NCBI GenBank assembly: GCA_040754455.1
Contig: JBFMCP010000022.1
Span: forward strand, 2,573-54,296
Direction of reading: 5' to 3'
From: Nitrospirota bacterium
Lineage (GTDB): Bacteria > Nitrospirota > Thermodesulfovibrionia > Thermodesulfovibrionales > Dissulfurispiraceae
DNA: 51,724 nt
Shown here: piece after piece, positions 1-51,724 of the stretch
How the letters are laid out: every line of letters begins with the position of its first letter
How positions within the stretch are numbered: position 1 is the first letter of the stretch
Program-made: the position numbers and the translations under genes
Notes under the pieces: model-generated
What the model saw: the letters and a program-made list of their open reading frames with translations, nothing else
Told to the model about the DNA's origin: nothing
The model's database searches: none

Positions 1-295
1 GTCTGAGAGACATATCCAATAAAACAAGGATTGAAACATTCTTCAGAATCTTCTGAGGAGTCTGAAGATGAGTCTGAGAGACATATCCAATAAAACAAGG
101 ATTGAAACATTTTAGGGGCCATGCTATCACCTTTTACAATAAGGCCGTCTGAGAGACATATCCAATAAAACAAGGATTGAAACTCACTATCACAGCAAGA
201 GACTTACAGGACATAGCCCCCCGGTTCGTTGAAGAAAGGAAGCGACTCGATTAAACTTGAGTACCCAAAAACACCAAGATTTAAAGGAGTCGCTT

Positions 296-1159
296 ATGAA
301 GAATAATCGCAGAATCATGCAGAGAAAAGCAACAGGGAAGATCAGAGAGGTATCAGAGGGGAAGGTAACGGTGGAGGTACCCCTGCCACTGGCGTCAGTG
401 CTGATGGGTATGCCTCAGGTGATCCGGGAATTGGCACAGGACATGGGCATCCTGCTGATGACGGCGGTAATGGAATCCGAATGCGCCCTGGGGCTGGATA
501 AGGACGGCAGGAAGCACATTATGGGTTTGCGTGAAGGCGCTACGGAGAACAAGGAAGTGTGCATCGGACTTCTTGAGGACATGGCCCGGCGCGGCTTATC
601 GGTCAGCAAGGATTATCTGTTTGTGCTTGACGGCTCCAAGGCGCTGAGGTCTGCGGTGACGCGTATGTTTGGCAGCACGGTTGCGGTACAGAGGTGTCAG
701 CAGCACAAAAGGAGGAATGTGCGGGAGTATCTGCCGCCGGAGCACCAGGAGGCAATAGATGCACGTATTCGTGCAGCCTATGGCATGCTGGACTATGAGC
801 AGGCAAAGCACTCACTGGAGCTCACGGTGAAATATCTTGAGCGACTGAATCCGAGCGCAGCCGCCAGTTTACGAGAGGGTCTTGAGGAGACGCTCACGGT
901 GCATAGGCTGGGAATAACGGGCCTGCTCAGAAAGACGCTCTGCACGACTAATCCCATAGAGTCCTGCTTCTCGATGACCCGAGCTATTACGGGGCGAGTG
1001 AAGTGGTGGCGTAATGGTGAGATGGTGCACAGATGGGCGGTGGCAGCACTTCTGAGAGCGGAAATGAAGTTCAGACGGATAAAGGGCTACAGGGAAATAC
1101 CGAAGCTGATGGGTGCCTTGGGGCAGAAGAGCGTTGACAGAAAGGAGGTCGCTGCTTAA
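296..1159 (+). pseudogene. IS256 (Mutator-like) transposase with probable in-frame internal deletion
   Basis: Motifs ALGLDKDGRKHIMG, LDGSKAL, QRCQQHKRRN and TTNPIES are present, but the N-terminal segment joins directly to ALG at about 484/485. About 287 aa from ATG 296 (RBS AAGGAG 284-289), versus roughly 400 aa for typical members. Confidence 0.8.
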
Positions 1160-1162
1160 GAT
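1134..1162 (+). promoter_or_regulatory. Outward-facing sigma70 promoter in IS right end
   Basis: TTGACA (1134-1139) - 17 bp - TAAGAT (1157-1162). Confidence 0.7.
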
Positions 1163-1356
1163 AATGGCTGAGCCGCTTCTTCTTCAACGAAACCACGGGA
1201 CATCGTACATATCCAATAAAACAAGGATTGAAACACTACATATCGTGGTAGTTCCCATATATCTCTGTAAAAGATAGGGATCATCTTATCGGTCAGTATA
1301 AGATCGTATATTGATCAAACTCTGTCTAATAAAGGAGAGCCCCGTGTATAAGAGAC

Positions 1357-1402
1357 TTGCACGTCGACAAGGAAAAGGGTATAATGAACTAGTCTGACTA
1401 GT
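1357..1402 (+). promoter_or_regulatory. TA operon promoter and operator
   Basis: TTGCAC (1357-1362) - 17 bp - TATAAT (1380-1385); perfect palindrome ACTAGTC-T-GACTAGT (1388-1402) over the expected TSS; RBS AAGGAG 1403-1408. Confidence 0.8.
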
Positions 1403-1414
1403 AAGGAGCGTACT

Positions 1415-1666
1415 ATGAGAACATGGCAACTGCAAGAAGCGAAAGCACGTCTGAGTGAGGTGATTAGGCAGGCATCGAAAGAAGGTCCCCAGACTATTAC
1501 GATGCGCGGAGAGCCAGCTGCTGTGATTATTTCGAAAGACGAGTACGAACGGCTTAAACGCCCAAGGGAACGTTTTGTCGATTTTATGCGGAAATCGCCT
1601 CTCTATGGGGCGGATATTGACCTGAGACGCGAGCAGACACTAACTCGGGAAGCTGATATTTCATGA
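1415..1666 (+). CDS. Phd/YefM-family type II antitoxin
   Basis: 83 aa; WQLQEAKARLSEVI...GPQTITMRGEPAAVIIS signature; ATGA overlap with the toxin. Confidence 0.93.
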   Translation: MRTWQLQEAKARLSEVIRQASKEGPQTITMRGEPAAVIISKDEYERLKRPRERFVDFMRKSPLYGADIDLRREQTLTREADIS

Positions 1667-2082
1667 GCTATTTGCTCGATACGAATATTATCTCGGAGAC
1701 AATACGACGACAGCAAAATAAGCTGGTAATCGGATGGCTTGAACAGATTCCGGCTGACGCGCTTTTTGTGAGCGTCCTGACCCTTGGAGAAATTCGAAAA
1801 GGCGTTGAGAGGCTTACAGATAAAAAAAGGCGTGAGAAGTTGCGCACATGGCTGGAGCATGATCTTCCGGCGTGGTTCGAGGAGCGGGTGCTTCCAGTTG
1901 ATCTTGCTGTATCCGATCGTTGGGGCAGACTGCTTGCCGAGGTAGGCCGCCCAGTCCCCACCATCGATAGTCTCCTTGCCGCCACGGCATTACATTACGA
2001 ATTGCGGCTGATTACACGAAATGCCAGAGATTTCGATTATCCCGGGCTTGAAGTGATTAATCCTTGGCAGAATGGGACCTGA
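1663..2082 (+). CDS. vapC: VapC-family PIN-domain toxin (ribonuclease)
   Basis: 139 aa; YLLDTNIISE, TLGEI, IDSLLAATA and LITRNARDF retain the acidic PIN catalytic residues. Confidence 0.95.
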   Translation: MSYLLDTNIISETIRRQQNKLVIGWLEQIPADALFVSVLTLGEIRKGVERLTDKKRREKLRTWLEHDLPAWFEERVLPVDLAVSDRWGRLLAEVGRPVPTIDSLLAATALHYELRLITRNARDFDYPGLEVINPWQNGT

Positions 2083-2204
2083 TCTGACTGTACACTGCCT
2101 GTAAGGTCAAGCGCTGATAACTACATTTGAGAGACATATCCAATAAAACAAGGATTGAAACTGAGAATGTGTTGAATGTAGCAAAGTCGCCTCTCGCCAA
2201 AGGA

Positions 2205-3716
2205 TCAGGGGAACAGCTTTACTTGGTCTTTTCTCAGCTGAGCAAAGTTCTCTTTCGGGAAATGAAAAAGGGGTTTGAAAATCCTGTTCATCAGGGTGAC
2301 TAATTGACGGAATTTGTAGGCATCGTGGTGGGAGTCTCCTTTTTGTTCTGAGGCGTACCAGCTCTGCTCGTCGGATATGCGGAGCTCGACCGCCAGGGTA
2401 TGCTGCTGGGTCTTCTTGCTGAGCCGGTCTCTCTTTGCGTAGAGGGGCGTCCCCGGGATCATGACTTTATTTGTTTTGGCGGTGCGGTGAATCGGCAGGG
2501 AAAAGTTTATCTTGCATTGGAACTTCCTATGCCCCAGAGAGGAATGCAGGTTCTCCGCCGCGTTCACGCTCAGGGCTTTGAAGAATTGTTTTGCGTTGAC
2601 AAGCAGCTCTTTCTTCCCGGGTATTTTGTTTTTGCCCTCGCTCCGCGAAAGGCTGACCATCAGCCGCCGTACTGCTTCCATCATGCTTTCCGGGGTATCG
2701 AACAGCGTCTGGGTTATGGAATGAGAGAGCGTGTTTTCCTGCAAAATGACGCCCCTCTTCTGCAGTGCATGGAAAAGAGTGAGGGTGTCATCCTTGCTCT
2801 TCAGGATAAAGGTGATCGCAAGGATGTCCCGTATATCATGAGCTTCGCCTTCCACACTCTTCCCCAGCTTGGTGAACATGCTTTCCGGGCTCTTCAGCCT
2901 GGCTTTAATGTCGGCAATGTCGACCATAACGCCGTCGCCGCTGTTGAAGACCAGGCATCCCTTTTCCGCATCAAACAGTACCGACTCTTTCAGCTTGTGG
3001 AAGAACGTGGAGATCTTGACGAACGCCTTTTGGGCGGACTCGCTTTCAGGGAGGCGGCCCGGACGCGCCCAGTTGTAATTGTAGAGGTCATCAAGACTCT
3101 GGCCCTCTGTTTCGAGAAAGAGCCCGAGCTGTGCATAATCGTTGATATCCTGGCTGTCCTCTTCAATTGACTTGATCAAGTGGCACATTTTGAGAATGGC
3201 GCACGCAAGCTGCTGCCACTCTGCGGGGACGTTCATGTTCTTCCGTTTGAAGCCATAAAAAATGTGAGGGTATTTCCTTGATGAGGCTAGGAGGAAGAGG
3301 TGGCGCGGGTCCTCACTGATGATAGCCCGGAACCTCGCGCTCTTCAATATCGATTCTACTGCTCCGACGGTCTTGAGGCAATGACGGTAAAGACCGGCGT
3401 TCCGTGATGGTATCTTGACGAGCCCTCTGAGTTGACCTTTTACAAAGGGAAACAGCCAGCCGAAGAAGTACTTGTAAACGCAGGTAACGTATCTCTGTGC
3501 CCTCTCTTTTTCACTCTTCTGCAGGCTGCCATCGGCGCGAATATCAAAACCGCGATTGCCCATCATTTTGGTCGCCTGTCTCAGACCTGCCTCATAATCC
3601 ATGGCGTGCAACAAGAGATAGGGGGTCATCTCGGTCCTGTCCAGAACAGAGCCGAAAATATCGTGATACAGCTCCTGCCGTGATGATTTTTGGTTCATGA
3701 GTGATCTCTTACCCAC
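2205..3716 (-). CDS. Divergent RelA/SpoT-synthetase-like nucleotidyltransferase (TIGR04552/TIGR04562-like)
   Basis: 503 aa; KARLKSPESMFTKL, HDIRDILAITFI, SLGHRKFQ, VELRISD and SHHDAYKFRQ occur in the order of RSH SYNTH motifs but are divergent; no HD hydrolase, TGS or ACT domain recognised. Confidence 0.6.
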   Translation of the reverse strand: MGKRSLMNQKSSRQELYHDIFGSVLDRTEMTPYLLLHAMDYEAGLRQATKMMGNRGFDIRADGSLQKSEKERAQRYVTCVYKYFFGWLFPFVKGQLRGLVKIPSRNAGLYRHCLKTVGAVESILKSARFRAIISEDPRHLFLLASSRKYPHIFYGFKRKNMNVPAEWQQLACAILKMCHLIKSIEEDSQDINDYAQLGLFLETEGQSLDDLYNYNWARPGRLPESESAQKAFVKISTFFHKLKESVLFDAEKGCLVFNSGDGVMVDIADIKARLKSPESMFTKLGKSVEGEAHDIRDILAITFILKSKDDTLTLFHALQKRGVILQENTLSHSITQTLFDTPESMMEAVRRLMVSLSRSEGKNKIPGKKELLVNAKQFFKALSVNAAENLHSSLGHRKFQCKINFSLPIHRTAKTNKVMIPGTPLYAKRDRLSKKTQQHTLAVELRISDEQSWYASEQKGDSHHDAYKFRQLVTLMNRIFKPLFHFPKENFAQLRKDQVKLFP

Positions 3717-3884
3717 TCAATATTATAGCTTATAACTGTTGCAGTAAAAACAGATTCAGAGGCACCGGAGGCGTGCCGCCGCAGCAGAGGTATGTTGCAT
3801 AAGCGGCCCTGCCTTGCATCACGACTACTGTACCGTTTATCATTAGTGATTCCGTGATGTGCAGTTGTGAGGAGAACTTCTTTT

Positions 3885-5060
3885 ATGTCCGTTCAGACAG
3901 GACTCGATAGATTCGATAAAGAGTGGCCCAGGATATTGAGAGGCGCGCGGGTGGGGCTGCTGGTGCATCCGGCGTCGGTGGATAGAAGACTCGACCATGC
4001 GACCGATCTCTTTCTGAAATGCAAAAAGTTCGAAATGCGGGCATTCTTCGGCCCGCAGCACGGCATCCGCGGCGAAACGCAGGACAACATGATCGAGTGG
4101 GAAGGGTTCACGGACAAGAGGACCGGACTCCCTGTGTATAGCCTCTACGGCCAGACCAGAAAACCCACGCCTGAAATGCTCGCCGGTGTCGATGTGTTGG
4201 CGATCGATATGCAGGACGTCGGCGCACGCTACTACACTTTTATATGGACCATGGAGCTCTGCATGCAGGCGTGCCTCGAAGCAGGCAGGTCGGTTGTTGT
4301 CCTTGACCGTCCCAATCCCATTGGCGGAACGCTTGTGGAAGGGCCGGTGCTCGATCAGTCATATGCGTCGTTTGTCGGCCAGCGACCGCTGCCTGTACGC
4401 CACGGCATGACCGTGGGGGAAATTGCGCTGTATCTGAAAGAGACCTTTTATCCGGAGCTCGATCTCCACGTTATTCCCGTTAAGGGCTGGAAGCGGAAGG
4501 TATTGTTTGATAAAACAGGGTTGCCCTGGGTGCTGCCTTCGCCGAACATGCCGACGCTGGATACGGCAGTCGTCTATCCGGGCATGTGCCTCCTCGAAGG
4601 CACGATGCTGAGCGAGGGGCGAGGGACGACACGGCCGTTCGAAATATTCGGTGCTCCTTACATTGACCCCGAAGCATTGGTCAAGCGGCTCAAAGAATAC
4701 AAGCTCCCGGGCGCTGTCTTCAGACCCGTGTTCTTTCAGCCCACCTTCCAGAAGCATGCAGGCATGCTCTGCGGCGGGGCGCAGATCCATGTGACCGGCA
4801 GAGAAGAATTCCGGCCTTTCAAGACCGCTGTTGCGGTGCTCAAGGCAGTGTATGACCTCTATCCTGACGATTTCCTCTGGAAGCAACCGCCCTATGAATA
4901 TGAGGCCGAGAAGATGCCCATCGATATCCTCGCCGGCACCGACAGGCTCAGAAAAGAGATCGAAGGCGGTGAACGGCTGAAGCATATAGAAGCGTGGTGG
5001 GGCGAGCAGTGCCGTTCATTCCAGCAGAAGGTAAGGAAGAGATTCCTGCTCTATGCATAG
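3885..5060 (+). CDS. namZ: Exo-beta-N-acetylmuramidase NamZ (DUF1343)
   Basis: FGPQHGIRG, YSLYG, DMQDVGARYYT, LDRPNP, RHGMT, PSPNMPT and SEGRGTTRPFE motifs; ATG 3885 preferred over the ORF-track start at 3867. Confidence 0.9.
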   Translation: MSVQTGLDRFDKEWPRILRGARVGLLVHPASVDRRLDHATDLFLKCKKFEMRAFFGPQHGIRGETQDNMIEWEGFTDKRTGLPVYSLYGQTRKPTPEMLAGVDVLAIDMQDVGARYYTFIWTMELCMQACLEAGRSVVVLDRPNPIGGTLVEGPVLDQSYASFVGQRPLPVRHGMTVGEIALYLKETFYPELDLHVIPVKGWKRKVLFDKTGLPWVLPSPNMPTLDTAVVYPGMCLLEGTMLSEGRGTTRPFEIFGAPYIDPEALVKRLKEYKLPGAVFRPVFFQPTFQKHAGMLCGGAQIHVTGREEFRPFKTAVAVLKAVYDLYPDDFLWKQPPYEYEAEKMPIDILAGTDRLRKEIEGGERLKHIEAWWGEQCRSFQQKVRKRFLLYA

Positions 5061-6972
5061 GTCCCTTATCTGCTTCATCCCCGCCGCCGGTCTCGGCGAG
5101 CGGCTGCGCCCCATAACCAACCATATCCCGAAGCCGCTTCTCCCCCTTATGGGGAAGCCCGTCCTGCAGTTTGTTCTCGAGCGGGCATCCGCACTGGAGG
5201 TTGACGGCATCGGCATCAATCTCCACTATAAGAAGGAACTGATTGAACAATGGATACAATACTCGTCCTTCAAAGAAAGGATAACGCTTTTCCCCGAGGA
5301 CCCCATACTCGATACCGGCGGCGCTTTGAAGAATGCCGAAAGCTTCCTGAGCGGCAGCACCTTTCTGGTACATAATGCCGATATTTTCTCGAATATCGAT
5401 CTGGGGAAACTCCTCGATCGCCATTATGCTTCAGGAAACCTCGCGACGCTTGCGGTGCATGACTGCCCCCGATTCAACCATGTCGCCATCGATGAGAGGG
5501 GACTGCTCAAGGGGGTCGGCAAAAACTATCCTAAACCGGAAGCAGAGCGCTGGGTCGCCTTTACCGGCATTGCTGTCTATGCCCCGGAATTTCTGAAGTT
5601 TCTACCCGAGGGGAAATCGAGTGTTGTCGATGCGTGGCTGAAAGCCGTATATCACGGGCATGCGGTCGGGACCTTCGATGTAAGCGGATGCTACTGGAGC
5701 GACATCGGGACCCCCGCCGCCTACGCCGCCACGGTCCTGGAGGTGATGAAATCATCCGGAGAGACGGTATTCATTCACCCCTCGGTGCAAGGCTGCAGTG
5801 AAGCCTCACTGGATGGGTATCTGGCGATCGAGAGCAGAAGCGTTATTGAACGGGGTAGTGCTCTCAGGAATTGCATTGTGCTTCCTGGGAGCAAGGTCGG
5901 AATGAGAAATGAAAAAAGTAATCTCCCCGTCTCCCCTTCAGTAAAGGGGGGCGAGGGGGGACTCTTATATGAGGATTGCATTATCGGTCCCGGTTTTGTC
6001 GTTCCGGTGAATGAAGCGGAAGGAGGACGTACGACTGATGACGATGTGCTTATCGGTATCGGCGGATCTGACAGAAGGTATTATCGGACAAGAAGAGGCG
6101 GAGAGACCGTCGTGCGCATGCAATGTCAGCCCGGCGACCCTGATTATGCCCGCCATTTGGAGTACACGCGCTTCTTCCGGAAGCATGCTGTTCCCGTCCC
6201 CGAACTGATTGAGGAGCATCCCGCTGCCATGGGCGCGCTCTTCGAGGACCTCGGCGACCTCTCTCTCTACAGCTGGCTGAAATGCCCGAGGAACGGAGAT
6301 CAAATCGAGGAGATGTACCGGAAAGTCCTCGATATCGCGGTGCTACTGCACACGACCGCAACAGATCATGTTTCCGAGTGCCGGTCTCTACAGGAGAGAG
6401 TTTTTGATTACGGCCATCTGCGGTGGGAGACGGCGTACTTTATCGAACGATTCGTTGAGGGATTAAGAAACATTGCCATCGAAAAACCTTCTGTATTGCA
6501 GGACGAATTCCACCGGCTTGCCGCAGCGGTTGATGCCTTTCCGAAGACAATCGTCCACCGGGATTTCCAGTCGCAGAATATTATGATTGTAAAGGGCACC
6601 TCCCCGCGCCTCATCGATTATCAGGGCGCACGGCTGGGACCCTCGGCGTATGATATCGCATCCATGCTGTGGGACCCCTATTATCGTCTCGAAGGCGACA
6701 TGAGAGATCGGTTGCTGGATTATTATGTAGCTGGAATGAGTGGATCCGATGAGCGATTCGATGCTGAGGCATTCAGAAGGACCCTTCTCCCCTGCAGGCT
6801 CCAGCGGCATATGCAGGCGCTGGGGGCATACGGCTTTCTTTCGAAGGTAAAGGGTAAGAAATACTTCCTCAAACATGTGCCGGAAGCATTGCGGATGCTG
6901 AAAGAAGAGACCGCACTTGCAAGAGAGGAATATCCCACTCTGTACAAGCTGGTAAGCAGGCTTTGGGAATAA
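5053..6972 (+). CDS. Fused MurU-like nucleotidyltransferase / AmgK-like anomeric MurNAc kinase
   Basis: N-terminal AAGLGERLRPIT..PKPL, LDTGG and WSDIGT; central hexapeptide-like segment; C-terminal GGSDRRYYR, HRDFQSQNI, IDYQGARLGP and QRHMQALGAYGFL; overlaps namZ. Confidence 0.85.
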   Translation: MHRSLICFIPAAGLGERLRPITNHIPKPLLPLMGKPVLQFVLERASALEVDGIGINLHYKKELIEQWIQYSSFKERITLFPEDPILDTGGALKNAESFLSGSTFLVHNADIFSNIDLGKLLDRHYASGNLATLAVHDCPRFNHVAIDERGLLKGVGKNYPKPEAERWVAFTGIAVYAPEFLKFLPEGKSSVVDAWLKAVYHGHAVGTFDVSGCYWSDIGTPAAYAATVLEVMKSSGETVFIHPSVQGCSEASLDGYLAIESRSVIERGSALRNCIVLPGSKVGMRNEKSNLPVSPSVKGGEGGLLYEDCIIGPGFVVPVNEAEGGRTTDDDVLIGIGGSDRRYYRTRRGGETVVRMQCQPGDPDYARHLEYTRFFRKHAVPVPELIEEHPAAMGALFEDLGDLSLYSWLKCPRNGDQIEEMYRKVLDIAVLLHTTATDHVSECRSLQERVFDYGHLRWETAYFIERFVEGLRNIAIEKPSVLQDEFHRLAAAVDAFPKTIVHRDFQSQNIMIVKGTSPRLIDYQGARLGPSAYDIASMLWDPYYRLEGDMRDRLLDYYVAGMSGSDERFDAEAFRRTLLPCRLQRHMQALGAYGFLSKVKGKKYFLKHVPEALRMLKEETALAREEYPTLYKLVSRLWE

Positions 6973-7031
6973 AGCCAGGACGTATATGTTTGGGCAAAAA
7001 GCCCGGCAAAGAAATATGATACACTTTAGGT

Positions 7032-8234
7032 ATGATTTCGATCGAGCCCTTCAAAGGGAAATCTGTCACCGACCATCATGTTGAAATTGTAGAGCGTAAG
7101 GGCACAGGGCATCCCGACTACATCTGTGACTCAATTATGGACGCCGTTTCCGTGGCACTCTCGAGGGAGTACCTTAAGGAGTTCGGTGCGGTCCTCCATC
7201 ACAATATCGACAAGAGCCTACTCGCAGCCGGTAAGGTAAAAAAGCGGTTCGGCGGCGGCAGAGTGACCAAGCCCATGGAGCTTACCATAGGCGACCGCGC
7301 GACTTTCAGCGCCGGAGGGAAGACCATCCCCGTTGCTGATATCGCGATCGATGCCGCCAAAAAGTGGATTGCCGGCAATCTGCGCTTTGTCGATCCTGAA
7401 AGGCACCTGAAGTTCCGCGTTGTCCTTGCGCCGGGGTCCGAAGAACTGACCGATATTTTCCTGAGGCCCGGGAAGGTGAGAGGCGCCAATGACACCTCGG
7501 CGGCAGTCGGCTACTATCCGCTGAGCCCCACCGAGCGCAGCGTGCTCGAGCTCGAGCGTTATCTGAATTCGAAGCAGTTCAAGACCAAGTTCCCCGATAC
7601 CGGAGAGGATATTAAAGTGATGGGTCTCAGGAAGGGGACGAGACTGGAGCTCACGGTCGCCATGCCGCTTCTTGCATCCTTTGTCGGATCAGAGCGGGAG
7701 TACTTCGAGCGAAAGGGCGATATTCTTAAAGCGATGGCGCGGTTTACTGCTCGCTTTGAGGAATTCGACTCGATTGCGCTCTATTATAACTCCCTTGACG
7801 AGGAAGGCCGCGGCCTCGGCGGTGTTTACCTGAGCCTCCTCGGCACTTCGGCTGAAGATGCTGATTCCGGCCAGGTAGGCCGCGGCAACAGGGTCAACGG
7901 ACTGATCTCGCTGAACCGGCCCCTGGGCACCGAGGCAGCGGCAGGGAAGAATCCCGTGAGCCATGTAGGAAAGATCTACAATGTCCTCGCCCACAACATC
8001 GCGAAAAAGATGTACGAAAAAGTCGGAGGGATACGGGAAGTATATATTCTGCTGTTGAGCAGAATAGGTACCCCGATCGACAGGCCCCAGATGGCCGCTG
8101 CACAGATTTTACCCGAGCGGGGCCGTGATCTCCGCGAAATCTCCCGGAAAGCAGAAGCATTATTCGAGAAAGAGCTGGCAAGAATGCATGAGTTCTGCAT
8201 GGAGCTGAGCAAAGGAAAATATCCGATATGCTAA
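7032..8234 (+). CDS. mat: S-adenosylmethionine synthetase, archaeal-type (Mat)
   Basis: VEIVERKGTGHPD, GANDTS, GEDIKVMG, GQVGRGNRVNGLI and EAAAGKNPVSHVGKIYN. Confidence 0.92.
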   Translation: MISIEPFKGKSVTDHHVEIVERKGTGHPDYICDSIMDAVSVALSREYLKEFGAVLHHNIDKSLLAAGKVKKRFGGGRVTKPMELTIGDRATFSAGGKTIPVADIAIDAAKKWIAGNLRFVDPERHLKFRVVLAPGSEELTDIFLRPGKVRGANDTSAAVGYYPLSPTERSVLELERYLNSKQFKTKFPDTGEDIKVMGLRKGTRLELTVAMPLLASFVGSEREYFERKGDILKAMARFTARFEEFDSIALYYNSLDEEGRGLGGVYLSLLGTSAEDADSGQVGRGNRVNGLISLNRPLGTEAAAGKNPVSHVGKIYNVLAHNIAKKMYEKVGGIREVYILLLSRIGTPIDRPQMAAAQILPERGRDLREISRKAEALFEKELARMHEFCMELSKGKYPIC

Positions 8235-8238
8235 CGGC

Positions 8239-8356
8239 AAACTCCAAATCCTAAATACGAAATTCTAAACAAAGATCCAAATACAAATAATTTAAACAGT
8301 TTTGAATTTCGAGTATTTGAGGTTGTTCCGGATTTAGAATTTCGGATTCAGAATTT
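8239..8356. repeat. Heptamer-periodic inverted-repeat element (AAATYCT class)
   Basis: Left arm AAACTCC AAATCCT AAATACG AAATTCT AAAC; right arm GATTT AGAATTT CGGATTC AGAATTT. Confidence 0.75.
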
Positions 8357-8374
8357 TTCATTGAGGAGTCAGAG

Positions 8375-9592
8375 GTGGATATCAAAAAGCATCATGCAGC
8401 GGTGTTAGCGGGGACGATCACTGCCTATCTCCTTATCACCTTCGAAATTCTTATCATGATCAGTCCTTTTGCCGTCTACTTTTATTCGGTATACGGACCT
8501 CTGCTGCATGCCCTTTCCGCATCGCCGTTGACCAGCTGGACGACCGAGTTCTTTCTCCCTCACATGGTGTTCATCGATGATCCGATCATCGCGGGTATAT
8601 TGTACCTCCAGGTACTCTTCATTGTAGGACTGGTATTGTTTCTTCTTGCCGCTATTCCGCTCTACTACATGAAGCTGTTCAGACGGAGCGTGCTCAAGGG
8701 ATGGGTGTATTCCTATGTGCGCCACCCTCAGTATCTCTCCCTTGCGATCTCCGGTTTCGGTCTGCTCATTTACTGGCCGCGGTTCATCATTCTGATACTG
8801 TATATCACCATGCTCTTTGTCTATTATCTCCTTGCGAGGAACGAGGAGTGGCGTATGAGGAGCACGTTCGGTGCGTCGTATGAGGAGTATATGAGAAGGA
8901 CGCCGATGTTCCTCCCTGGTGAGCCGGGCGGAAAGACATACAGGGCACTCTTCGGGTGGGTCGGACCCCGGTGGGCCGGCATCCTTCTCGCCTATGTCGT
9001 GACGCTCATCTTTTCCGTTGCGGCTGCATGGGGAATCAGGGCGTATGCAGTGCACCAGATCCCGAAGATTCCTGTTAATGACAGGATTGTCGTTCCCGTC
9101 TTCCCGCGTCCCGAGGCCGAAGTGAGGGCGCTCTATGAAAAGATCATGACTGATCAGCGGGTGCGAGGGGCTCTTGAAAAAGAGCGGCATGCGAAGCTGG
9201 CATACTTGATTCCCGGAGACTATTTCCTCAACGCACTGGTAACCGACGAAAGCAGGAGATTCTCTGAAGAATTCATCAGGAACTTCCCCGATATCCTCGA
9301 GTGGCAGCGGACGCATCCGCCGGGCGGGCTCGGCAGGTTTTTCAGGCTCTTCTTCAAGTTCTTCGGACGGATCGGCGCTGAAGAGTGGCGGGTGGATGTG
9401 GAGCGCTTCATATTCGTCAAGGTCACCGATCGCATGGGGCACCCGGTCGGGCGCAGCGACCTGCTCGATATCGGAGTAAAAAGAGAACCAGAGCTGCTGG
9501 TGGATATCGATGCAAGAACCTGGGAGATCATCGCTGTGGTTATCACCTCGGGGTACAACGAATGGGGCAAGGTGCCCATGCCGACATTCTAA
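8375..9592 (+). CDS. Membrane protein, PEMT/ICMT methyltransferase-like domain plus C-terminal extension
   Basis: Multiple TM segments; GWVYSYVRHPQY, ARNEE, FGASYEEY..RTPMFLP; GTG start with GAGGAG RBS. Confidence 0.7.
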   Translation: MDIKKHHAAVLAGTITAYLLITFEILIMISPFAVYFYSVYGPLLHALSASPLTSWTTEFFLPHMVFIDDPIIAGILYLQVLFIVGLVLFLLAAIPLYYMKLFRRSVLKGWVYSYVRHPQYLSLAISGFGLLIYWPRFIILILYITMLFVYYLLARNEEWRMRSTFGASYEEYMRRTPMFLPGEPGGKTYRALFGWVGPRWAGILLAYVVTLIFSVAAAWGIRAYAVHQIPKIPVNDRIVVPVFPRPEAEVRALYEKIMTDQRVRGALEKERHAKLAYLIPGDYFLNALVTDESRRFSEEFIRNFPDILEWQRTHPPGGLGRFFRLFFKFFGRIGAEEWRVDVERFIFVKVTDRMGHPVGRSDLLDIGVKREPELLVDIDARTWEIIAVVITSGYNEWGKVPMPTF

Positions 9593-9596
9593 CTAC

Positions 9597-9680
9597 AAAT
9601 TCTAAATCTCAAGCACCAAATTACGAATAAGGCACAAAACCAAAAATATAAACTAAACATCTAAATCCGGAACAAACTCG
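9597..9680. repeat. Heptamer-periodic element (A-rich arms only)
   Basis: AAATTCT AAATCTC AAGCACC AAATTAC ... CTAAATCCGGAAC. Confidence 0.6.
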
Positions 9681-9685
9681 GAATA

Positions 9686-9801
9686 CATCCACGCATTCCT
9701 CCGAGGGAGACAGCCTGCTTCACCATCCCTGGTTACGCGTAGGCTGTCTAACCCGCCCTCATACTCTACCCTGCCCGACTCCGGGCTCTTTCATTTCGTT
9801 A
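9686..9801 (-). mobile_element. Probable orphan left end of an IS110/IS1111-family element (no transposase)
   Basis: Minus strand begins TAACGAA then ATGAAAGAGCCC (7 nt plus an ATG-initiated subterminal IR, the IS1111 pattern). It continues with a 9-bp stem AGACAGCCT/AGGCTGTCT enclosing an internal loop, then a GGAGG RBS and ATGs that hit stops within about 11 codons. Confidence 0.5.
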
Positions 9802-9815
9802 GAGGCTCTTAGAAT

Positions 9816-9977
9816 AAAGGCGGGAAGGGGGGCGGAAAGGAGCTGGCTCGCGCCTCCTTGGTTTCCACAAAGGAAACAAACTCAGATACCAGCTCTCTTT
9901 CAGTAGTAATGTGATGCAGATATACTCAAACAAACTGCGCATCGAGAAAGCTCCTTGGAGTACCCCTTCCCGCCTTT
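9816..9977. repeat. 162-bp structured element with perfect 15-bp terminal inverted repeats (MITE/REP/ncRNA candidate)
   Basis: AAAGGCGGGAAGGGG (9816-9830) / CCCCTTCCCGCCTTT (9963-9977); internal hairpins; AAACAAACT occurs twice. Confidence 0.6.
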
Positions 9978-10017
9978 GCCGCTCAAACACGTACCTCCTG
10001 TTATGGTATAATTTCAC

Positions 10018-10536
10018 ATGGCTGTTTTGGAGATAAAGAAATACCCCGAGGATGTCCTGAAGAGCAAGGCAGTGCCGGTGAACGGCATTGATGATGGTCT
10101 TCAACGTCTTATTGATGACATGATCGAGACCATGTATGCTGCTCCGGGTATCGGCCTTGCCGCGCCTCAGGTCGGCGTCTCGAAGCGGCTGATCGTCATA
10201 GATATAAGCGTCGGAGAGGAAAAACACCCGCTCCTTGTCCTCCTCAACCCCGAGATCGTCGAAGCGGATGATTTTGTCGATTCCGAAGAGGGGTGCCTGA
10301 GCATACCCGGTCATACTGTGACGATCAAACGGGCGGGCAGGGTGGTCGTGAAGGCGCTGGACAGAGAGGGCAACCCTGTCCGGATCGAGGCGGATGGACT
10401 CCTCGCGCGGGCGCTGCAGCATGAGATCGACCACCTCGACGGCGTTCTGATTGTCGACCGGCTCAGCTCCATCAAACGGGAATTCTTCAAGAAGCGGTAT
10501 TTCAAAGCGCTCAAAGAAGCACAGGTCAAGATCTAG
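10018..10536 (+). CDS. def: Peptide deformylase
   Basis: GIGLAAPQVG, EGCLS, QHEIDHLDG. Confidence 0.97.
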   Translation: MAVLEIKKYPEDVLKSKAVPVNGIDDGLQRLIDDMIETMYAAPGIGLAAPQVGVSKRLIVIDISVGEEKHPLLVLLNPEIVEADDFVDSEEGCLSIPGHTVTIKRAGRVVVKALDREGNPVRIEADGLLARALQHEIDHLDGVLIVDRLSSIKREFFKKRYFKALKEAQVKI

Positions 10537-10549
10537 CGAGGACCGCTCC

Positions 10550-11473
10550 ATGGCCTTGATCTTTTTCGGCACTCCCCAGTTTGCTGTCCCTTCACTCAAA
10601 GCGCTCATTGAGGAGAGAGAAGAGATAGCCCTCGTGGTGACCCAACCCGACAAGGTGAAAGGAAGGGGCCACATCCTTTCATCGCCGCCCGTAAAAGAGC
10701 TTGCGGTGGCTCACGGCATACGTGTTGCACAGCCTTCAAAAATAAGAAGTGAAGAATTCTATCGCGAGCTGAGGCGACTGCAGCCCGAGTTCATCATCGT
10801 TGTCGCCTACGGCAAGATAGTGCCTGAGGAAATCCTCTCCCTTCCGAAATCAGGGTGCATCAATGTCCACGGCTCTCTTCTTCCCAAGTACCGAGGCGCA
10901 GCGCCGATCCAGTGGGCATTGCTCAACGGCGAGCGCGTTACCGGCGTCACCACCATGCTCATGGATAAAGGGATGGATACGGGCGACATTCTCCTTAAGA
11001 CGGAGCTTCCCATTCGGGGCGATGATACAACTGAAACCCTCTTCCGAAAGCTCTCCGAGCTGGGTGCAAAGACTCTGATCGAGACGATCAGAGGACTGCG
11101 GGCGGGCACGGTGAAGCCCGTACAGCAGACCGGTGAGGCCACCTATGCGCCGCCGCTCAAGAAAGAGGACGGACGTATCGATTGGAAGCGGAGCGCTGAG
11201 GAGCTGTTCAACTTTGTGCGGGGGATGTACCCATGGCCGTCGGCATTCTGCTATCTTAATGACGAGATGATCAAAATAAGCAAAGTTAAGCCTCTGGAAG
11301 GCAGCGGCGTGCCCGGAAGGGTCGAGAAGGCATCGAAAGGTGAGCTGATCGTCGGCACCGGCAGGGGGCTCCTGCAGATCGAGACGCTGCAACCCGAGGG
11401 GAAAAAGAGCATGTCTGCCGAGGCATTTCTCGCAGGGCGGAGGCTGAGAGAGGGATATGAGACCTTTTCTTAG
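10550..11473 (+). CDS. fmt: Methionyl-tRNA formyltransferase
   Basis: FFGTPQFA, VVTQPD, VVAYG, NVHGSLLPKYRGAAPI; ATG 10550 follows def. Confidence 0.97.
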   Translation: MALIFFGTPQFAVPSLKALIEEREEIALVVTQPDKVKGRGHILSSPPVKELAVAHGIRVAQPSKIRSEEFYRELRRLQPEFIIVVAYGKIVPEEILSLPKSGCINVHGSLLPKYRGAAPIQWALLNGERVTGVTTMLMDKGMDTGDILLKTELPIRGDDTTETLFRKLSELGAKTLIETIRGLRAGTVKPVQQTGEATYAPPLKKEDGRIDWKRSAEELFNFVRGMYPWPSAFCYLNDEMIKISKVKPLEGSGVPGRVEKASKGELIVGTGRGLLQIETLQPEGKKSMSAEAFLAGRRLREGYETFS

Positions 11474-11999
11474 GGGGATTGTCCTTAAAGTGCTGTATCC
11501 CCTGCTGATGCTCGGAGGGGCTTTTTTTAAGGATAAGAAGGATAAGTTTCAGCTGGCGGTGATTGATCTCAACAACCGCCTTATCAGAGCCGAGCCCGGG
11601 CGGTACCGGACAAAGCGCATATTGCTCCTTTTGCCGCATTGTCTGCAGATCAACGAATGCGACGTGAGGATCACCAACGATATCTACAACTGCAAGCGGT
11701 GTGGCAGGTGTGAAATCAAGGACCTGATCCAGATCGCCTCAGACAATGATCTCAAGCTTTTTGTCGCTACCGGCGGCAATCTTGCGCGCCGCATCGTCAG
11801 TGATATAAAGCCTGAAGCGATCGTAGCGGTCGCCTGCGAGCGAGACCTGAGCAGCGGCATTGTCGATACCTATCCGCTCCCTGTGCTGGGCATTCCCAAT
11901 GAACGGCCGTTCGGCCCCTGTCTCAATACGCGCGTTGATCTCGATAAAGTGAAAGAAGCTATACAGTTTTTTGGAAGCAATAATGACTGTGATCAGTAA
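11457..11999 (+). CDS. DUF116-family Cys-rich protein
   Basis: LLPHCLQ, CKRCGRC, VATGG, VACERDL; usual position between fmt and rsmB. Confidence 0.85.
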   Translation: MRPFLRGIVLKVLYPLLMLGGAFFKDKKDKFQLAVIDLNNRLIRAEPGRYRTKRILLLLPHCLQINECDVRITNDIYNCKRCGRCEIKDLIQIASDNDLKLFVATGGNLARRIVSDIKPEAIVAVACERDLSSGIVDTYPLPVLGIPNERPFGPCLNTRVDLDKVKEAIQFFGSNNDCDQ

Positions 12000-12029
12000 T
12001 TACTAATTACGGTTTGAGGAGCAGTCCTG

Positions 12030-13385
12030 ATGCCGACGACGAGAGAGCGGGCGGTCATTGCTCTCGGTAAGATATTTGCCGGAGCAGTAAAGCCTAAAGA
12101 TATCCTGGATGAACTGTCGCATGACCTCGACAAAAGAGAGCGGGCCTTTCTGATGGAGCTGGTCTACGGCGTGCTGCGCCACAGGGATTACCTCGACTGG
12201 CAGCTCAAAGGCTTCCTCAGGAAACCTTCGGGGCTCTCTCCTGATACGCTGAATAATCTAAGAGTGGCGGTCTATCAGCTGCAGTACCTGCGTGTTCCCG
12301 AATGGGCTGCAGTGAATGAGGCAGTGGAGGGTGAGAAGGGGCACAGGGGAAATCCCCCCCTGGTGAACGGTGTCCTGAGGAATTTTCTGCGGCAGAGGGA
12401 CAACATTGCTCTTCCCCCGGAGAAAGACCCTGTGGCATACATCTCTATCACGACCTCCCATCCCCGCTGGCTGGTGAAGCGCTGGATACAGCGGTTCGGC
12501 TATGATGAAGCCTTCCGGTTTGCCCGGAAAAATAACGAGGTGCCGCCCCTTACGATACGGATAGACGGCACAGGTGCGCGGGCGCAGGCACTGCATCGAC
12601 TTGCAGAAAAGGGTGTGCACGCCCGGCCTACTGATCATTCACCGGCAGGGATTATTATTGAGGAGGCTAATGCCGTGGGAGTTCTCTCGGAGGCAGCTGA
12701 CTTTCCCTATGTCGTCCAGGACGAGGCGGCTCAGCTGGTCACCTATCTCCTGGCACCCCTGCCGCAGGAGCGGGTGCTCGACGCCTGCGCTGCACCGGGG
12801 GGGAAGACCACGCACATCGCCCGGTTGATGGGGGACAGCGGAGAGGTGCTTGCTGTTGAGGCCGACGCAGAACGAATAGGACAGATAGAGGAAAATGTTG
12901 CGCGGCTAGGGTTGCACTCGGTAAGGATCATACGGGAAGACGCAAAGAATCTGGAGTACACTGAGCACTGCCGGTCCGCAGCTCACCGCTGTGTCTTTGA
13001 CCGGATACTGCTCGATGCGCCCTGTTCTGCTCTGGGGGTGATCAGAAGGAATCCGGATGTGCGCTACCGCCATAGCCGGAAGGAGCTCCTGAGATTTAAG
13101 GAGCACCAGGGTGCCCTGCTCAGGGCGGTCGCCCGTCTTCTTAAGCCGGAGGGAGTTATGGTATATTCCGTATGCTCAACGGAACCGGAGGAGGGTGAAG
13201 ACGTCATAAAGGAATTTTTACAGCAGCATCAGGATTTTAGTATTATAAAGGGTGAGTTTGACTTTTTGGAGCCGTTCGCAGTTGCTGATGCCGGTCTCCT
13301 CTTTTATCGGACCTTTCCACACCGGCACGACATGGACGGCTTTTTCGCCGCGCGACTGAAAAGGGCACGCTCAGAGGATACATGA
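12030..13385 (+). CDS. rsmB: 16S rRNA m5C967 methyltransferase RsmB/Sun
   Basis: NusB-like N-terminus; VQDEAAQL, LDACAAPGGKT, DAPCSALG, YSVCS, DGFFAARL. Confidence 0.95.
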   Translation: MPTTRERAVIALGKIFAGAVKPKDILDELSHDLDKRERAFLMELVYGVLRHRDYLDWQLKGFLRKPSGLSPDTLNNLRVAVYQLQYLRVPEWAAVNEAVEGEKGHRGNPPLVNGVLRNFLRQRDNIALPPEKDPVAYISITTSHPRWLVKRWIQRFGYDEAFRFARKNNEVPPLTIRIDGTGARAQALHRLAEKGVHARPTDHSPAGIIIEEANAVGVLSEAADFPYVVQDEAAQLVTYLLAPLPQERVLDACAAPGGKTTHIARLMGDSGEVLAVEADAERIGQIEENVARLGLHSVRIIREDAKNLEYTEHCRSAAHRCVFDRILLDAPCSALGVIRRNPDVRYRHSRKELLRFKEHQGALLRAVARLLKPEGVMVYSVCSTEPEEGEDVIKEFLQQHQDFSIIKGEFDFLEPFAVADAGLLFYRTFPHRHDMDGFFAARLKRARSEDT

Positions 13386-13960
13386 GGAAGTTACTTGCAA
13401 TACCTCTTTATACCATTATTCTGCTGCTCCTTGGTATAATTTCAGGTCATATCACCTTCAAGCTGCTCAGCTTCAGCAGGACGGTGACTGTCCCCGATGT
13501 AAGAGGACGGGAAATGATCGAGGCGAATGATCTCCTCCGCCGCAAGGGCCTGTATATACGACTCGAGGGAGAGGATTACGACTCTTATGTCCACCAGGGC
13601 AGCATCATACGCCAGGACATCCCTCCCGACAGCAAGGTCAAGGAGGGGAGGGAAATCGGTGTCGTACTGAGCAAAGGACCGCGCGTGCAGTATGTGCCTG
13701 ATGTCGTAGGGCAGACCATTGATCGGGCTGAATCTCTTTTGAGCGAAAAAGGCATTAGGATCGGAAAAATTATTTATGTTCACTCCGATAAGACGCCCAG
13801 GAGCGTCATACTGGCCCAGAGGCCCGAGACGAATGAGAGCGGCGGAGACATCTTCAGTGTCATCGTGAGCCTGGGAGGGTATGAGGAAGAGGTGAAGGCA
13901 AAGGCCCCGTCTCCGGGACAGGCCGCACATAAAGATGAAAAGAAGAAGGAGGAGCGGTGA
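13382..13960 (+). CDS. Membrane-anchored PASTA-domain protein
   Basis: N-terminal TM; two PASTA repeats (VTVPDVRG, YVPDVVG). Confidence 0.85.
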   Translation: MRKLLAIPLYTIILLLLGIISGHITFKLLSFSRTVTVPDVRGREMIEANDLLRRKGLYIRLEGEDYDSYVHQGSIIRQDIPPDSKVKEGREIGVVLSKGPRVQYVPDVVGQTIDRAESLLSEKGIRIGKIIYVHSDKTPRSVILAQRPETNESGGDIFSVIVSLGGYEEEVKAKAPSPGQAAHKDEKKKEER

Positions 13961-14622
13961 TACGGATAGCGCCATCCATTTTATCGGCTGATTTTATGAG
14001 GCTCGGCGCCGAGATCGAAGCAGTAAAGGCTGCGGGAGCGGATCTGTTGCATCTTGATATTATGGATGGGCATTTTGTTCCGAACATTACGATAGGTCCC
14101 GCAATTGTCGAGGCAATAAGGAAGATCACGACGCTTCCGCTCGATGTGCACCTGATGATCGACGATCCCGACAAATTTTTGGGAGACTTCGTCAGCGCCG
14201 GCGCCGATTATATTACGGTCCACACCGAGGCTGCGGTGCATCTCCACCGGACCGTCCAGAGGGTCAGGGAGAGCGGCGTCAAGGCGGGCGTCTCCCTGAA
14301 TCCGGCAACCTCTCTGAGGGACCTTGATCATATTCTCGGCGACCTCGACATGGTACTGCTCATGTCGGTCAACCCTGGATTCGGCGGCCAGAAGTTTATT
14401 CCTTCTGCATTGGATAAACTGAAGGCACTCAGGAACACCATTCAGGAGCGCGGCCTCGACCTGCTCATCGAGGTCGACGGCGGGGTGAAGCCCGACAATG
14501 CCAGGGAGATTGCCGCTGCAGGCGCCGATATCCTGGTGATGGGGTCAGCCTTCTTCTATTCCGGCGATTACGGTGCATTGATGAGGACGCTCAGAGCGAC
14601 GCTTAAGGGAATACGGGAATAA
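13957..14622 (+). CDS. rpe: Ribulose-phosphate 3-epimerase
   Basis: IAPSILSADF, HLDIMDGHFVPN, MSVNPGFGGQ, EVDGG. Confidence 0.97.
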   Translation: MIRIAPSILSADFMRLGAEIEAVKAAGADLLHLDIMDGHFVPNITIGPAIVEAIRKITTLPLDVHLMIDDPDKFLGDFVSAGADYITVHTEAAVHLHRTVQRVRESGVKAGVSLNPATSLRDLDHILGDLDMVLLMSVNPGFGGQKFIPSALDKLKALRNTIQERGLDLLIEVDGGVKPDNAREIAAAGADILVMGSAFFYSGDYGALMRTLRATLKGIRE

Positions 14623-14627
14623 CTGAG

Positions 14628-15719
14628 ATGGAAGAGAAGATCTACAATTTGATACGAAAGGCGGAACAGCTGCGGGAGCGCTCGGTGTATAGAGAGGCGC
14701 TGCAGTATTTCAAGAAGGCGCTTCTGCTGAGCAGGAAACACCACCACCTCGATGGCATCATCGATGCGACGCTCGCTTCTGCCGATATCTACCGCATCAC
14801 CGGTAATTTTGATCTCGCCATTAAAAATTACGAAGAAGCGCTCGAGTCGTGCGAGGCGCTCGGAAACTCGCTGACCGCCGCCGACTGCATGGTGGGCATC
14901 GGCCTCTCTCTGAGGGCGATCGGCATGTGGAAGGAATCGTTGAAGTTCATCGAGACAGCAAAGAAGACCTATCGCAAGGTGAACGACAAGAAAGGACTCG
15001 CTTTCTCGCTATGGGCGGAAGCCGGTGCGCAGAGGGTCGCGGGGAACATCACCGTAGCGATCAACGGCTTCAAGGAAGCAAAAAGGATGTTCACCGCCCT
15101 TTCCTTTAATTCGGGAATCGCCTATGCGCTCTGCGGGCTCGGGGGCACCCACAGGATCGCCGGAAAATATAAAGAGTCGCTGGACTATTACCGGCGGGCG
15201 AATGCACTGTTTGCCTCACTGAAAGATACGTTCGGTTCCGCATATTCCCATTGCGGCATCGGCAATGCCTACCGGATGCTCGGAAACTACCGTGAGGCCA
15301 TGAACCATTTCAGAAAGGCAACGCGGCTCTATGAATCGATAGGCGACCTGGTCAGTTACTCCTATACGTTATGGAGTGTTGCGATGGTCCATAAAATGAA
15401 CGGTGACTTCGCCCGGGCAAGGAGAGCTGTCGGCAAGGCTATGCGCAACTTCAGAAAAACCAAGGACCCCCGCGGTATCATCTATTGCGACATGGCTCTC
15501 GGAGAGATGCTGCTCCTGGAAGGAAAGAAGCGCGCTGCGGAGAAGAAGCTTCGCACCGCCTCTGCCAATGCCGACCGGCATCGGTTCAGGCTCGAGCAGT
15601 GCCACGCGACCGTCCTCCTTAGTGCGCTCACGTCAGGGAGGGGTTCTCTGAACGAACGGTGCTACAAGAAAATAGGCATACATCTTCCCGATATATCGCT
15701 CCCCTTTAATATCCCTTAA
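14628..15719 (+). CDS. Tetratricopeptide-repeat protein
   Basis: Tandem ~40-aa helical TPR-like repeats (A..LG..YR..G.Y.EA..YY..A). Confidence 0.85.
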   Translation: MEEKIYNLIRKAEQLRERSVYREALQYFKKALLLSRKHHHLDGIIDATLASADIYRITGNFDLAIKNYEEALESCEALGNSLTAADCMVGIGLSLRAIGMWKESLKFIETAKKTYRKVNDKKGLAFSLWAEAGAQRVAGNITVAINGFKEAKRMFTALSFNSGIAYALCGLGGTHRIAGKYKESLDYYRRANALFASLKDTFGSAYSHCGIGNAYRMLGNYREAMNHFRKATRLYESIGDLVSYSYTLWSVAMVHKMNGDFARARRAVGKAMRNFRKTKDPRGIIYCDMALGEMLLLEGKKRAAEKKLRTASANADRHRFRLEQCHATVLLSALTSGRGSLNERCYKKIGIHLPDISLPFNIP

Positions 15720-15730
15720 CGTTTATCATT

Positions 15731-16270
15731 ATGAAAGTCCTCAACGCACCGAATATCATTACGTTCATCAGAATCGTCATCCTGCCGGTCTTTGTGACCG
15801 CGCTGGTGTATAAGAGGTACAGCTACGCACTTATTTTATTTATTATCGCCAGTGTTTCGGACATGCTCGACGGCCTGCTGGCGCGGATGACCGACCAGAA
15901 GACGCCTCTCGGCGCTTTTCTCGATCCCCTTGCGGACAAATTTCTTCTCATGACCTCTTTTATCCTCTTTGCGGTCTACGGTTGGATACCGCTCTGGCTG
16001 ACCATCACCGTCATAAGCCGTGATCTCATTGTGGTGCTGGGGTGGTTCATCCTTTACCTTCTCTATGACATTACGAGGGTGCAGCCCTCTGCAATCGGCA
16101 AAGCCGCCATTGCCGCGCAGCTGGTGCTCATCCCCTATACCCTCCTTTCGGTAACGATCGAGGGAGTTCCCCGACCGGGGAGCTGGATGTTCTGGATCGT
16201 GGCGGTGCTCGCCATTGCCTCAGGGCTCCAATATATCTACCGGGGGTTGAAACATGCCGCCGAAAAATAG
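15731..16270 (+). CDS. CDP-alcohol phosphatidyltransferase (PgsA-like)
   Basis: PNIITFIRI, SDMLDGLLAR, GAFLDPLADK. Confidence 0.9.
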   Translation: MKVLNAPNIITFIRIVILPVFVTALVYKRYSYALILFIIASVSDMLDGLLARMTDQKTPLGAFLDPLADKFLLMTSFILFAVYGWIPLWLTITVISRDLIVVLGWFILYLLYDITRVQPSAIGKAAIAAQLVLIPYTLLSVTIEGVPRPGSWMFWIVAVLAIASGLQYIYRGLKHAAEK

Positions 16271-17555
16271 TTGCGGAATAGAGATAGAGGCGGTCACAAA
16301 AGGGAGCAGGGCCGACAAGGCCGGCCTGCGCGCCGGTGACCGGCTCATCGAGATCAACGGGAACAGAATCCATGATGCGATCGATCTGATGTTCTACGGC
16401 TCCGAGCCCGAGCTCGAATTCCTGGTGGCCAGAAACAACGAAAGGATGCGTGGTACTGCCGGAAGCAAAACCGCTGCGGATGAGCTTGGCATTGTGCTGA
16501 AGTCCTTCAAGACCAGATCGTGCAGGAACAACTGCATCTTCTGTTTTGTGGCCCAGCTTCCCAAAGGAATGCGGAAGCCGCTCTATCTGAAGGATGACGA
16601 CTACCGGATGTCCTTTCTCTTCGGCAACTATGTCACTCTCACCAATTGCTCTGCTGACGACCGGAAGAGGATTGTCGAACAGCGCCTCAGCCCCCTCTAT
16701 ATCTCCGTTCACTCCACTGACCGGGAGATCAGAAACCGGCTGCTCGGCAGTCAGCAGGCGGGAGACATTCTCAAAGAGATTAAGTTCCTCGCCGAGCACA
16801 ACATCAGGATGCATACCCAGATCGTCCTTTGCCCCGGGTACAACGACGGCAAGGAGCTCAGGAAGACGATAACCGATCTCTACCGCTTCTACCCCTATGT
16901 AATGTCCGTTGCGGTGGTGCCGGTCGGCCTTACTGCTCACCGGAAGAAATCCTTGCGGCCTGTCGAAAGAGATGATGCGTTGCAGGCCCTCGAAATAATC
17001 CACAAGTTCCAGGCCCGGTTCAAGAGAAAGCATGGAGAGAGTATCGTCTACGGTGCGGATGAATTGTATATAAAGGCGGGCATTGATACCCCTCCATTGA
17101 AGGAATACGGAGAGCTCCCGCAGATTGAGAACGGCGTCGGACTGGTGCCCCTCTTCCTCCACCAGATGAGAAAGGTGAGAATCCCGAAGACGGACGGGTT
17201 GAGGAGATTCATCACCTTCACCGGTGTTTCATTTTATCCCTTTCTGTCCAAGTTTGTCGCCAAGCTCAAAAGGGGTGGTATCGATATCGAGGCGGTAGCG
17301 GTCGAAAACACCTTTTTCGGCAGCAGCGTCACCGTGACCGGCCTGCTCACCGGAAGGGACGTGATCAAGGCCCTTTCGGGGCGCGTGCAGAGGAACGATA
17401 TCCTGCTCATCCCCGATGTCGTGATGCGCGAGGGCGACGAGGTGTTCCTCGATGATGTCTCGCGGCAGGACATCGAGGACGTCCTCGGCATCGAAGCGCA
17501 TATCATTGAGGCAACGCCAAAGGGCATCGTTGAGACGATCTCCAAGCTGGCCTGA
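16254..17555 (+). CDS. PDZ + radical SAM + DUF512 protein (TIGR03279-like)
   Basis: N-terminal PDZ, CRNNCIFC, KDDDYRMSF, SVAVVPVGLT, QIENGVG. Confidence 0.88.
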   Translation: MPPKNSCGIEIEAVTKGSRADKAGLRAGDRLIEINGNRIHDAIDLMFYGSEPELEFLVARNNERMRGTAGSKTAADELGIVLKSFKTRSCRNNCIFCFVAQLPKGMRKPLYLKDDDYRMSFLFGNYVTLTNCSADDRKRIVEQRLSPLYISVHSTDREIRNRLLGSQQAGDILKEIKFLAEHNIRMHTQIVLCPGYNDGKELRKTITDLYRFYPYVMSVAVVPVGLTAHRKKSLRPVERDDALQALEIIHKFQARFKRKHGESIVYGADELYIKAGIDTPPLKEYGELPQIENGVGLVPLFLHQMRKVRIPKTDGLRRFITFTGVSFYPFLSKFVAKLKRGGIDIEAVAVENTFFGSSVTVTGLLTGRDVIKALSGRVQRNDILLIPDVVMREGDEVFLDDVSRQDIEDVLGIEAHIIEATPKGIVETISKLA

Positions 17556-17566
17556 GCACTAAAAAG

Positions 17567-17691
17567 AAATTCCAAATCCGAAATCCTAAATTCCAAACAA
17601 TTTCAGATGCTCAAAATCCGAAACGGTTTTGGTTTTTTGCATTTTGAATTTTTTTGAGGAGTTCGTGCTTGGAGTTTCGAATGTAGAGTTT
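17567..17691. repeat. Heptamer-periodic inverted-repeat element
   Basis: AAATTCC AAATCCG AAATCCT AAATTCC AAAC ... GGAGTT CGTGCTT GGAGTTT CGAATGT AGAGTTT. Confidence 0.75.
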
Positions 17692-17704
17692 GTTGTTCTC
17701 TTTG

Positions 17705-17733
17705 TTGACCCGTGGTGCTTTTTGTGCTACCTT
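17705..17733 (+). promoter_or_regulatory. Putative sigma70 promoter upstream of the HK-GGDEF/EAL pair
   Basis: TTGACC - 17 bp - TACCTT with extended TG. Confidence 0.45.
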
Positions 17734-18075
17734 TGGATTAAGAATGTGTACGACACGTTAATAGGGGAGCATTCTCCGGTACCGGTTCGGCGATGAGAGC
17801 CGGGAACTATAGAAACGGCACCACCTTATTATGGATGGTGGCAGGATGCGGGGGGGGAACGTAAAGCACAATCACCGGGCTGCCGAAGCGATTGATCTTT
17901 GGTATGCCCGGTTTTTTGTGGCGGCGGCTGATCGGGAATCTGATGCGGGGGGCGCTTTCCGGCCAGGGAGAGCACTACAACCACCTTGGCTTTTGTCGGA
18001 TGCTGTTGACCGCCCCGTGACCCGGTCGGTGGACAACGCGTTCCGTGCCCTGCCGGACGGAGTAATCGTTCCTCC

Positions 18076-19578
18076 GTGAGCGACAGGGGCATTGACATGA
18101 TACGAACTGAGGACTCCGGTTCTAAACCGCCCGGAGCGCACAGCAGGACAGGCAGGAGGACCGCAAAGGAAAGAAGCCTTCTCCATTATTTTCCTGAGCG
18201 AAGAGGTGCGCTGCGCTGCAAGCGGCAGGTCCGTCTCCGTGAGGAGCGCCTCGCCCGTCTTGAAGAACTGGTCAGAGGACAGGCTGAAGAGCTGACCAGT
18301 GTCAACGAGAAGTTGAGGGCGGAGATCGCCCTGCGGAGAGAGAGGGAGGGCGAACTCAGGGAGAGCCAGCGGTTCATACAGGGTATTGCCGACACCACAC
18401 CGAATATCCTCTATATCTACGATATTCTCGAAGAGCGCGTCATCTATATCAACAATCAGATCAGGAATATCCTCGGCTATTCACCGGAACAGATCCATGA
18501 GCCGGGGTTTATGCTCAAGGTGATACACCACGATGACTGGAAGATCCCGATAGAAAACTACAAACGGATTGCGACGGCGAGGGATGGTGAGATCATCGAA
18601 TACGAATACCGGGCGCGGCATGCATCAGGAGCATGGCGCTGGCTCTACAGCCGTGTTGTGGTATTCTGCCGGACCCCGGACGGCAAACCACGTTGCACGC
18701 TCGGCACTATCGAAGACATCACCACGCGCAAGGAAACCGAAGAGGAGATCGAGCGGCATCGCCATCACCTTGAGGAATTGGTGGCGGAGCGTACCGCAGC
18801 CTTGGCGCGCACCAATGAGCAGCTGCAGCGTGAGATTGAAGAGCGGAGGCGCATCGAGGAAAGACTCGAACATACGATCAAGGAACTGGAGCAGTCCAAT
18901 GCCGGGCTGGAGCAGTTTGCCTACACCGCCTCGCACGATCTGAAAGAGCCACTCCGCGTTATTGAAGGATTCCTGAAAATCCTGGAGCGTCGCTACCGGA
19001 ACAAACTGGATCAGGAGGCCCGGGAGTTTATCTCATTCGCTCTGGAAGGTGCGGGCAGGATGGATATGCTGATCAGTGATCTCCTGGAGTATTCCCGTGT
19101 GGGGAGCCAGCGTAAGCCCTTCAAGCCGGCCGACACTGAAGCGGTCCTGAACCGTGCACTTGCAAATCTGAAGGTCGCTGTTGAAGAGAGCGGTGCGGTA
19201 ATAACGCATACCGGTCTTCCGGAAGTGATGGCTGACGAGCTCCAGCTCGTCCAGCTCTTTCAGAATCTCCTCAGTAACGCGATAAAGTTCCGCAGCAGCG
19301 AACCGCTTCGCATCCATGTCGCTGCGGAAAAGCACGAGGAAGAGTGGGTCTTTTCGGTAAGGGACAACGGCATCGGTATCCCTCCGGAACAGACCGAGCG
19401 TATCTTCAAGATCTTTCAGCGCCTGCACAGCAGGGGTGAATATTCCGGCACCGGCATCGGCCTCGCTATTTGCAAAAGAATTGTCGAGAATCACGGCGGG
19501 CGCATCTGGGTGAAATCGGAGGAGGGAAAAGGTGCTACTTTTTTCTTTACGATCCCCGTGAGGAGTGAGCGCCGATGA
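18076..19578 (+). CDS. PAS-domain sensor histidine kinase
   Basis: PAS/PAC, FAYTASHDLKEPLR H-box, QLFQNLLSNAIKF, DNGIG, GTGIGL; start uncertain (18076 or 18097). Confidence 0.9.
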   Translation: MSDRGIDMIRTEDSGSKPPGAHSRTGRRTAKERSLLHYFPERRGALRCKRQVRLREERLARLEELVRGQAEELTSVNEKLRAEIALRREREGELRESQRFIQGIADTTPNILYIYDILEERVIYINNQIRNILGYSPEQIHEPGFMLKVIHHDDWKIPIENYKRIATARDGEIIEYEYRARHASGAWRWLYSRVVVFCRTPDGKPRCTLGTIEDITTRKETEEEIERHRHHLEELVAERTAALARTNEQLQREIEERRRIEERLEHTIKELEQSNAGLEQFAYTASHDLKEPLRVIEGFLKILERRYRNKLDQEAREFISFALEGAGRMDMLISDLLEYSRVGSQRKPFKPADTEAVLNRALANLKVAVEESGAVITHTGLPEVMADELQLVQLFQNLLSNAIKFRSSEPLRIHVAAEKHEEEWVFSVRDNGIGIPPEQTERIFKIFQRLHSRGEYSGTGIGLAICKRIVENHGGRIWVKSEEGKGATFFFTIPVRSERR

Positions 19579-21713
19579 AGGGTGCAGAGAGAGAGATGAT
19601 CACAGTGCTTCTTATAGAGGACAACCCTGCTGATGCGCGCCTCATAGGAGAGATGCTGAGCGAGGCGCGCGGCGCCGTCTTTAATCTGGAGACAGCAGAG
19701 CGGCTTTCATCAGGAATGGAGCGCATAGCGCAGGGGGGGATCGATGTGCTTCTCCTCGATCTTACCCTGCCGGACAGCGAGGGTCTCGCGACATTCCTGA
19801 AAGCACGTGCCCACGCACCCAACATGCCGATCCTGCTGCTGACCGGCCTGGATAATGAGCTCCTGGCAATTGAGGCGGTGCGGGAAGGCGCACAGGACTA
19901 TCTGGTAAAAGGGCGACTGGATGCTGATCTGCTGGCCCGTTCACTGCGCTATGCCATCGAGCGGAAGCGGACAGAGCGGGCGCTCAAGCAGGCAAAGGCA
20001 TTCAATGAGAGCGTCATCAACAGCCTGAGCGATGCGGTGTACATCATCGACGTCCGTGATTTTACTCTCATCGGTGCAAACCGGGTCTTTCTCGAGGACA
20101 TAGGAAAAAGCGAGGAAGAGATCATCGGAAAGCACTGCCACGATGTGCTGTGCCACGGGGACGTTGCAGCCCGGGAACAGAACGTCACCTGTCTGAGCGA
20201 ATGCGCCGCCTATGAAACGTTAAAGACCGGGCGGACTGCAGTGCGTGAACATGTGCATTACGACAAGGAGGGAAAGAGAAAGGACGTCGAGGTGACCGCA
20301 AATCCCATGAGAAACGAAAGCGGAGAGGTAACCCATATCATCAATGTGGCGAAGGATATCACCCATCGGAAGCGCATGGATGAGATCATCCGGCACCAGG
20401 CGTATCATGATACATTGACGGGCCTTCCCAACCGGATGCTCTTCAGTGAGCATCTCAATCACGAGCTGTCCCACGCGCATCGCAGCAGGCAGATGCTGGC
20501 AGTGCTTTTTCTCGATCTTGACAATTTTAAAACCATCAACGATACGCTGGGGCATACAATAGGAGACGGGTTGCTGAAGGCGGTAGCGGAACGTATACGG
20601 AGCTGTCTCCGCGAATTCGACACCGTGTCGCGGCAGGGAGGAGATGAGTACACGGTACTGCTGCCGGACATCAAGCATCATGACGACGTCACCAGGATCG
20701 CAAAGAAACTGCTTGCCGCCTTCAAGCAGCCCTGGGTGATCGATACCCATGAGCTTACCGTCACCGCCAGTGTCGGCATCAGCCTCTACCCCTACGACGG
20801 CGACGATGCGGAGACCCTTTTGAAAAATGCCGATACGGCAATGTATCACGCCAAGGAGCAGGGAAAGAACAACTATCAATTCTATAATCCCGCCATGAAT
20901 CTGAAGGCGCTCGAACGTATGATCCTGGAGAGTAGCCTGCGCGCCTCTCTCGATCGGAACGAATTCGTCCTGCACTATCGGCCGCTGGTACGCATTGATA
21001 CGGGAGAGATCATCGGGGCGGAGGCCCTGGTGCGCTGGCTGCATCCCGAACTGGGGATGATCTACCCGGAACAGTTCATCCGCCTTGCAGAAGAGACGGG
21101 CCTGATTGTGCCGCTCAATGAATGGGTTCTGCGCACCGCCTGTGCGCAGAACAGGGCGTGGCAAAAGGCCGATCTCGGTCTCATGCATGTCAGTGTGAAT
21201 CTTTCGGCACGTCTCTTTCAGCAAAAAAATCTGGCTGAGACCGTCATGCGGATTTTGAGCGATACCGGTCTGGATTCCGCCTTTCTGGATCTGGAGGTTA
21301 CCGAGAGTATTGCCATGCAGCAGGCCGAGACCTCGCTCGCTGCCATGCGTGCATTGAGCAACCGCGGCGTCAAATTGGTCATTGATGACTTCGGCACCGG
21401 CTATTCATCCCTGGGTACATTGAAGAAATTACCGGTCCAGGCGCTCAAGATCGACCGGTCGCTGGTGAGCGATATGACGACCAACCCCGACGATTCGGCG
21501 ATCGTCTCTGCAATCATTCCCATGGCCCACCGTCTTAAAATGAAGACGATTGCCGAGGGCGTCGAGACGCGGGAGCAGCTCGCCTTCCTGGACTACTGCA
21601 AATGCGATGTGATGCAGGGATACCTTTTCAACCGGCCGGTTACCGCCGATGAATTCGAGCGACTGCTCACGGAACGCAAACACTCCCCGCACCAGAGCTC
21701 TCCTCTTACGTAA
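19575..21713 (+). CDS. REC-PAS-GGDEF-EAL c-di-GMP signalling protein
   Basis: Receiver (IEDN, LLDL), PAS, HDTLTGLPNR, REFD I-site, GGDEY, EALVRW, DDFGTGYSS. Confidence 0.93.
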   Translation: MKGAEREMITVLLIEDNPADARLIGEMLSEARGAVFNLETAERLSSGMERIAQGGIDVLLLDLTLPDSEGLATFLKARAHAPNMPILLLTGLDNELLAIEAVREGAQDYLVKGRLDADLLARSLRYAIERKRTERALKQAKAFNESVINSLSDAVYIIDVRDFTLIGANRVFLEDIGKSEEEIIGKHCHDVLCHGDVAAREQNVTCLSECAAYETLKTGRTAVREHVHYDKEGKRKDVEVTANPMRNESGEVTHIINVAKDITHRKRMDEIIRHQAYHDTLTGLPNRMLFSEHLNHELSHAHRSRQMLAVLFLDLDNFKTINDTLGHTIGDGLLKAVAERIRSCLREFDTVSRQGGDEYTVLLPDIKHHDDVTRIAKKLLAAFKQPWVIDTHELTVTASVGISLYPYDGDDAETLLKNADTAMYHAKEQGKNNYQFYNPAMNLKALERMILESSLRASLDRNEFVLHYRPLVRIDTGEIIGAEALVRWLHPELGMIYPEQFIRLAEETGLIVPLNEWVLRTACAQNRAWQKADLGLMHVSVNLSARLFQQKNLAETVMRILSDTGLDSAFLDLEVTESIAMQQAETSLAAMRALSNRGVKLVIDDFGTGYSSLGTLKKLPVQALKIDRSLVSDMTTNPDDSAIVSAIIPMAHRLKMKTIAEGVETREQLAFLDYCKCDVMQGYLFNRPVTADEFERLLTERKHSPHQSSPLT

Positions 21714-21821
21714 TAAGCCGCCGCCCTCCAGCAGCTTTTTGCCGGCCCCTTTTGGACCAAAGCGCAAATCTGGTATCATGTTCAGGATTGAAGGGCATCT
21801 CTGCTCTTGAAAGGAGCCTGC

Positions 21822-22661
21822 ATGAATATAAGCGGAACAACAAAGGTCGTCGGTCTCTTCGGGTATCCGGTTGAGCACAGCCTCTCGCCAGCAATGCACA
21901 ACGCCGCCTTCGGCCATTTGGATCTCGACTATTGCTATGTGGCCTTTCTCGTCGCTCCCGGGCGTCTGAAGGAAGCGGTCGAGGGCATCAGGGCATTGAA
22001 CCTGGGCGGCGTGAATGTGACCGTTCCTCACAAGGAGAATGTCATCCCCTTTCTGGATGCAGTCAGCGAAGAAGCATCTTTTATCGGGGCTGTCAACACG
22101 ATCCGTAACGATAACGGCATCCTGACCGGCTACAATACCGACGGCAGGGGGTTCATGCAATCGCTGGTCGAGGCCGGCGTCGAGATAAAGGGTAAGAGGG
22201 TGCTCATTGTTGGTGCCGGGGGCGCGTCGCGCGCCATAGGCTATTATCTCTGCAAGGAAGCATCAGCGCTGTCTCTTTACGATACCGATGCGGGCAGGGC
22301 TGCAGTGCTGGCACGGCACCTGAACACGATAAGGGAGAATATAGCGGTAATCGACGGACATGCCTTGAACAGCAGGGAATTCCTTTCACACGTAGAGATG
22401 ATCATCAATGCAACACCGCTCGGATTGAAAGCCAATGATCCCCTTCCGGTGGATGCGTCGCTGCTGCATAAGGACCATGTTGTCTGTGATCTCATCTATA
22501 AAACGACACCTCTGCTGCGCCGGGCATCTGAAAAGGGCTGCAGAACGCTCGACGGCCTCGGCATGTTGCTGTGGCAGGGGGTCTTTGCTTTTGAGCTCTG
22601 GACCGGCATAAGACCGCCGGTGGAAGTAATGAGGGAGGCCCTTACTAAATTCAAAAGGTAA
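21822..22661 (+). CDS. aroE: Shikimate dehydrogenase
   Basis: HSLSP, NVTVPHK, GAVNT, NTDG, GAGGA, DGLGML; ATG 21822 with AAGGAG RBS. Confidence 0.96.
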   Translation: MNISGTTKVVGLFGYPVEHSLSPAMHNAAFGHLDLDYCYVAFLVAPGRLKEAVEGIRALNLGGVNVTVPHKENVIPFLDAVSEEASFIGAVNTIRNDNGILTGYNTDGRGFMQSLVEAGVEIKGKRVLIVGAGGASRAIGYYLCKEASALSLYDTDAGRAAVLARHLNTIRENIAVIDGHALNSREFLSHVEMIINATPLGLKANDPLPVDASLLHKDHVVCDLIYKTTPLLRRASEKGCRTLDGLGMLLWQGVFAFELWTGIRPPVEVMREALTKFKR

Positions 22662-22777
22662 AAAGAAAAATTTAAAATGAGGAAGTCCTTTATTTTGAAT
22701 TTCTAACGAAAGCTTTGCAAAGTTCCCCGTCGGCTTGCCGCGGGGAGGTTCACTTTTTCTCTTTGCTTTTGCTTGAG

Positions 22778-22823
22778 TTGGCATGTAATTTGCCTTTACA
22801 AGACTTTCCCGCTGTGTTAATAT
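22778..22823 (+). promoter_or_regulatory. Adjacent sigma54 (-24/-12) site and sigma70 promoter of lptCAB-rpoN
   Basis: TTGGCATGTAATTTGC (GG 22780-81, GC 22792-93, 10-bp spacing); TTTACA (22795-22800) - 17 bp - TAATAT (22818-22823) with extended TG. Confidence 0.65.
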
Positions 22824-22828
22824 TTTAT

Positions 22829-23335
22829 ATGAAAAAATTTGGATTTCTGGTCGTTGTCGTGCTTTTTTTTGCCATTGTAGCCTTTTATTCAGACAGAGAG
22901 GGGGACATAAAGACCAGACTACGTGTTGGTGACAGCTCATATATGGATGCAGTAAGCATTACGCAGAAAAGGGACGGCATCATAAAATGGATATTGAACG
23001 CCGACAAGGCGGTCTTTGTAACCGAAAACGAAATAAAGCTTGCCTCACTCCGCATTTCCTTCCCCGAGAAAGACCTGACGCTAACCTCGGATACGGGCCT
23101 GTATGATGTCGAGAAAAGGGACCTGAAGATCGAGGGCAACATCAAGGCCGCTACCAAGGATTATGATATCGTGGCGAAAACGCTGTACTGGGATTCGTCG
23201 ACCAATGAGGTCATGTCCGATGAACAGGTGCATATCGTGGGCAAGAAATTTTCTGTTCAGGGGGACGACCTTGTAGCGACTAATGACAAGGCAAAACTGA
23301 AGAACAATGTAAAGGCGATTTTTTATGCAAAATAG
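22829..23335 (+). CDS. lptC: LPS export protein LptC
   Basis: N-terminal TM plus beta-jellyroll-like sequence; synteny with lptA-lptB-rpoN; ATG 22829. Confidence 0.8.
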   Translation: MKKFGFLVVVVLFFAIVAFYSDREGDIKTRLRVGDSSYMDAVSITQKRDGIIKWILNADKAVFVTENEIKLASLRISFPEKDLTLTSDTGLYDVEKRDLKIEGNIKAATKDYDIVAKTLYWDSSTNEVMSDEQVHIVGKKFSVQGDDLVATNDKAKLKNNVKAIFYAK

Positions 23336-23915
23336 AAACAGAATACACAAGTCAGAATACGGAAATCAGAATACGGAAGTCAGAATACAGAGAACGACAA
23401 TCGTTATTGTAGCTCTTCTCTTTTTTGTCATAAGTGCTTTTCTGTCCGCAGCGGCCGCCTCTGCAGCGGAGCAGAAGAAGGCCGCTGCAGAGAAGAAGAC
23501 CGCGAAGGAGCCAACGGTTATTACATCACAATCCCTGACGACGGACAACAAGGCGCATACCGCTCTCTTCGAGGGGAATGTGGTGGCGAAGAAAGGCGAG
23601 ATGACGCTCTTTGCCAATAAGATGCTGGTGTACTATTCCGAAGAGAAGGGCAGCAGCAACATCAAGAAGATCGAGGCAGAGGGCAATGTCAAGCTCATCA
23701 AGGGCGAGCGGGTCGTAACCTCGAAGTTTGCCACCTATTTTGCCGAGCCTGTGGAGCATGCCGTTTTCACCGGCGACCCCAGGGCATCGGAAGGGGAGAA
23801 CGTGGTCACTGGCACAAAGATGACCTATTTTATGAATGATGACCACTCCATTGTCGAAAACAGCAAGGTATTTTTGACAGAGCGGAAAAGGGGAACTGCC
23901 GAAGCAGGCAAATAG
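23325..23915 (+). CDS. lptA: LPS transport periplasmic protein LptA
   Basis: Signal peptide, FEGNVVA, IEAEGNV, LptA/OstA pattern. Confidence 0.85.
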   Translation: MQNRNRIHKSEYGNQNTEVRIQRTTIVIVALLFFVISAFLSAAAASAAEQKKAAAEKKTAKEPTVITSQSLTTDNKAHTALFEGNVVAKKGEMTLFANKMLVYYSEEKGSSNIKKIEAEGNVKLIKGERVVTSKFATYFAEPVEHAVFTGDPRASEGENVVTGTKMTYFMNDDHSIVENSKVFLTERKRGTAEAGK

Positions 23916-23974
23916 ACGCTCTGAGCACCGGTTTTCGAATTCCCGTGCATCCGGATAACACGACATAAGAGGAT

Positions 23975-24736
23975 ATGAATCAGCATTCGCTCGAAATACG
24001 TGGCCTTGCAAAGGCATACGGAAAGCGATACGTGGTGAAAGACATCAACGTATCGCTCAGGACCGGAGAGATTGTCGGCCTTCTGGGGCCCAATGGTGCC
24101 GGAAAGACCACGACCTTTTATATGGTGGTGGGAATGATACGTCCCGAACAGGGTGACATCTTGCTCGATAATGAAAGTATCGGAGACCTGCCGATGTACC
24201 AGAGGGCTCGGAAAGGTATGGGCTATCTGCCCCAGGAGCCTTCGATCTTCAGAAAACTGACGGTCAGGGAGAACCTCAAGGCGGTGCTCGAAATCAGTCG
24301 AAAGTCAGGGGACAGCCGGTGCCCGTCCGGCAACGGAGAAACGCCTGCTATCGAGGAAGAGGTCGATATGCTTCTCGATGAGTTCAACCTGAGGGAATTT
24401 GCCGACAGGGACGGCTATCGGCTCTCGGGTGGCGAACGAAGGAGGGCTGAGATCGCCCGGGCGATCGCGGTGCGGCCTACCTTTATGCTCTTTGATGAGC
24501 CTTTTGCCGGGATAGATCCCATCGCCATCATCGAGCTGAAGAAAATGCTCAACTATTTGAAATCGAAGGGTCTTGGGATATTAATAACCGATCACAATGT
24601 CAGGGAGACGTTGTCCATAACAGACAGGGCATATATAATAAATAATGGTTCGATTCTGGCAGAGGGGGTGCCGGATGATCTGATCAAGAACCCTTCTGTC
24701 AAGGAAGCGTACCTCGGGGAGGAATTCAGACTGTAA
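23975..24736 (+). CDS. lptB: LPS export ABC ATPase LptB
   Basis: GPNGAGKTT, YLPQEPSIFRKL, LSGGERRR, DEPFAGIDP, ITDHNVRET. Confidence 0.96.
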   Translation: MNQHSLEIRGLAKAYGKRYVVKDINVSLRTGEIVGLLGPNGAGKTTTFYMVVGMIRPEQGDILLDNESIGDLPMYQRARKGMGYLPQEPSIFRKLTVRENLKAVLEISRKSGDSRCPSGNGETPAIEEEVDMLLDEFNLREFADRDGYRLSGGERRRAEIARAIAVRPTFMLFDEPFAGIDPIAIIELKKMLNYLKSKGLGILITDHNVRETLSITDRAYIINNGSILAEGVPDDLIKNPSVKEAYLGEEFRL

Positions 24737-26166
24737 TGGCTTTAGAGAATAGATTAGACCTTAAACTTTCCCAAAAGCTTATCCTTACACCGCAGCTCCA
24801 GCAGGCGATCAAGCTGCTCCAGATGCCCCAGCTCGAGCTTGCCCAGGTGTTGAACCAGGAGCTCACCGAGAACCCTTTCCTCGAGGAAGCCTTCGAGGAA
24901 CCCGAGATTGAGGGGTATCCTGAAGAGGAAGCGCTTCCCCCCGCGGTCTCCGACGATGCGGAAATTTCCTTCGAGAACCTCACTACCTTCAGCGTCGACG
25001 AGTATTTTGACGAACGGAGCAGCGACGGAAGGGACCTGGGTTATTTCTCTCCCGGCGTTGAAGAACAGCCCTCGTATGAGCTTTTTTACTCCAAAAAGCC
25101 CGATCTGTATGATCACCTGTTGTGGCAGCTGCGGCTGAGCACTGCCGACGACCGGGTGAGGATGGCCGCAGAGGCGGTCATCGGCAATATCGATGAGGAC
25201 GGCTATCTCAGGGCGACGGAAGAAGAGCTCGCCGCAACGCTCGATGCGGATATCGGGACGGTTACGGCAGCCATCTCTCTTGTCCAGACCTTTGACCCTC
25301 CGGGCATCGGCGCGCGTAATCTGAAGGAGTGTCTGCTGCTGCAGCTTGTGTCCCTCAATCTCAAGGGAACCCTTGTCGAGAAGATCGTCGAGGGCAACAT
25401 GGAGGATCTGCAGAAGAAGCGATACAGCAACATCGCGAAGCAGTACGGCTCTACTATAGATGATATAATGACCGCGGTAAAGATCATCGAGGGGCTCGAG
25501 CCGAGGCCCGGCAGGAGTTTCACGAACGCCGAGACCAACTATGTCGTCCCCGACGTCTTCATCAGCAGGACCGATGAAGGCTACCAGATCATCCTGAACG
25601 AAGACGGGATGCCACGGTTGAGCCTGAACAACAGCTACCGTAAGCTCCTCCTCAAAAAAGAGTCGCTTACCAGGGAAGAGCGGGAGTTCCTGAAGGATAA
25701 ACTGCGACGGGCCACTGAATTGATAAAGAGCCTGGACCAGCGGAACAAGACGATCTACAAGGTTTCGGAGAGCATCCTCAAATTCCAGCAGGACTTTTTC
25801 GACAAGGGAATACAGTTTTTAAAGCCCCTGAATCTCAAGGATGTCGCGATGGACATCAATATGCACGAGAGCACCATCAGCAGGGTGACGTCGAACAAGT
25901 ATCTCTCCTGCGATCACGGCGTGTACAGTTTCAGGTTCTTCTTCAGCAGCGCCATCCAGTCCGAGGCGGGAGATGTCTCGTCGACGCTGGTCAAGGACCT
26001 GATCAAGAAGATCATTGCCGAGGAGGACCCCAAGAAGCCGTTGAGCGACCAGATGATCGCCGACACCCTGAAGGGACAGAGCATCAATATCGCCAGGAGG
26101 ACGGTGGCAAAATACCGGGAGGAGCTGAAAATACCTCCCCAGAGCCAGAGAAAACGGTACGAGTAA
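24736..26166 (+). CDS. rpoN: RNA polymerase sigma-54 factor
   Basis: LTPQLQQAIKLLQ, HESTISR, RpoN box ARRTVAKYRE. Confidence 0.98.
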   Translation: MALENRLDLKLSQKLILTPQLQQAIKLLQMPQLELAQVLNQELTENPFLEEAFEEPEIEGYPEEEALPPAVSDDAEISFENLTTFSVDEYFDERSSDGRDLGYFSPGVEEQPSYELFYSKKPDLYDHLLWQLRLSTADDRVRMAAEAVIGNIDEDGYLRATEEELAATLDADIGTVTAAISLVQTFDPPGIGARNLKECLLLQLVSLNLKGTLVEKIVEGNMEDLQKKRYSNIAKQYGSTIDDIMTAVKIIEGLEPRPGRSFTNAETNYVVPDVFISRTDEGYQIILNEDGMPRLSLNNSYRKLLLKKESLTREEREFLKDKLRRATELIKSLDQRNKTIYKVSESILKFQQDFFDKGIQFLKPLNLKDVAMDINMHESTISRVTSNKYLSCDHGVYSFRFFFSSAIQSEAGDVSSTLVKDLIKKIIAEEDPKKPLSDQMIADTLKGQSINIARRTVAKYREELKIPPQSQRKRYE

Positions 26167-26254
26167 CTATAGAGTTCAACTGGAGGACGTTTCAATCTGA
26201 TCCGCCTCAGGCGGACATCAATCATGAAGCAGGAATGAGAGTGGGAGGAAGAGT

Positions 26255-26773
26255 ATGAATATCATTGTCAATGGACGTCACATCGAGGTGACGCCCGCAC
26301 TGAGAACCTATGCAGAGGAGAAGATCGGGAAGTTCGACAAATACCTGTCCAACATATCGGAAGCGGTGGTGACCCTGAATGTCGAGAAATACCGGCATAA
26401 GGCAGAGGTGCTCCTGAAGGTCAACGGCGTGCTGATCCAGGCAGAGAGCGTTACCGGCGAGGCCTATTCCGCAATAGACGAGGTGGTAGAGAAGCTGGAA
26501 AAGCAGGTCGTGAAGTACAAGGAAAAGCATCATGATTACCGGAAAGGCGAAAAGAAGCCTACGGGGATCGAAACGGAGAAGCCCGCCCAGGGCGCGAGGA
26601 TCATAAAGCACAAACGGTTCGATATGAAGCCCATGAGTTCTGAAGAGGCGGTCCACCAGATGGAGCTTCTGGACAAGGACTTTTTTGTCTTCACCAATGA
26701 GAAGAGTGGGGACATCAATGTCGTCTACCGCCGCAATGACGGAAATTACGGATTGATCGAGCCGACGAAGTAA
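26255..26773 (+). CDS. hpf: Ribosome hibernation promoting factor (long HPF)
   Basis: MNIIVNGRHIEVTPALR, KPMSSEEAVHQMELL, VVYRRNDGNYGLIEP. Confidence 0.95.
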   Translation: MNIIVNGRHIEVTPALRTYAEEKIGKFDKYLSNISEAVVTLNVEKYRHKAEVLLKVNGVLIQAESVTGEAYSAIDEVVEKLEKQVVKYKEKHHDYRKGEKKPTGIETEKPAQGARIIKHKRFDMKPMSSEEAVHQMELLDKDFFVFTNEKSGDINVVYRRNDGNYGLIEPTK

Positions 26774-26776
26774 TTG

Positions 26777-27652
26777 ATGGAGAACCGTAGAATCGAAGTC
26801 GTCGTCGTAAGCGGCCTCTCGGGCGCGGGCAAGACCGTCGCCCTGAGGGCCCTTGAAGATATCGGTTATTTTTGTATCGACAACCTGCCGGTCACCCTCA
26901 TCGAGCCCTTCCTCTCCACCATCAAGACAGGAGAGAGCATAAAGAAGATCGGCATCGGCGTGGATATCCGGGAGAAGTTCTTTCTTGCCGACGTCTACCA
27001 TATCCTTTCGGCCCTCAAAAGCCATTACAATATCGAGGTCCTCTTCCTCGAGGCCGAGAAAGATGTCATGGTGCGGCGCTATAAAGAGACGCGGCGCCCC
27101 CATCCCATGATCTCTCTTGGTGGCGAGATGAGCATCGAGACTGCGATTGAAAAGGAAATGGCATACCTCTCCGGCATGAGGGAGGCGGCCGACAAGATCA
27201 TTGATACCTCCACCTATACCCCCCATCAGCTGCGCCATCTGATTATCTCGACGCACGGGAGCACCGGGGCGGCGCAGGGACTGGCGGTTTCGATCATCTC
27301 CTTTGGATTCAAATACGGGGTGCCTGCGGACATTGACCTTCTCTTCGATGTCCGTTTCCTCCCCAATCCCTATTTCATTCCCGAGCTCAAGCCGCTCAGG
27401 GGGACTGACGCTGCAGTGGCCGATTTCGTGCTGAAGCGCGACGAGACGAGAGAGTTCCTCTCACGGCTCACCAGCCTGGTCGATTTCCTGATGCCCCACT
27501 ACATCAGGGAGGGGCGTTCCTATCTGGTCATCGGTATGGGATGCACCGGCGGAAGGCACCGCTCTCCTGCCATTGTCGAAGAGATCGCGCAGCATATCCG
27601 TATGAAGCACGGCCTGGAACCGACCATTACCCACCGCGACATCGGCATCTGA
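26777..27652 (+). CDS. rapZ: RNase adapter RapZ (YhbJ/YvcJ)
   Basis: GLSGAGKT, CIDNLP, ETRRPHP, SFGFKYG, GCTGGRHRS. Confidence 0.95.
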   Translation: MENRRIEVVVVSGLSGAGKTVALRALEDIGYFCIDNLPVTLIEPFLSTIKTGESIKKIGIGVDIREKFFLADVYHILSALKSHYNIEVLFLEAEKDVMVRRYKETRRPHPMISLGGEMSIETAIEKEMAYLSGMREAADKIIDTSTYTPHQLRHLIISTHGSTGAAQGLAVSIISFGFKYGVPADIDLLFDVRFLPNPYFIPELKPLRGTDAAVADFVLKRDETREFLSRLTSLVDFLMPHYIREGRSYLVIGMGCTGGRHRSPAIVEEIAQHIRMKHGLEPTITHRDIGI

Positions 27653-28764
27653 TGATCTACCTTGACCACAACGCAACGACGCCCCTTGACCGTGAGGTGC
27701 AGGAGGCAATCCGCACGAGCTTTGCGCTCTTCGGGAATCCTTCGAGCACGCATCGCCTCGGCCTGGAGGCAAAGGCCGCTATTGAGCAGGCGCGCGAGAG
27801 GGTTGCCCGGCTCATCGGCGCCAATCCATCGGAAATTGTCTTCACCTCGGGCGGAACAGAGTCGAACAACCTCGCCATCATCGGCACTGCGTATGTCCAC
27901 CAAAGGGGACATCTCATCACTTCGGCGATCGAACATCCTTCGGTCATGAATCCTATGAAATGGCTTGAGCTGCGGGGATATGCGGTTACCTATCTTCCTG
28001 TCGGCCGCGACGGGCGTATTGATCCTGACGACGTCAAAAAGGCACTGCAAAAAGATACTATTCTGATCAGTATCATGCATTCGAATAATGAGACTGGCGT
28101 TCTACAGCCGGTGCAAGAGGTCGGTATGATTGCGCGTGAGCGCGGGATTGCCTTTCATACCGATGCCGCGCAGAGCGTCGGCAAAATGCATGTGAACGTT
28201 CAGAATACAGCGGCCGATATGCTCACCATCGTATCTCACAAGTTTTACGGTCCCAAGGGGATCGGCGCGCTCTATGTGCGCAGCGGCGTGCAGCTGACGC
28301 CCATTCTCTTCGGCGCTGGACACGAGCGGGGTATGCGTCCGGGAACCGAAAATATCATCGGCATTGCCGGGCTCGGTGAAGCCTGCGCTATTGCGCTGCG
28401 CGATATGGATTTCCGCATTGACCACGCGCTCCGGTTGCGGGAGCGACTCTATGAATTGCTCAGGAACGATCTTGACTGTGCACTGAACGGGCACCGGGAT
28501 TACCGGTTGCCCAACACGCTCAATATTTCACTAAAGGGGATCAGCGCAGAATATCTCATTGCGCAGTTGAGAGATGCAATAGCCATGTCCGCCGGGTCAG
28601 CGTGCCATGCCGGCACGCGGAGACCCTCCGCTGTCTTGAAGGCAATGGGCGTATCCGATGATGCTGCACTCTCCTCGTTGCGGTTGAGTGTGGGGAAAGA
28701 CAATACGCTTGAGGAGATAAAAACAGCCGCCTCCATGATTACCCGGACCGCTCGACGGTCATGA
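27652..28764 (+). CDS. Cysteine desulfurase (IscS/NifS group I)
   Basis: IYLDHNATTP, FTSGGTES, HTDAAQ, SHKFYGPKG, SAGSAC; ATG 27652 overlaps the rapZ stop. Confidence 0.93.
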   Translation: MIYLDHNATTPLDREVQEAIRTSFALFGNPSSTHRLGLEAKAAIEQARERVARLIGANPSEIVFTSGGTESNNLAIIGTAYVHQRGHLITSAIEHPSVMNPMKWLELRGYAVTYLPVGRDGRIDPDDVKKALQKDTILISIMHSNNETGVLQPVQEVGMIARERGIAFHTDAAQSVGKMHVNVQNTAADMLTIVSHKFYGPKGIGALYVRSGVQLTPILFGAGHERGMRPGTENIIGIAGLGEACAIALRDMDFRIDHALRLRERLYELLRNDLDCALNGHRDYRLPNTLNISLKGISAEYLIAQLRDAIAMSAGSACHAGTRRPSAVLKAMGVSDDAALSSLRLSVGKDNTLEEIKTAASMITRTARRS

Positions 28765-28907
28765 TTTCACCTCTTCGCATCCGTATAACTTCCGCCTAAT
28801 TTGCTATAAGAAATTATAATCGCCCGAATCCTTGACAAAGGAGTGGGCGCGTGTGGTATCGTTGATTTTAAGTTCCAAAAAACAATCAAAACGAAGAAGG
28901 TGAAAAC

Positions 28908-29330
28908 ATGCTAGAGTTTAATCAGTGGTTTTTCGTTCTTCTCGCCAATTTCCTTATTCTTCTGTTTGTTCTCAATAAAATTCTATTCAATCCTGTCGCC
29001 AAAGTGTTAAAAGAAAGAGAAAAGGCCACCACCGGCGCGCTCGAAGAGGCGAAGGCAATGGCCGCCAAGAAGGATGAAGCGGTGGCGCGGATGCATGCCG
29101 AGCTGCTGGCGGCAAAGAACAAGGCAAAAGAGGCGCATAATGCATTACGAGAAGAAGGACAGACAGCCCAGAAAGAGATACTCTCAAAGGCAGAGGCCGA
29201 GGCAGTGGCAATGATCGAGAAGGCACGGAAAGAGCTGCAGGCAGAGGCTGAAAAGGCGAGGGCGGCACTGAAAGGTGATATAGAAAAGTTCTCGGAAGAG
29301 ATTGTGAGAAAGCTGGTGAAAGCGGCATGA
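28908..29330 (+). CDS. ATP synthase F0 subunit b'
   Basis: N-terminal TM (LANFLILLFVLNKILFNP) plus coiled coil; first gene of the atp cluster. Confidence 0.88.
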   Translation: MLEFNQWFFVLLANFLILLFVLNKILFNPVAKVLKEREKATTGALEEAKAMAAKKDEAVARMHAELLAAKNKAKEAHNALREEGQTAQKEILSKAEAEAVAMIEKARKELQAEAEKARAALKGDIEKFSEEIVRKLVKAA

Positions 29331-29950
29331 ACGAAAAAAATTCAAAAATCAAACTGAAAAATTTTAAAGTACAGAGCCTTTCATTCCTTAATTTTGCATT
29401 TTGCTCTTTGCTCTTTGCATTCGCTGATACGGCTTTTGCGGTCAGCGGCGGGGAAGAGGGCGGTCACGGCTTCGGATCGCCTATGGAGTGGGTGTGGAGA
29501 CTTCTCAATTTCGGCATTCTCCTCTTCGTACTGATCAAGTTCGCCGGCAAGCCTCTCAAAGAGTACCTCCAGAGCAGAAAAGAATTGATCGGAAAGAGCA
29601 TCAAAGAGGCGCAGGAGGCAAAGGAGCTCGCCCGTAAAGCCCTCGCAGAGGTCGAGGAGCGGCTCAGGCTCAAAGACAAGGAGATCGAGGAGATCAAGAC
29701 AGCCGCCCTCCGCTCCGGAGAGAGTGAAAAACAGCGGCTTATCGAGGAAGGAGAGCGTTTGAAGGTAAAGATCCTCGAGCAGGCAAAGACCAACATTGAT
29801 TACGAATTAAAACGGGCAAAAGATACCATTAGAGCTGAGGCAGTGGAAGCTGCTGTGCAGCTTGCCGAAGACAAGATCAAGAACAAGCTGACGAAAGAAG
29901 ACCAGGAGAAACTCCTGCAGGAATCCCTAACATTAATAAGTAAGAAGTAG
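29327..29950 (+). CDS. atpF: ATP synthase F0 subunit b
   Basis: WRLLNFGILLFVLIKF..KP plus coiled coil; extended N-terminus. Confidence 0.9.
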   Translation: MNEKNSKIKLKNFKVQSLSFLNFAFCSLLFAFADTAFAVSGGEEGGHGFGSPMEWVWRLLNFGILLFVLIKFAGKPLKEYLQSRKELIGKSIKEAQEAKELARKALAEVEERLRLKDKEIEEIKTAALRSGESEKQRLIEEGERLKVKILEQAKTNIDYELKRAKDTIRAEAVEAAVQLAEDKIKNKLTKEDQEKLLQESLTLISKK

Positions 29951-30014
29951 GAAATAAGAAGCAAGAAGCTAAAAACAGGTTTGTTTCTTGCTACCTGCTT
30001 CTCACTTGTCACTT
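29938..30014. repeat. Heptamer-periodic inverted-repeat element (AAGYAAG class)
   Basis: AAGTAAG AAGTAGG AAATAAG AAGCAAG AAGC ... CTTGCTA CCTGCTT CTCACTT GTCACTT; contains the atpF stop codon. Confidence 0.7.
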
Positions 30015-30032
30015 GGAAGGAGAGCGTAACGC

Positions 30033-30572
30033 GTGAAAAGGGTTAAGGGTGTAAAGAGATATGCAAAGCAGTTTCTCAGCTCGATCGACGTGGAAGAAGT
30101 GCCGAAGGGTATTGAACAGCTGAACGCCATCGCCGGTCTTATGGAGAAGGACAAGCAGTTCAGAAACCTTTTGGCAAGTCCCGTCTTCAGCGATGCCGAA
30201 AGCAAACAGGTCATTACCTACATCAGCCAGAAGCTCAAGATGTCCGAGAAATCCGCCAAATTCCTTCAGTATCTTTCCGAGAACAAGGCGATCAGTGCAC
30301 TGCCGGAGATCATCAATGCCGTCGTCGCGCAGTATCTCGAGATGAAGAAGCGGGCAAAGGCCGTGGTGACTGCGCCGGCGCCGCTCAGCAAAGAGTACGA
30401 AGGCAAACTGGCGGGCTCATTAAAGCAGATTACCGGCAGGGACATCGATCTCGAATACGTCATCGATCCGTCGCTGCTCGGCGGCATCAGGGTACAGGTC
30501 GGTAGCACCATGTATGACAGCAGCATACGAGGCCAATTAGGGCTCTTGAAAGATAAGCTTATAAAGGGGTGA
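30033..30572 (+). CDS. atpH: ATP synthase F1 delta
   Basis: [15 protein letters not shown]...YDSSI. Confidence 0.93.
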
Positions 30573-30576
30573 ACGC

Positions 30577-32085
30577 ATGGAAATCAAGGTAGATGAGATT
30601 AGCGATTATCTGAAAAAACAGATCACCGATTTCGAAAAACGCGTCGACGTCAGTGAAGTGGGCGTTGTTACCGGCGTCGGTGACGGTATCGCCAGGATTT
30701 ACGGGCTGGAAAACTGTATGGCATCGGAGCTGATCGAGTTCCCCAATAATGTCTATGGCATGGCCCTTAACCTCGAAGAGGATACGGTCGGAGCGGTTCT
30801 CTTCGGCGAAGACAATGCGATTAAAGAGGGCGATATCGCCAAGAGGACCGGAAGGATCATGTCGGTCCCCGTCGGTGAGGAAATGATCGGCAGAGTCGTC
30901 AATGCGATCGGACAGCCGATCGACGGCAAAGGACCGATAAACGCAAAGGCCAGCAGGATCGTCGACGTTGTCGCTCCCGGTATCGTTGACCGTCAGCCTG
31001 TGCGTGAGCCGCTCCAGACCGGAGTTAAAGCAATCGATGCGATGATCCCGATCGGAAGAGGCCAGCGAGAGCTGATCATCGGCGACCGGCAGACCGGAAA
31101 GACGGCTATCGCAATCGATGCGATCATAAACCAGAAAGGCGGCGATGTCGTCTGCATTTATGTTGCGGTCGGACAGAAGAGAGCCAGTGTCGCCCGCGTC
31201 GTAAAGATACTCGAAGAGCACGGCGCCATGGAGCATACCATCGTCGTCTCCGCAACAGCGAGCGAGCCGGCGCCGCTCCAGTACATTGCTCCCTATACCG
31301 GCTGTGCAATCGGCGAGTACTTCAGGGACAACAAAAGACACGCCCTGATCATCTACGACGATTTGAGCAAGCAGGCGACTGCCTACCGGCAGCTTTCTCT
31401 CATCCTGAGGCGCCCCCCCGGACGTGAGGCGTATCCCGGAGACGTCTTCTATCTCCATTCGAGACTGCTCGAGAGAGCGGCGAAACTGAGCGATGAGCTC
31501 GGCGGCGGTTCGCTGACGGCACTGCCGATCATCGAAACGCAGGCAGGCGACGTCTCGGCGTACATTCCGACCAACGTTATTTCGATCACGGACGGTCAGA
31601 TATACCTCGAGCCCGACCTCTTCTACGCAGGCGTGCGGCCTGCGGTCAACGTCGGTCTCTCGGTCAGCCGTGTCGGCAGTGCGGCACAGACCAAGGCGAT
31701 GAAGCAGGTTGCCGGTACCCTCCGGCTCGATCTTGCACAGTTCAGAGAGCTCGCAGCCTTCGCGCAGTTCGGCTCGGACCTCGATAAATCGACGCTGGCC
31801 CAGATCGAAAGAGGTAAGAGAATGGTCGAGATACTCAAGCAGGATCAGTATGTGCCGCTCCCGGTTGAAGACCAGGTAGCGATGCTCTTCGCAGGGTCGC
31901 AGGGATATCTTGATGATGTACCGGTCGAGGCGCTGAAGAGATTCGAGGCTGAATTCTACAGCTTTATGAAAGACAGAAAGGCAGACGTGAGAAACGAGCT
32001 GAGAGAGAAGAAGGCGATTGACGACGCGATGAAGGAGAAGCTCACGGCGGCGATCACCGAATTCAAGAAGGGCTTTATAATCTAA
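30577..32085 (+). CDS. atpA: ATP synthase F1 alpha
   Basis: [31 protein letters not shown]. Confidence 0.99.
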
Positions 32086-32106
32086 AACTCACGGAGAGGA
32101 AGATAG

Positions 32107-32978
32107 ATGCCTGGATTAAAGGAAATACGAAAAAGAATAAGCTCGGTCAAGAGCACGAAACAGATTACCAAGGCCATGAAGATGGTGGCGGCGGCCAAGT
32201 TCAGGAAGGCGCAGATGCGGATCATCGAGCTGAGGCCGTATGCCGACAAGATGAACGCTGTGCTCTCAGGGCTTGCCAAGACGGTCGAGACAGGGCACCC
32301 GCTCCTCGAAGTCAGGCCGCGGAAAAAGGTCGAGGTGCTCGTCCTTACCAGCGATAAAGGCCTCTGCGGCGCTTTCAACACCAACATAATGAAAGCCGCT
32401 GTCAAGCTGATAAAAGAGCTGCAGGCTGCCGGGGTCGAGATCAGCGTCAGTGCAATCGGCAAGAAGGGGACTGATCTTTTCAGGAGACGCGGCAACACCC
32501 CGCGGCAGTCATGGGTCGGCATCTCGGGGAGGATATCGTACCTGAATGCGAAAGAAATTACCAGGGACATTATTGATAATTATACGAGCGAAACGTTCGA
32601 TGAGGTCTACCTCATCTATAATGAGTTCAAGTCGGCCCTGGTGCAGAAAGTCACTGTCACCCGTTTGCTGCCCCTCGCACCGGTAGGTGCTGAGGGAGAG
32701 ACGGCGCCGGCGGAGCAGGCGGATTTCCTGTACGAGCCTTCACAGCAGACGATTTTTGATATGCTGCTGCCGAAGAACCTCGAGATCCAGGTCTTCCGGG
32801 CGATGCTCGAGTCGCAGGCCTCGGAAGAGGCGGCGCGTATGACCGCGATGGAGAACGCCACGAAGGCTGCCGATGACATGATATCGGGCCTGACCCTGCA
32901 GTATAACAAGGCGCGGCAGGCATCGATCACCAAGGAGCTCATGGATATCGTCGGCGGTGTGGAAGCATTGAAACAATA

Positions 32979-32979
<1 letters not shown>
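32107..32979 (+). CDS. atpG: ATP synthase F1 gamma
   Basis: ITKAMKMVAAAK, SDKGLCG, ARMTAM, YNKARQASIT. Confidence 0.98.
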
Positions 32980-34491
<1,512 letters not shown>

Positions 34492-34494
34492 TTA

Positions 34495-34573
34495 AAATTC
34501 TAAATCCTAAGCACGAAACCCTAAACATAAGGTTGTTTTTGGTTTAGGATTTCGATATTGGAAATTAGGATTT
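34495..34573. repeat. Heptamer-periodic inverted-repeat element
   Basis: AAATTCT AAATCCT AAGCACG AAACCCT AAAC ... GTTT AGGATTT CGATATT GGAAATT AGGATTT. Confidence 0.8.
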
Positions 34574-34584
34574 AAGGAGTTTAT

Positions 34585-34995
34585 ATGGACAATAAGATAA
34601 GATTGGATATCGTTACCCCGCACGGACTGGTGCTGAGCGAGGATGTTGAGGAGATCACTGCCTCGGGAACCGAGGGCGAATTCGGTGTGCTCCCGGGCCA
34701 CGTGCCGTTTATCACGACGTTGAAAATAGGCATGCTGATTCTCAAAAACGGCGGCAATACGGAATATATCTTTGTCAACTCCGGCTATGCAGAGGTAACC
34801 GCCGATAAGGTGGTTGTCCTCGCCGACAGCGCCGAACGGGCGGAAGATATCGATGTCGAACGGGCGATTGCTGCAAGAAAGCGCGCAGAGGAGCGGCTCA
34901 GACAGGCTGAAAAGGTCGATTTCACCAGGGCTGAGGCGGCGCTCGAGCGGGCGACCATCAGGATTCAGATAGCTGAAAAAAGAAGGGCAAGGTAA
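34585..34995 (+). CDS. atpC: ATP synthase F1 epsilon
   Basis: LDIVTP, GEFGVLPGHVP, LADSAE. Confidence 0.97.
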   Translation: MDNKIRLDIVTPHGLVLSEDVEEITASGTEGEFGVLPGHVPFITTLKIGMLILKNGGNTEYIFVNSGYAEVTADKVVVLADSAERAEDIDVERAIAARKRAEERLRQAEKVDFTRAEAALERATIRIQIAEKRRAR

Positions 34996-35030
34996 GCCGG
35001 CTTTATACTGTTACCTAGTGTTTGGTGTGC

Positions 35031-35064
35031 AAAGGGGCGGAGTAATCCGTCCCTTTATTTTTTT
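35031..35064 (+). terminator. Rho-independent terminator after atpC
   Basis: AAAGGGGCGGA-GTAA-TCCGTCCCTTT followed by a T-run. Confidence 0.8.
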
Positions 35065-35132
35065 CTCTTCATATTTTCTTCACAACATCCGCGTACAATA
35101 AAGGCTAAAGAGCGTATTCCGGAGGTTTTTCA

Positions 35133-35492
35133 ATGAAAACAGCAGTAATGATGGTGCTGGTGCTCGGATTATTTCTGTCCGGGTGCAGTGCCGAAAAGTA
35201 CGGCCTCGGCGTCGACAGCAGCGCACCGACCGTCATGGTCAAGGACATTATTCTAAAGCCCGAGTTGCAGGGGCAACAGGTGAACATAGAGGGAAAGATC
35301 GTGTCCCAGTGCCAGTCGAACGGCTGCTGGTTTTTCCTGCAGGACGAGAGCGGACAGGTCTTTATCAACCTCGCCCCGAATAATTTTGCGCTTCCCTCGA
35401 GAATGGGCAAAAGAGTGAAGGTCACCGGGATTGTCGCCCGGGGGCGGGAGGGGGGCTACCAGATCATCGCGCGTGGGGTCGAAGTCAGGTAA
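35133..35492 (+). CDS. Lipoprotein, OB-fold-like (DUF4920-like) with CxxxGCW motif
   Basis: Lipobox LSGC; VNIEGKIVSQCQSNGCW; KVTG. Confidence 0.65.
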   Translation: MKTAVMMVLVLGLFLSGCSAEKYGLGVDSSAPTVMVKDIILKPELQGQQVNIEGKIVSQCQSNGCWFFLQDESGQVFINLAPNNFALPSRMGKRVKVTGIVARGREGGYQIIARGVEVR

Positions 35493-36655
35493 TGGGCTTT
35501 TTCAAGCTGGCTGTCAAGAACCTCCAGCGCCACAAAACAAGAAGTATGCTCACCCTTTTCGGCATTGCCGCTTCTGTCGCCGTGCTCTTTTCGATCCTCT
35601 CGTTCAACAAAGGGTTTGACCGGGGGCTTTCGCGCGAACTGGCGCGGACCGGCATCCACTTTATGGTGGTCCCCTCCGGGTGCGCCCATGAGGTCGCCTC
35701 GCTTGTCCTGCACGGCTCGGTCATTCCAAAATTCCTCGACACCACGGTAATGGAAAAGATCAAGAGGCTCGACGAAATCGAGCTCGTCACCCCTATTCTC
35801 GTCGCGCAACTCCCCAATCCGGAAAAGGGCCGGATCGACCTCGTATACGGCGTCGACATGTCGGCCATCGCCTCACTGAAACCCTCATGGGAAATCAAGG
35901 GCAGCGTTCCCGCTGCAGAGGATGAAGTTCTCCTGGGCTATGAGGTGGCCCGGCACGGCAATCTCGAAAAGGGCGCCACTATCGCTTACCCTCATCTCAA
36001 TATGACCTTCAAGGTTTCCGGTGTCGTGAAAAAGACCGGCAGCCAGGACGACGCTTTTATCTATGTACCGATTACTAAAGCTCAGGCACTTTTGAAGAAG
36101 CCTTCCGGTGCAACGGCAATCGGTGTAAAGGTCAAAAATCCCGAAATGCTCTCGCAGGTTACCGATAAGCTCACCGAAGAAGTGCCGGGAATCCAGATCG
36201 TCACCATGAACCAGGTGATGAACAGCATCTCCAATCTTGCAGCATCGGCAAAAGTGCTGAGCCTCTCCATTGCTTTCATCACCATCTTCATAAGCGCTGT
36301 AGGGGTCATGAACTCCATTCTTATGGCGGTGTTCGAGCGCACCCAGGAGATCGGCATGATGCGCGCTATCGGCGCATCCAGAGGCGATATTTTCAGGATC
36401 ATACTGAAAGAGACAACACTGTTGACGCTCTCCGGCGGCATGGCGGGCATACTCCTTTCAGTGGTCGGCACCGATGCCATCGAGGCGTTTGTACGAAAAG
36501 TGATGCCGTATGTGCCGAGCGGCGACATGGTGAGCTTCGAGCCGGGGATTGCGCTGGCGAGTCTTGCGTTTACCTTTGGGGTAGGTATCCTGTCGGGGCT
36601 GTATCCGGCATGGAAGGCATCAAAGATCAATCCGATAGAGGCGATAAAAGGATGA
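35492..36655 (+). CDS. ABC transporter permease, MacB/FtsX/LolE family
   Basis: NL.RHKTRS.LT..GI, VFERTQEIGMMRAIGA, GLYPAWKASKINPIEAI. Confidence 0.92.
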   Translation: MGFFKLAVKNLQRHKTRSMLTLFGIAASVAVLFSILSFNKGFDRGLSRELARTGIHFMVVPSGCAHEVASLVLHGSVIPKFLDTTVMEKIKRLDEIELVTPILVAQLPNPEKGRIDLVYGVDMSAIASLKPSWEIKGSVPAAEDEVLLGYEVARHGNLEKGATIAYPHLNMTFKVSGVVKKTGSQDDAFIYVPITKAQALLKKPSGATAIGVKVKNPEMLSQVTDKLTEEVPGIQIVTMNQVMNSISNLAASAKVLSLSIAFITIFISAVGVMNSILMAVFERTQEIGMMRAIGASRGDIFRIILKETTLLTLSGGMAGILLSVVGTDAIEAFVRKVMPYVPSGDMVSFEPGIALASLAFTFGVGILSGLYPAWKASKINPIEAIKG

Positions 36656-37308
36656 TACAACTGAGAGAGGTAGAGAAAGTATATCGAAGGGGGTCAGAGG
36701 ATGTCCATGCCTTGAAGGGCGTTGATCTCGATATCGGACATGGTGAATTCGTTTCGGTCATAGGTCCTTCGGGCGCCGGCAAAACGACCCTGCTCCATAT
36801 CCTCGGCTGTCTAGATACACCGACAAAGGGCATTATGAAGTTCGATGATGTCGAGGTCGAGGATATGTCCGAAGCAGAGCTTGTTGCCGTCAGGAGGAAA
36901 AAGATCGGCTTTATATTCCAGCAGTTCTACCTCATACCGGGACTTACGGTCTTCGATAACGTCGCACTGCCGCTCCTCTTCAACAGGAGCAAAGTGGAGA
37001 GCGACCGTATCGAATCGATCATCGACCGGGTCGGCCTCGGGGATCGGAGCCGTCACACCCCGAGCCAGCTGAGCGGCGGCGAGATGCAGCGGGTGACGAT
37101 TGCACGGGCGTTGGTGAACAATCCCGAAGTCATCCTTGCCGATGAACCGACAGGCAACCTCGATACCGAAAACAGCGAACGCATCTTCGAACTCCTTACG
37201 TCACTTCACAAGAACGGCCTGACGGTAGTTATGATTACCCACAATAACGAGCTCGCTACGCGGGCGGACAGAGTGATACGGCTGAAAGACGGAAAAGTCG
37301 TCTCATAG
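36652..37308 (+). CDS. ABC transporter ATP-binding protein (LolD/MacB-like)
   Basis: [29 protein letters not shown] 36652. Confidence 0.93.
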
Positions 37309-38538
37309 CCTTCTTCTGAAGAGCGAATAAAAGTGCTCTTTCAGCTTCTCTGTAAGAGGTCTCTTCTGCCAGGTGTTGAGCTCTATCCTTTCCGAATGTC
37401 TTAGATCCTCCTCAAACACCTCATCCATCTTCGCCGCAAACTCGGGATCAAGAATGCCCACATTGCCTTCATCATTGTATCGAAATGATTGGAAATCGAG
37501 GTTGGTTGAGCCCACGATACCCCAGCAGTCGTCGAAGAGAGATGACTTTGCGTGAAGGATCTCTCCGGAATAGAGATAAATCTCCACACCTGCCCGCAGA
37601 AGTCTCGAAAAGAACGCCTTTCCCGCATAGGATGCTGCAGGGACATCGCTGACTCCCGGTACGATAAGCCTGACTTTTACCCCGCGGTTCACCGCCTGCT
37701 CGAGGGTCTCGACCATTCTCCAGCTCGGGGTAAAGTAGGCGGTGGTCAGAGAGATGCTCTTCCGGGCATGGTTGATGCTATAGTAGAGCAACCTGCGCAT
37801 CTTCCTCCTGTCCTTTGCGGAATTGGTGACGATAGGGATCACCGGAATGCAGCAACAGGGGGCGTGAGCATCACAGGCAACCTTCCTGTCCGTTGTATTC
37901 GAGTGGAAGTCAATCGTCTCCCTGCTCCAGGTGAGCCAATCCTTCTTGAACGCCTTGAAGAGCTCGTACGCAATGGGGCCCTCAAGCATGATGCCGGTGT
38001 CGCGCCACCCCCTTCCACGTCGCCGCAGATGGAAGCCGCTATATTCGTTGGCGATATTCAGCCCCCCCATGAACGCCTTCAGGCAGTCGACCACGATGAG
38101 CTTGCGGTGGTTGCGGTGTACATATCCTGAAGGAGCGGTCCATTTGAAGGGACGTGAAGCGCGCACGTTGACGCCTGCTGCTTTCAGGTCTTTCCAGAAG
38201 CGCCGCGGCGTGCCAAGGGAGCCGAAGTGGTCGTAAAGCACGTACACCCTCACGCCCTCGCGACTCTTCTGTTTGAGGATTTCGGCCAGCTCATTGCCGG
38301 TCTCGTCATTGCGGAAAATGTAGAATTCAAGGCAGATCAGCCTCTCCGCCTTTTTCACGGCGTCGAAAATCGTATCGAAAGAGTCTTTCCCTTTCCAGAG
38401 CAGCTGTACCGATGTGGCGACCGAGAACCTGCTCTTGAAGATTGATTCAATGGAGTGGATGGTAAACGTGGGCGCCGGTTCTTTTGCTGTCGTATGCAGT
38501 ATATTTGTATCCATATGCCGGAATAGAGGAGACGACAT
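37303..38538 (-). CDS. Cardiolipin synthase / phospholipase D family (ClsB-like)
   Basis: Two HKD motifs (HRKLIVVD, HAKSSLFD), GGLNI, GSTNLD; no N-terminal TM; start uncertain. Confidence 0.9.
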   Translation of the reverse strand: MSSPLFRHMDTNILHTTAKEPAPTFTIHSIESIFKSRFSVATSVQLLWKGKDSFDTIFDAVKKAERLICLEFYIFRNDETGNELAEILKQKSREGVRVYVLYDHFGSLGTPRRFWKDLKAAGVNVRASRPFKWTAPSGYVHRNHRKLIVVDCLKAFMGGLNIANEYSGFHLRRRGRGWRDTGIMLEGPIAYELFKAFKKDWLTWSRETIDFHSNTTDRKVACDAHAPCCCIPVIPIVTNSAKDRRKMRRLLYYSINHARKSISLTTAYFTPSWRMVETLEQAVNRGVKVRLIVPGVSDVPAASYAGKAFFSRLLRAGVEIYLYSGEILHAKSSLFDDCWGIVGSTNLDFQSFRYNDEGNVGILDPEFAAKMDEVFEEDLRHSERIELNTWQKRPLTEKLKEHFYSLFRRRL

Positions 38539-38682
38539 AAGTATATGTAAGCGTACATTATTTAGTGCCTATTTTCAATCATAAACTTATCCGGATAGGT
38601 AGCGTATTTTCAACTTCAATTTCTGTATAAATCTTTGTACAATGTCCCTGGATCGTGAATCCGAACTATTTCCATTTACAAC

Positions 38683-39423
38683 ATGAAAAAGGGGAGCACT
38701 ATGTTTATTCTTGAGAACATCACCATGAATGAGTTCAAAAGATACCTGAAGCAGACGAAGACGATTATCTTTCCTTTCGGTACCATCGAGGAGCACGGGA
38801 GCCACCTGCCGCTGAACACCGATGCGCTGATCATTTATGAAGCGCTCAGGATGGTCGCACGAAAGAAGAGATTCTTTCTTGCTCCGCTCACCTACTACGG
38901 CGTCTGCACGACGACGAAAGATCACCCGGGCACGATAAGTATCACGCCCGCGACATTGAGGATGCTCTCGCGGGACCTTGTCGTTGAAGCGTATAAAAAG
39001 GGGTTGCGGAACTTCCTGCTCATTTCCGGTCACGGCGGCAGCCAGCACATGTCGGCGCTGAAGGAGACGGCAGAGGATCTCGTGGAGACATTAAAGGGGA
39101 TAACGATTGCAGCGCTCACCCCTTATGATCTCTCGTGGAAGGAGCTGTCGCAGATAGCGGAGACGCCGAATGATTCACACGCGGGTGAGCTTGAGACGTC
39201 GATGATGCTCTATCTGGCCCCTGAACTGGTAAAGGGAAGGGCGGCTGAAGAGTATCCGAAGATCCCAAAACCGTTCAGTGTGAAGGACAGGGTAAAGCAT
39301 TGGCCCGGCGGTGTATGGGGTAACCCGAAAAAAGCGACAAAAGAAAAGGGCGAAAAGGCATTGAAGGTGATGGCGGATAAAATTATGGAAATTCTTGCTA
39401 TGATTGAGCGTAAGAAAAAATAA
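38683..39423 (+). CDS. Creatininase-family amidohydrolase
   Basis: GTIEEHGSHLPLNTD, HPGTI, SGHGG, HAGELETS; start may be 38701. Confidence 0.9.
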   Translation: MKKGSTMFILENITMNEFKRYLKQTKTIIFPFGTIEEHGSHLPLNTDALIIYEALRMVARKKRFFLAPLTYYGVCTTTKDHPGTISITPATLRMLSRDLVVEAYKKGLRNFLLISGHGGSQHMSALKETAEDLVETLKGITIAALTPYDLSWKELSQIAETPNDSHAGELETSMMLYLAPELVKGRAAEEYPKIPKPFSVKDRVKHWPGGVWGNPKKATKEKGEKALKVMADKIMEILAMIERKKK

Positions 39424-39736
39424 GTCGGCCTGACGCTCCATATTTTCACCCTGAAAGTAAGGAGCCCTTTCTGCAGTTAGGGTCTCGGTTATATAGGGCA
39501 TGATCATTGCCATGCGTTTAGGTATCATCTCTTCGAGCAGAGAGATATGTTCGAACTCTGCTTATTGCAGATCATGCTTTCAGGAATGGTGCTTCTATTC
39601 CAGTGAGCTCAAGGGCGACTACCCGAAAGTTCCTCTGTATTGCATATTGCAACAGAACTGAAGAAATTTTGAACCGTTCCAGAAGGTTCGAGCCCTTTCT
39701 CTTTACTTTTATCTCTCGCCTATGGTTTTTTAAAGA

Positions 39737-41326
39737 ATGTCCCTCAAGAAAAAAATAGCGCTCAGCTTTGTCATCAGCGCTTCCGTCATAGCTATCCTTG
39801 TTTCCTTTGAATATCTCAATTTCGTAGAGATCAGAAAGGAGATACGTCATCTCGAGATTACCGACACCATCAGGAGCAAATCGCTGCAATTGCGGCGGCA
39901 TGAGAAAAACTTCTTTCTTTTCCCGGATAAAGCTGCTGAGGAATCAAAAGCGATCTATCAGTACCTTGACGAAATGAGTACGCTCCTGAGCGCTATTCTG
40001 CCGGTGGACAGGACTGGAAAGCTGTCACATTTTAAGCGGCTGATCAGCGAGTATCGGCTGCGCTTTAATGTCATCGAATCCTCAATACGGGACCTCGCCG
40101 ATGCCTTGGACAGCAGTCCTTGCCGTAGCCGCACGTTCTATCCGCTTATAGAGCTGACCTACCGTGAGCAGCCGCTCCGGACTGCCGAGTTCCTGAGAGG
40201 TCTTTACTCACTGCCCGACGATCATCGAATCATTACCGGCCTTAAGGTGCTCGATGCGGATATAAATGCGCTCAGGAAGACCGGCGAGGATATCCTTGTC
40301 TATTCAAAAGAACTGGACAGGGTTGCACGGGTGAATGTCGAGAGTACCATCCATATGTCTCAGATCGCTATTGTCGTATTTTTTCCCCTGTTCTTTGTGA
40401 CGGGCATTGTCACGCTTTTCTTCATCGGCAAGAATGTAGTGAACCGGCTCAACCTGCTTATCGGGGTCGTCGAGAAGACCGGCGAAGGCCACTTCGCCCA
40501 GGTGGAGGTGCCCTCAATGAAATGGGGCGGCGATGAGGTCGGCGTACTCATTCAGAAATTCAACAGCATGGAGCAGCAGCTTGCCCAGCGTGATATAGAA
40601 CTTGAGAAGAAAAACAAGGAACTGCTCCAGACCAAGAAACTCGCAGCCATCGGTACGCTGGCATCGGGAGTTGCCCATGAACTCAACAATCCGTTGAACA
40701 ACATCTATATTTCCGCCCAGGTGCTCGAGCGTGAGGCATCGAATAAATGCTCTCCCGAGGTCCTTGAAACCTTGAATGACATTCTTGGCCAGACTGTCCG
40801 GGTAAAGAGGATCGTCGGCGACCTTCTCGAATTTGCGCGCGGAAAGGAGCCGCAGATGCGGGAAATGGAGCTCAACGAGCTCGTCATGGGAGCGTACAAG
40901 CTGGTGAGTACGACCGTCGATACCGAAAAAATAAACTTTACCTTGAGCTCCGATCCCGAGAAGGTGGCGATCCATGCCGATCCAGAGCAGATGGAACGCG
41001 TCTTCATCAATCTCTTTACCAATGCCGTTGATGCTATGTCCGGAGCGGGCGAGCTCTGGGTCAGGATCCGGCAGATCAACAACATGATCGAAATCAAGAT
41101 ATCCGATACCGGCAGGGGCATGCCTGCCGAAGCAGTGGAAAAGATGTTCGAGCCCTTTTATACGACAAAGGATAAAGGCACTGGCCTCGGACTTGCTATT
41201 GTGTTTAATATAATAAAGAAGCACGCAGGGGACATCACGGCATCGAGCGAGGAGGGAAAAGGAACGACCTTTACCATTATCCTGCCTGTTAATCCTTATA
41301 TAACAGGTCGAAGAGAGCAAGCATGA
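39737..41326 (+). CDS. Membrane sensor histidine kinase (HAMP, NtrB-type)
   Basis: Two TM segments, HAMP, GVAHELNNPL, NLFTNA, EPFYTTK..GTGLGL. Confidence 0.93.
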   Translation: MSLKKKIALSFVISASVIAILVSFEYLNFVEIRKEIRHLEITDTIRSKSLQLRRHEKNFFLFPDKAAEESKAIYQYLDEMSTLLSAILPVDRTGKLSHFKRLISEYRLRFNVIESSIRDLADALDSSPCRSRTFYPLIELTYREQPLRTAEFLRGLYSLPDDHRIITGLKVLDADINALRKTGEDILVYSKELDRVARVNVESTIHMSQIAIVVFFPLFFVTGIVTLFFIGKNVVNRLNLLIGVVEKTGEGHFAQVEVPSMKWGGDEVGVLIQKFNSMEQQLAQRDIELEKKNKELLQTKKLAAIGTLASGVAHELNNPLNNIYISAQVLEREASNKCSPEVLETLNDILGQTVRVKRIVGDLLEFARGKEPQMREMELNELVMGAYKLVSTTVDTEKINFTLSSDPEKVAIHADPEQMERVFINLFTNAVDAMSGAGELWVRIRQINNMIEIKISDTGRGMPAEAVEKMFEPFYTTKDKGTGLGLAIVFNIIKKHAGDITASSEEGKGTTFTIILPVNPYITGRREQA

Positions 41327-42675
41327 ACTTCAGGATCCTTATTGCAGAAGATGAAGAAATCACCTTGAAGCACCTCGTCAACACACTGAAGAAAGAGGGC
41401 TACGAGGTGCTCGGCGTGAAGAACGGCCGCGAGGCGCTGGAGCAGCTTTCTTCTGACCGGTATGACGTCCTCATCACCGATATCAAGATGCCCGAGATGA
41501 ACGGTATCGAACTGCTCGAAAAGGCGAAGGAGAGAGATAACGAGATAGAGGTGTTGATCATCACCGGCTTCGGCAGCATCGGCTCCGCAGTGGAGGCTAT
41601 GAAAAAAGGAGCTTATGAATACATCACCAAGCCGTTCGATCTGGACGAGCTGATCCTGAAAGTGAAGAACCTGCACGAACGCAAGCTCCTCAAGAAAGAG
41701 AACACGGCCCTGAAGGCTTATTTCGGGATGAACAGGAAAGTCTCCATTATCGCCCGGAGCAAGAGTATGCAGAATATCCTGAATATCATAGAGGGCATCA
41801 AGGATTCGGACTGCAATGTGCTGCTGACCGGCGAAAGCGGCGTCGGCAAGAGTCTCCTTGCAAAGATCATCCATTTCACGAGCAGACGGCAGGGCATGCC
41901 CTTTCTTTCGATCAACTGCGCGACGCTTACCGAAGAGCTCCTGGCGAGTGAGTTGTTCGGGCACGAGAAGGGCTCGTTCACCGGGGCAGTGCGGATGAAG
42001 CAGGGTCTCGTCGAGATTGCCGATAAAGGCACGCTGTTCCTCGATGAGATTGCCGAGATGGCGACCAACCTGCAGGCAAAGCTGCTCAAGGTCATCGAGG
42101 AGGGAGAGTTTTACCGTGTAGGCGGGACAAAGCCGATCCGGGTGGATGTGCGGTTCATTGCCGCCACCAACCAACAGGTGAAGAAGCTCATTACCGAGGG
42201 ACGGTTCAGGGAAGACCTCTATTACCGTCTCAATGTCATGGAAATCTTCATTCCTCCGCTGCGGGACCGAAAGGACGATATTGAGCCGCTGAGCGCATAC
42301 TTCCTGCAGAAGCATCTGCCCAAGTCGAACAAGAACATAAAGGGGATCTCGAAGGAAACAATGGAGGTCCTGATGCACTACAGCTTCCCCGGCAATGTGA
42401 GAGAGCTTGAAAATATTATCGAACGGGCGATCATCCTCGAAAAGAGCGCCTATATTACTCCCGAAAGCCTGCCCCAGAGCCTGACCATGTTCCAGATCGA
42501 GACTATCGAACCCGGCAAGCTCAAGACGATCGACGAGCTCAACAAAGAATACGCAGAAAAGGTCGTCGACATGTATGGCGGCAACAGATCCAAAGCGGCG
42601 GAGGTTCTCGGCATATCGCGGACAAGCCTCTGGCGCATATTGAAAGAGGAACAATCCTCGAACACAGAAGAATAA
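41323..42675 (+). CDS. Sigma54-dependent response regulator (NtrC/AtoC family)
   Basis: REC, GESGVGK, SELFGHEKGSFTGA, FREDLYYRL, C-terminal Fis HTH. Confidence 0.95.
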   Translation: MNFRILIAEDEEITLKHLVNTLKKEGYEVLGVKNGREALEQLSSDRYDVLITDIKMPEMNGIELLEKAKERDNEIEVLIITGFGSIGSAVEAMKKGAYEYITKPFDLDELILKVKNLHERKLLKKENTALKAYFGMNRKVSIIARSKSMQNILNIIEGIKDSDCNVLLTGESGVGKSLLAKIIHFTSRRQGMPFLSINCATLTEELLASELFGHEKGSFTGAVRMKQGLVEIADKGTLFLDEIAEMATNLQAKLLKVIEEGEFYRVGGTKPIRVDVRFIAATNQQVKKLITEGRFREDLYYRLNVMEIFIPPLRDRKDDIEPLSAYFLQKHLPKSNKNIKGISKETMEVLMHYSFPGNVRELENIIERAIILEKSAYITPESLPQSLTMFQIETIEPGKLKTIDELNKEYAEKVVDMYGGNRSKAAEVLGISRTSLWRILKEEQSSNTEE

Positions 42676-42684
42676 GCGGCTGAG

Positions 42685-43197
42685 ATGATGCACAAAGGTA
42701 TTTTAATTATCATATCACTCGTCCTGCTGCTCTCTGCAGCGTGCTCCTCGGAATTCGATAAAAAGAAATTCACCAAAGTGCACCAGGCTGCATATGCGGT
42801 CAAAAATGCCATCGCAGAAGGCTGCGACTATCAGCAGTTTAGTGAAGTGCTGAAGAACTTTTCCGGTGAACTAGCAACCCTTAAAGGGAAGGTAGAATCC
42901 GAAAAAGAGAAAGAACTGCTCAATGATTATTCCGCTCTTCTTGCAATGTACCATGACGGCTACCTATTATGGAAATACAAGAATGAATTTACCCGCTACG
43001 GCTTTGTTCCCAAAGGTCTGATCTATGTAGGGCAGGACGTTGAGCCGATTGCGGAAAAGTACCGCATTCCCACTGAAGAGCACGTCTATACGCCTACTCA
43101 TAAGGCATGGAAGAGCATCCCTGAAAGCTCCATCCGTATTGTCTGGATGAACGCCGAGTCGCAATTGAAGATAATAGACAATATTTTGAATTACTGA
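42685..43197 (+). CDS. Hypothetical lipoprotein
   Basis: Signal peptide with lipobox-like SAAC; no recognised domain. Confidence 0.65.
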   Translation: MMHKGILIIISLVLLLSAACSSEFDKKKFTKVHQAAYAVKNAIAEGCDYQQFSEVLKNFSGELATLKGKVESEKEKELLNDYSALLAMYHDGYLLWKYKNEFTRYGFVPKGLIYVGQDVEPIAEKYRIPTEEHVYTPTHKAWKSIPESSIRIVWMNAESQLKIIDNILNY

Positions 43198-43238
43198 ACC
43201 TGGCTTCCCGGAAGTAATTTCGTCTCAAAATCACTCTG

Positions 43239-43487
43239 CGTTCAAATTTGAAACGCAACTTTCCCGCATAATTTAAATTCCACATGAAAGTGACATGAGT
43301 GCGAATAACCTTTTTTTATTCGCAGAACTAATGGAATCAAACTCTTGAGTCTGTTTATCTGACCTCGTTTCAAAGCCAAGAAAGAAAACACCGTTCAGGA
43401 CCGTTCACATTTGAAACAATGAAAGTGCCTGTTTGTGTATGAAAACTAAATAAAAACAGATGCTTGCGAGCTGGCACTGCAGTTGCT
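43239..43487 (+). promoter_or_regulatory. Sigma54 promoter with candidate enhancer sites
   Basis: TGGCACTGCAGTTGCT (43472-43487); near-identical quasi-palindromes CGTTCAAATTTGAAAC (43239-43254) and CGTTCACATTTGAAAC (43402-43417). Confidence 0.8.
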
Positions 43488-43523
43488 TTAGATATCTGTG
43501 AATCCTAAACAGTGGAGGGAAGG

Positions 43524-44012
43524 ATGAGAAAAAAGCAGCTTTTGTTTGTGACCTACCATGATGAGAACTTCGAGGAGGGCCTTTCGTATGCCGTCGATCT
43601 CGCAAAGACGATGAATGACGGCATTTCCATACTTATGATTTACAAAAGGACGGTGATGGAGAAGTTCGGAGATTTGATGACCGTGGTTACTTTCGCCGAG
43701 GCGGGTGAGCACAAAACGGCACGGGAGATGATCAGTGAGGACTACAAGAAGCATAACAGGGATTATGAAGAAAGATTAGCGCAGTTGGTCGAGAAATGCA
43801 GGGAGGCGGATATCAACGTAGAGGTAAGCACCGCAGCGATGGATATCGTTTCGGCAATCAGGAATTTCATTAGACAGAACACGGGCATCGATATGGTTTT
43901 GCTGAGTCCGAGTATTACCAACGACAGCAATATTACCACCAAGGAGCTTAACCGCCTGGTGAAGACGGCTTCGAGACCGGTGGTGACGATGGCAAAAAAC
44001 AGCGCTGCATGA
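43524..44012 (+). CDS. Hypothetical protein, degenerate USP-like
   Basis: LSYAVDLAK, IDMVLLSP, RLVKTASRPVVT resemble the USP fold; ATG 43524. Confidence 0.6.
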   Translation: MRKKQLLFVTYHDENFEEGLSYAVDLAKTMNDGISILMIYKRTVMEKFGDLMTVVTFAEAGEHKTAREMISEDYKKHNRDYEERLAQLVEKCREADINVEVSTAAMDIVSAIRNFIRQNTGIDMVLLSPSITNDSNITTKELNRLVKTASRPVVTMAKNSAA

Positions 44013-44058
44013 TTGCAGGCAATAATATTAATCGAATAGAGGGAGGAAAGGAGGATTC

Positions 44059-44976
44059 ATGTATCTGTATTTACCGGTAGCATTGACAAGCATCAATATT
44101 TTGATTCCCGTAGGCCTCGGCCTTGCGGTCGGGCTGCTCTCAGGGCTCTTCGGGGTGGGCGGCGGATTCCTTATGACACCGCTGCTCATCATGTTCGGCA
44201 TTCCTTCGACGGTTGCTGCAGCGACTGACTCGAACCAGATCGTCGCAGCATCGACTTCAGGCACCTATGCGCACTGGAAAGTGGGCAACGTGGATTTCAA
44301 AATGGGGTTGTATCTGCTGGCAGGCGGCTTTGTGGGAGGTCTGCTCGGTGTTCAGGGAATCAAAATTCTCAAGGCGATGGGAAATGCGGACTTCGTGATC
44401 AAGATGACCTATGTGCTCATGCTCGGCATTGTAGGTACGTACATGTTCATTGAGAGCATCCAGAGTATGAGGAGAAAGAAAACGGAAGAGGTGAAGGCAG
44501 AAAAGGAATCAGGCATGACGAAGTTCCTCAAATCTCTTCCCCTGCAGACACACTTCGAGAAGTCGGGTGTTACGCATTCAGTGCTGGTGCCGATCATCTT
44601 TGGCGGCTTCGTTGGCATACTGGCGGCGATAATGGGGGTGGGCGGTGGATTTCTCATGGTGCCGGTGATGGTCTATATCCTGAGGATGCCCATGCATGTG
44701 GTCGTCGGGACAAGCCTTTTCCAGATTCTCTTCAACTGTATCGAAGTGACATTTCTCCAGGCCTACACGAACCACAATGTGGACTTCATCCTTGCGGTGC
44801 TGCTGCTGATCGGTTCGACCTTCGGCGCACAGATCGGCGCGGTATTTGGCAGAAAGCTCAAAGGTGAACAGCTCAAGGTCATTCTTGCCGTCATCGTGCT
44901 TGCCGTTACCGTCAAGATCATCTTCGAGCTTACCTTAACGCCATCGCTACTTATTGCACAGGCAGGAGGACACTAA
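44059..44976 (+). CDS. Sulfite exporter TauE/SafE (TSUP) family permease
   Basis: SGLFGVGGGFLMTP and AIMGVGGGFLMVP repeats; VGTSLFQI. Confidence 0.93.
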   Translation: MYLYLPVALTSINILIPVGLGLAVGLLSGLFGVGGGFLMTPLLIMFGIPSTVAAATDSNQIVAASTSGTYAHWKVGNVDFKMGLYLLAGGFVGGLLGVQGIKILKAMGNADFVIKMTYVLMLGIVGTYMFIESIQSMRRKKTEEVKAEKESGMTKFLKSLPLQTHFEKSGVTHSVLVPIIFGGFVGILAAIMGVGGGFLMVPVMVYILRMPMHVVVGTSLFQILFNCIEVTFLQAYTNHNVDFILAVLLLIGSTFGAQIGAVFGRKLKGEQLKVILAVIVLAVTVKIIFELTLTPSLLIAQAGGH

Positions 44977-44977
44977 A

Positions 44978-45802
44978 ATGACAGAATACAGAATACAGAA
45001 GTCAGAATCCAGAACACAGAAGACGAAGAACAGACAAAAGGTATTTTTGATAGTTGTGGTTGCTCTTATGCTCTTCGTTATCGGCGGGACAGCATCGGCG
45101 GAGCTGACGGTAACAGCAAACCACGATCATATCAAGATCGATTTCTTCTACCATGGAAGCTCGGTAAGCATAAGGGGCGTCTCCGATCCCGGCACCGATC
45201 TCATCGTCAAGATCACCTCTCCCGAAGGACACCAGCTGTTGAAGAAGAAGGGAAAGGTCGCAGGCTTTTTGTGGATGAATGTGGGAGATCTGAATTTTGA
45301 GAACGTCCCCAATCTTTATTCGGTCCACAGCACCAAAAAGCTCGATGAGCTATTGATCAGCGAAGAGCTGGACCGGTATGTTATCGGCTATCCTGCACTG
45401 GAAAAGCATATAGAAATCACTCCGGTGGCGAACGCTGAAGAAAAGGAAAAGTGGTTTAACGAATTCCTGAAATTCAAACAGGACGCAAACCTCTATGCGA
45501 CATCCGAAGGAAAGATATCGGTCAACCAGCAGGACGGCAAACAGAACTACTACGTGCTGCTCGACTGGCCCTACCAGGCGGCTCCCGGCAATTACATCGT
45601 TACCGTATATGCCGTGAAGGATAAAAAAGTGATCGACCAGGCTGAGACGAAGGTATTCGTAGAGCAGGTAGGCCTTGTCGAGACCCTTTCGACCATGGCG
45701 AAAAAGAACGCTGCGCTCTATGGATTCATCTCGATCGTGGCGGCATTGGGTGCCGGATTCGGCGTCGGCATGGTATTCAGAAAAGGAGGAGGTGCACACT
45801 AA
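44978..45802 (+). CDS. TIGR02186-like transmembrane protein
   Basis: Signal segment, IDFFYHG, KKKGKVAGFLWMN, C-terminal TM; usual TSUP partner. Confidence 0.78.
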   Translation: MTEYRIQKSESRTQKTKNRQKVFLIVVVALMLFVIGGTASAELTVTANHDHIKIDFFYHGSSVSIRGVSDPGTDLIVKITSPEGHQLLKKKGKVAGFLWMNVGDLNFENVPNLYSVHSTKKLDELLISEELDRYVIGYPALEKHIEITPVANAEEKEKWFNEFLKFKQDANLYATSEGKISVNQQDGKQNYYVLLDWPYQAAPGNYIVTVYAVKDKKVIDQAETKVFVEQVGLVETLSTMAKKNAALYGFISIVAALGAGFGVGMVFRKGGGAH

Positions 45803-46734
45803 TGCTGGATGGTAAGGTTGTTCCCCTCGGAACGGTTTCCGGCAAAGAAAAGAGTGTCGTTGAGGCGACAAGCACGATGTATAAGAAGATCGTCGTAGCC
45901 TATGACGGCTCCGAGTTCAGCAAGTCGGCGCTCAGGGAGTCGGCTCAGTGGATAAAGCGACACGGCGGACAGATCACCCTCGTTCATGCCGTCTATTTCG
46001 ACGAAGAAGAATTCGGCAATGCACCTGAGCAGATAGAAAAACGGTTTGCGGTCGGCAAGCGAATGTGTCTCCAATCAAAGGAGGATATATCCGCCGAATT
46101 CGGTATCAAGGTCGAATCGATCGTCTGCCAGGGAGATCCCCCGAAAGTAATCGATGATATTGCCTGGGAGAAAAAGGCCGATCTTGTCGCAATCGGCACC
46201 CACGGACGAAAGGGGCTGAAACGCCTGATCATGGGCAGTGTCACCGCCCATGTCATCCTCAATGCCCCTTGTGATGTGCTGGTGGTGAAGAAACCCTGCA
46301 CCGCATGCACCGGAACCTACGAGTCCATTCTCGTCCCCTATGACGGCTCCGAATTCAGCAAACTCGCACTGAACCGTGCATGCCGGATCGCGAAGATCGA
46401 CGGCGCGGACGTGACCGTGCTCTATGTCATCCCCCGATACGAGGAGATGATCGGCTTTGTGAAGACCGAAGGCATAAAGAACAGCCTTCATCAGGAGGCG
46501 CAGAGGATTGTCAACAGCGCTGCAGTGATTGCATCGGCCCAGGACATCACCTTAAAGACGGTGATCGAGGAGGGATCCGCCAGCGACAAGATTGTCGAGA
46601 TCGCCTCGCTTTTCAAGAACGATCTGATTGTTATGGGAAGCTACGGATGGAAAGGCGTGAGCAAGGCGATCATGGGAAGCACTACCGAGCGGGTTATTAT
46701 GAACGCAACGTGTCCCATATTAATAGTGAGGTAA
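45802..46734 (+). CDS. Tandem universal stress protein
   Basis: Two USP domains (YDGSEFS twice; GTHGRKG..MGSV; GSYG...MGSTTERV); start may be 45877. Confidence 0.9.
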   Translation: MLDGKVVPLGTVSGKEKSVVEATSTMYKKIVVAYDGSEFSKSALRESAQWIKRHGGQITLVHAVYFDEEEFGNAPEQIEKRFAVGKRMCLQSKEDISAEFGIKVESIVCQGDPPKVIDDIAWEKKADLVAIGTHGRKGLKRLIMGSVTAHVILNAPCDVLVVKKPCTACTGTYESILVPYDGSEFSKLALNRACRIAKIDGADVTVLYVIPRYEEMIGFVKTEGIKNSLHQEAQRIVNSAAVIASAQDITLKTVIEEGSASDKIVEIASLFKNDLIVMGSYGWKGVSKAIMGSTTERVIMNATCPILIVR

Positions 46735-46739
46735 AAGGA

Positions 46740-47156
46740 ATGAAGGGATGTAGAAAAGTTTTAATCGCGGTGAACGGTTCAAAGGAAGTACTCGTCGAAG
46801 GGTTGAAGATCGCCCAGGACGAAAAGTGCTGGGTGACGGTGGTGAAGGTGGTGCCGCCTCATGAAGGCGACCTCGACCTTACTGGCGTCAGGAATATCGG
46901 CGCTGTCCTCGACAGCGGAGGCTCGAAGGCGGTCTCAGAGATAAAGGACATGGCAGAGGCGGAACGTGCGCTCATCAAAGCGCGCCTCGAAGAGGGCGAG
47001 GTGCACAAAAAGATACTCGAAGTGGCGGAAGAAGAGCGATGCGATCTCATCATCATGGGAGCCCGGCAGATGAAGAAAGGGCTCCGGCGGCTCTTCGGCG
47101 ATAATGCCGTCGAGAAAGTGATCAGCCAGGCACCCTGCCCGGTGCTGGTGGTGTAA
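46740..47156 (+). CDS. Universal stress protein
   Basis: KVLIAVNGS, CDLIIMGA, FGDNAVEKVISQAPCPVLVV; ATG 46740. Confidence 0.88.
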   Translation: MKGCRKVLIAVNGSKEVLVEGLKIAQDEKCWVTVVKVVPPHEGDLDLTGVRNIGAVLDSGGSKAVSEIKDMAEAERALIKARLEEGEVHKKILEVAEEERCDLIIMGARQMKKGLRRLFGDNAVEKVISQAPCPVLVV

Positions 47157-47194
47157 GCGTAGGTATAGTACCTTCAACAAAATATGCACATAGC

Positions 47195-47245
47195 ATGAGA
47201 GTCTCGAGGTAAAACACTATAGTGATTTTATCTCGAGACTCTCAT
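47195..47245. terminator. 51-bp near-perfect palindrome between convergent genes
   Basis: ATGAGAGTCTCGAGGTAAAACACTA / TAGTGATTTTATCTCGAGACTCTCAT. Confidence 0.55.
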
Positions 47246-47622
47246 ACACGTACCTTACTTCCCGCATGTTTCAGCCGCGCCCGTTTTTTACCCCTGGCCT
47301 TCTGCTTCCTGATCTTTTCACGCTTGAGCTCCTCGTTGGTAGGTTTTCCCGAGCGCCGTTCCAGCTCCTCAACGAGCTCTCGCCGCGCGAGAAAGCGATT
47401 GACCGACTGGCTCCGGTCTTTCATGCACTTTATTTCGATGCCGGTAGGGAGATGTTTGATATAAACGCAGGTTGATGTCTTGTTGACGTGCTGGCCGCCT
47501 TTACCCGAAGCGCGTATGAACTTTTCCTCGATATCGCTCTCTTTGACGCCGAGCTCCTCCATCTTGTTCTTGAGCCATCGATTCTTCTCTTCGCTGACGG
47601 CAAAGGTAACCATTGATGTCAT
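47242..47622 (-). CDS. GGQ peptidyl-tRNA hydrolase, release-factor-like ribosome rescue protein (ArfB/C12orf65-like)
   Basis: FIRASGKGGQHVNKTSTCV, RSQSVNR, basic C-terminal tail. Confidence 0.88.
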   Translation of the reverse strand: MTSMVTFAVSEEKNRWLKNKMEELGVKESDIEEKFIRASGKGGQHVNKTSTCVYIKHLPTGIEIKCMKDRSQSVNRFLARRELVEELERRSGKPTNEELKREKIRKQKARGKKRARLKHAGSKVRV

Positions 47623-47641
47623 ATTCCATTATAGCAAAGAA

Positions 47642-47779
47642 CAGAATCCAGAATTCAGGAGCCGGGGTCCAGAATCCAGAATAAAGAAGGGAAAGGATAA
47701 AGTGAAATTTAGAAATTATAATCCAAAAGGAAAATAACACTCCTCATTTCTTCTAGCTTCTGACTCCTGAATTCTGGCT
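47642..47779. repeat. Heptamer-periodic inverted-repeat element (CAGAATC class)
   Basis: CAGAATC CAGAATT CAGGAGC ... CAGAATC CAGAATA ... TTCTAGC TTCTGAC TCCTGAA TTCTGGC. Confidence 0.75.
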
Positions 47780-47852
47780 TTTCCCGTGTTTGACTGTACT
47801 TACCTCTTCTGTTACGTTTTAATCAGGGGATTGGCGCTTAAGGAGGTACCCT

Positions 47853-48272
47853 ATGCTGGTACGGCAGATAATGCAGAAGAATTTGATAACCGTCTCATTC
47901 CATTCTTCTGTTCAAGAGGCTGCTTCAAAGATGAAACAGAATAACATCGGCTCGATCCTCGTTGTTGAGGACGGCTCAAAGCTCAAGGGAATGGTGACCG
48001 ACAGGGATATTGCTCTCGATGTTGTTGCCGAGAACAAAGACCCGAGGTCGACCTGTGTATGCGATATCATGAGCACGGATGTCATCACCGCAGATGCGGA
48101 CGCTGATATCGATTCCGCAATAAGGATAATGAACAGGGCGAAAGTGATGAGACTCCCGATAACGGAGAACGGAAAGCTGGCGGGTATAGTATCGTTGGCA
48201 GACCTGGCTTCGGTAATGAAGAGCGAGGTCGATCAGTTCATGAGCCTCGAAGAAGCGGTATTAAAGGGATAA
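47853..48272 (+). CDS. CBS-domain pair protein
   Basis: IGSILVVE..LKGMVTDRDI; RLPITENGKLAGIVSLADL; AAGGAGG RBS. Confidence 0.92.
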   Translation: MLVRQIMQKNLITVSFHSSVQEAASKMKQNNIGSILVVEDGSKLKGMVTDRDIALDVVAENKDPRSTCVCDIMSTDVITADADADIDSAIRIMNRAKVMRLPITENGKLAGIVSLADLASVMKSEVDQFMSLEEAVLKG

Positions 48273-48383
48273 CCGTTACAGGACCAATCCCCTCTCCATT
48301 CCTTTAACGACAAGTCGTTAAGAATAATTACCTGCCTTTTTCCCGTCCTCATACTCCCCATTCGTCTGTGCTATTATTTACCT

Positions 48384-48797
48384 ATGGAATTTGAAGTCCT
48401 GGATATATCGGGCGATGTCGGGCTGAGGGCCTACGGACAAAGTAGAGAGGAGGTCTTTGCCAATGCCGGCAGGGGGTTGTACCATCTGATTACCGATATC
48501 TCCGCGGTCGAGGAGAAACAGGACCTTGATGTCGAGGCCGAAGCCGATTCGCCCGAAGGGCTGCTCGTAAACTATCTTAACGAGCTGATATTCCACTTCG
48601 ATACCTATGGATTTATCGGCAGGCGGATTGCAATACGGGAATTGAGCGAAACAGCGATCAAGGCAAAAGTGTACGGAGAGGAATTCGATATCGAACGGCA
48701 TGAGCGCAGGCTGCTCATCAAGGCGGCAACCTACCACAATATCGAGGTTGCCAGGATCAACGGACGATGGGAGATTGCGGTCATTTTTGATATATAA
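48384..48797 (+). CDS. Archease
   Basis: FEVLDISGDVG, LVNYLNELI, IKAATYH, VIFDI; precedes rtcB. Confidence 0.92.
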   Translation: MEFEVLDISGDVGLRAYGQSREEVFANAGRGLYHLITDISAVEEKQDLDVEAEADSPEGLLVNYLNELIFHFDTYGFIGRRIAIRELSETAIKAKVYGEEFDIERHERRLLIKAATYHNIEVARINGRWEIAVIFDI

Positions 48798-48805
48798 CAA
48801 AAACA

Positions 48806-48910
48806 CGGAATCCGGAATTCAGAAGTCAGAAGTCGGAATGAAGAAAAAAAACAACAAGAAGCAGATATAATAACATCCTTTATTCTGGATTCTGACTTCT
48901 GGCTACTGTC
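48806..48910. repeat. Heptamer-periodic inverted-repeat element (CAGAAGT class)
   Basis: CGGAATC CGGAATT CAGAAGT CAGAAGT CGGAATG ... ATTCTGG ATTCTGA CTTCTGG. Confidence 0.78.
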
Positions 48911-48922
48911 TTTTGGAGGTTC

Positions 48923-50374
48923 ATGATGGTTGAGGTTGCACGGTTGAGAAGAATAGATGATAACAGGCTGGAAGTGCCGAAAGATTATAAGCCCGGCATG
49001 AGGACGAACGGCATTATTTTCGTCGATAGAGTGCTGGAAGAGGAGCTCGAAAGCGGCTCCATTGAACAGGTGGCCAATGTCGCCACCTTGCCCGGCATTG
49101 TCGGTGCCTCTATGGCAATGCCCGATGTCCATACAGGGTATGGCTTTCCCATCGGCGGTGTCGCTGCCTTCGATATCGAAGAGGGCGTCATCTCGCCGGG
49201 CGGTGTCGGATACGATATCAACTGCGGCGTGCGGCTTCTCAGGAGCAATCTGAAGCGGGAGTTTATCGCTCCCCGGATGAAGCAGCTGGTCGAAGCGCTC
49301 TATAACGAGATCCCTTCGGGCGTCGGGTCAAAGGGAAGGGTGCGGCTCACCCAGGACGAATCGGAAAAGGTATTGGTCAAGGGGGCACGATGGGCAGTGG
49401 AGCGCGGCTTCGGCGTGACTGACGATCTCGAGAGGATCGAATCGCACGGATGCCTCGAAGGAGCGGACCCCTCGCTGATCAGCAGGAAAGCCTATGATCG
49501 TGGAGGTGCGCAGCAGGGGACACTCGGATCAGGGAATCACTTTCTTGAGGTGCAGTACGTTGATGAGATCTACGACGAGCAGGCCGGTAATGCATTGGGC
49601 CTTTTTAAAGACCAGGTGACGGTCATGATCCATACCGGCTCACGGGGCTTTGGCCATCAGGTCTGTACCGACTTCCTCGAAGTGATGAGCAGGGCGCTAC
49701 AGAAATACGGCATCGATCTGCCAGATCGGGAGCTCGCCTGCGCGCCCTTCAAGAGCCCTGAGGCGCAGAATTATCTTGCGGCGATGAAGGCTGCGGCAAA
49801 TTACGCCTGGGCCAACAGACAATGTCTCATGCACTGGACACGGGAGACGTTCATGACGGTGCTCAATCTGTCACCGGGAGATCTGGGCATGTCGCTCATC
49901 TATGATGTCGCCCATAACGTGGCAAAAGTGGAGGATCACATCGTTAACGGAAAGAAAAGAAAGTTAGTAGTCCACCGGAAGGGCAGCACGCGCGCCTTTC
50001 CGCCAGGGCATCCTGAATTGCCCGAGGTATACCGCCATCTCGGTCAGCCGGTGCTCATTCCCGGTGATATGGGAAGGGCCTCTTTTGTGCTCCTTGGAAC
50101 GGAGAAGGCGATGCAGGAGACGTTCGGTTCCACCTGCCATGGTGCTGGCAGGGTACTGTCGCGCCACCAGGCGATCAGGCAGGCAAAGGGCCGCTCCATA
50201 TGGCGCGAGCTGGAGGACAGGGGAATCTTTGTCAGGTCAGCAGGAAGAGAGACCCTCGCGGAAGAGATGTCCGAAGCGTACAAGGACGTCTCCGATGTCG
50301 TCAATGTGGTACACAACGCCGGTATCTCAAAAAAAGTGGCACGGTTGAGGCCGATGGGGGTCATCAAAGGATAA
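48923..50374 (+). CDS. rtcB: RNA ligase RtcB
   Basis: MPDVHTGYGFPIG, GVGYDINCG, GTLGSGNHFLE, HTGSRG, YDVAHN, HRKG, STCHGAGR. Confidence 0.97.
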   Translation: MMVEVARLRRIDDNRLEVPKDYKPGMRTNGIIFVDRVLEEELESGSIEQVANVATLPGIVGASMAMPDVHTGYGFPIGGVAAFDIEEGVISPGGVGYDINCGVRLLRSNLKREFIAPRMKQLVEALYNEIPSGVGSKGRVRLTQDESEKVLVKGARWAVERGFGVTDDLERIESHGCLEGADPSLISRKAYDRGGAQQGTLGSGNHFLEVQYVDEIYDEQAGNALGLFKDQVTVMIHTGSRGFGHQVCTDFLEVMSRALQKYGIDLPDRELACAPFKSPEAQNYLAAMKAAANYAWANRQCLMHWTRETFMTVLNLSPGDLGMSLIYDVAHNVAKVEDHIVNGKKRKLVVHRKGSTRAFPPGHPELPEVYRHLGQPVLIPGDMGRASFVLLGTEKAMQETFGSTCHGAGRVLSRHQAIRQAKGRSIWRELEDRGIFVRSAGRETLAEEMSEAYKDVSDVVNVVHNAGISKKVARLRPMGVIKG

Positions 50375-50377
50375 GGC

Positions 50378-50463
50378 AGTCATTAGTCATCGGTCATTTG
50401 TCATTATAAATAAACAACTGACAAACGACTATCGACCAATGACTATTGACTATTGACCAATGA
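50378..50463. repeat. Heptamer-periodic inverted-repeat element (GTCATT/AATGAC class)
   Basis: AGTCATT AGTCATC GGTCATT TGTCATT ... CAATGAC TATTGAC TATTGAC CAATGA; overlaps the mqnA ATG. Confidence 0.8.
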
Positions 50464-51308
50464 TCAACAGAAAACTGAGAATAGGAAGAATTCCCTACGC
50501 CAATCTCTTTCCGATCTTTTATGCACTGGAGCGCGTAGGCGACTTCTCGGCGTATGAGTTCGTGGAAGGAGTGCCCTCACGTCTCAACAGGATGCTCCGT
50601 GACGGGATGGTCGATGTAAGCCCCTCGTCATCGATAGAGTACCTGCGGTATCCCTCTTTCTACCGTATCGTCGAGGGCCACTCCATCAGCTCCAGAGGCC
50701 CCGTGGGGAGCATCTTTCTATTCTCTGAACGGCCGATCGAGGAATTAGGCGGCGCTGATATTGCTGTTACGTCTCAATCGGAGACCTCTGTCGCACTGCT
50801 CTCGATTATTCTTAAAAAGTTCTACGGTCTTCGCTGTACATTGACGGTTACCGATGATCCGGAGAACTCCGGCAAAGAGGCCTTTCTCCTGATCGGCGAT
50901 GATGCACTCAAATACAGCACGGGGGTGCGGAAGCGCGCAAGTACAGAAGAAAAGAATTTTGGGACTGCCGGTCTTCCGGTCTTTCGAGCTTGCGGGCTTA
51001 TGATGTACGATCTCGGTGATATCTGGTATAATCGCACCGGCCTTCCTTTTGTTTTTGCCCTCTGGATCATGAGACCTGAGGCCCGAAGAAATAAAAAACT
51101 CTTTGATAAATTTTTGGCGGACCTCGAGCACGCGAAAGAATATGCGTTGCAGCATCTTCCCGAGATTGCGAAGCATGCACCTGCGCGGAGCTTCATGTCC
51201 GAGGAAGACATCCTCGATTACTGGAACAAGCTCGACTATGAATTAACCGAGGACCATAAGAAAGGGCTCGATCTTTTCGGAAAATATATAAAGGAATTGA
51301 AACTCTAA
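50460..51308 (+). CDS. mqnA: Chorismate dehydratase MqnA (futalosine pathway)
   Basis: IGRIPYANLFP, SSIEY, GPVGSI, SETSV.L, LLIGDDAL, YDLG..W...TGLPFVFALW. Confidence 0.88.
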   Translation: MINRKLRIGRIPYANLFPIFYALERVGDFSAYEFVEGVPSRLNRMLRDGMVDVSPSSSIEYLRYPSFYRIVEGHSISSRGPVGSIFLFSERPIEELGGADIAVTSQSETSVALLSIILKKFYGLRCTLTVTDDPENSGKEAFLLIGDDALKYSTGVRKRASTEEKNFGTAGLPVFRACGLMMYDLGDIWYNRTGLPFVFALWIMRPEARRNKKLFDKFLADLEHAKEYALQHLPEIAKHAPARSFMSEEDILDYWNKLDYELTEDHKKGLDLFGKYIKELKL

Positions 51309-51424
51309 ATCCTAATATCTAAATTCGAAAACAAATTCGAATGTTCAAAATTCAAAACAATCTTTGCCATTTGGATTTAGAATTTTGCTATTGTTTAGAG
51401 TTTAGGATTTCGTGCTTAGGATTT
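51300..51424. repeat. Heptamer-periodic inverted-repeat element
   Basis: AAACTCT AAATCCT AATATCT AAATTCG ... GTTT AGAGTTT AGGATTT CGTGCTT AGGATTT. Confidence 0.8.
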
Positions 51425-51724
51425 CTATTTGATGAGTTGTTCGGTGAGGCTGAGGAGGAATTGGTTGAGGTTCTGGATGTCTTCGAACTTCAGGTTCCGG
51501 TAGACGTTGCCGATCTCCTTTATTACCATACCCTCTTTTATCAGGTCGATCAGCGCTTTGACGACGTTGCGGTCGAACTCGATATCGATGCCGTTGCAGA
51601 TGATGCTCAATGCCTTTTCGACGGGCATCGCAGACCGATAAGGACGGTCCGAAGTCAGCGCATCGAAAACGTCCGCTACGGCAACGATGCGCGCCGTAAA
51701 GCTGATCTCATCACCGGAGAGGCC
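51425..51724 (-). CDS. HD-GYP phosphodiesterase domain protein (C-terminal part; runs off the window)
   Basis: Minus frame reads GLSGDEISFTARIVAVADVFDALTSDRPYRSAMPVEKAL. Confidence 0.88.
   Translation of the reverse strand, partial: GLSGDEISFTARIVAVADVFDALTSDRPYRSAMPVEKALSIICNGIDIEFDRNVVKALIDLIKEGMVIKEIGNVYRNLKFEDIQNLNQFLLSLTEQLIK

Follow-up and report, generated by a model that had tools for sequence, protein, structure and literature searches.

An intact Phd-VapC operon between two CRISPR repeats at the trailer end of a Nitrospirota array, and toxin-antitoxin pairs in the last interval of related arrays

The last inter-repeat interval of a CRISPR array in a Thermodesulfovibrionales-like Nitrospirota bacterium is occupied by a complete Phd-VapC toxin-antitoxin (TA) operon, and TA pairs of other descent occupy the same terminal position in two related arrays. 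The most probable explanation, to which we assign a probability of about 0.6, is that a promiscuous selfish TA module colonised the decaying trailer end of the array and has been kept in the last slot by counter-selection of deletions. The initial annotation had offered chance insertion into a decaying array end as a simple alternative, and that account, once extended by a retention bias, fits the evidence best. The module looks more like an undeletable selfish passenger than a device made to serve CRISPR.

The window, by which we mean the whole 51,724-nt stretch of DNA analysed, starts inside the array; the leader and the cas genes lie beyond its left end, and a profile scan of the ORFs found no cas genes in the window. 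Regular direct repeats with unique spacers, the layout of a CRISPR array, are present as three 37-nt copies, and two more copies follow (Table 1). A 28-nt core, ACATATCC..GAAAC, is common to all five and is found on the plus strand at 10-37, 81-108, 156-183, 1207-1234 and 2134-2161, with no match expected from 100 shuffles. Four plus-strand copies (1-37, 72-108, 147-183 and 2125-2161) exceed the gathering cut-off of the Rfam model CRISPR-DR7, 37 bits, with scores of 51.5-52.6 bits, and the truncated copy falls below it. In the stretch 1198-1234 the match to the array repeat is confined to the last 28 nt, which retain a small AUCC/GGAU hairpin and the ATTGAAAC 3' end. The search for degenerate repeats past the array ends gave weak candidates only. 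The array borders on the chromosome closely: 43 nt separate the 3' end of the terminal repeat from the stop codon of a convergent gene that has no Pfam or PADLOC match. Housekeeping genes lie beyond it (namZ-like, archaeal-type metK, fmt, rsmB, rpe, lptCAB, rpoN, the atp operon and others), and no other TA was found among the ORFs scanned in these remaining 49.5 kb.

Table 1. Coordinates of the array, the inserted operon and the bordering features in the window
Feature	Position	Strand	Details
Full 37-nt CRISPR repeats, n=3	1-37, 72-108, 147-183	+	Rfam CRISPR-DR7, 51.5 bits each
Spacers, 34 nt (38-71) and 38 nt (109-146)	between full repeats	+	
Spacer-length segment, left part, split by the IS	184-216	+	about 34 nt together with 1200-1206, abutting the truncated repeat
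IS256-family element, in-frame internal deletion	217-1199	+	inverted-repeat ends aligned
Promoter-like site, TTGACA, 17 nt, TAAGAT	1134-1162	+	10/12 consensus match only
Truncated repeat	1207-1234	+	3' 28 nt exactly as in the array repeat, 5' 9 nt missing
Insert in spacer position, whole TA operon	1235-2124	+	890 bp
Putative TA promoter	1357-1385	+	-35 TTGCAC (1357-1362), 17-nt spacer, -10 TATAAT (1380-1385)
Perfect 7-1-7 palindrome ACTAGTC-T-GACTAGT, 15 bp	1388-1402	+	between -10 box and RBS
RBS AAGGAG	1403-1408	+	6 nt upstream of the phd ATG
phd/yefM-family antitoxin gene, 83 aa	1415-1666	+	PF02604 (PhdYeFM_antitox) 2.6e-17; TIGR01552 1.8e-17; PDB 2odk 1.1e-6
vapC toxin gene (PIN domain, FitB-like), 139 aa	1663-2082	+	PF01850 2e-16, residues 3-124
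Terminal repeat	2125-2161	+	34/37 identical, 5' ATT instead of GTC; CRISPR-DR7 52.6 bits
Convergent ORF bordering the array, 503 aa	2205-3716	-	TIGR04552/TIGR04562 weak, 4.5e-18, below cut-off

The insert between the truncated and the terminal repeat had been described in the initial annotation as an intact Phd-VapC operon, and the repeat matches and the Pfam and TIGR matches uphold that description. The operon reads as intact and self-contained, and it combines two attributes of a type II TA: a PIN domain with conserved acidic residues, and an antitoxin-family gene immediately upstream in the same operon. The nearest solved relative of VapC is FitB (2h1c, 1.8e-19). Acidic residues D6, E43 and D102 are conserved in the alignment of the two, N120 of VapC stands opposite the fourth acidic position of FitB, and D123 lies within the motif TRNARDF. 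In domains, gene order, 4-nt overlap, sizes and promoter palindrome the pair corresponds to VapBC-class type II modules with a FitB-like PIN toxin and a Phd/YefM antitoxin, and differs from them in location alone, between two CRISPR repeats. In the solved FitAB the antitoxin, FitA, is a ribbon-helix-helix (RHH) protein, whereas the antitoxin in the window belongs to Phd/YefM. The PADLOC defence library has no match for either Phd or VapC.

The operon carries candidate signals for its own regulation. The -10 box agrees with the consensus in 6/6 positions, and the palindrome, the RBS and the ATGA overlap of the phd stop with the vapC start (4 nt) are all in place; the -35 hexamer agrees in only 3/6, and owing to this weakness the promoter at 1357-1385 goes unlisted in a promoter scan. 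By analogy with type II TA autoregulation, the palindrome is likely the operator for Phd or the Phd-VapC complex. To judge from the two protein families, Phd, alone or with VapC, would repress the promoter at this site, phd and vapC would be translationally coupled, and upon loss of the genes the labile antitoxin would decay, leaving the VapC RNase to arrest the cell. The heptamer ACTACAT stands at both edges of the insert (1235-1241 and 2119-2125). No intrinsic terminator is predicted in the 42 nt between vapC and the terminal repeat, and TA transcripts therefore probably run into a Cas6 site.

Related loci were collected by scanning genome contigs with the 22-nt 3' half of the repeat, which yielded 107 stretches representing 106 loci (those numbered L081-L106 with flanks of only about 300 nt). 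Overlapping duplicates (L008, L009, L047, L060 and L066), a 9,347-nt gap in L063 and gaps shorter than 300 nt were dropped. The inter-repeat gaps number 19 in 14 loci; 12 of gene size were scanned with Pfam, and the gaps of L051, L064 and L082 lie outside that scan. L064 is probably no true array, its 'repeats' carrying 3-4 mismatches and flanking truB and rpsO. The cas genes seen in three of the loci (L002, L077 and L005) comprise cas3, a gene for a large HD protein, and those for Csc2, a Cas6b-like protein, Cas1 and Cas4, which we take from this gene content to be a type I-D-like set. IS elements and other genes also occur within arrays. Of 821 spacers, none is shared among the window and the arrays of L005, L032, L054, L017 and L037, and the 106 loci furnished no empty-site allele or orthologous array.

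PIN-domain TA pairs occupy 2 of the 12 Pfam-scanned gaps, both in other Nitrospirota arrays and both unrelated to the pair in the window. The gap in L005 encodes an RHH and a PIN protein and is flanked by two perfect repeats (37/37 each); that in L017 encodes a PIN protein with a small ORF upstream. Each is the last inter-repeat interval of its array. With the window included, the TA-bearing interval is terminal in 3/3 cases, for which the chance is at most about 1/320 under uniform placement. The repeats that follow the three inserts are near-perfect (34/37, 37/37 and 36/37). The pairs in the window and in L005 run in the same direction as the array, and the pair in L017 is antisense to it, so that Cas6 would be unable to process the L017 TA mRNA. 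The last slot also accommodates other cargo: a 23S-rRNA-IVS-protein gene lies in the last inter-repeat interval of three further arrays, and with these counted, of about 13 arrays whose trailer can be seen, 6 have a gene there. Elsewhere in these loci, TA pairs lie between cas6 and cas1 (L005 and L002) or beside cas1 (L019). Within 2 kb past the last repeat, TA-like genes are found in only 2 of 56 loci (141 ORFs).

The terminal position can be accounted for by an asymmetry in array turnover. TA modules would colonise CRISPR-cas loci of this kind generally, and this cassette may have been acquired from another array or replicon, with recombination taking place at the repeats, or may have entered a spacer illegitimately. 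With direct repeats on both sides of the TA, any repeat-repeat deletion that spans it would be counter-selected. Because new spacers enter at the leader, units distal to the TA could only be lost and never gained, until nothing but the one repeat that survives every such recombination is left behind the TA, which would then occupy the last interval. A side effect would be to anchor the terminal repeat and the last array junction. The earlier proposal that a TA inside the array penalises deletion of the trailer end agrees with the three terminal intervals, and there is no sign of selection for the benefit of the array. Two observations sit uneasily with the selfish-passenger reading: the near-perfect terminal repeats and the preservation of the Cas6-needed part of the truncated copy could reflect selection for processing, and the frequency of genes in the last slot may point to a more systematic process than a series of accidents. 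The ratchet would follow logically from these premises, but repeats of 37 bp are short substrates for recombination.

Decay of the trailer is evident just upstream of the operon, where the repeat lacks its first 9 nt and the preceding interval holds, in place of a plain spacer, a 980-bp deletion derivative of an IS256-family element (about 217-1199). The transposase remnant, 287 aa (ATG at 296, to 1159), has lost residues 66-202 (137 aa) and matches PF00872 (6.9e-23) and NF033543 (6.3e-43), both profiles in the C-terminal part only. Its full-length relative P0242 (426 aa), an intact copy elsewhere, is otherwise 99% identical, and BLASTP aligns the two in blocks of 223/224 and 64/65 identities. 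Imperfect terminal inverted repeats (about 218-249 and 1168-1199) and a probable 8-bp target duplication (GGACATAG/GGACATCG, 7/8) mark the ends of the element, which is young. The promoter-like site at 1134-1162 lies within its right end and points at the truncated repeat and the TA.

These features bear on an alternative history, in which the segment 'remnant repeat - TA - repeat' once bounded a second array, or lay between arrays or in a trailer, and was joined to the present array by deletion or recombination between repeats or IS copies, with no insertion into a spacer. A left repeat without 9 nt after a spacer-length segment resembles a deletion junction, the IS adjoins that repeat, and the variant 5' end of the terminal repeat (ATTTGAGAG) is the usual 5' end in another array of the same family (L093). 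Related loci supply parallels, with arrays separated by genes in L051 and, in L017 and L037, the repeat and adjoining sequence duplicated on either side of the insert (147 bp at 91% and 43 bp at 86%), as would be expected from homologous recombination and as is typical of exchange between related units. Such a history is nevertheless unlikely: the probable target duplication suggests a simple IS insertion and a truncated repeat older than the IS, the distance from vapC to the terminal repeat is too short for a separate leader, and no second array is seen downstream in the window.

To judge from database matches, VapC belongs to a very large and highly conserved family that is common on plasmids. 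Of 8,000 scored candidates, 7,864 match at E<=1e-3, and homologues among the best 120 matches listed are 81-100% identical, many of them on short contigs. Among 72,556 plasmid records, 1,544 encode relatives, and 888 of these are conjugative or mobilizable; at the protein level the plasmid relatives found are all below 60% identity, and the records annotate the same Phd/YefM and VapC pairing. The DNA of the insert has no blastn match in the 72,556 plasmid or 50,697 phage records, and thus no donor element was found. Nor does it match among the 106 related loci, where blastn of window positions 1-8000 gave repeat-to-repeat matches only and the four proteins used as tblastn queries (transposase remnant, Phd, VapC, 503-aa ORF) gave none at E<=1e-3 and none credible at E<=10. 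The same TA between repeats in relatives, which the initial annotation had suggested looking for, is thus found in 0/106 loci, and it is unrelated PIN pairs that recur, in L005 and L017. Since none of the same-repeat loci encodes a homologue, the association of CRISPR is with TA modules generally and not with this TA, a statement that covers the 106 repeat-bearing loci.

That the protein collection has many near-identical relatives of the TA, often from short contigs, also brings up a mis-join at short repeats that would have put a high-copy community TA inside the array during assembly; the source seems to be a metagenome-type assembly, and the flanking repeats are identical over 28 nt. Final-assembly k-mers are usually longer than these 28-37-nt repeats. 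In a sister strain, VapC (98% identical) and RpoN (99% identical) are each encoded on one contig of 29,661 nt, which fits a TA beside the same housekeeping genes in an independent assembly; the identical 287-aa transposase remnant is found on 2 contigs, none of 29,661 nt among the matches listed. The same architecture with other TA pairs exists, moreover, in two unrelated public assemblies (L005 and L017). An artefact of this kind is very unlikely.

The recurrence of TA pairs in the last slot could alternatively mean that they are selected safeguards, the reading of the initial annotation, the terminal TA protecting the array or the locus from loss and Cas6 cleavage at the flanking repeats setting the ends of the TA mRNA or excising it from the pre-crRNA, with the corollary that loss of Cas6 or of the array would alter toxin activity. 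Three independent pairs of different families share the slot in related arrays, two of them (window and L005) reading in the direction of the array; the repeats on either side are well preserved, even the truncated one holding the hairpin and the cleavage-site end, and the lack of a predicted terminator ahead of the terminal repeat agrees with processing. TA-aided maintenance of CRISPR-Cas is in print as well, for vapBC pairs of Sulfolobales (PMC4390879) and type I TA modules of Clostridium difficile (PMC5961336). We regard the safeguard as improbable, however. The mRNA of the antisense L017 pair would be beyond Cas6 processing, the TA in the window has its own predicted promoter and operator, and none of the 106 loci has a homologue of it. 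From the trailer end, a TA would cover the last interval only, not the active spacers on the leader side or the cas genes; the neighbouring part of the array is already disabled by the IS, and no guide-promoter complementarity is seen. A broader proposal, which we hold to be rather doubtful, is that the last 'spacer' of Thermodesulfovibrionia-type I-D arrays is a genuine cargo slot between Cas6-cleavable repeats, in which cassettes (TA pairs, genes for 23S-rRNA-IVS/four-helix-bundle proteins) would be exchanged via the repeats and expressed or trimmed within the pre-crRNA; its TA version would form a Cas6-sensitive anchor, so that a cell losing Cas6 or the array end would pay a cost.

TA modules in the vicinity of CRISPR loci have been reported before (Altae-Tran et al. 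2023, PMC10910872). The cas cassettes of Sulfolobales carry interspersed vapBC and other TA pairs, proposed to aid maintenance (Garrett et al. 2015, PMC4390879); the related I-D-like loci resemble this case in their TA pairs between cas6 and cas1. The Sulfolobales-type pairs lie among cas genes, whereas the TA in the window lies between array repeats and is part of their recombination landscape. In C. difficile, type I TA modules are described directly beside arrays, and a stabilising role is discussed (2018, PMC5961336); those pairs have RNA antitoxins and small membrane toxins and stand next to arrays, in contrast to a TA flanked by repeats. CreTA and CreAP are CRISPR-repressed addiction modules that guard CRISPR-Cas and have repeat-like elements by the toxin gene (PMC9458426; bioRxiv 10.1101/2024.01.05.574328). 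In CreTA, as described in those accounts, the toxin promoter is repressed by the effector under the guidance of a crRNA-like antitoxin RNA; in the window the antitoxin is a protein. For a CreTA-like match to 1275-2124, the 40-nt stretches that follow the remnant repeat and the terminal repeat were compared with it, as were the three spacers, and the best local matches were no better than those of shuffles (p 0.095 to 0.98). Regulation of the CreTA type was rejected, there being no complementarity beyond chance and the antitoxin being a protein.

Long inserts in spacer position also have precedents. The pseudo-spacer SiL-E1 of S. islandicus LAL14/1 spans about 1.9-2 kb, holds five ORFs and is pING1-like, and Cas1-Cas2 adaptation or faulty protospacer processing is put forward there as one scenario of its origin (PMC3718332); locus F of S. 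solfataricus holds an 899-bp pNOB8-like insert (PMC4390879). The window shares with them hundreds to thousands of base pairs with ORFs in place of a spacer. According to the excerpts of these reports, both are conjugative-plasmid fragments between complete repeats, in contrast to a full TA operon with a truncated left repeat, for which no donor was found among the plasmid and phage records searched. An 890-bp 'giant spacer' integrated by the same routes would explain why the insert starts exactly at the 3' end of one repeat and stops where the next begins, as in the published cases. Adaptation copies a complete repeat on the leader side, though, and here 9 nt are missing from the left repeat and the first 3 nt of the right one all differ (the L005 insert does lie between two complete repeats). 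Pseudo-spacers of the SiL-E1 kind are collinear with a known plasmid or virus, and the insert matches none of those records; besides, it comprises a whole operon together with its regulatory region, unlike a random piece of an invader. Such an origin is highly improbable. The initial annotation knew of no description of this arrangement, and full-text literature searches likewise found no intact protein TA operon between CRISPR repeats that recurs in the terminal slot of related arrays. TA modules beside arrays or among cas genes, and long pseudo-spacers, are already known.

Whichever reading holds, software for gene finding or CRISPR calling that breaks an array at an insert of this kind will mis-annotate both features. 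If Cas6 processing sets the TA transcript, the locus would be a protein-based counterpart of CreTA and a clean system in which to study it. The closest functional analogy to the selfish-passenger reading comes from sedentary chromosomal integrons, where promoter-bearing TA cassettes penalise excision and deletion within an array of recombining sites (Richard et al. 2024, PMC13108822). As that work presents them, these cassettes would work alike but depend on an integrase and attC sites unrelated to CRISPR, which makes the likeness one of analogy and not of membership. If the ratchet is true, it would provide a simple rule for the location of addictive genes in arrays that grow at one end and shrink by repeat recombination, would account for the unusual stability of some array ends, and would parallel the TA cassettes of chromosomal integrons.

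The start of the window lies within a CRISPR array, whose 28-nt repeat core occurs five times against none expected from 100 shuffles. The three full repeats (GTCTGAGAGACATATCCAATAAAACAAGGATTGAAAC) and the terminal copy match Rfam CRISPR-DR7 on the forward strand at 51.5–52.6 bits (gathering score 37), and the truncated copy, or remnant repeat, falls below that score. The repeat folds only weakly (a 4-bp AUCC/GGAU hairpin); both this hairpin and the ATTGAAAC end are retained in the remnant repeat. No cas or tRNA genes were found in the window; the leader of the array and any cas genes must be located to the left of its start. To the right, a convergent 503-aa ORF without a Pfam or PADLOC match has its stop codon 43 nt past the terminal repeat, and beyond it come ~48 kb of housekeeping genes (namZ-like, SAM synthetase, fmt, rsmB, rpe, lptC/A/B, rpoN, the ATP synthase operon, rtcB and others). 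Although the genome is bacterial (Nitrospirota), its SAM synthetase (7032–8234; PF01941, 4.4e-161) belongs to the archaeal type.

Between the remnant and terminal repeats lies a phd–vapC toxin–antitoxin (TA) operon, and the initial annotation, which described an intact TA between repeats with its own promoter, operator palindrome, ribosome-binding site and ATGA overlap of the two genes, proves correct in all essentials by sequence and profile matches. The closest solved relative of VapC is FitB (2h1c, 1.8e-19), with whose acidic residues VapC D6, E43 and D102 align; that of Phd is 2odk. By analogy with these families, the module should be repressed at the palindrome, couple the translation of its genes and arrest growth through the PIN RNase upon gene loss. 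The promoter scan did not list the putative TA promoter because its −35 fits only 3 of 6 bases.

Features of the window array and of related loci (L numbers; positions within each locus)
Feature	Position	Strand	Remarks
Full 37-nt repeats	1–37, 72–108, 147–183	+	spacers 34 and 38 nt
IS256-family element	about 217–1199		980 bp, between repeat 3 and remnant repeat; imperfect terminal inverted repeats
Remnant repeat	1207–1234	+	fourth copy; 3' 28 nt of repeat
TA-bearing interval	1235–2124		890 bp
Putative TA promoter	1380–1385		−10 TATAAT, weak TTGCAC 17 nt upstream; sequence reading
Perfect palindrome	1388–1402		ACTAGTC-T-GACTAGT, upstream of phd; sequence reading
AAGGAG			6 nt before phd ATG; sequence reading
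phd	1415–1666		PF02604 2.6e-17, TIGR01552 1.8e-17
vapC	1663–2082		PF01850 2e-16
Terminal repeat	2125–2161	+	fifth copy, full length; 5' ATT vs GTC
503-aa ORF	2205–3716	−	weak, below-cut-off TIGR04552/TIGR04562 (uncharacterised family)
Complete 23S-IVS-protein genes	L032:2033–2491, L037:200–644, L054:168–617
23S-IVS-protein gene fragments	L017:1335–1567 and 2641–2786; L001:184–370 (ORF 249–500); L025 about 1293–1418
TA-type pairs or genes in cas operons	L005:1621–2954, L002:6939–7645, L019:8685–9712		PIN, HepT-like, MNT + HEPN, DUF5615/PIN_10

Species-representative genomes were searched with the 22-nt 3' half of the repeat, and 106 loci were compared. Most of the closest repeat variants (GTCT...) belong to assemblies of Nitrospirota and Thermodesulfovibrionia. 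Three loci (L002, L077 and L005) share the order cas3, large HD protein, Csc2, unnamed gene, Cas6b-like gene, cas1, cas4 and then the array, a gene content that we take to be type I-D. Inter-repeat gaps of gene size are frequent (19 gaps of 300–4000 nt in 14 loci; the Pfam scan covered 23 ORFs from 12 of them). The initial annotation had pointed to relatives as the place to look for the same TA; it is absent from all 106 loci, as are the window's exact repeat, flanks and spacers, but other TA pairs occupy the last interval of two arrays. In L005 (17 repeats) this interval of 934 bp encodes RHH and PIN proteins on the array strand between perfect repeats (37/37), and an earlier interval contains an IS3 element. 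In L017 (6 repeats) it spans 1,269 bp and holds, on the opposite strand, a PIN gene overlapped by a 107-aa ORF upstream of it, adjoining a truncated 23S-rRNA-IVS-protein gene. Counting the window, all three TA-bearing intervals are terminal in their arrays; were placement uniform over the available intervals (16, 5 and no fewer than 4), the chance of this would be at most ~1/320. Past the last repeat, the next 2 kb encode mainly housekeeping functions: among 141 ORFs of 60 aa or more, TA-like genes turned up at 2 of 56 loci. The sole TA found in the window sits in its 2.2 kb of array DNA, none being found in the other 49.5 kb, although these density comparisons are rough, given differing ORF length cut-offs and the absence of some TAs from Pfam.

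The position of the TA is best explained by colonisation followed by a retention ratchet. New spacers enter at the leader only, and repeat–repeat recombination removes units; deletions spanning an addictive insert would be counter-selected, and for units distal to it loss would be the sole possible change. The distal array would shrink to the single repeat always left by recombination, and the TA would thereby reach the last interval. The ratchet would explain the terminal TA of all three arrays without an assumed benefit to CRISPR. It also fits the decaying trailer, with its IS and truncated repeat, and mirrors the role shown for promoter-bearing TA cassettes of chromosomal integrons (PMC13108822).

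A rival reading, following the initial annotation, is a selected safeguard coupled to Cas6. It has some support: the repeats following the three inserts are almost perfect (34/37, 37/37 and 36/37), the remnant repeat retains exactly the Cas6-relevant part, and some gene occupies the last slot in about half of this lineage's arrays with a visible trailer. The terminator scan found none between vapC and the terminal repeat, into which TA transcripts probably run. However, the L017 pair is antisense to its array, the window TA has its own promoter, a TA at the trailer end would protect neither active spacers nor cas genes, and the window shows no guide-to-promoter complementarity of the kind used by CreTA, the CRISPR-regulated TA with a crRNA-like antitoxin. 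We consider such a safeguard unlikely. TA-type pairs also lie between cas6 and cas1 in the type I-D-like operons of L005 (PIN and HepT-like) and L002 (MNT and HEPN), and TA-type gene(s) beside cas1 in L019.

Other genes share this setting. A PF05635 23S-rRNA-IVS-protein gene or fragment lies directly 3' of a repeat, co-oriented, in six Nitrospirota loci. In L032, L037 and L054 the complete four-helix-bundle gene fills the last interval, flanked by 22–33-nt inverted arms that are 79–89% complementary and differ in sequence between loci; the following repeat is degenerate in its first 8 nt, and in L037 and L054 the whole unit is a repeat, the gene and a repeat, with no spacers. A second kind of processed RNA locus thus carries an element familiar from rRNA intervening sequences; 23S rRNA IVP has been associated with CRISPR adaptation modules (PMC10910872). 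L005, L032 and L054 have an identical repeat and zero common spacers. In L005, tsaD and cytochrome c assembly genes follow within ~400 nt of the array; L032 and L054 have the same cytochrome c assembly gene and share a conserved stretch, immediately past the terminal repeat, that is read as a tsaD-like gene (regions concerned: L005:10398–11979, L032:3606–4430, L054:1685–2581). These arrays are probably orthologous, and the cargo of the slot thus differs between them: a TA in L005, an IVS-protein gene in L032 and L054. In L015, a solitary full repeat and, ~2 kb on (+2033 in repeat orientation), a copy of its first 14 nt may delimit a further unit with genes between pieces of repeat; it contains three ORFs, including a UPF0758 (RadC-like) N-terminal domain. 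A 19-repeat array in a Bacillota-type MAG has, close to its trailer end, a 2.9-kb gap (L021:476–2939) that carries an HTH + Peptidase_M78 (ImmA/IrrE-like) gene matching the PADLOC capP and RmrA models, and a 440-aa protein without known family.

Both sides of the insert carry a duplicated repeat with 147 bp of adjacent gene in L017 (91% identity) and with 43 bp in L037, as homologous recombination through the repeat region would be expected to produce. Within the window, ACTACAT (7 nt) at each edge of the interval is, apart from the repeats, the only sequence common to both sides. That the TA slot is itself a rearrangement product is a doubtful alternative; mis-integration of the insert by Cas1–Cas2 is most improbable. 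An assembly error is very unlikely. A protein 99% identical to RpoN and one 98% identical to VapC (136/139) are each known from one 29,661-nt contig of the same source, probably a single contig of a sister strain; an independent assembly would then also show the TA beside these housekeeping genes. The sister match does not cover the left junction (IS, remnant repeat, TA), and the deleted transposase is found on two contigs, none listed being 29,661 nt.

The ORF of the IS256-family element matches transposase profiles over its C-terminal part only. Aligned with an intact 426-aa transposase from a 1,327-nt contig, it shows 99% identity over two blocks, with residues 66–202 (137 aa) absent in frame, which marks the window copy, on sequence grounds, as a very recent, non-autonomous deletion derivative. 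Its flanks, GGACATAG and GGACATCG, match at 7 of 8 nt and are a probable 8-bp target duplication; the pre-IS state would then be a 34-nt spacer-length segment leading straight into a repeat already without its first 9 nt. The strongest promoter match in the first 4 kb, a sigma-70-like site (TTGACA, 17 nt, TAAGAT; 1134–1162), lies inside the right IS end and points outward, at the remnant repeat and TA; it could yield a repeat-containing transcript despite the IS interrupting the array.

VapC belongs to a very large and exceptionally conserved family: 7,864 of 8,000 scored candidates match at E ≤ 1e-3, with 81–100% identity among the 120 matches listed. Its members, some named VapC or FitB and many on short contigs, come from Nitrospirota and other phyla. 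Outside the sister strain, the nearest VapC among the matches listed is 91% identical against 84% for the nearest RpoN (79–84% across Thermodesulfovibrionales, Dissulfurispiraceae and other Nitrospirota), a difference that fits horizontal spread. The 890-bp interval has no DNA match in plasmids or phages; more distant Phd/YefM–VapC pairs occur in 1,544 of 72,556 plasmid records, and 888 of these 1,544 are conjugative or mobilizable. The TA is a standard mobile addiction module without a special tie to CRISPR, and the most economical reading is of a selfish passenger trapped at the array end.

Earlier reports describe vapBC pairs within cas cassettes, for which a maintenance role was hypothesised, and, in S. 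solfataricus, a plasmid-like insert of 899 bp flanked by two repeats (PMC4390879), a five-ORF pseudo-spacer of 1.9–2 kb between perfect repeats in S. islandicus (PMC3718332), type I TA systems alongside C. difficile arrays (PMC5961336), TA modules among CRISPR-linked genes (PMC10910872), CreTA and CreAP (PMC9458426; bioRxiv 10.1101/2024.01.05.574328), and prophage integration into CRISPR loci (bioRxiv 10.1101/2020.10.09.333658). Full-text searches of a literature collection without most subscription journals returned no account of a complete type II TA operon flanked by the repeats of an array. The association of TA and CRISPR is known; what appears new is the TA operon framed by array repeats, and its recurrence across arrays is enough to merit a systematic survey.
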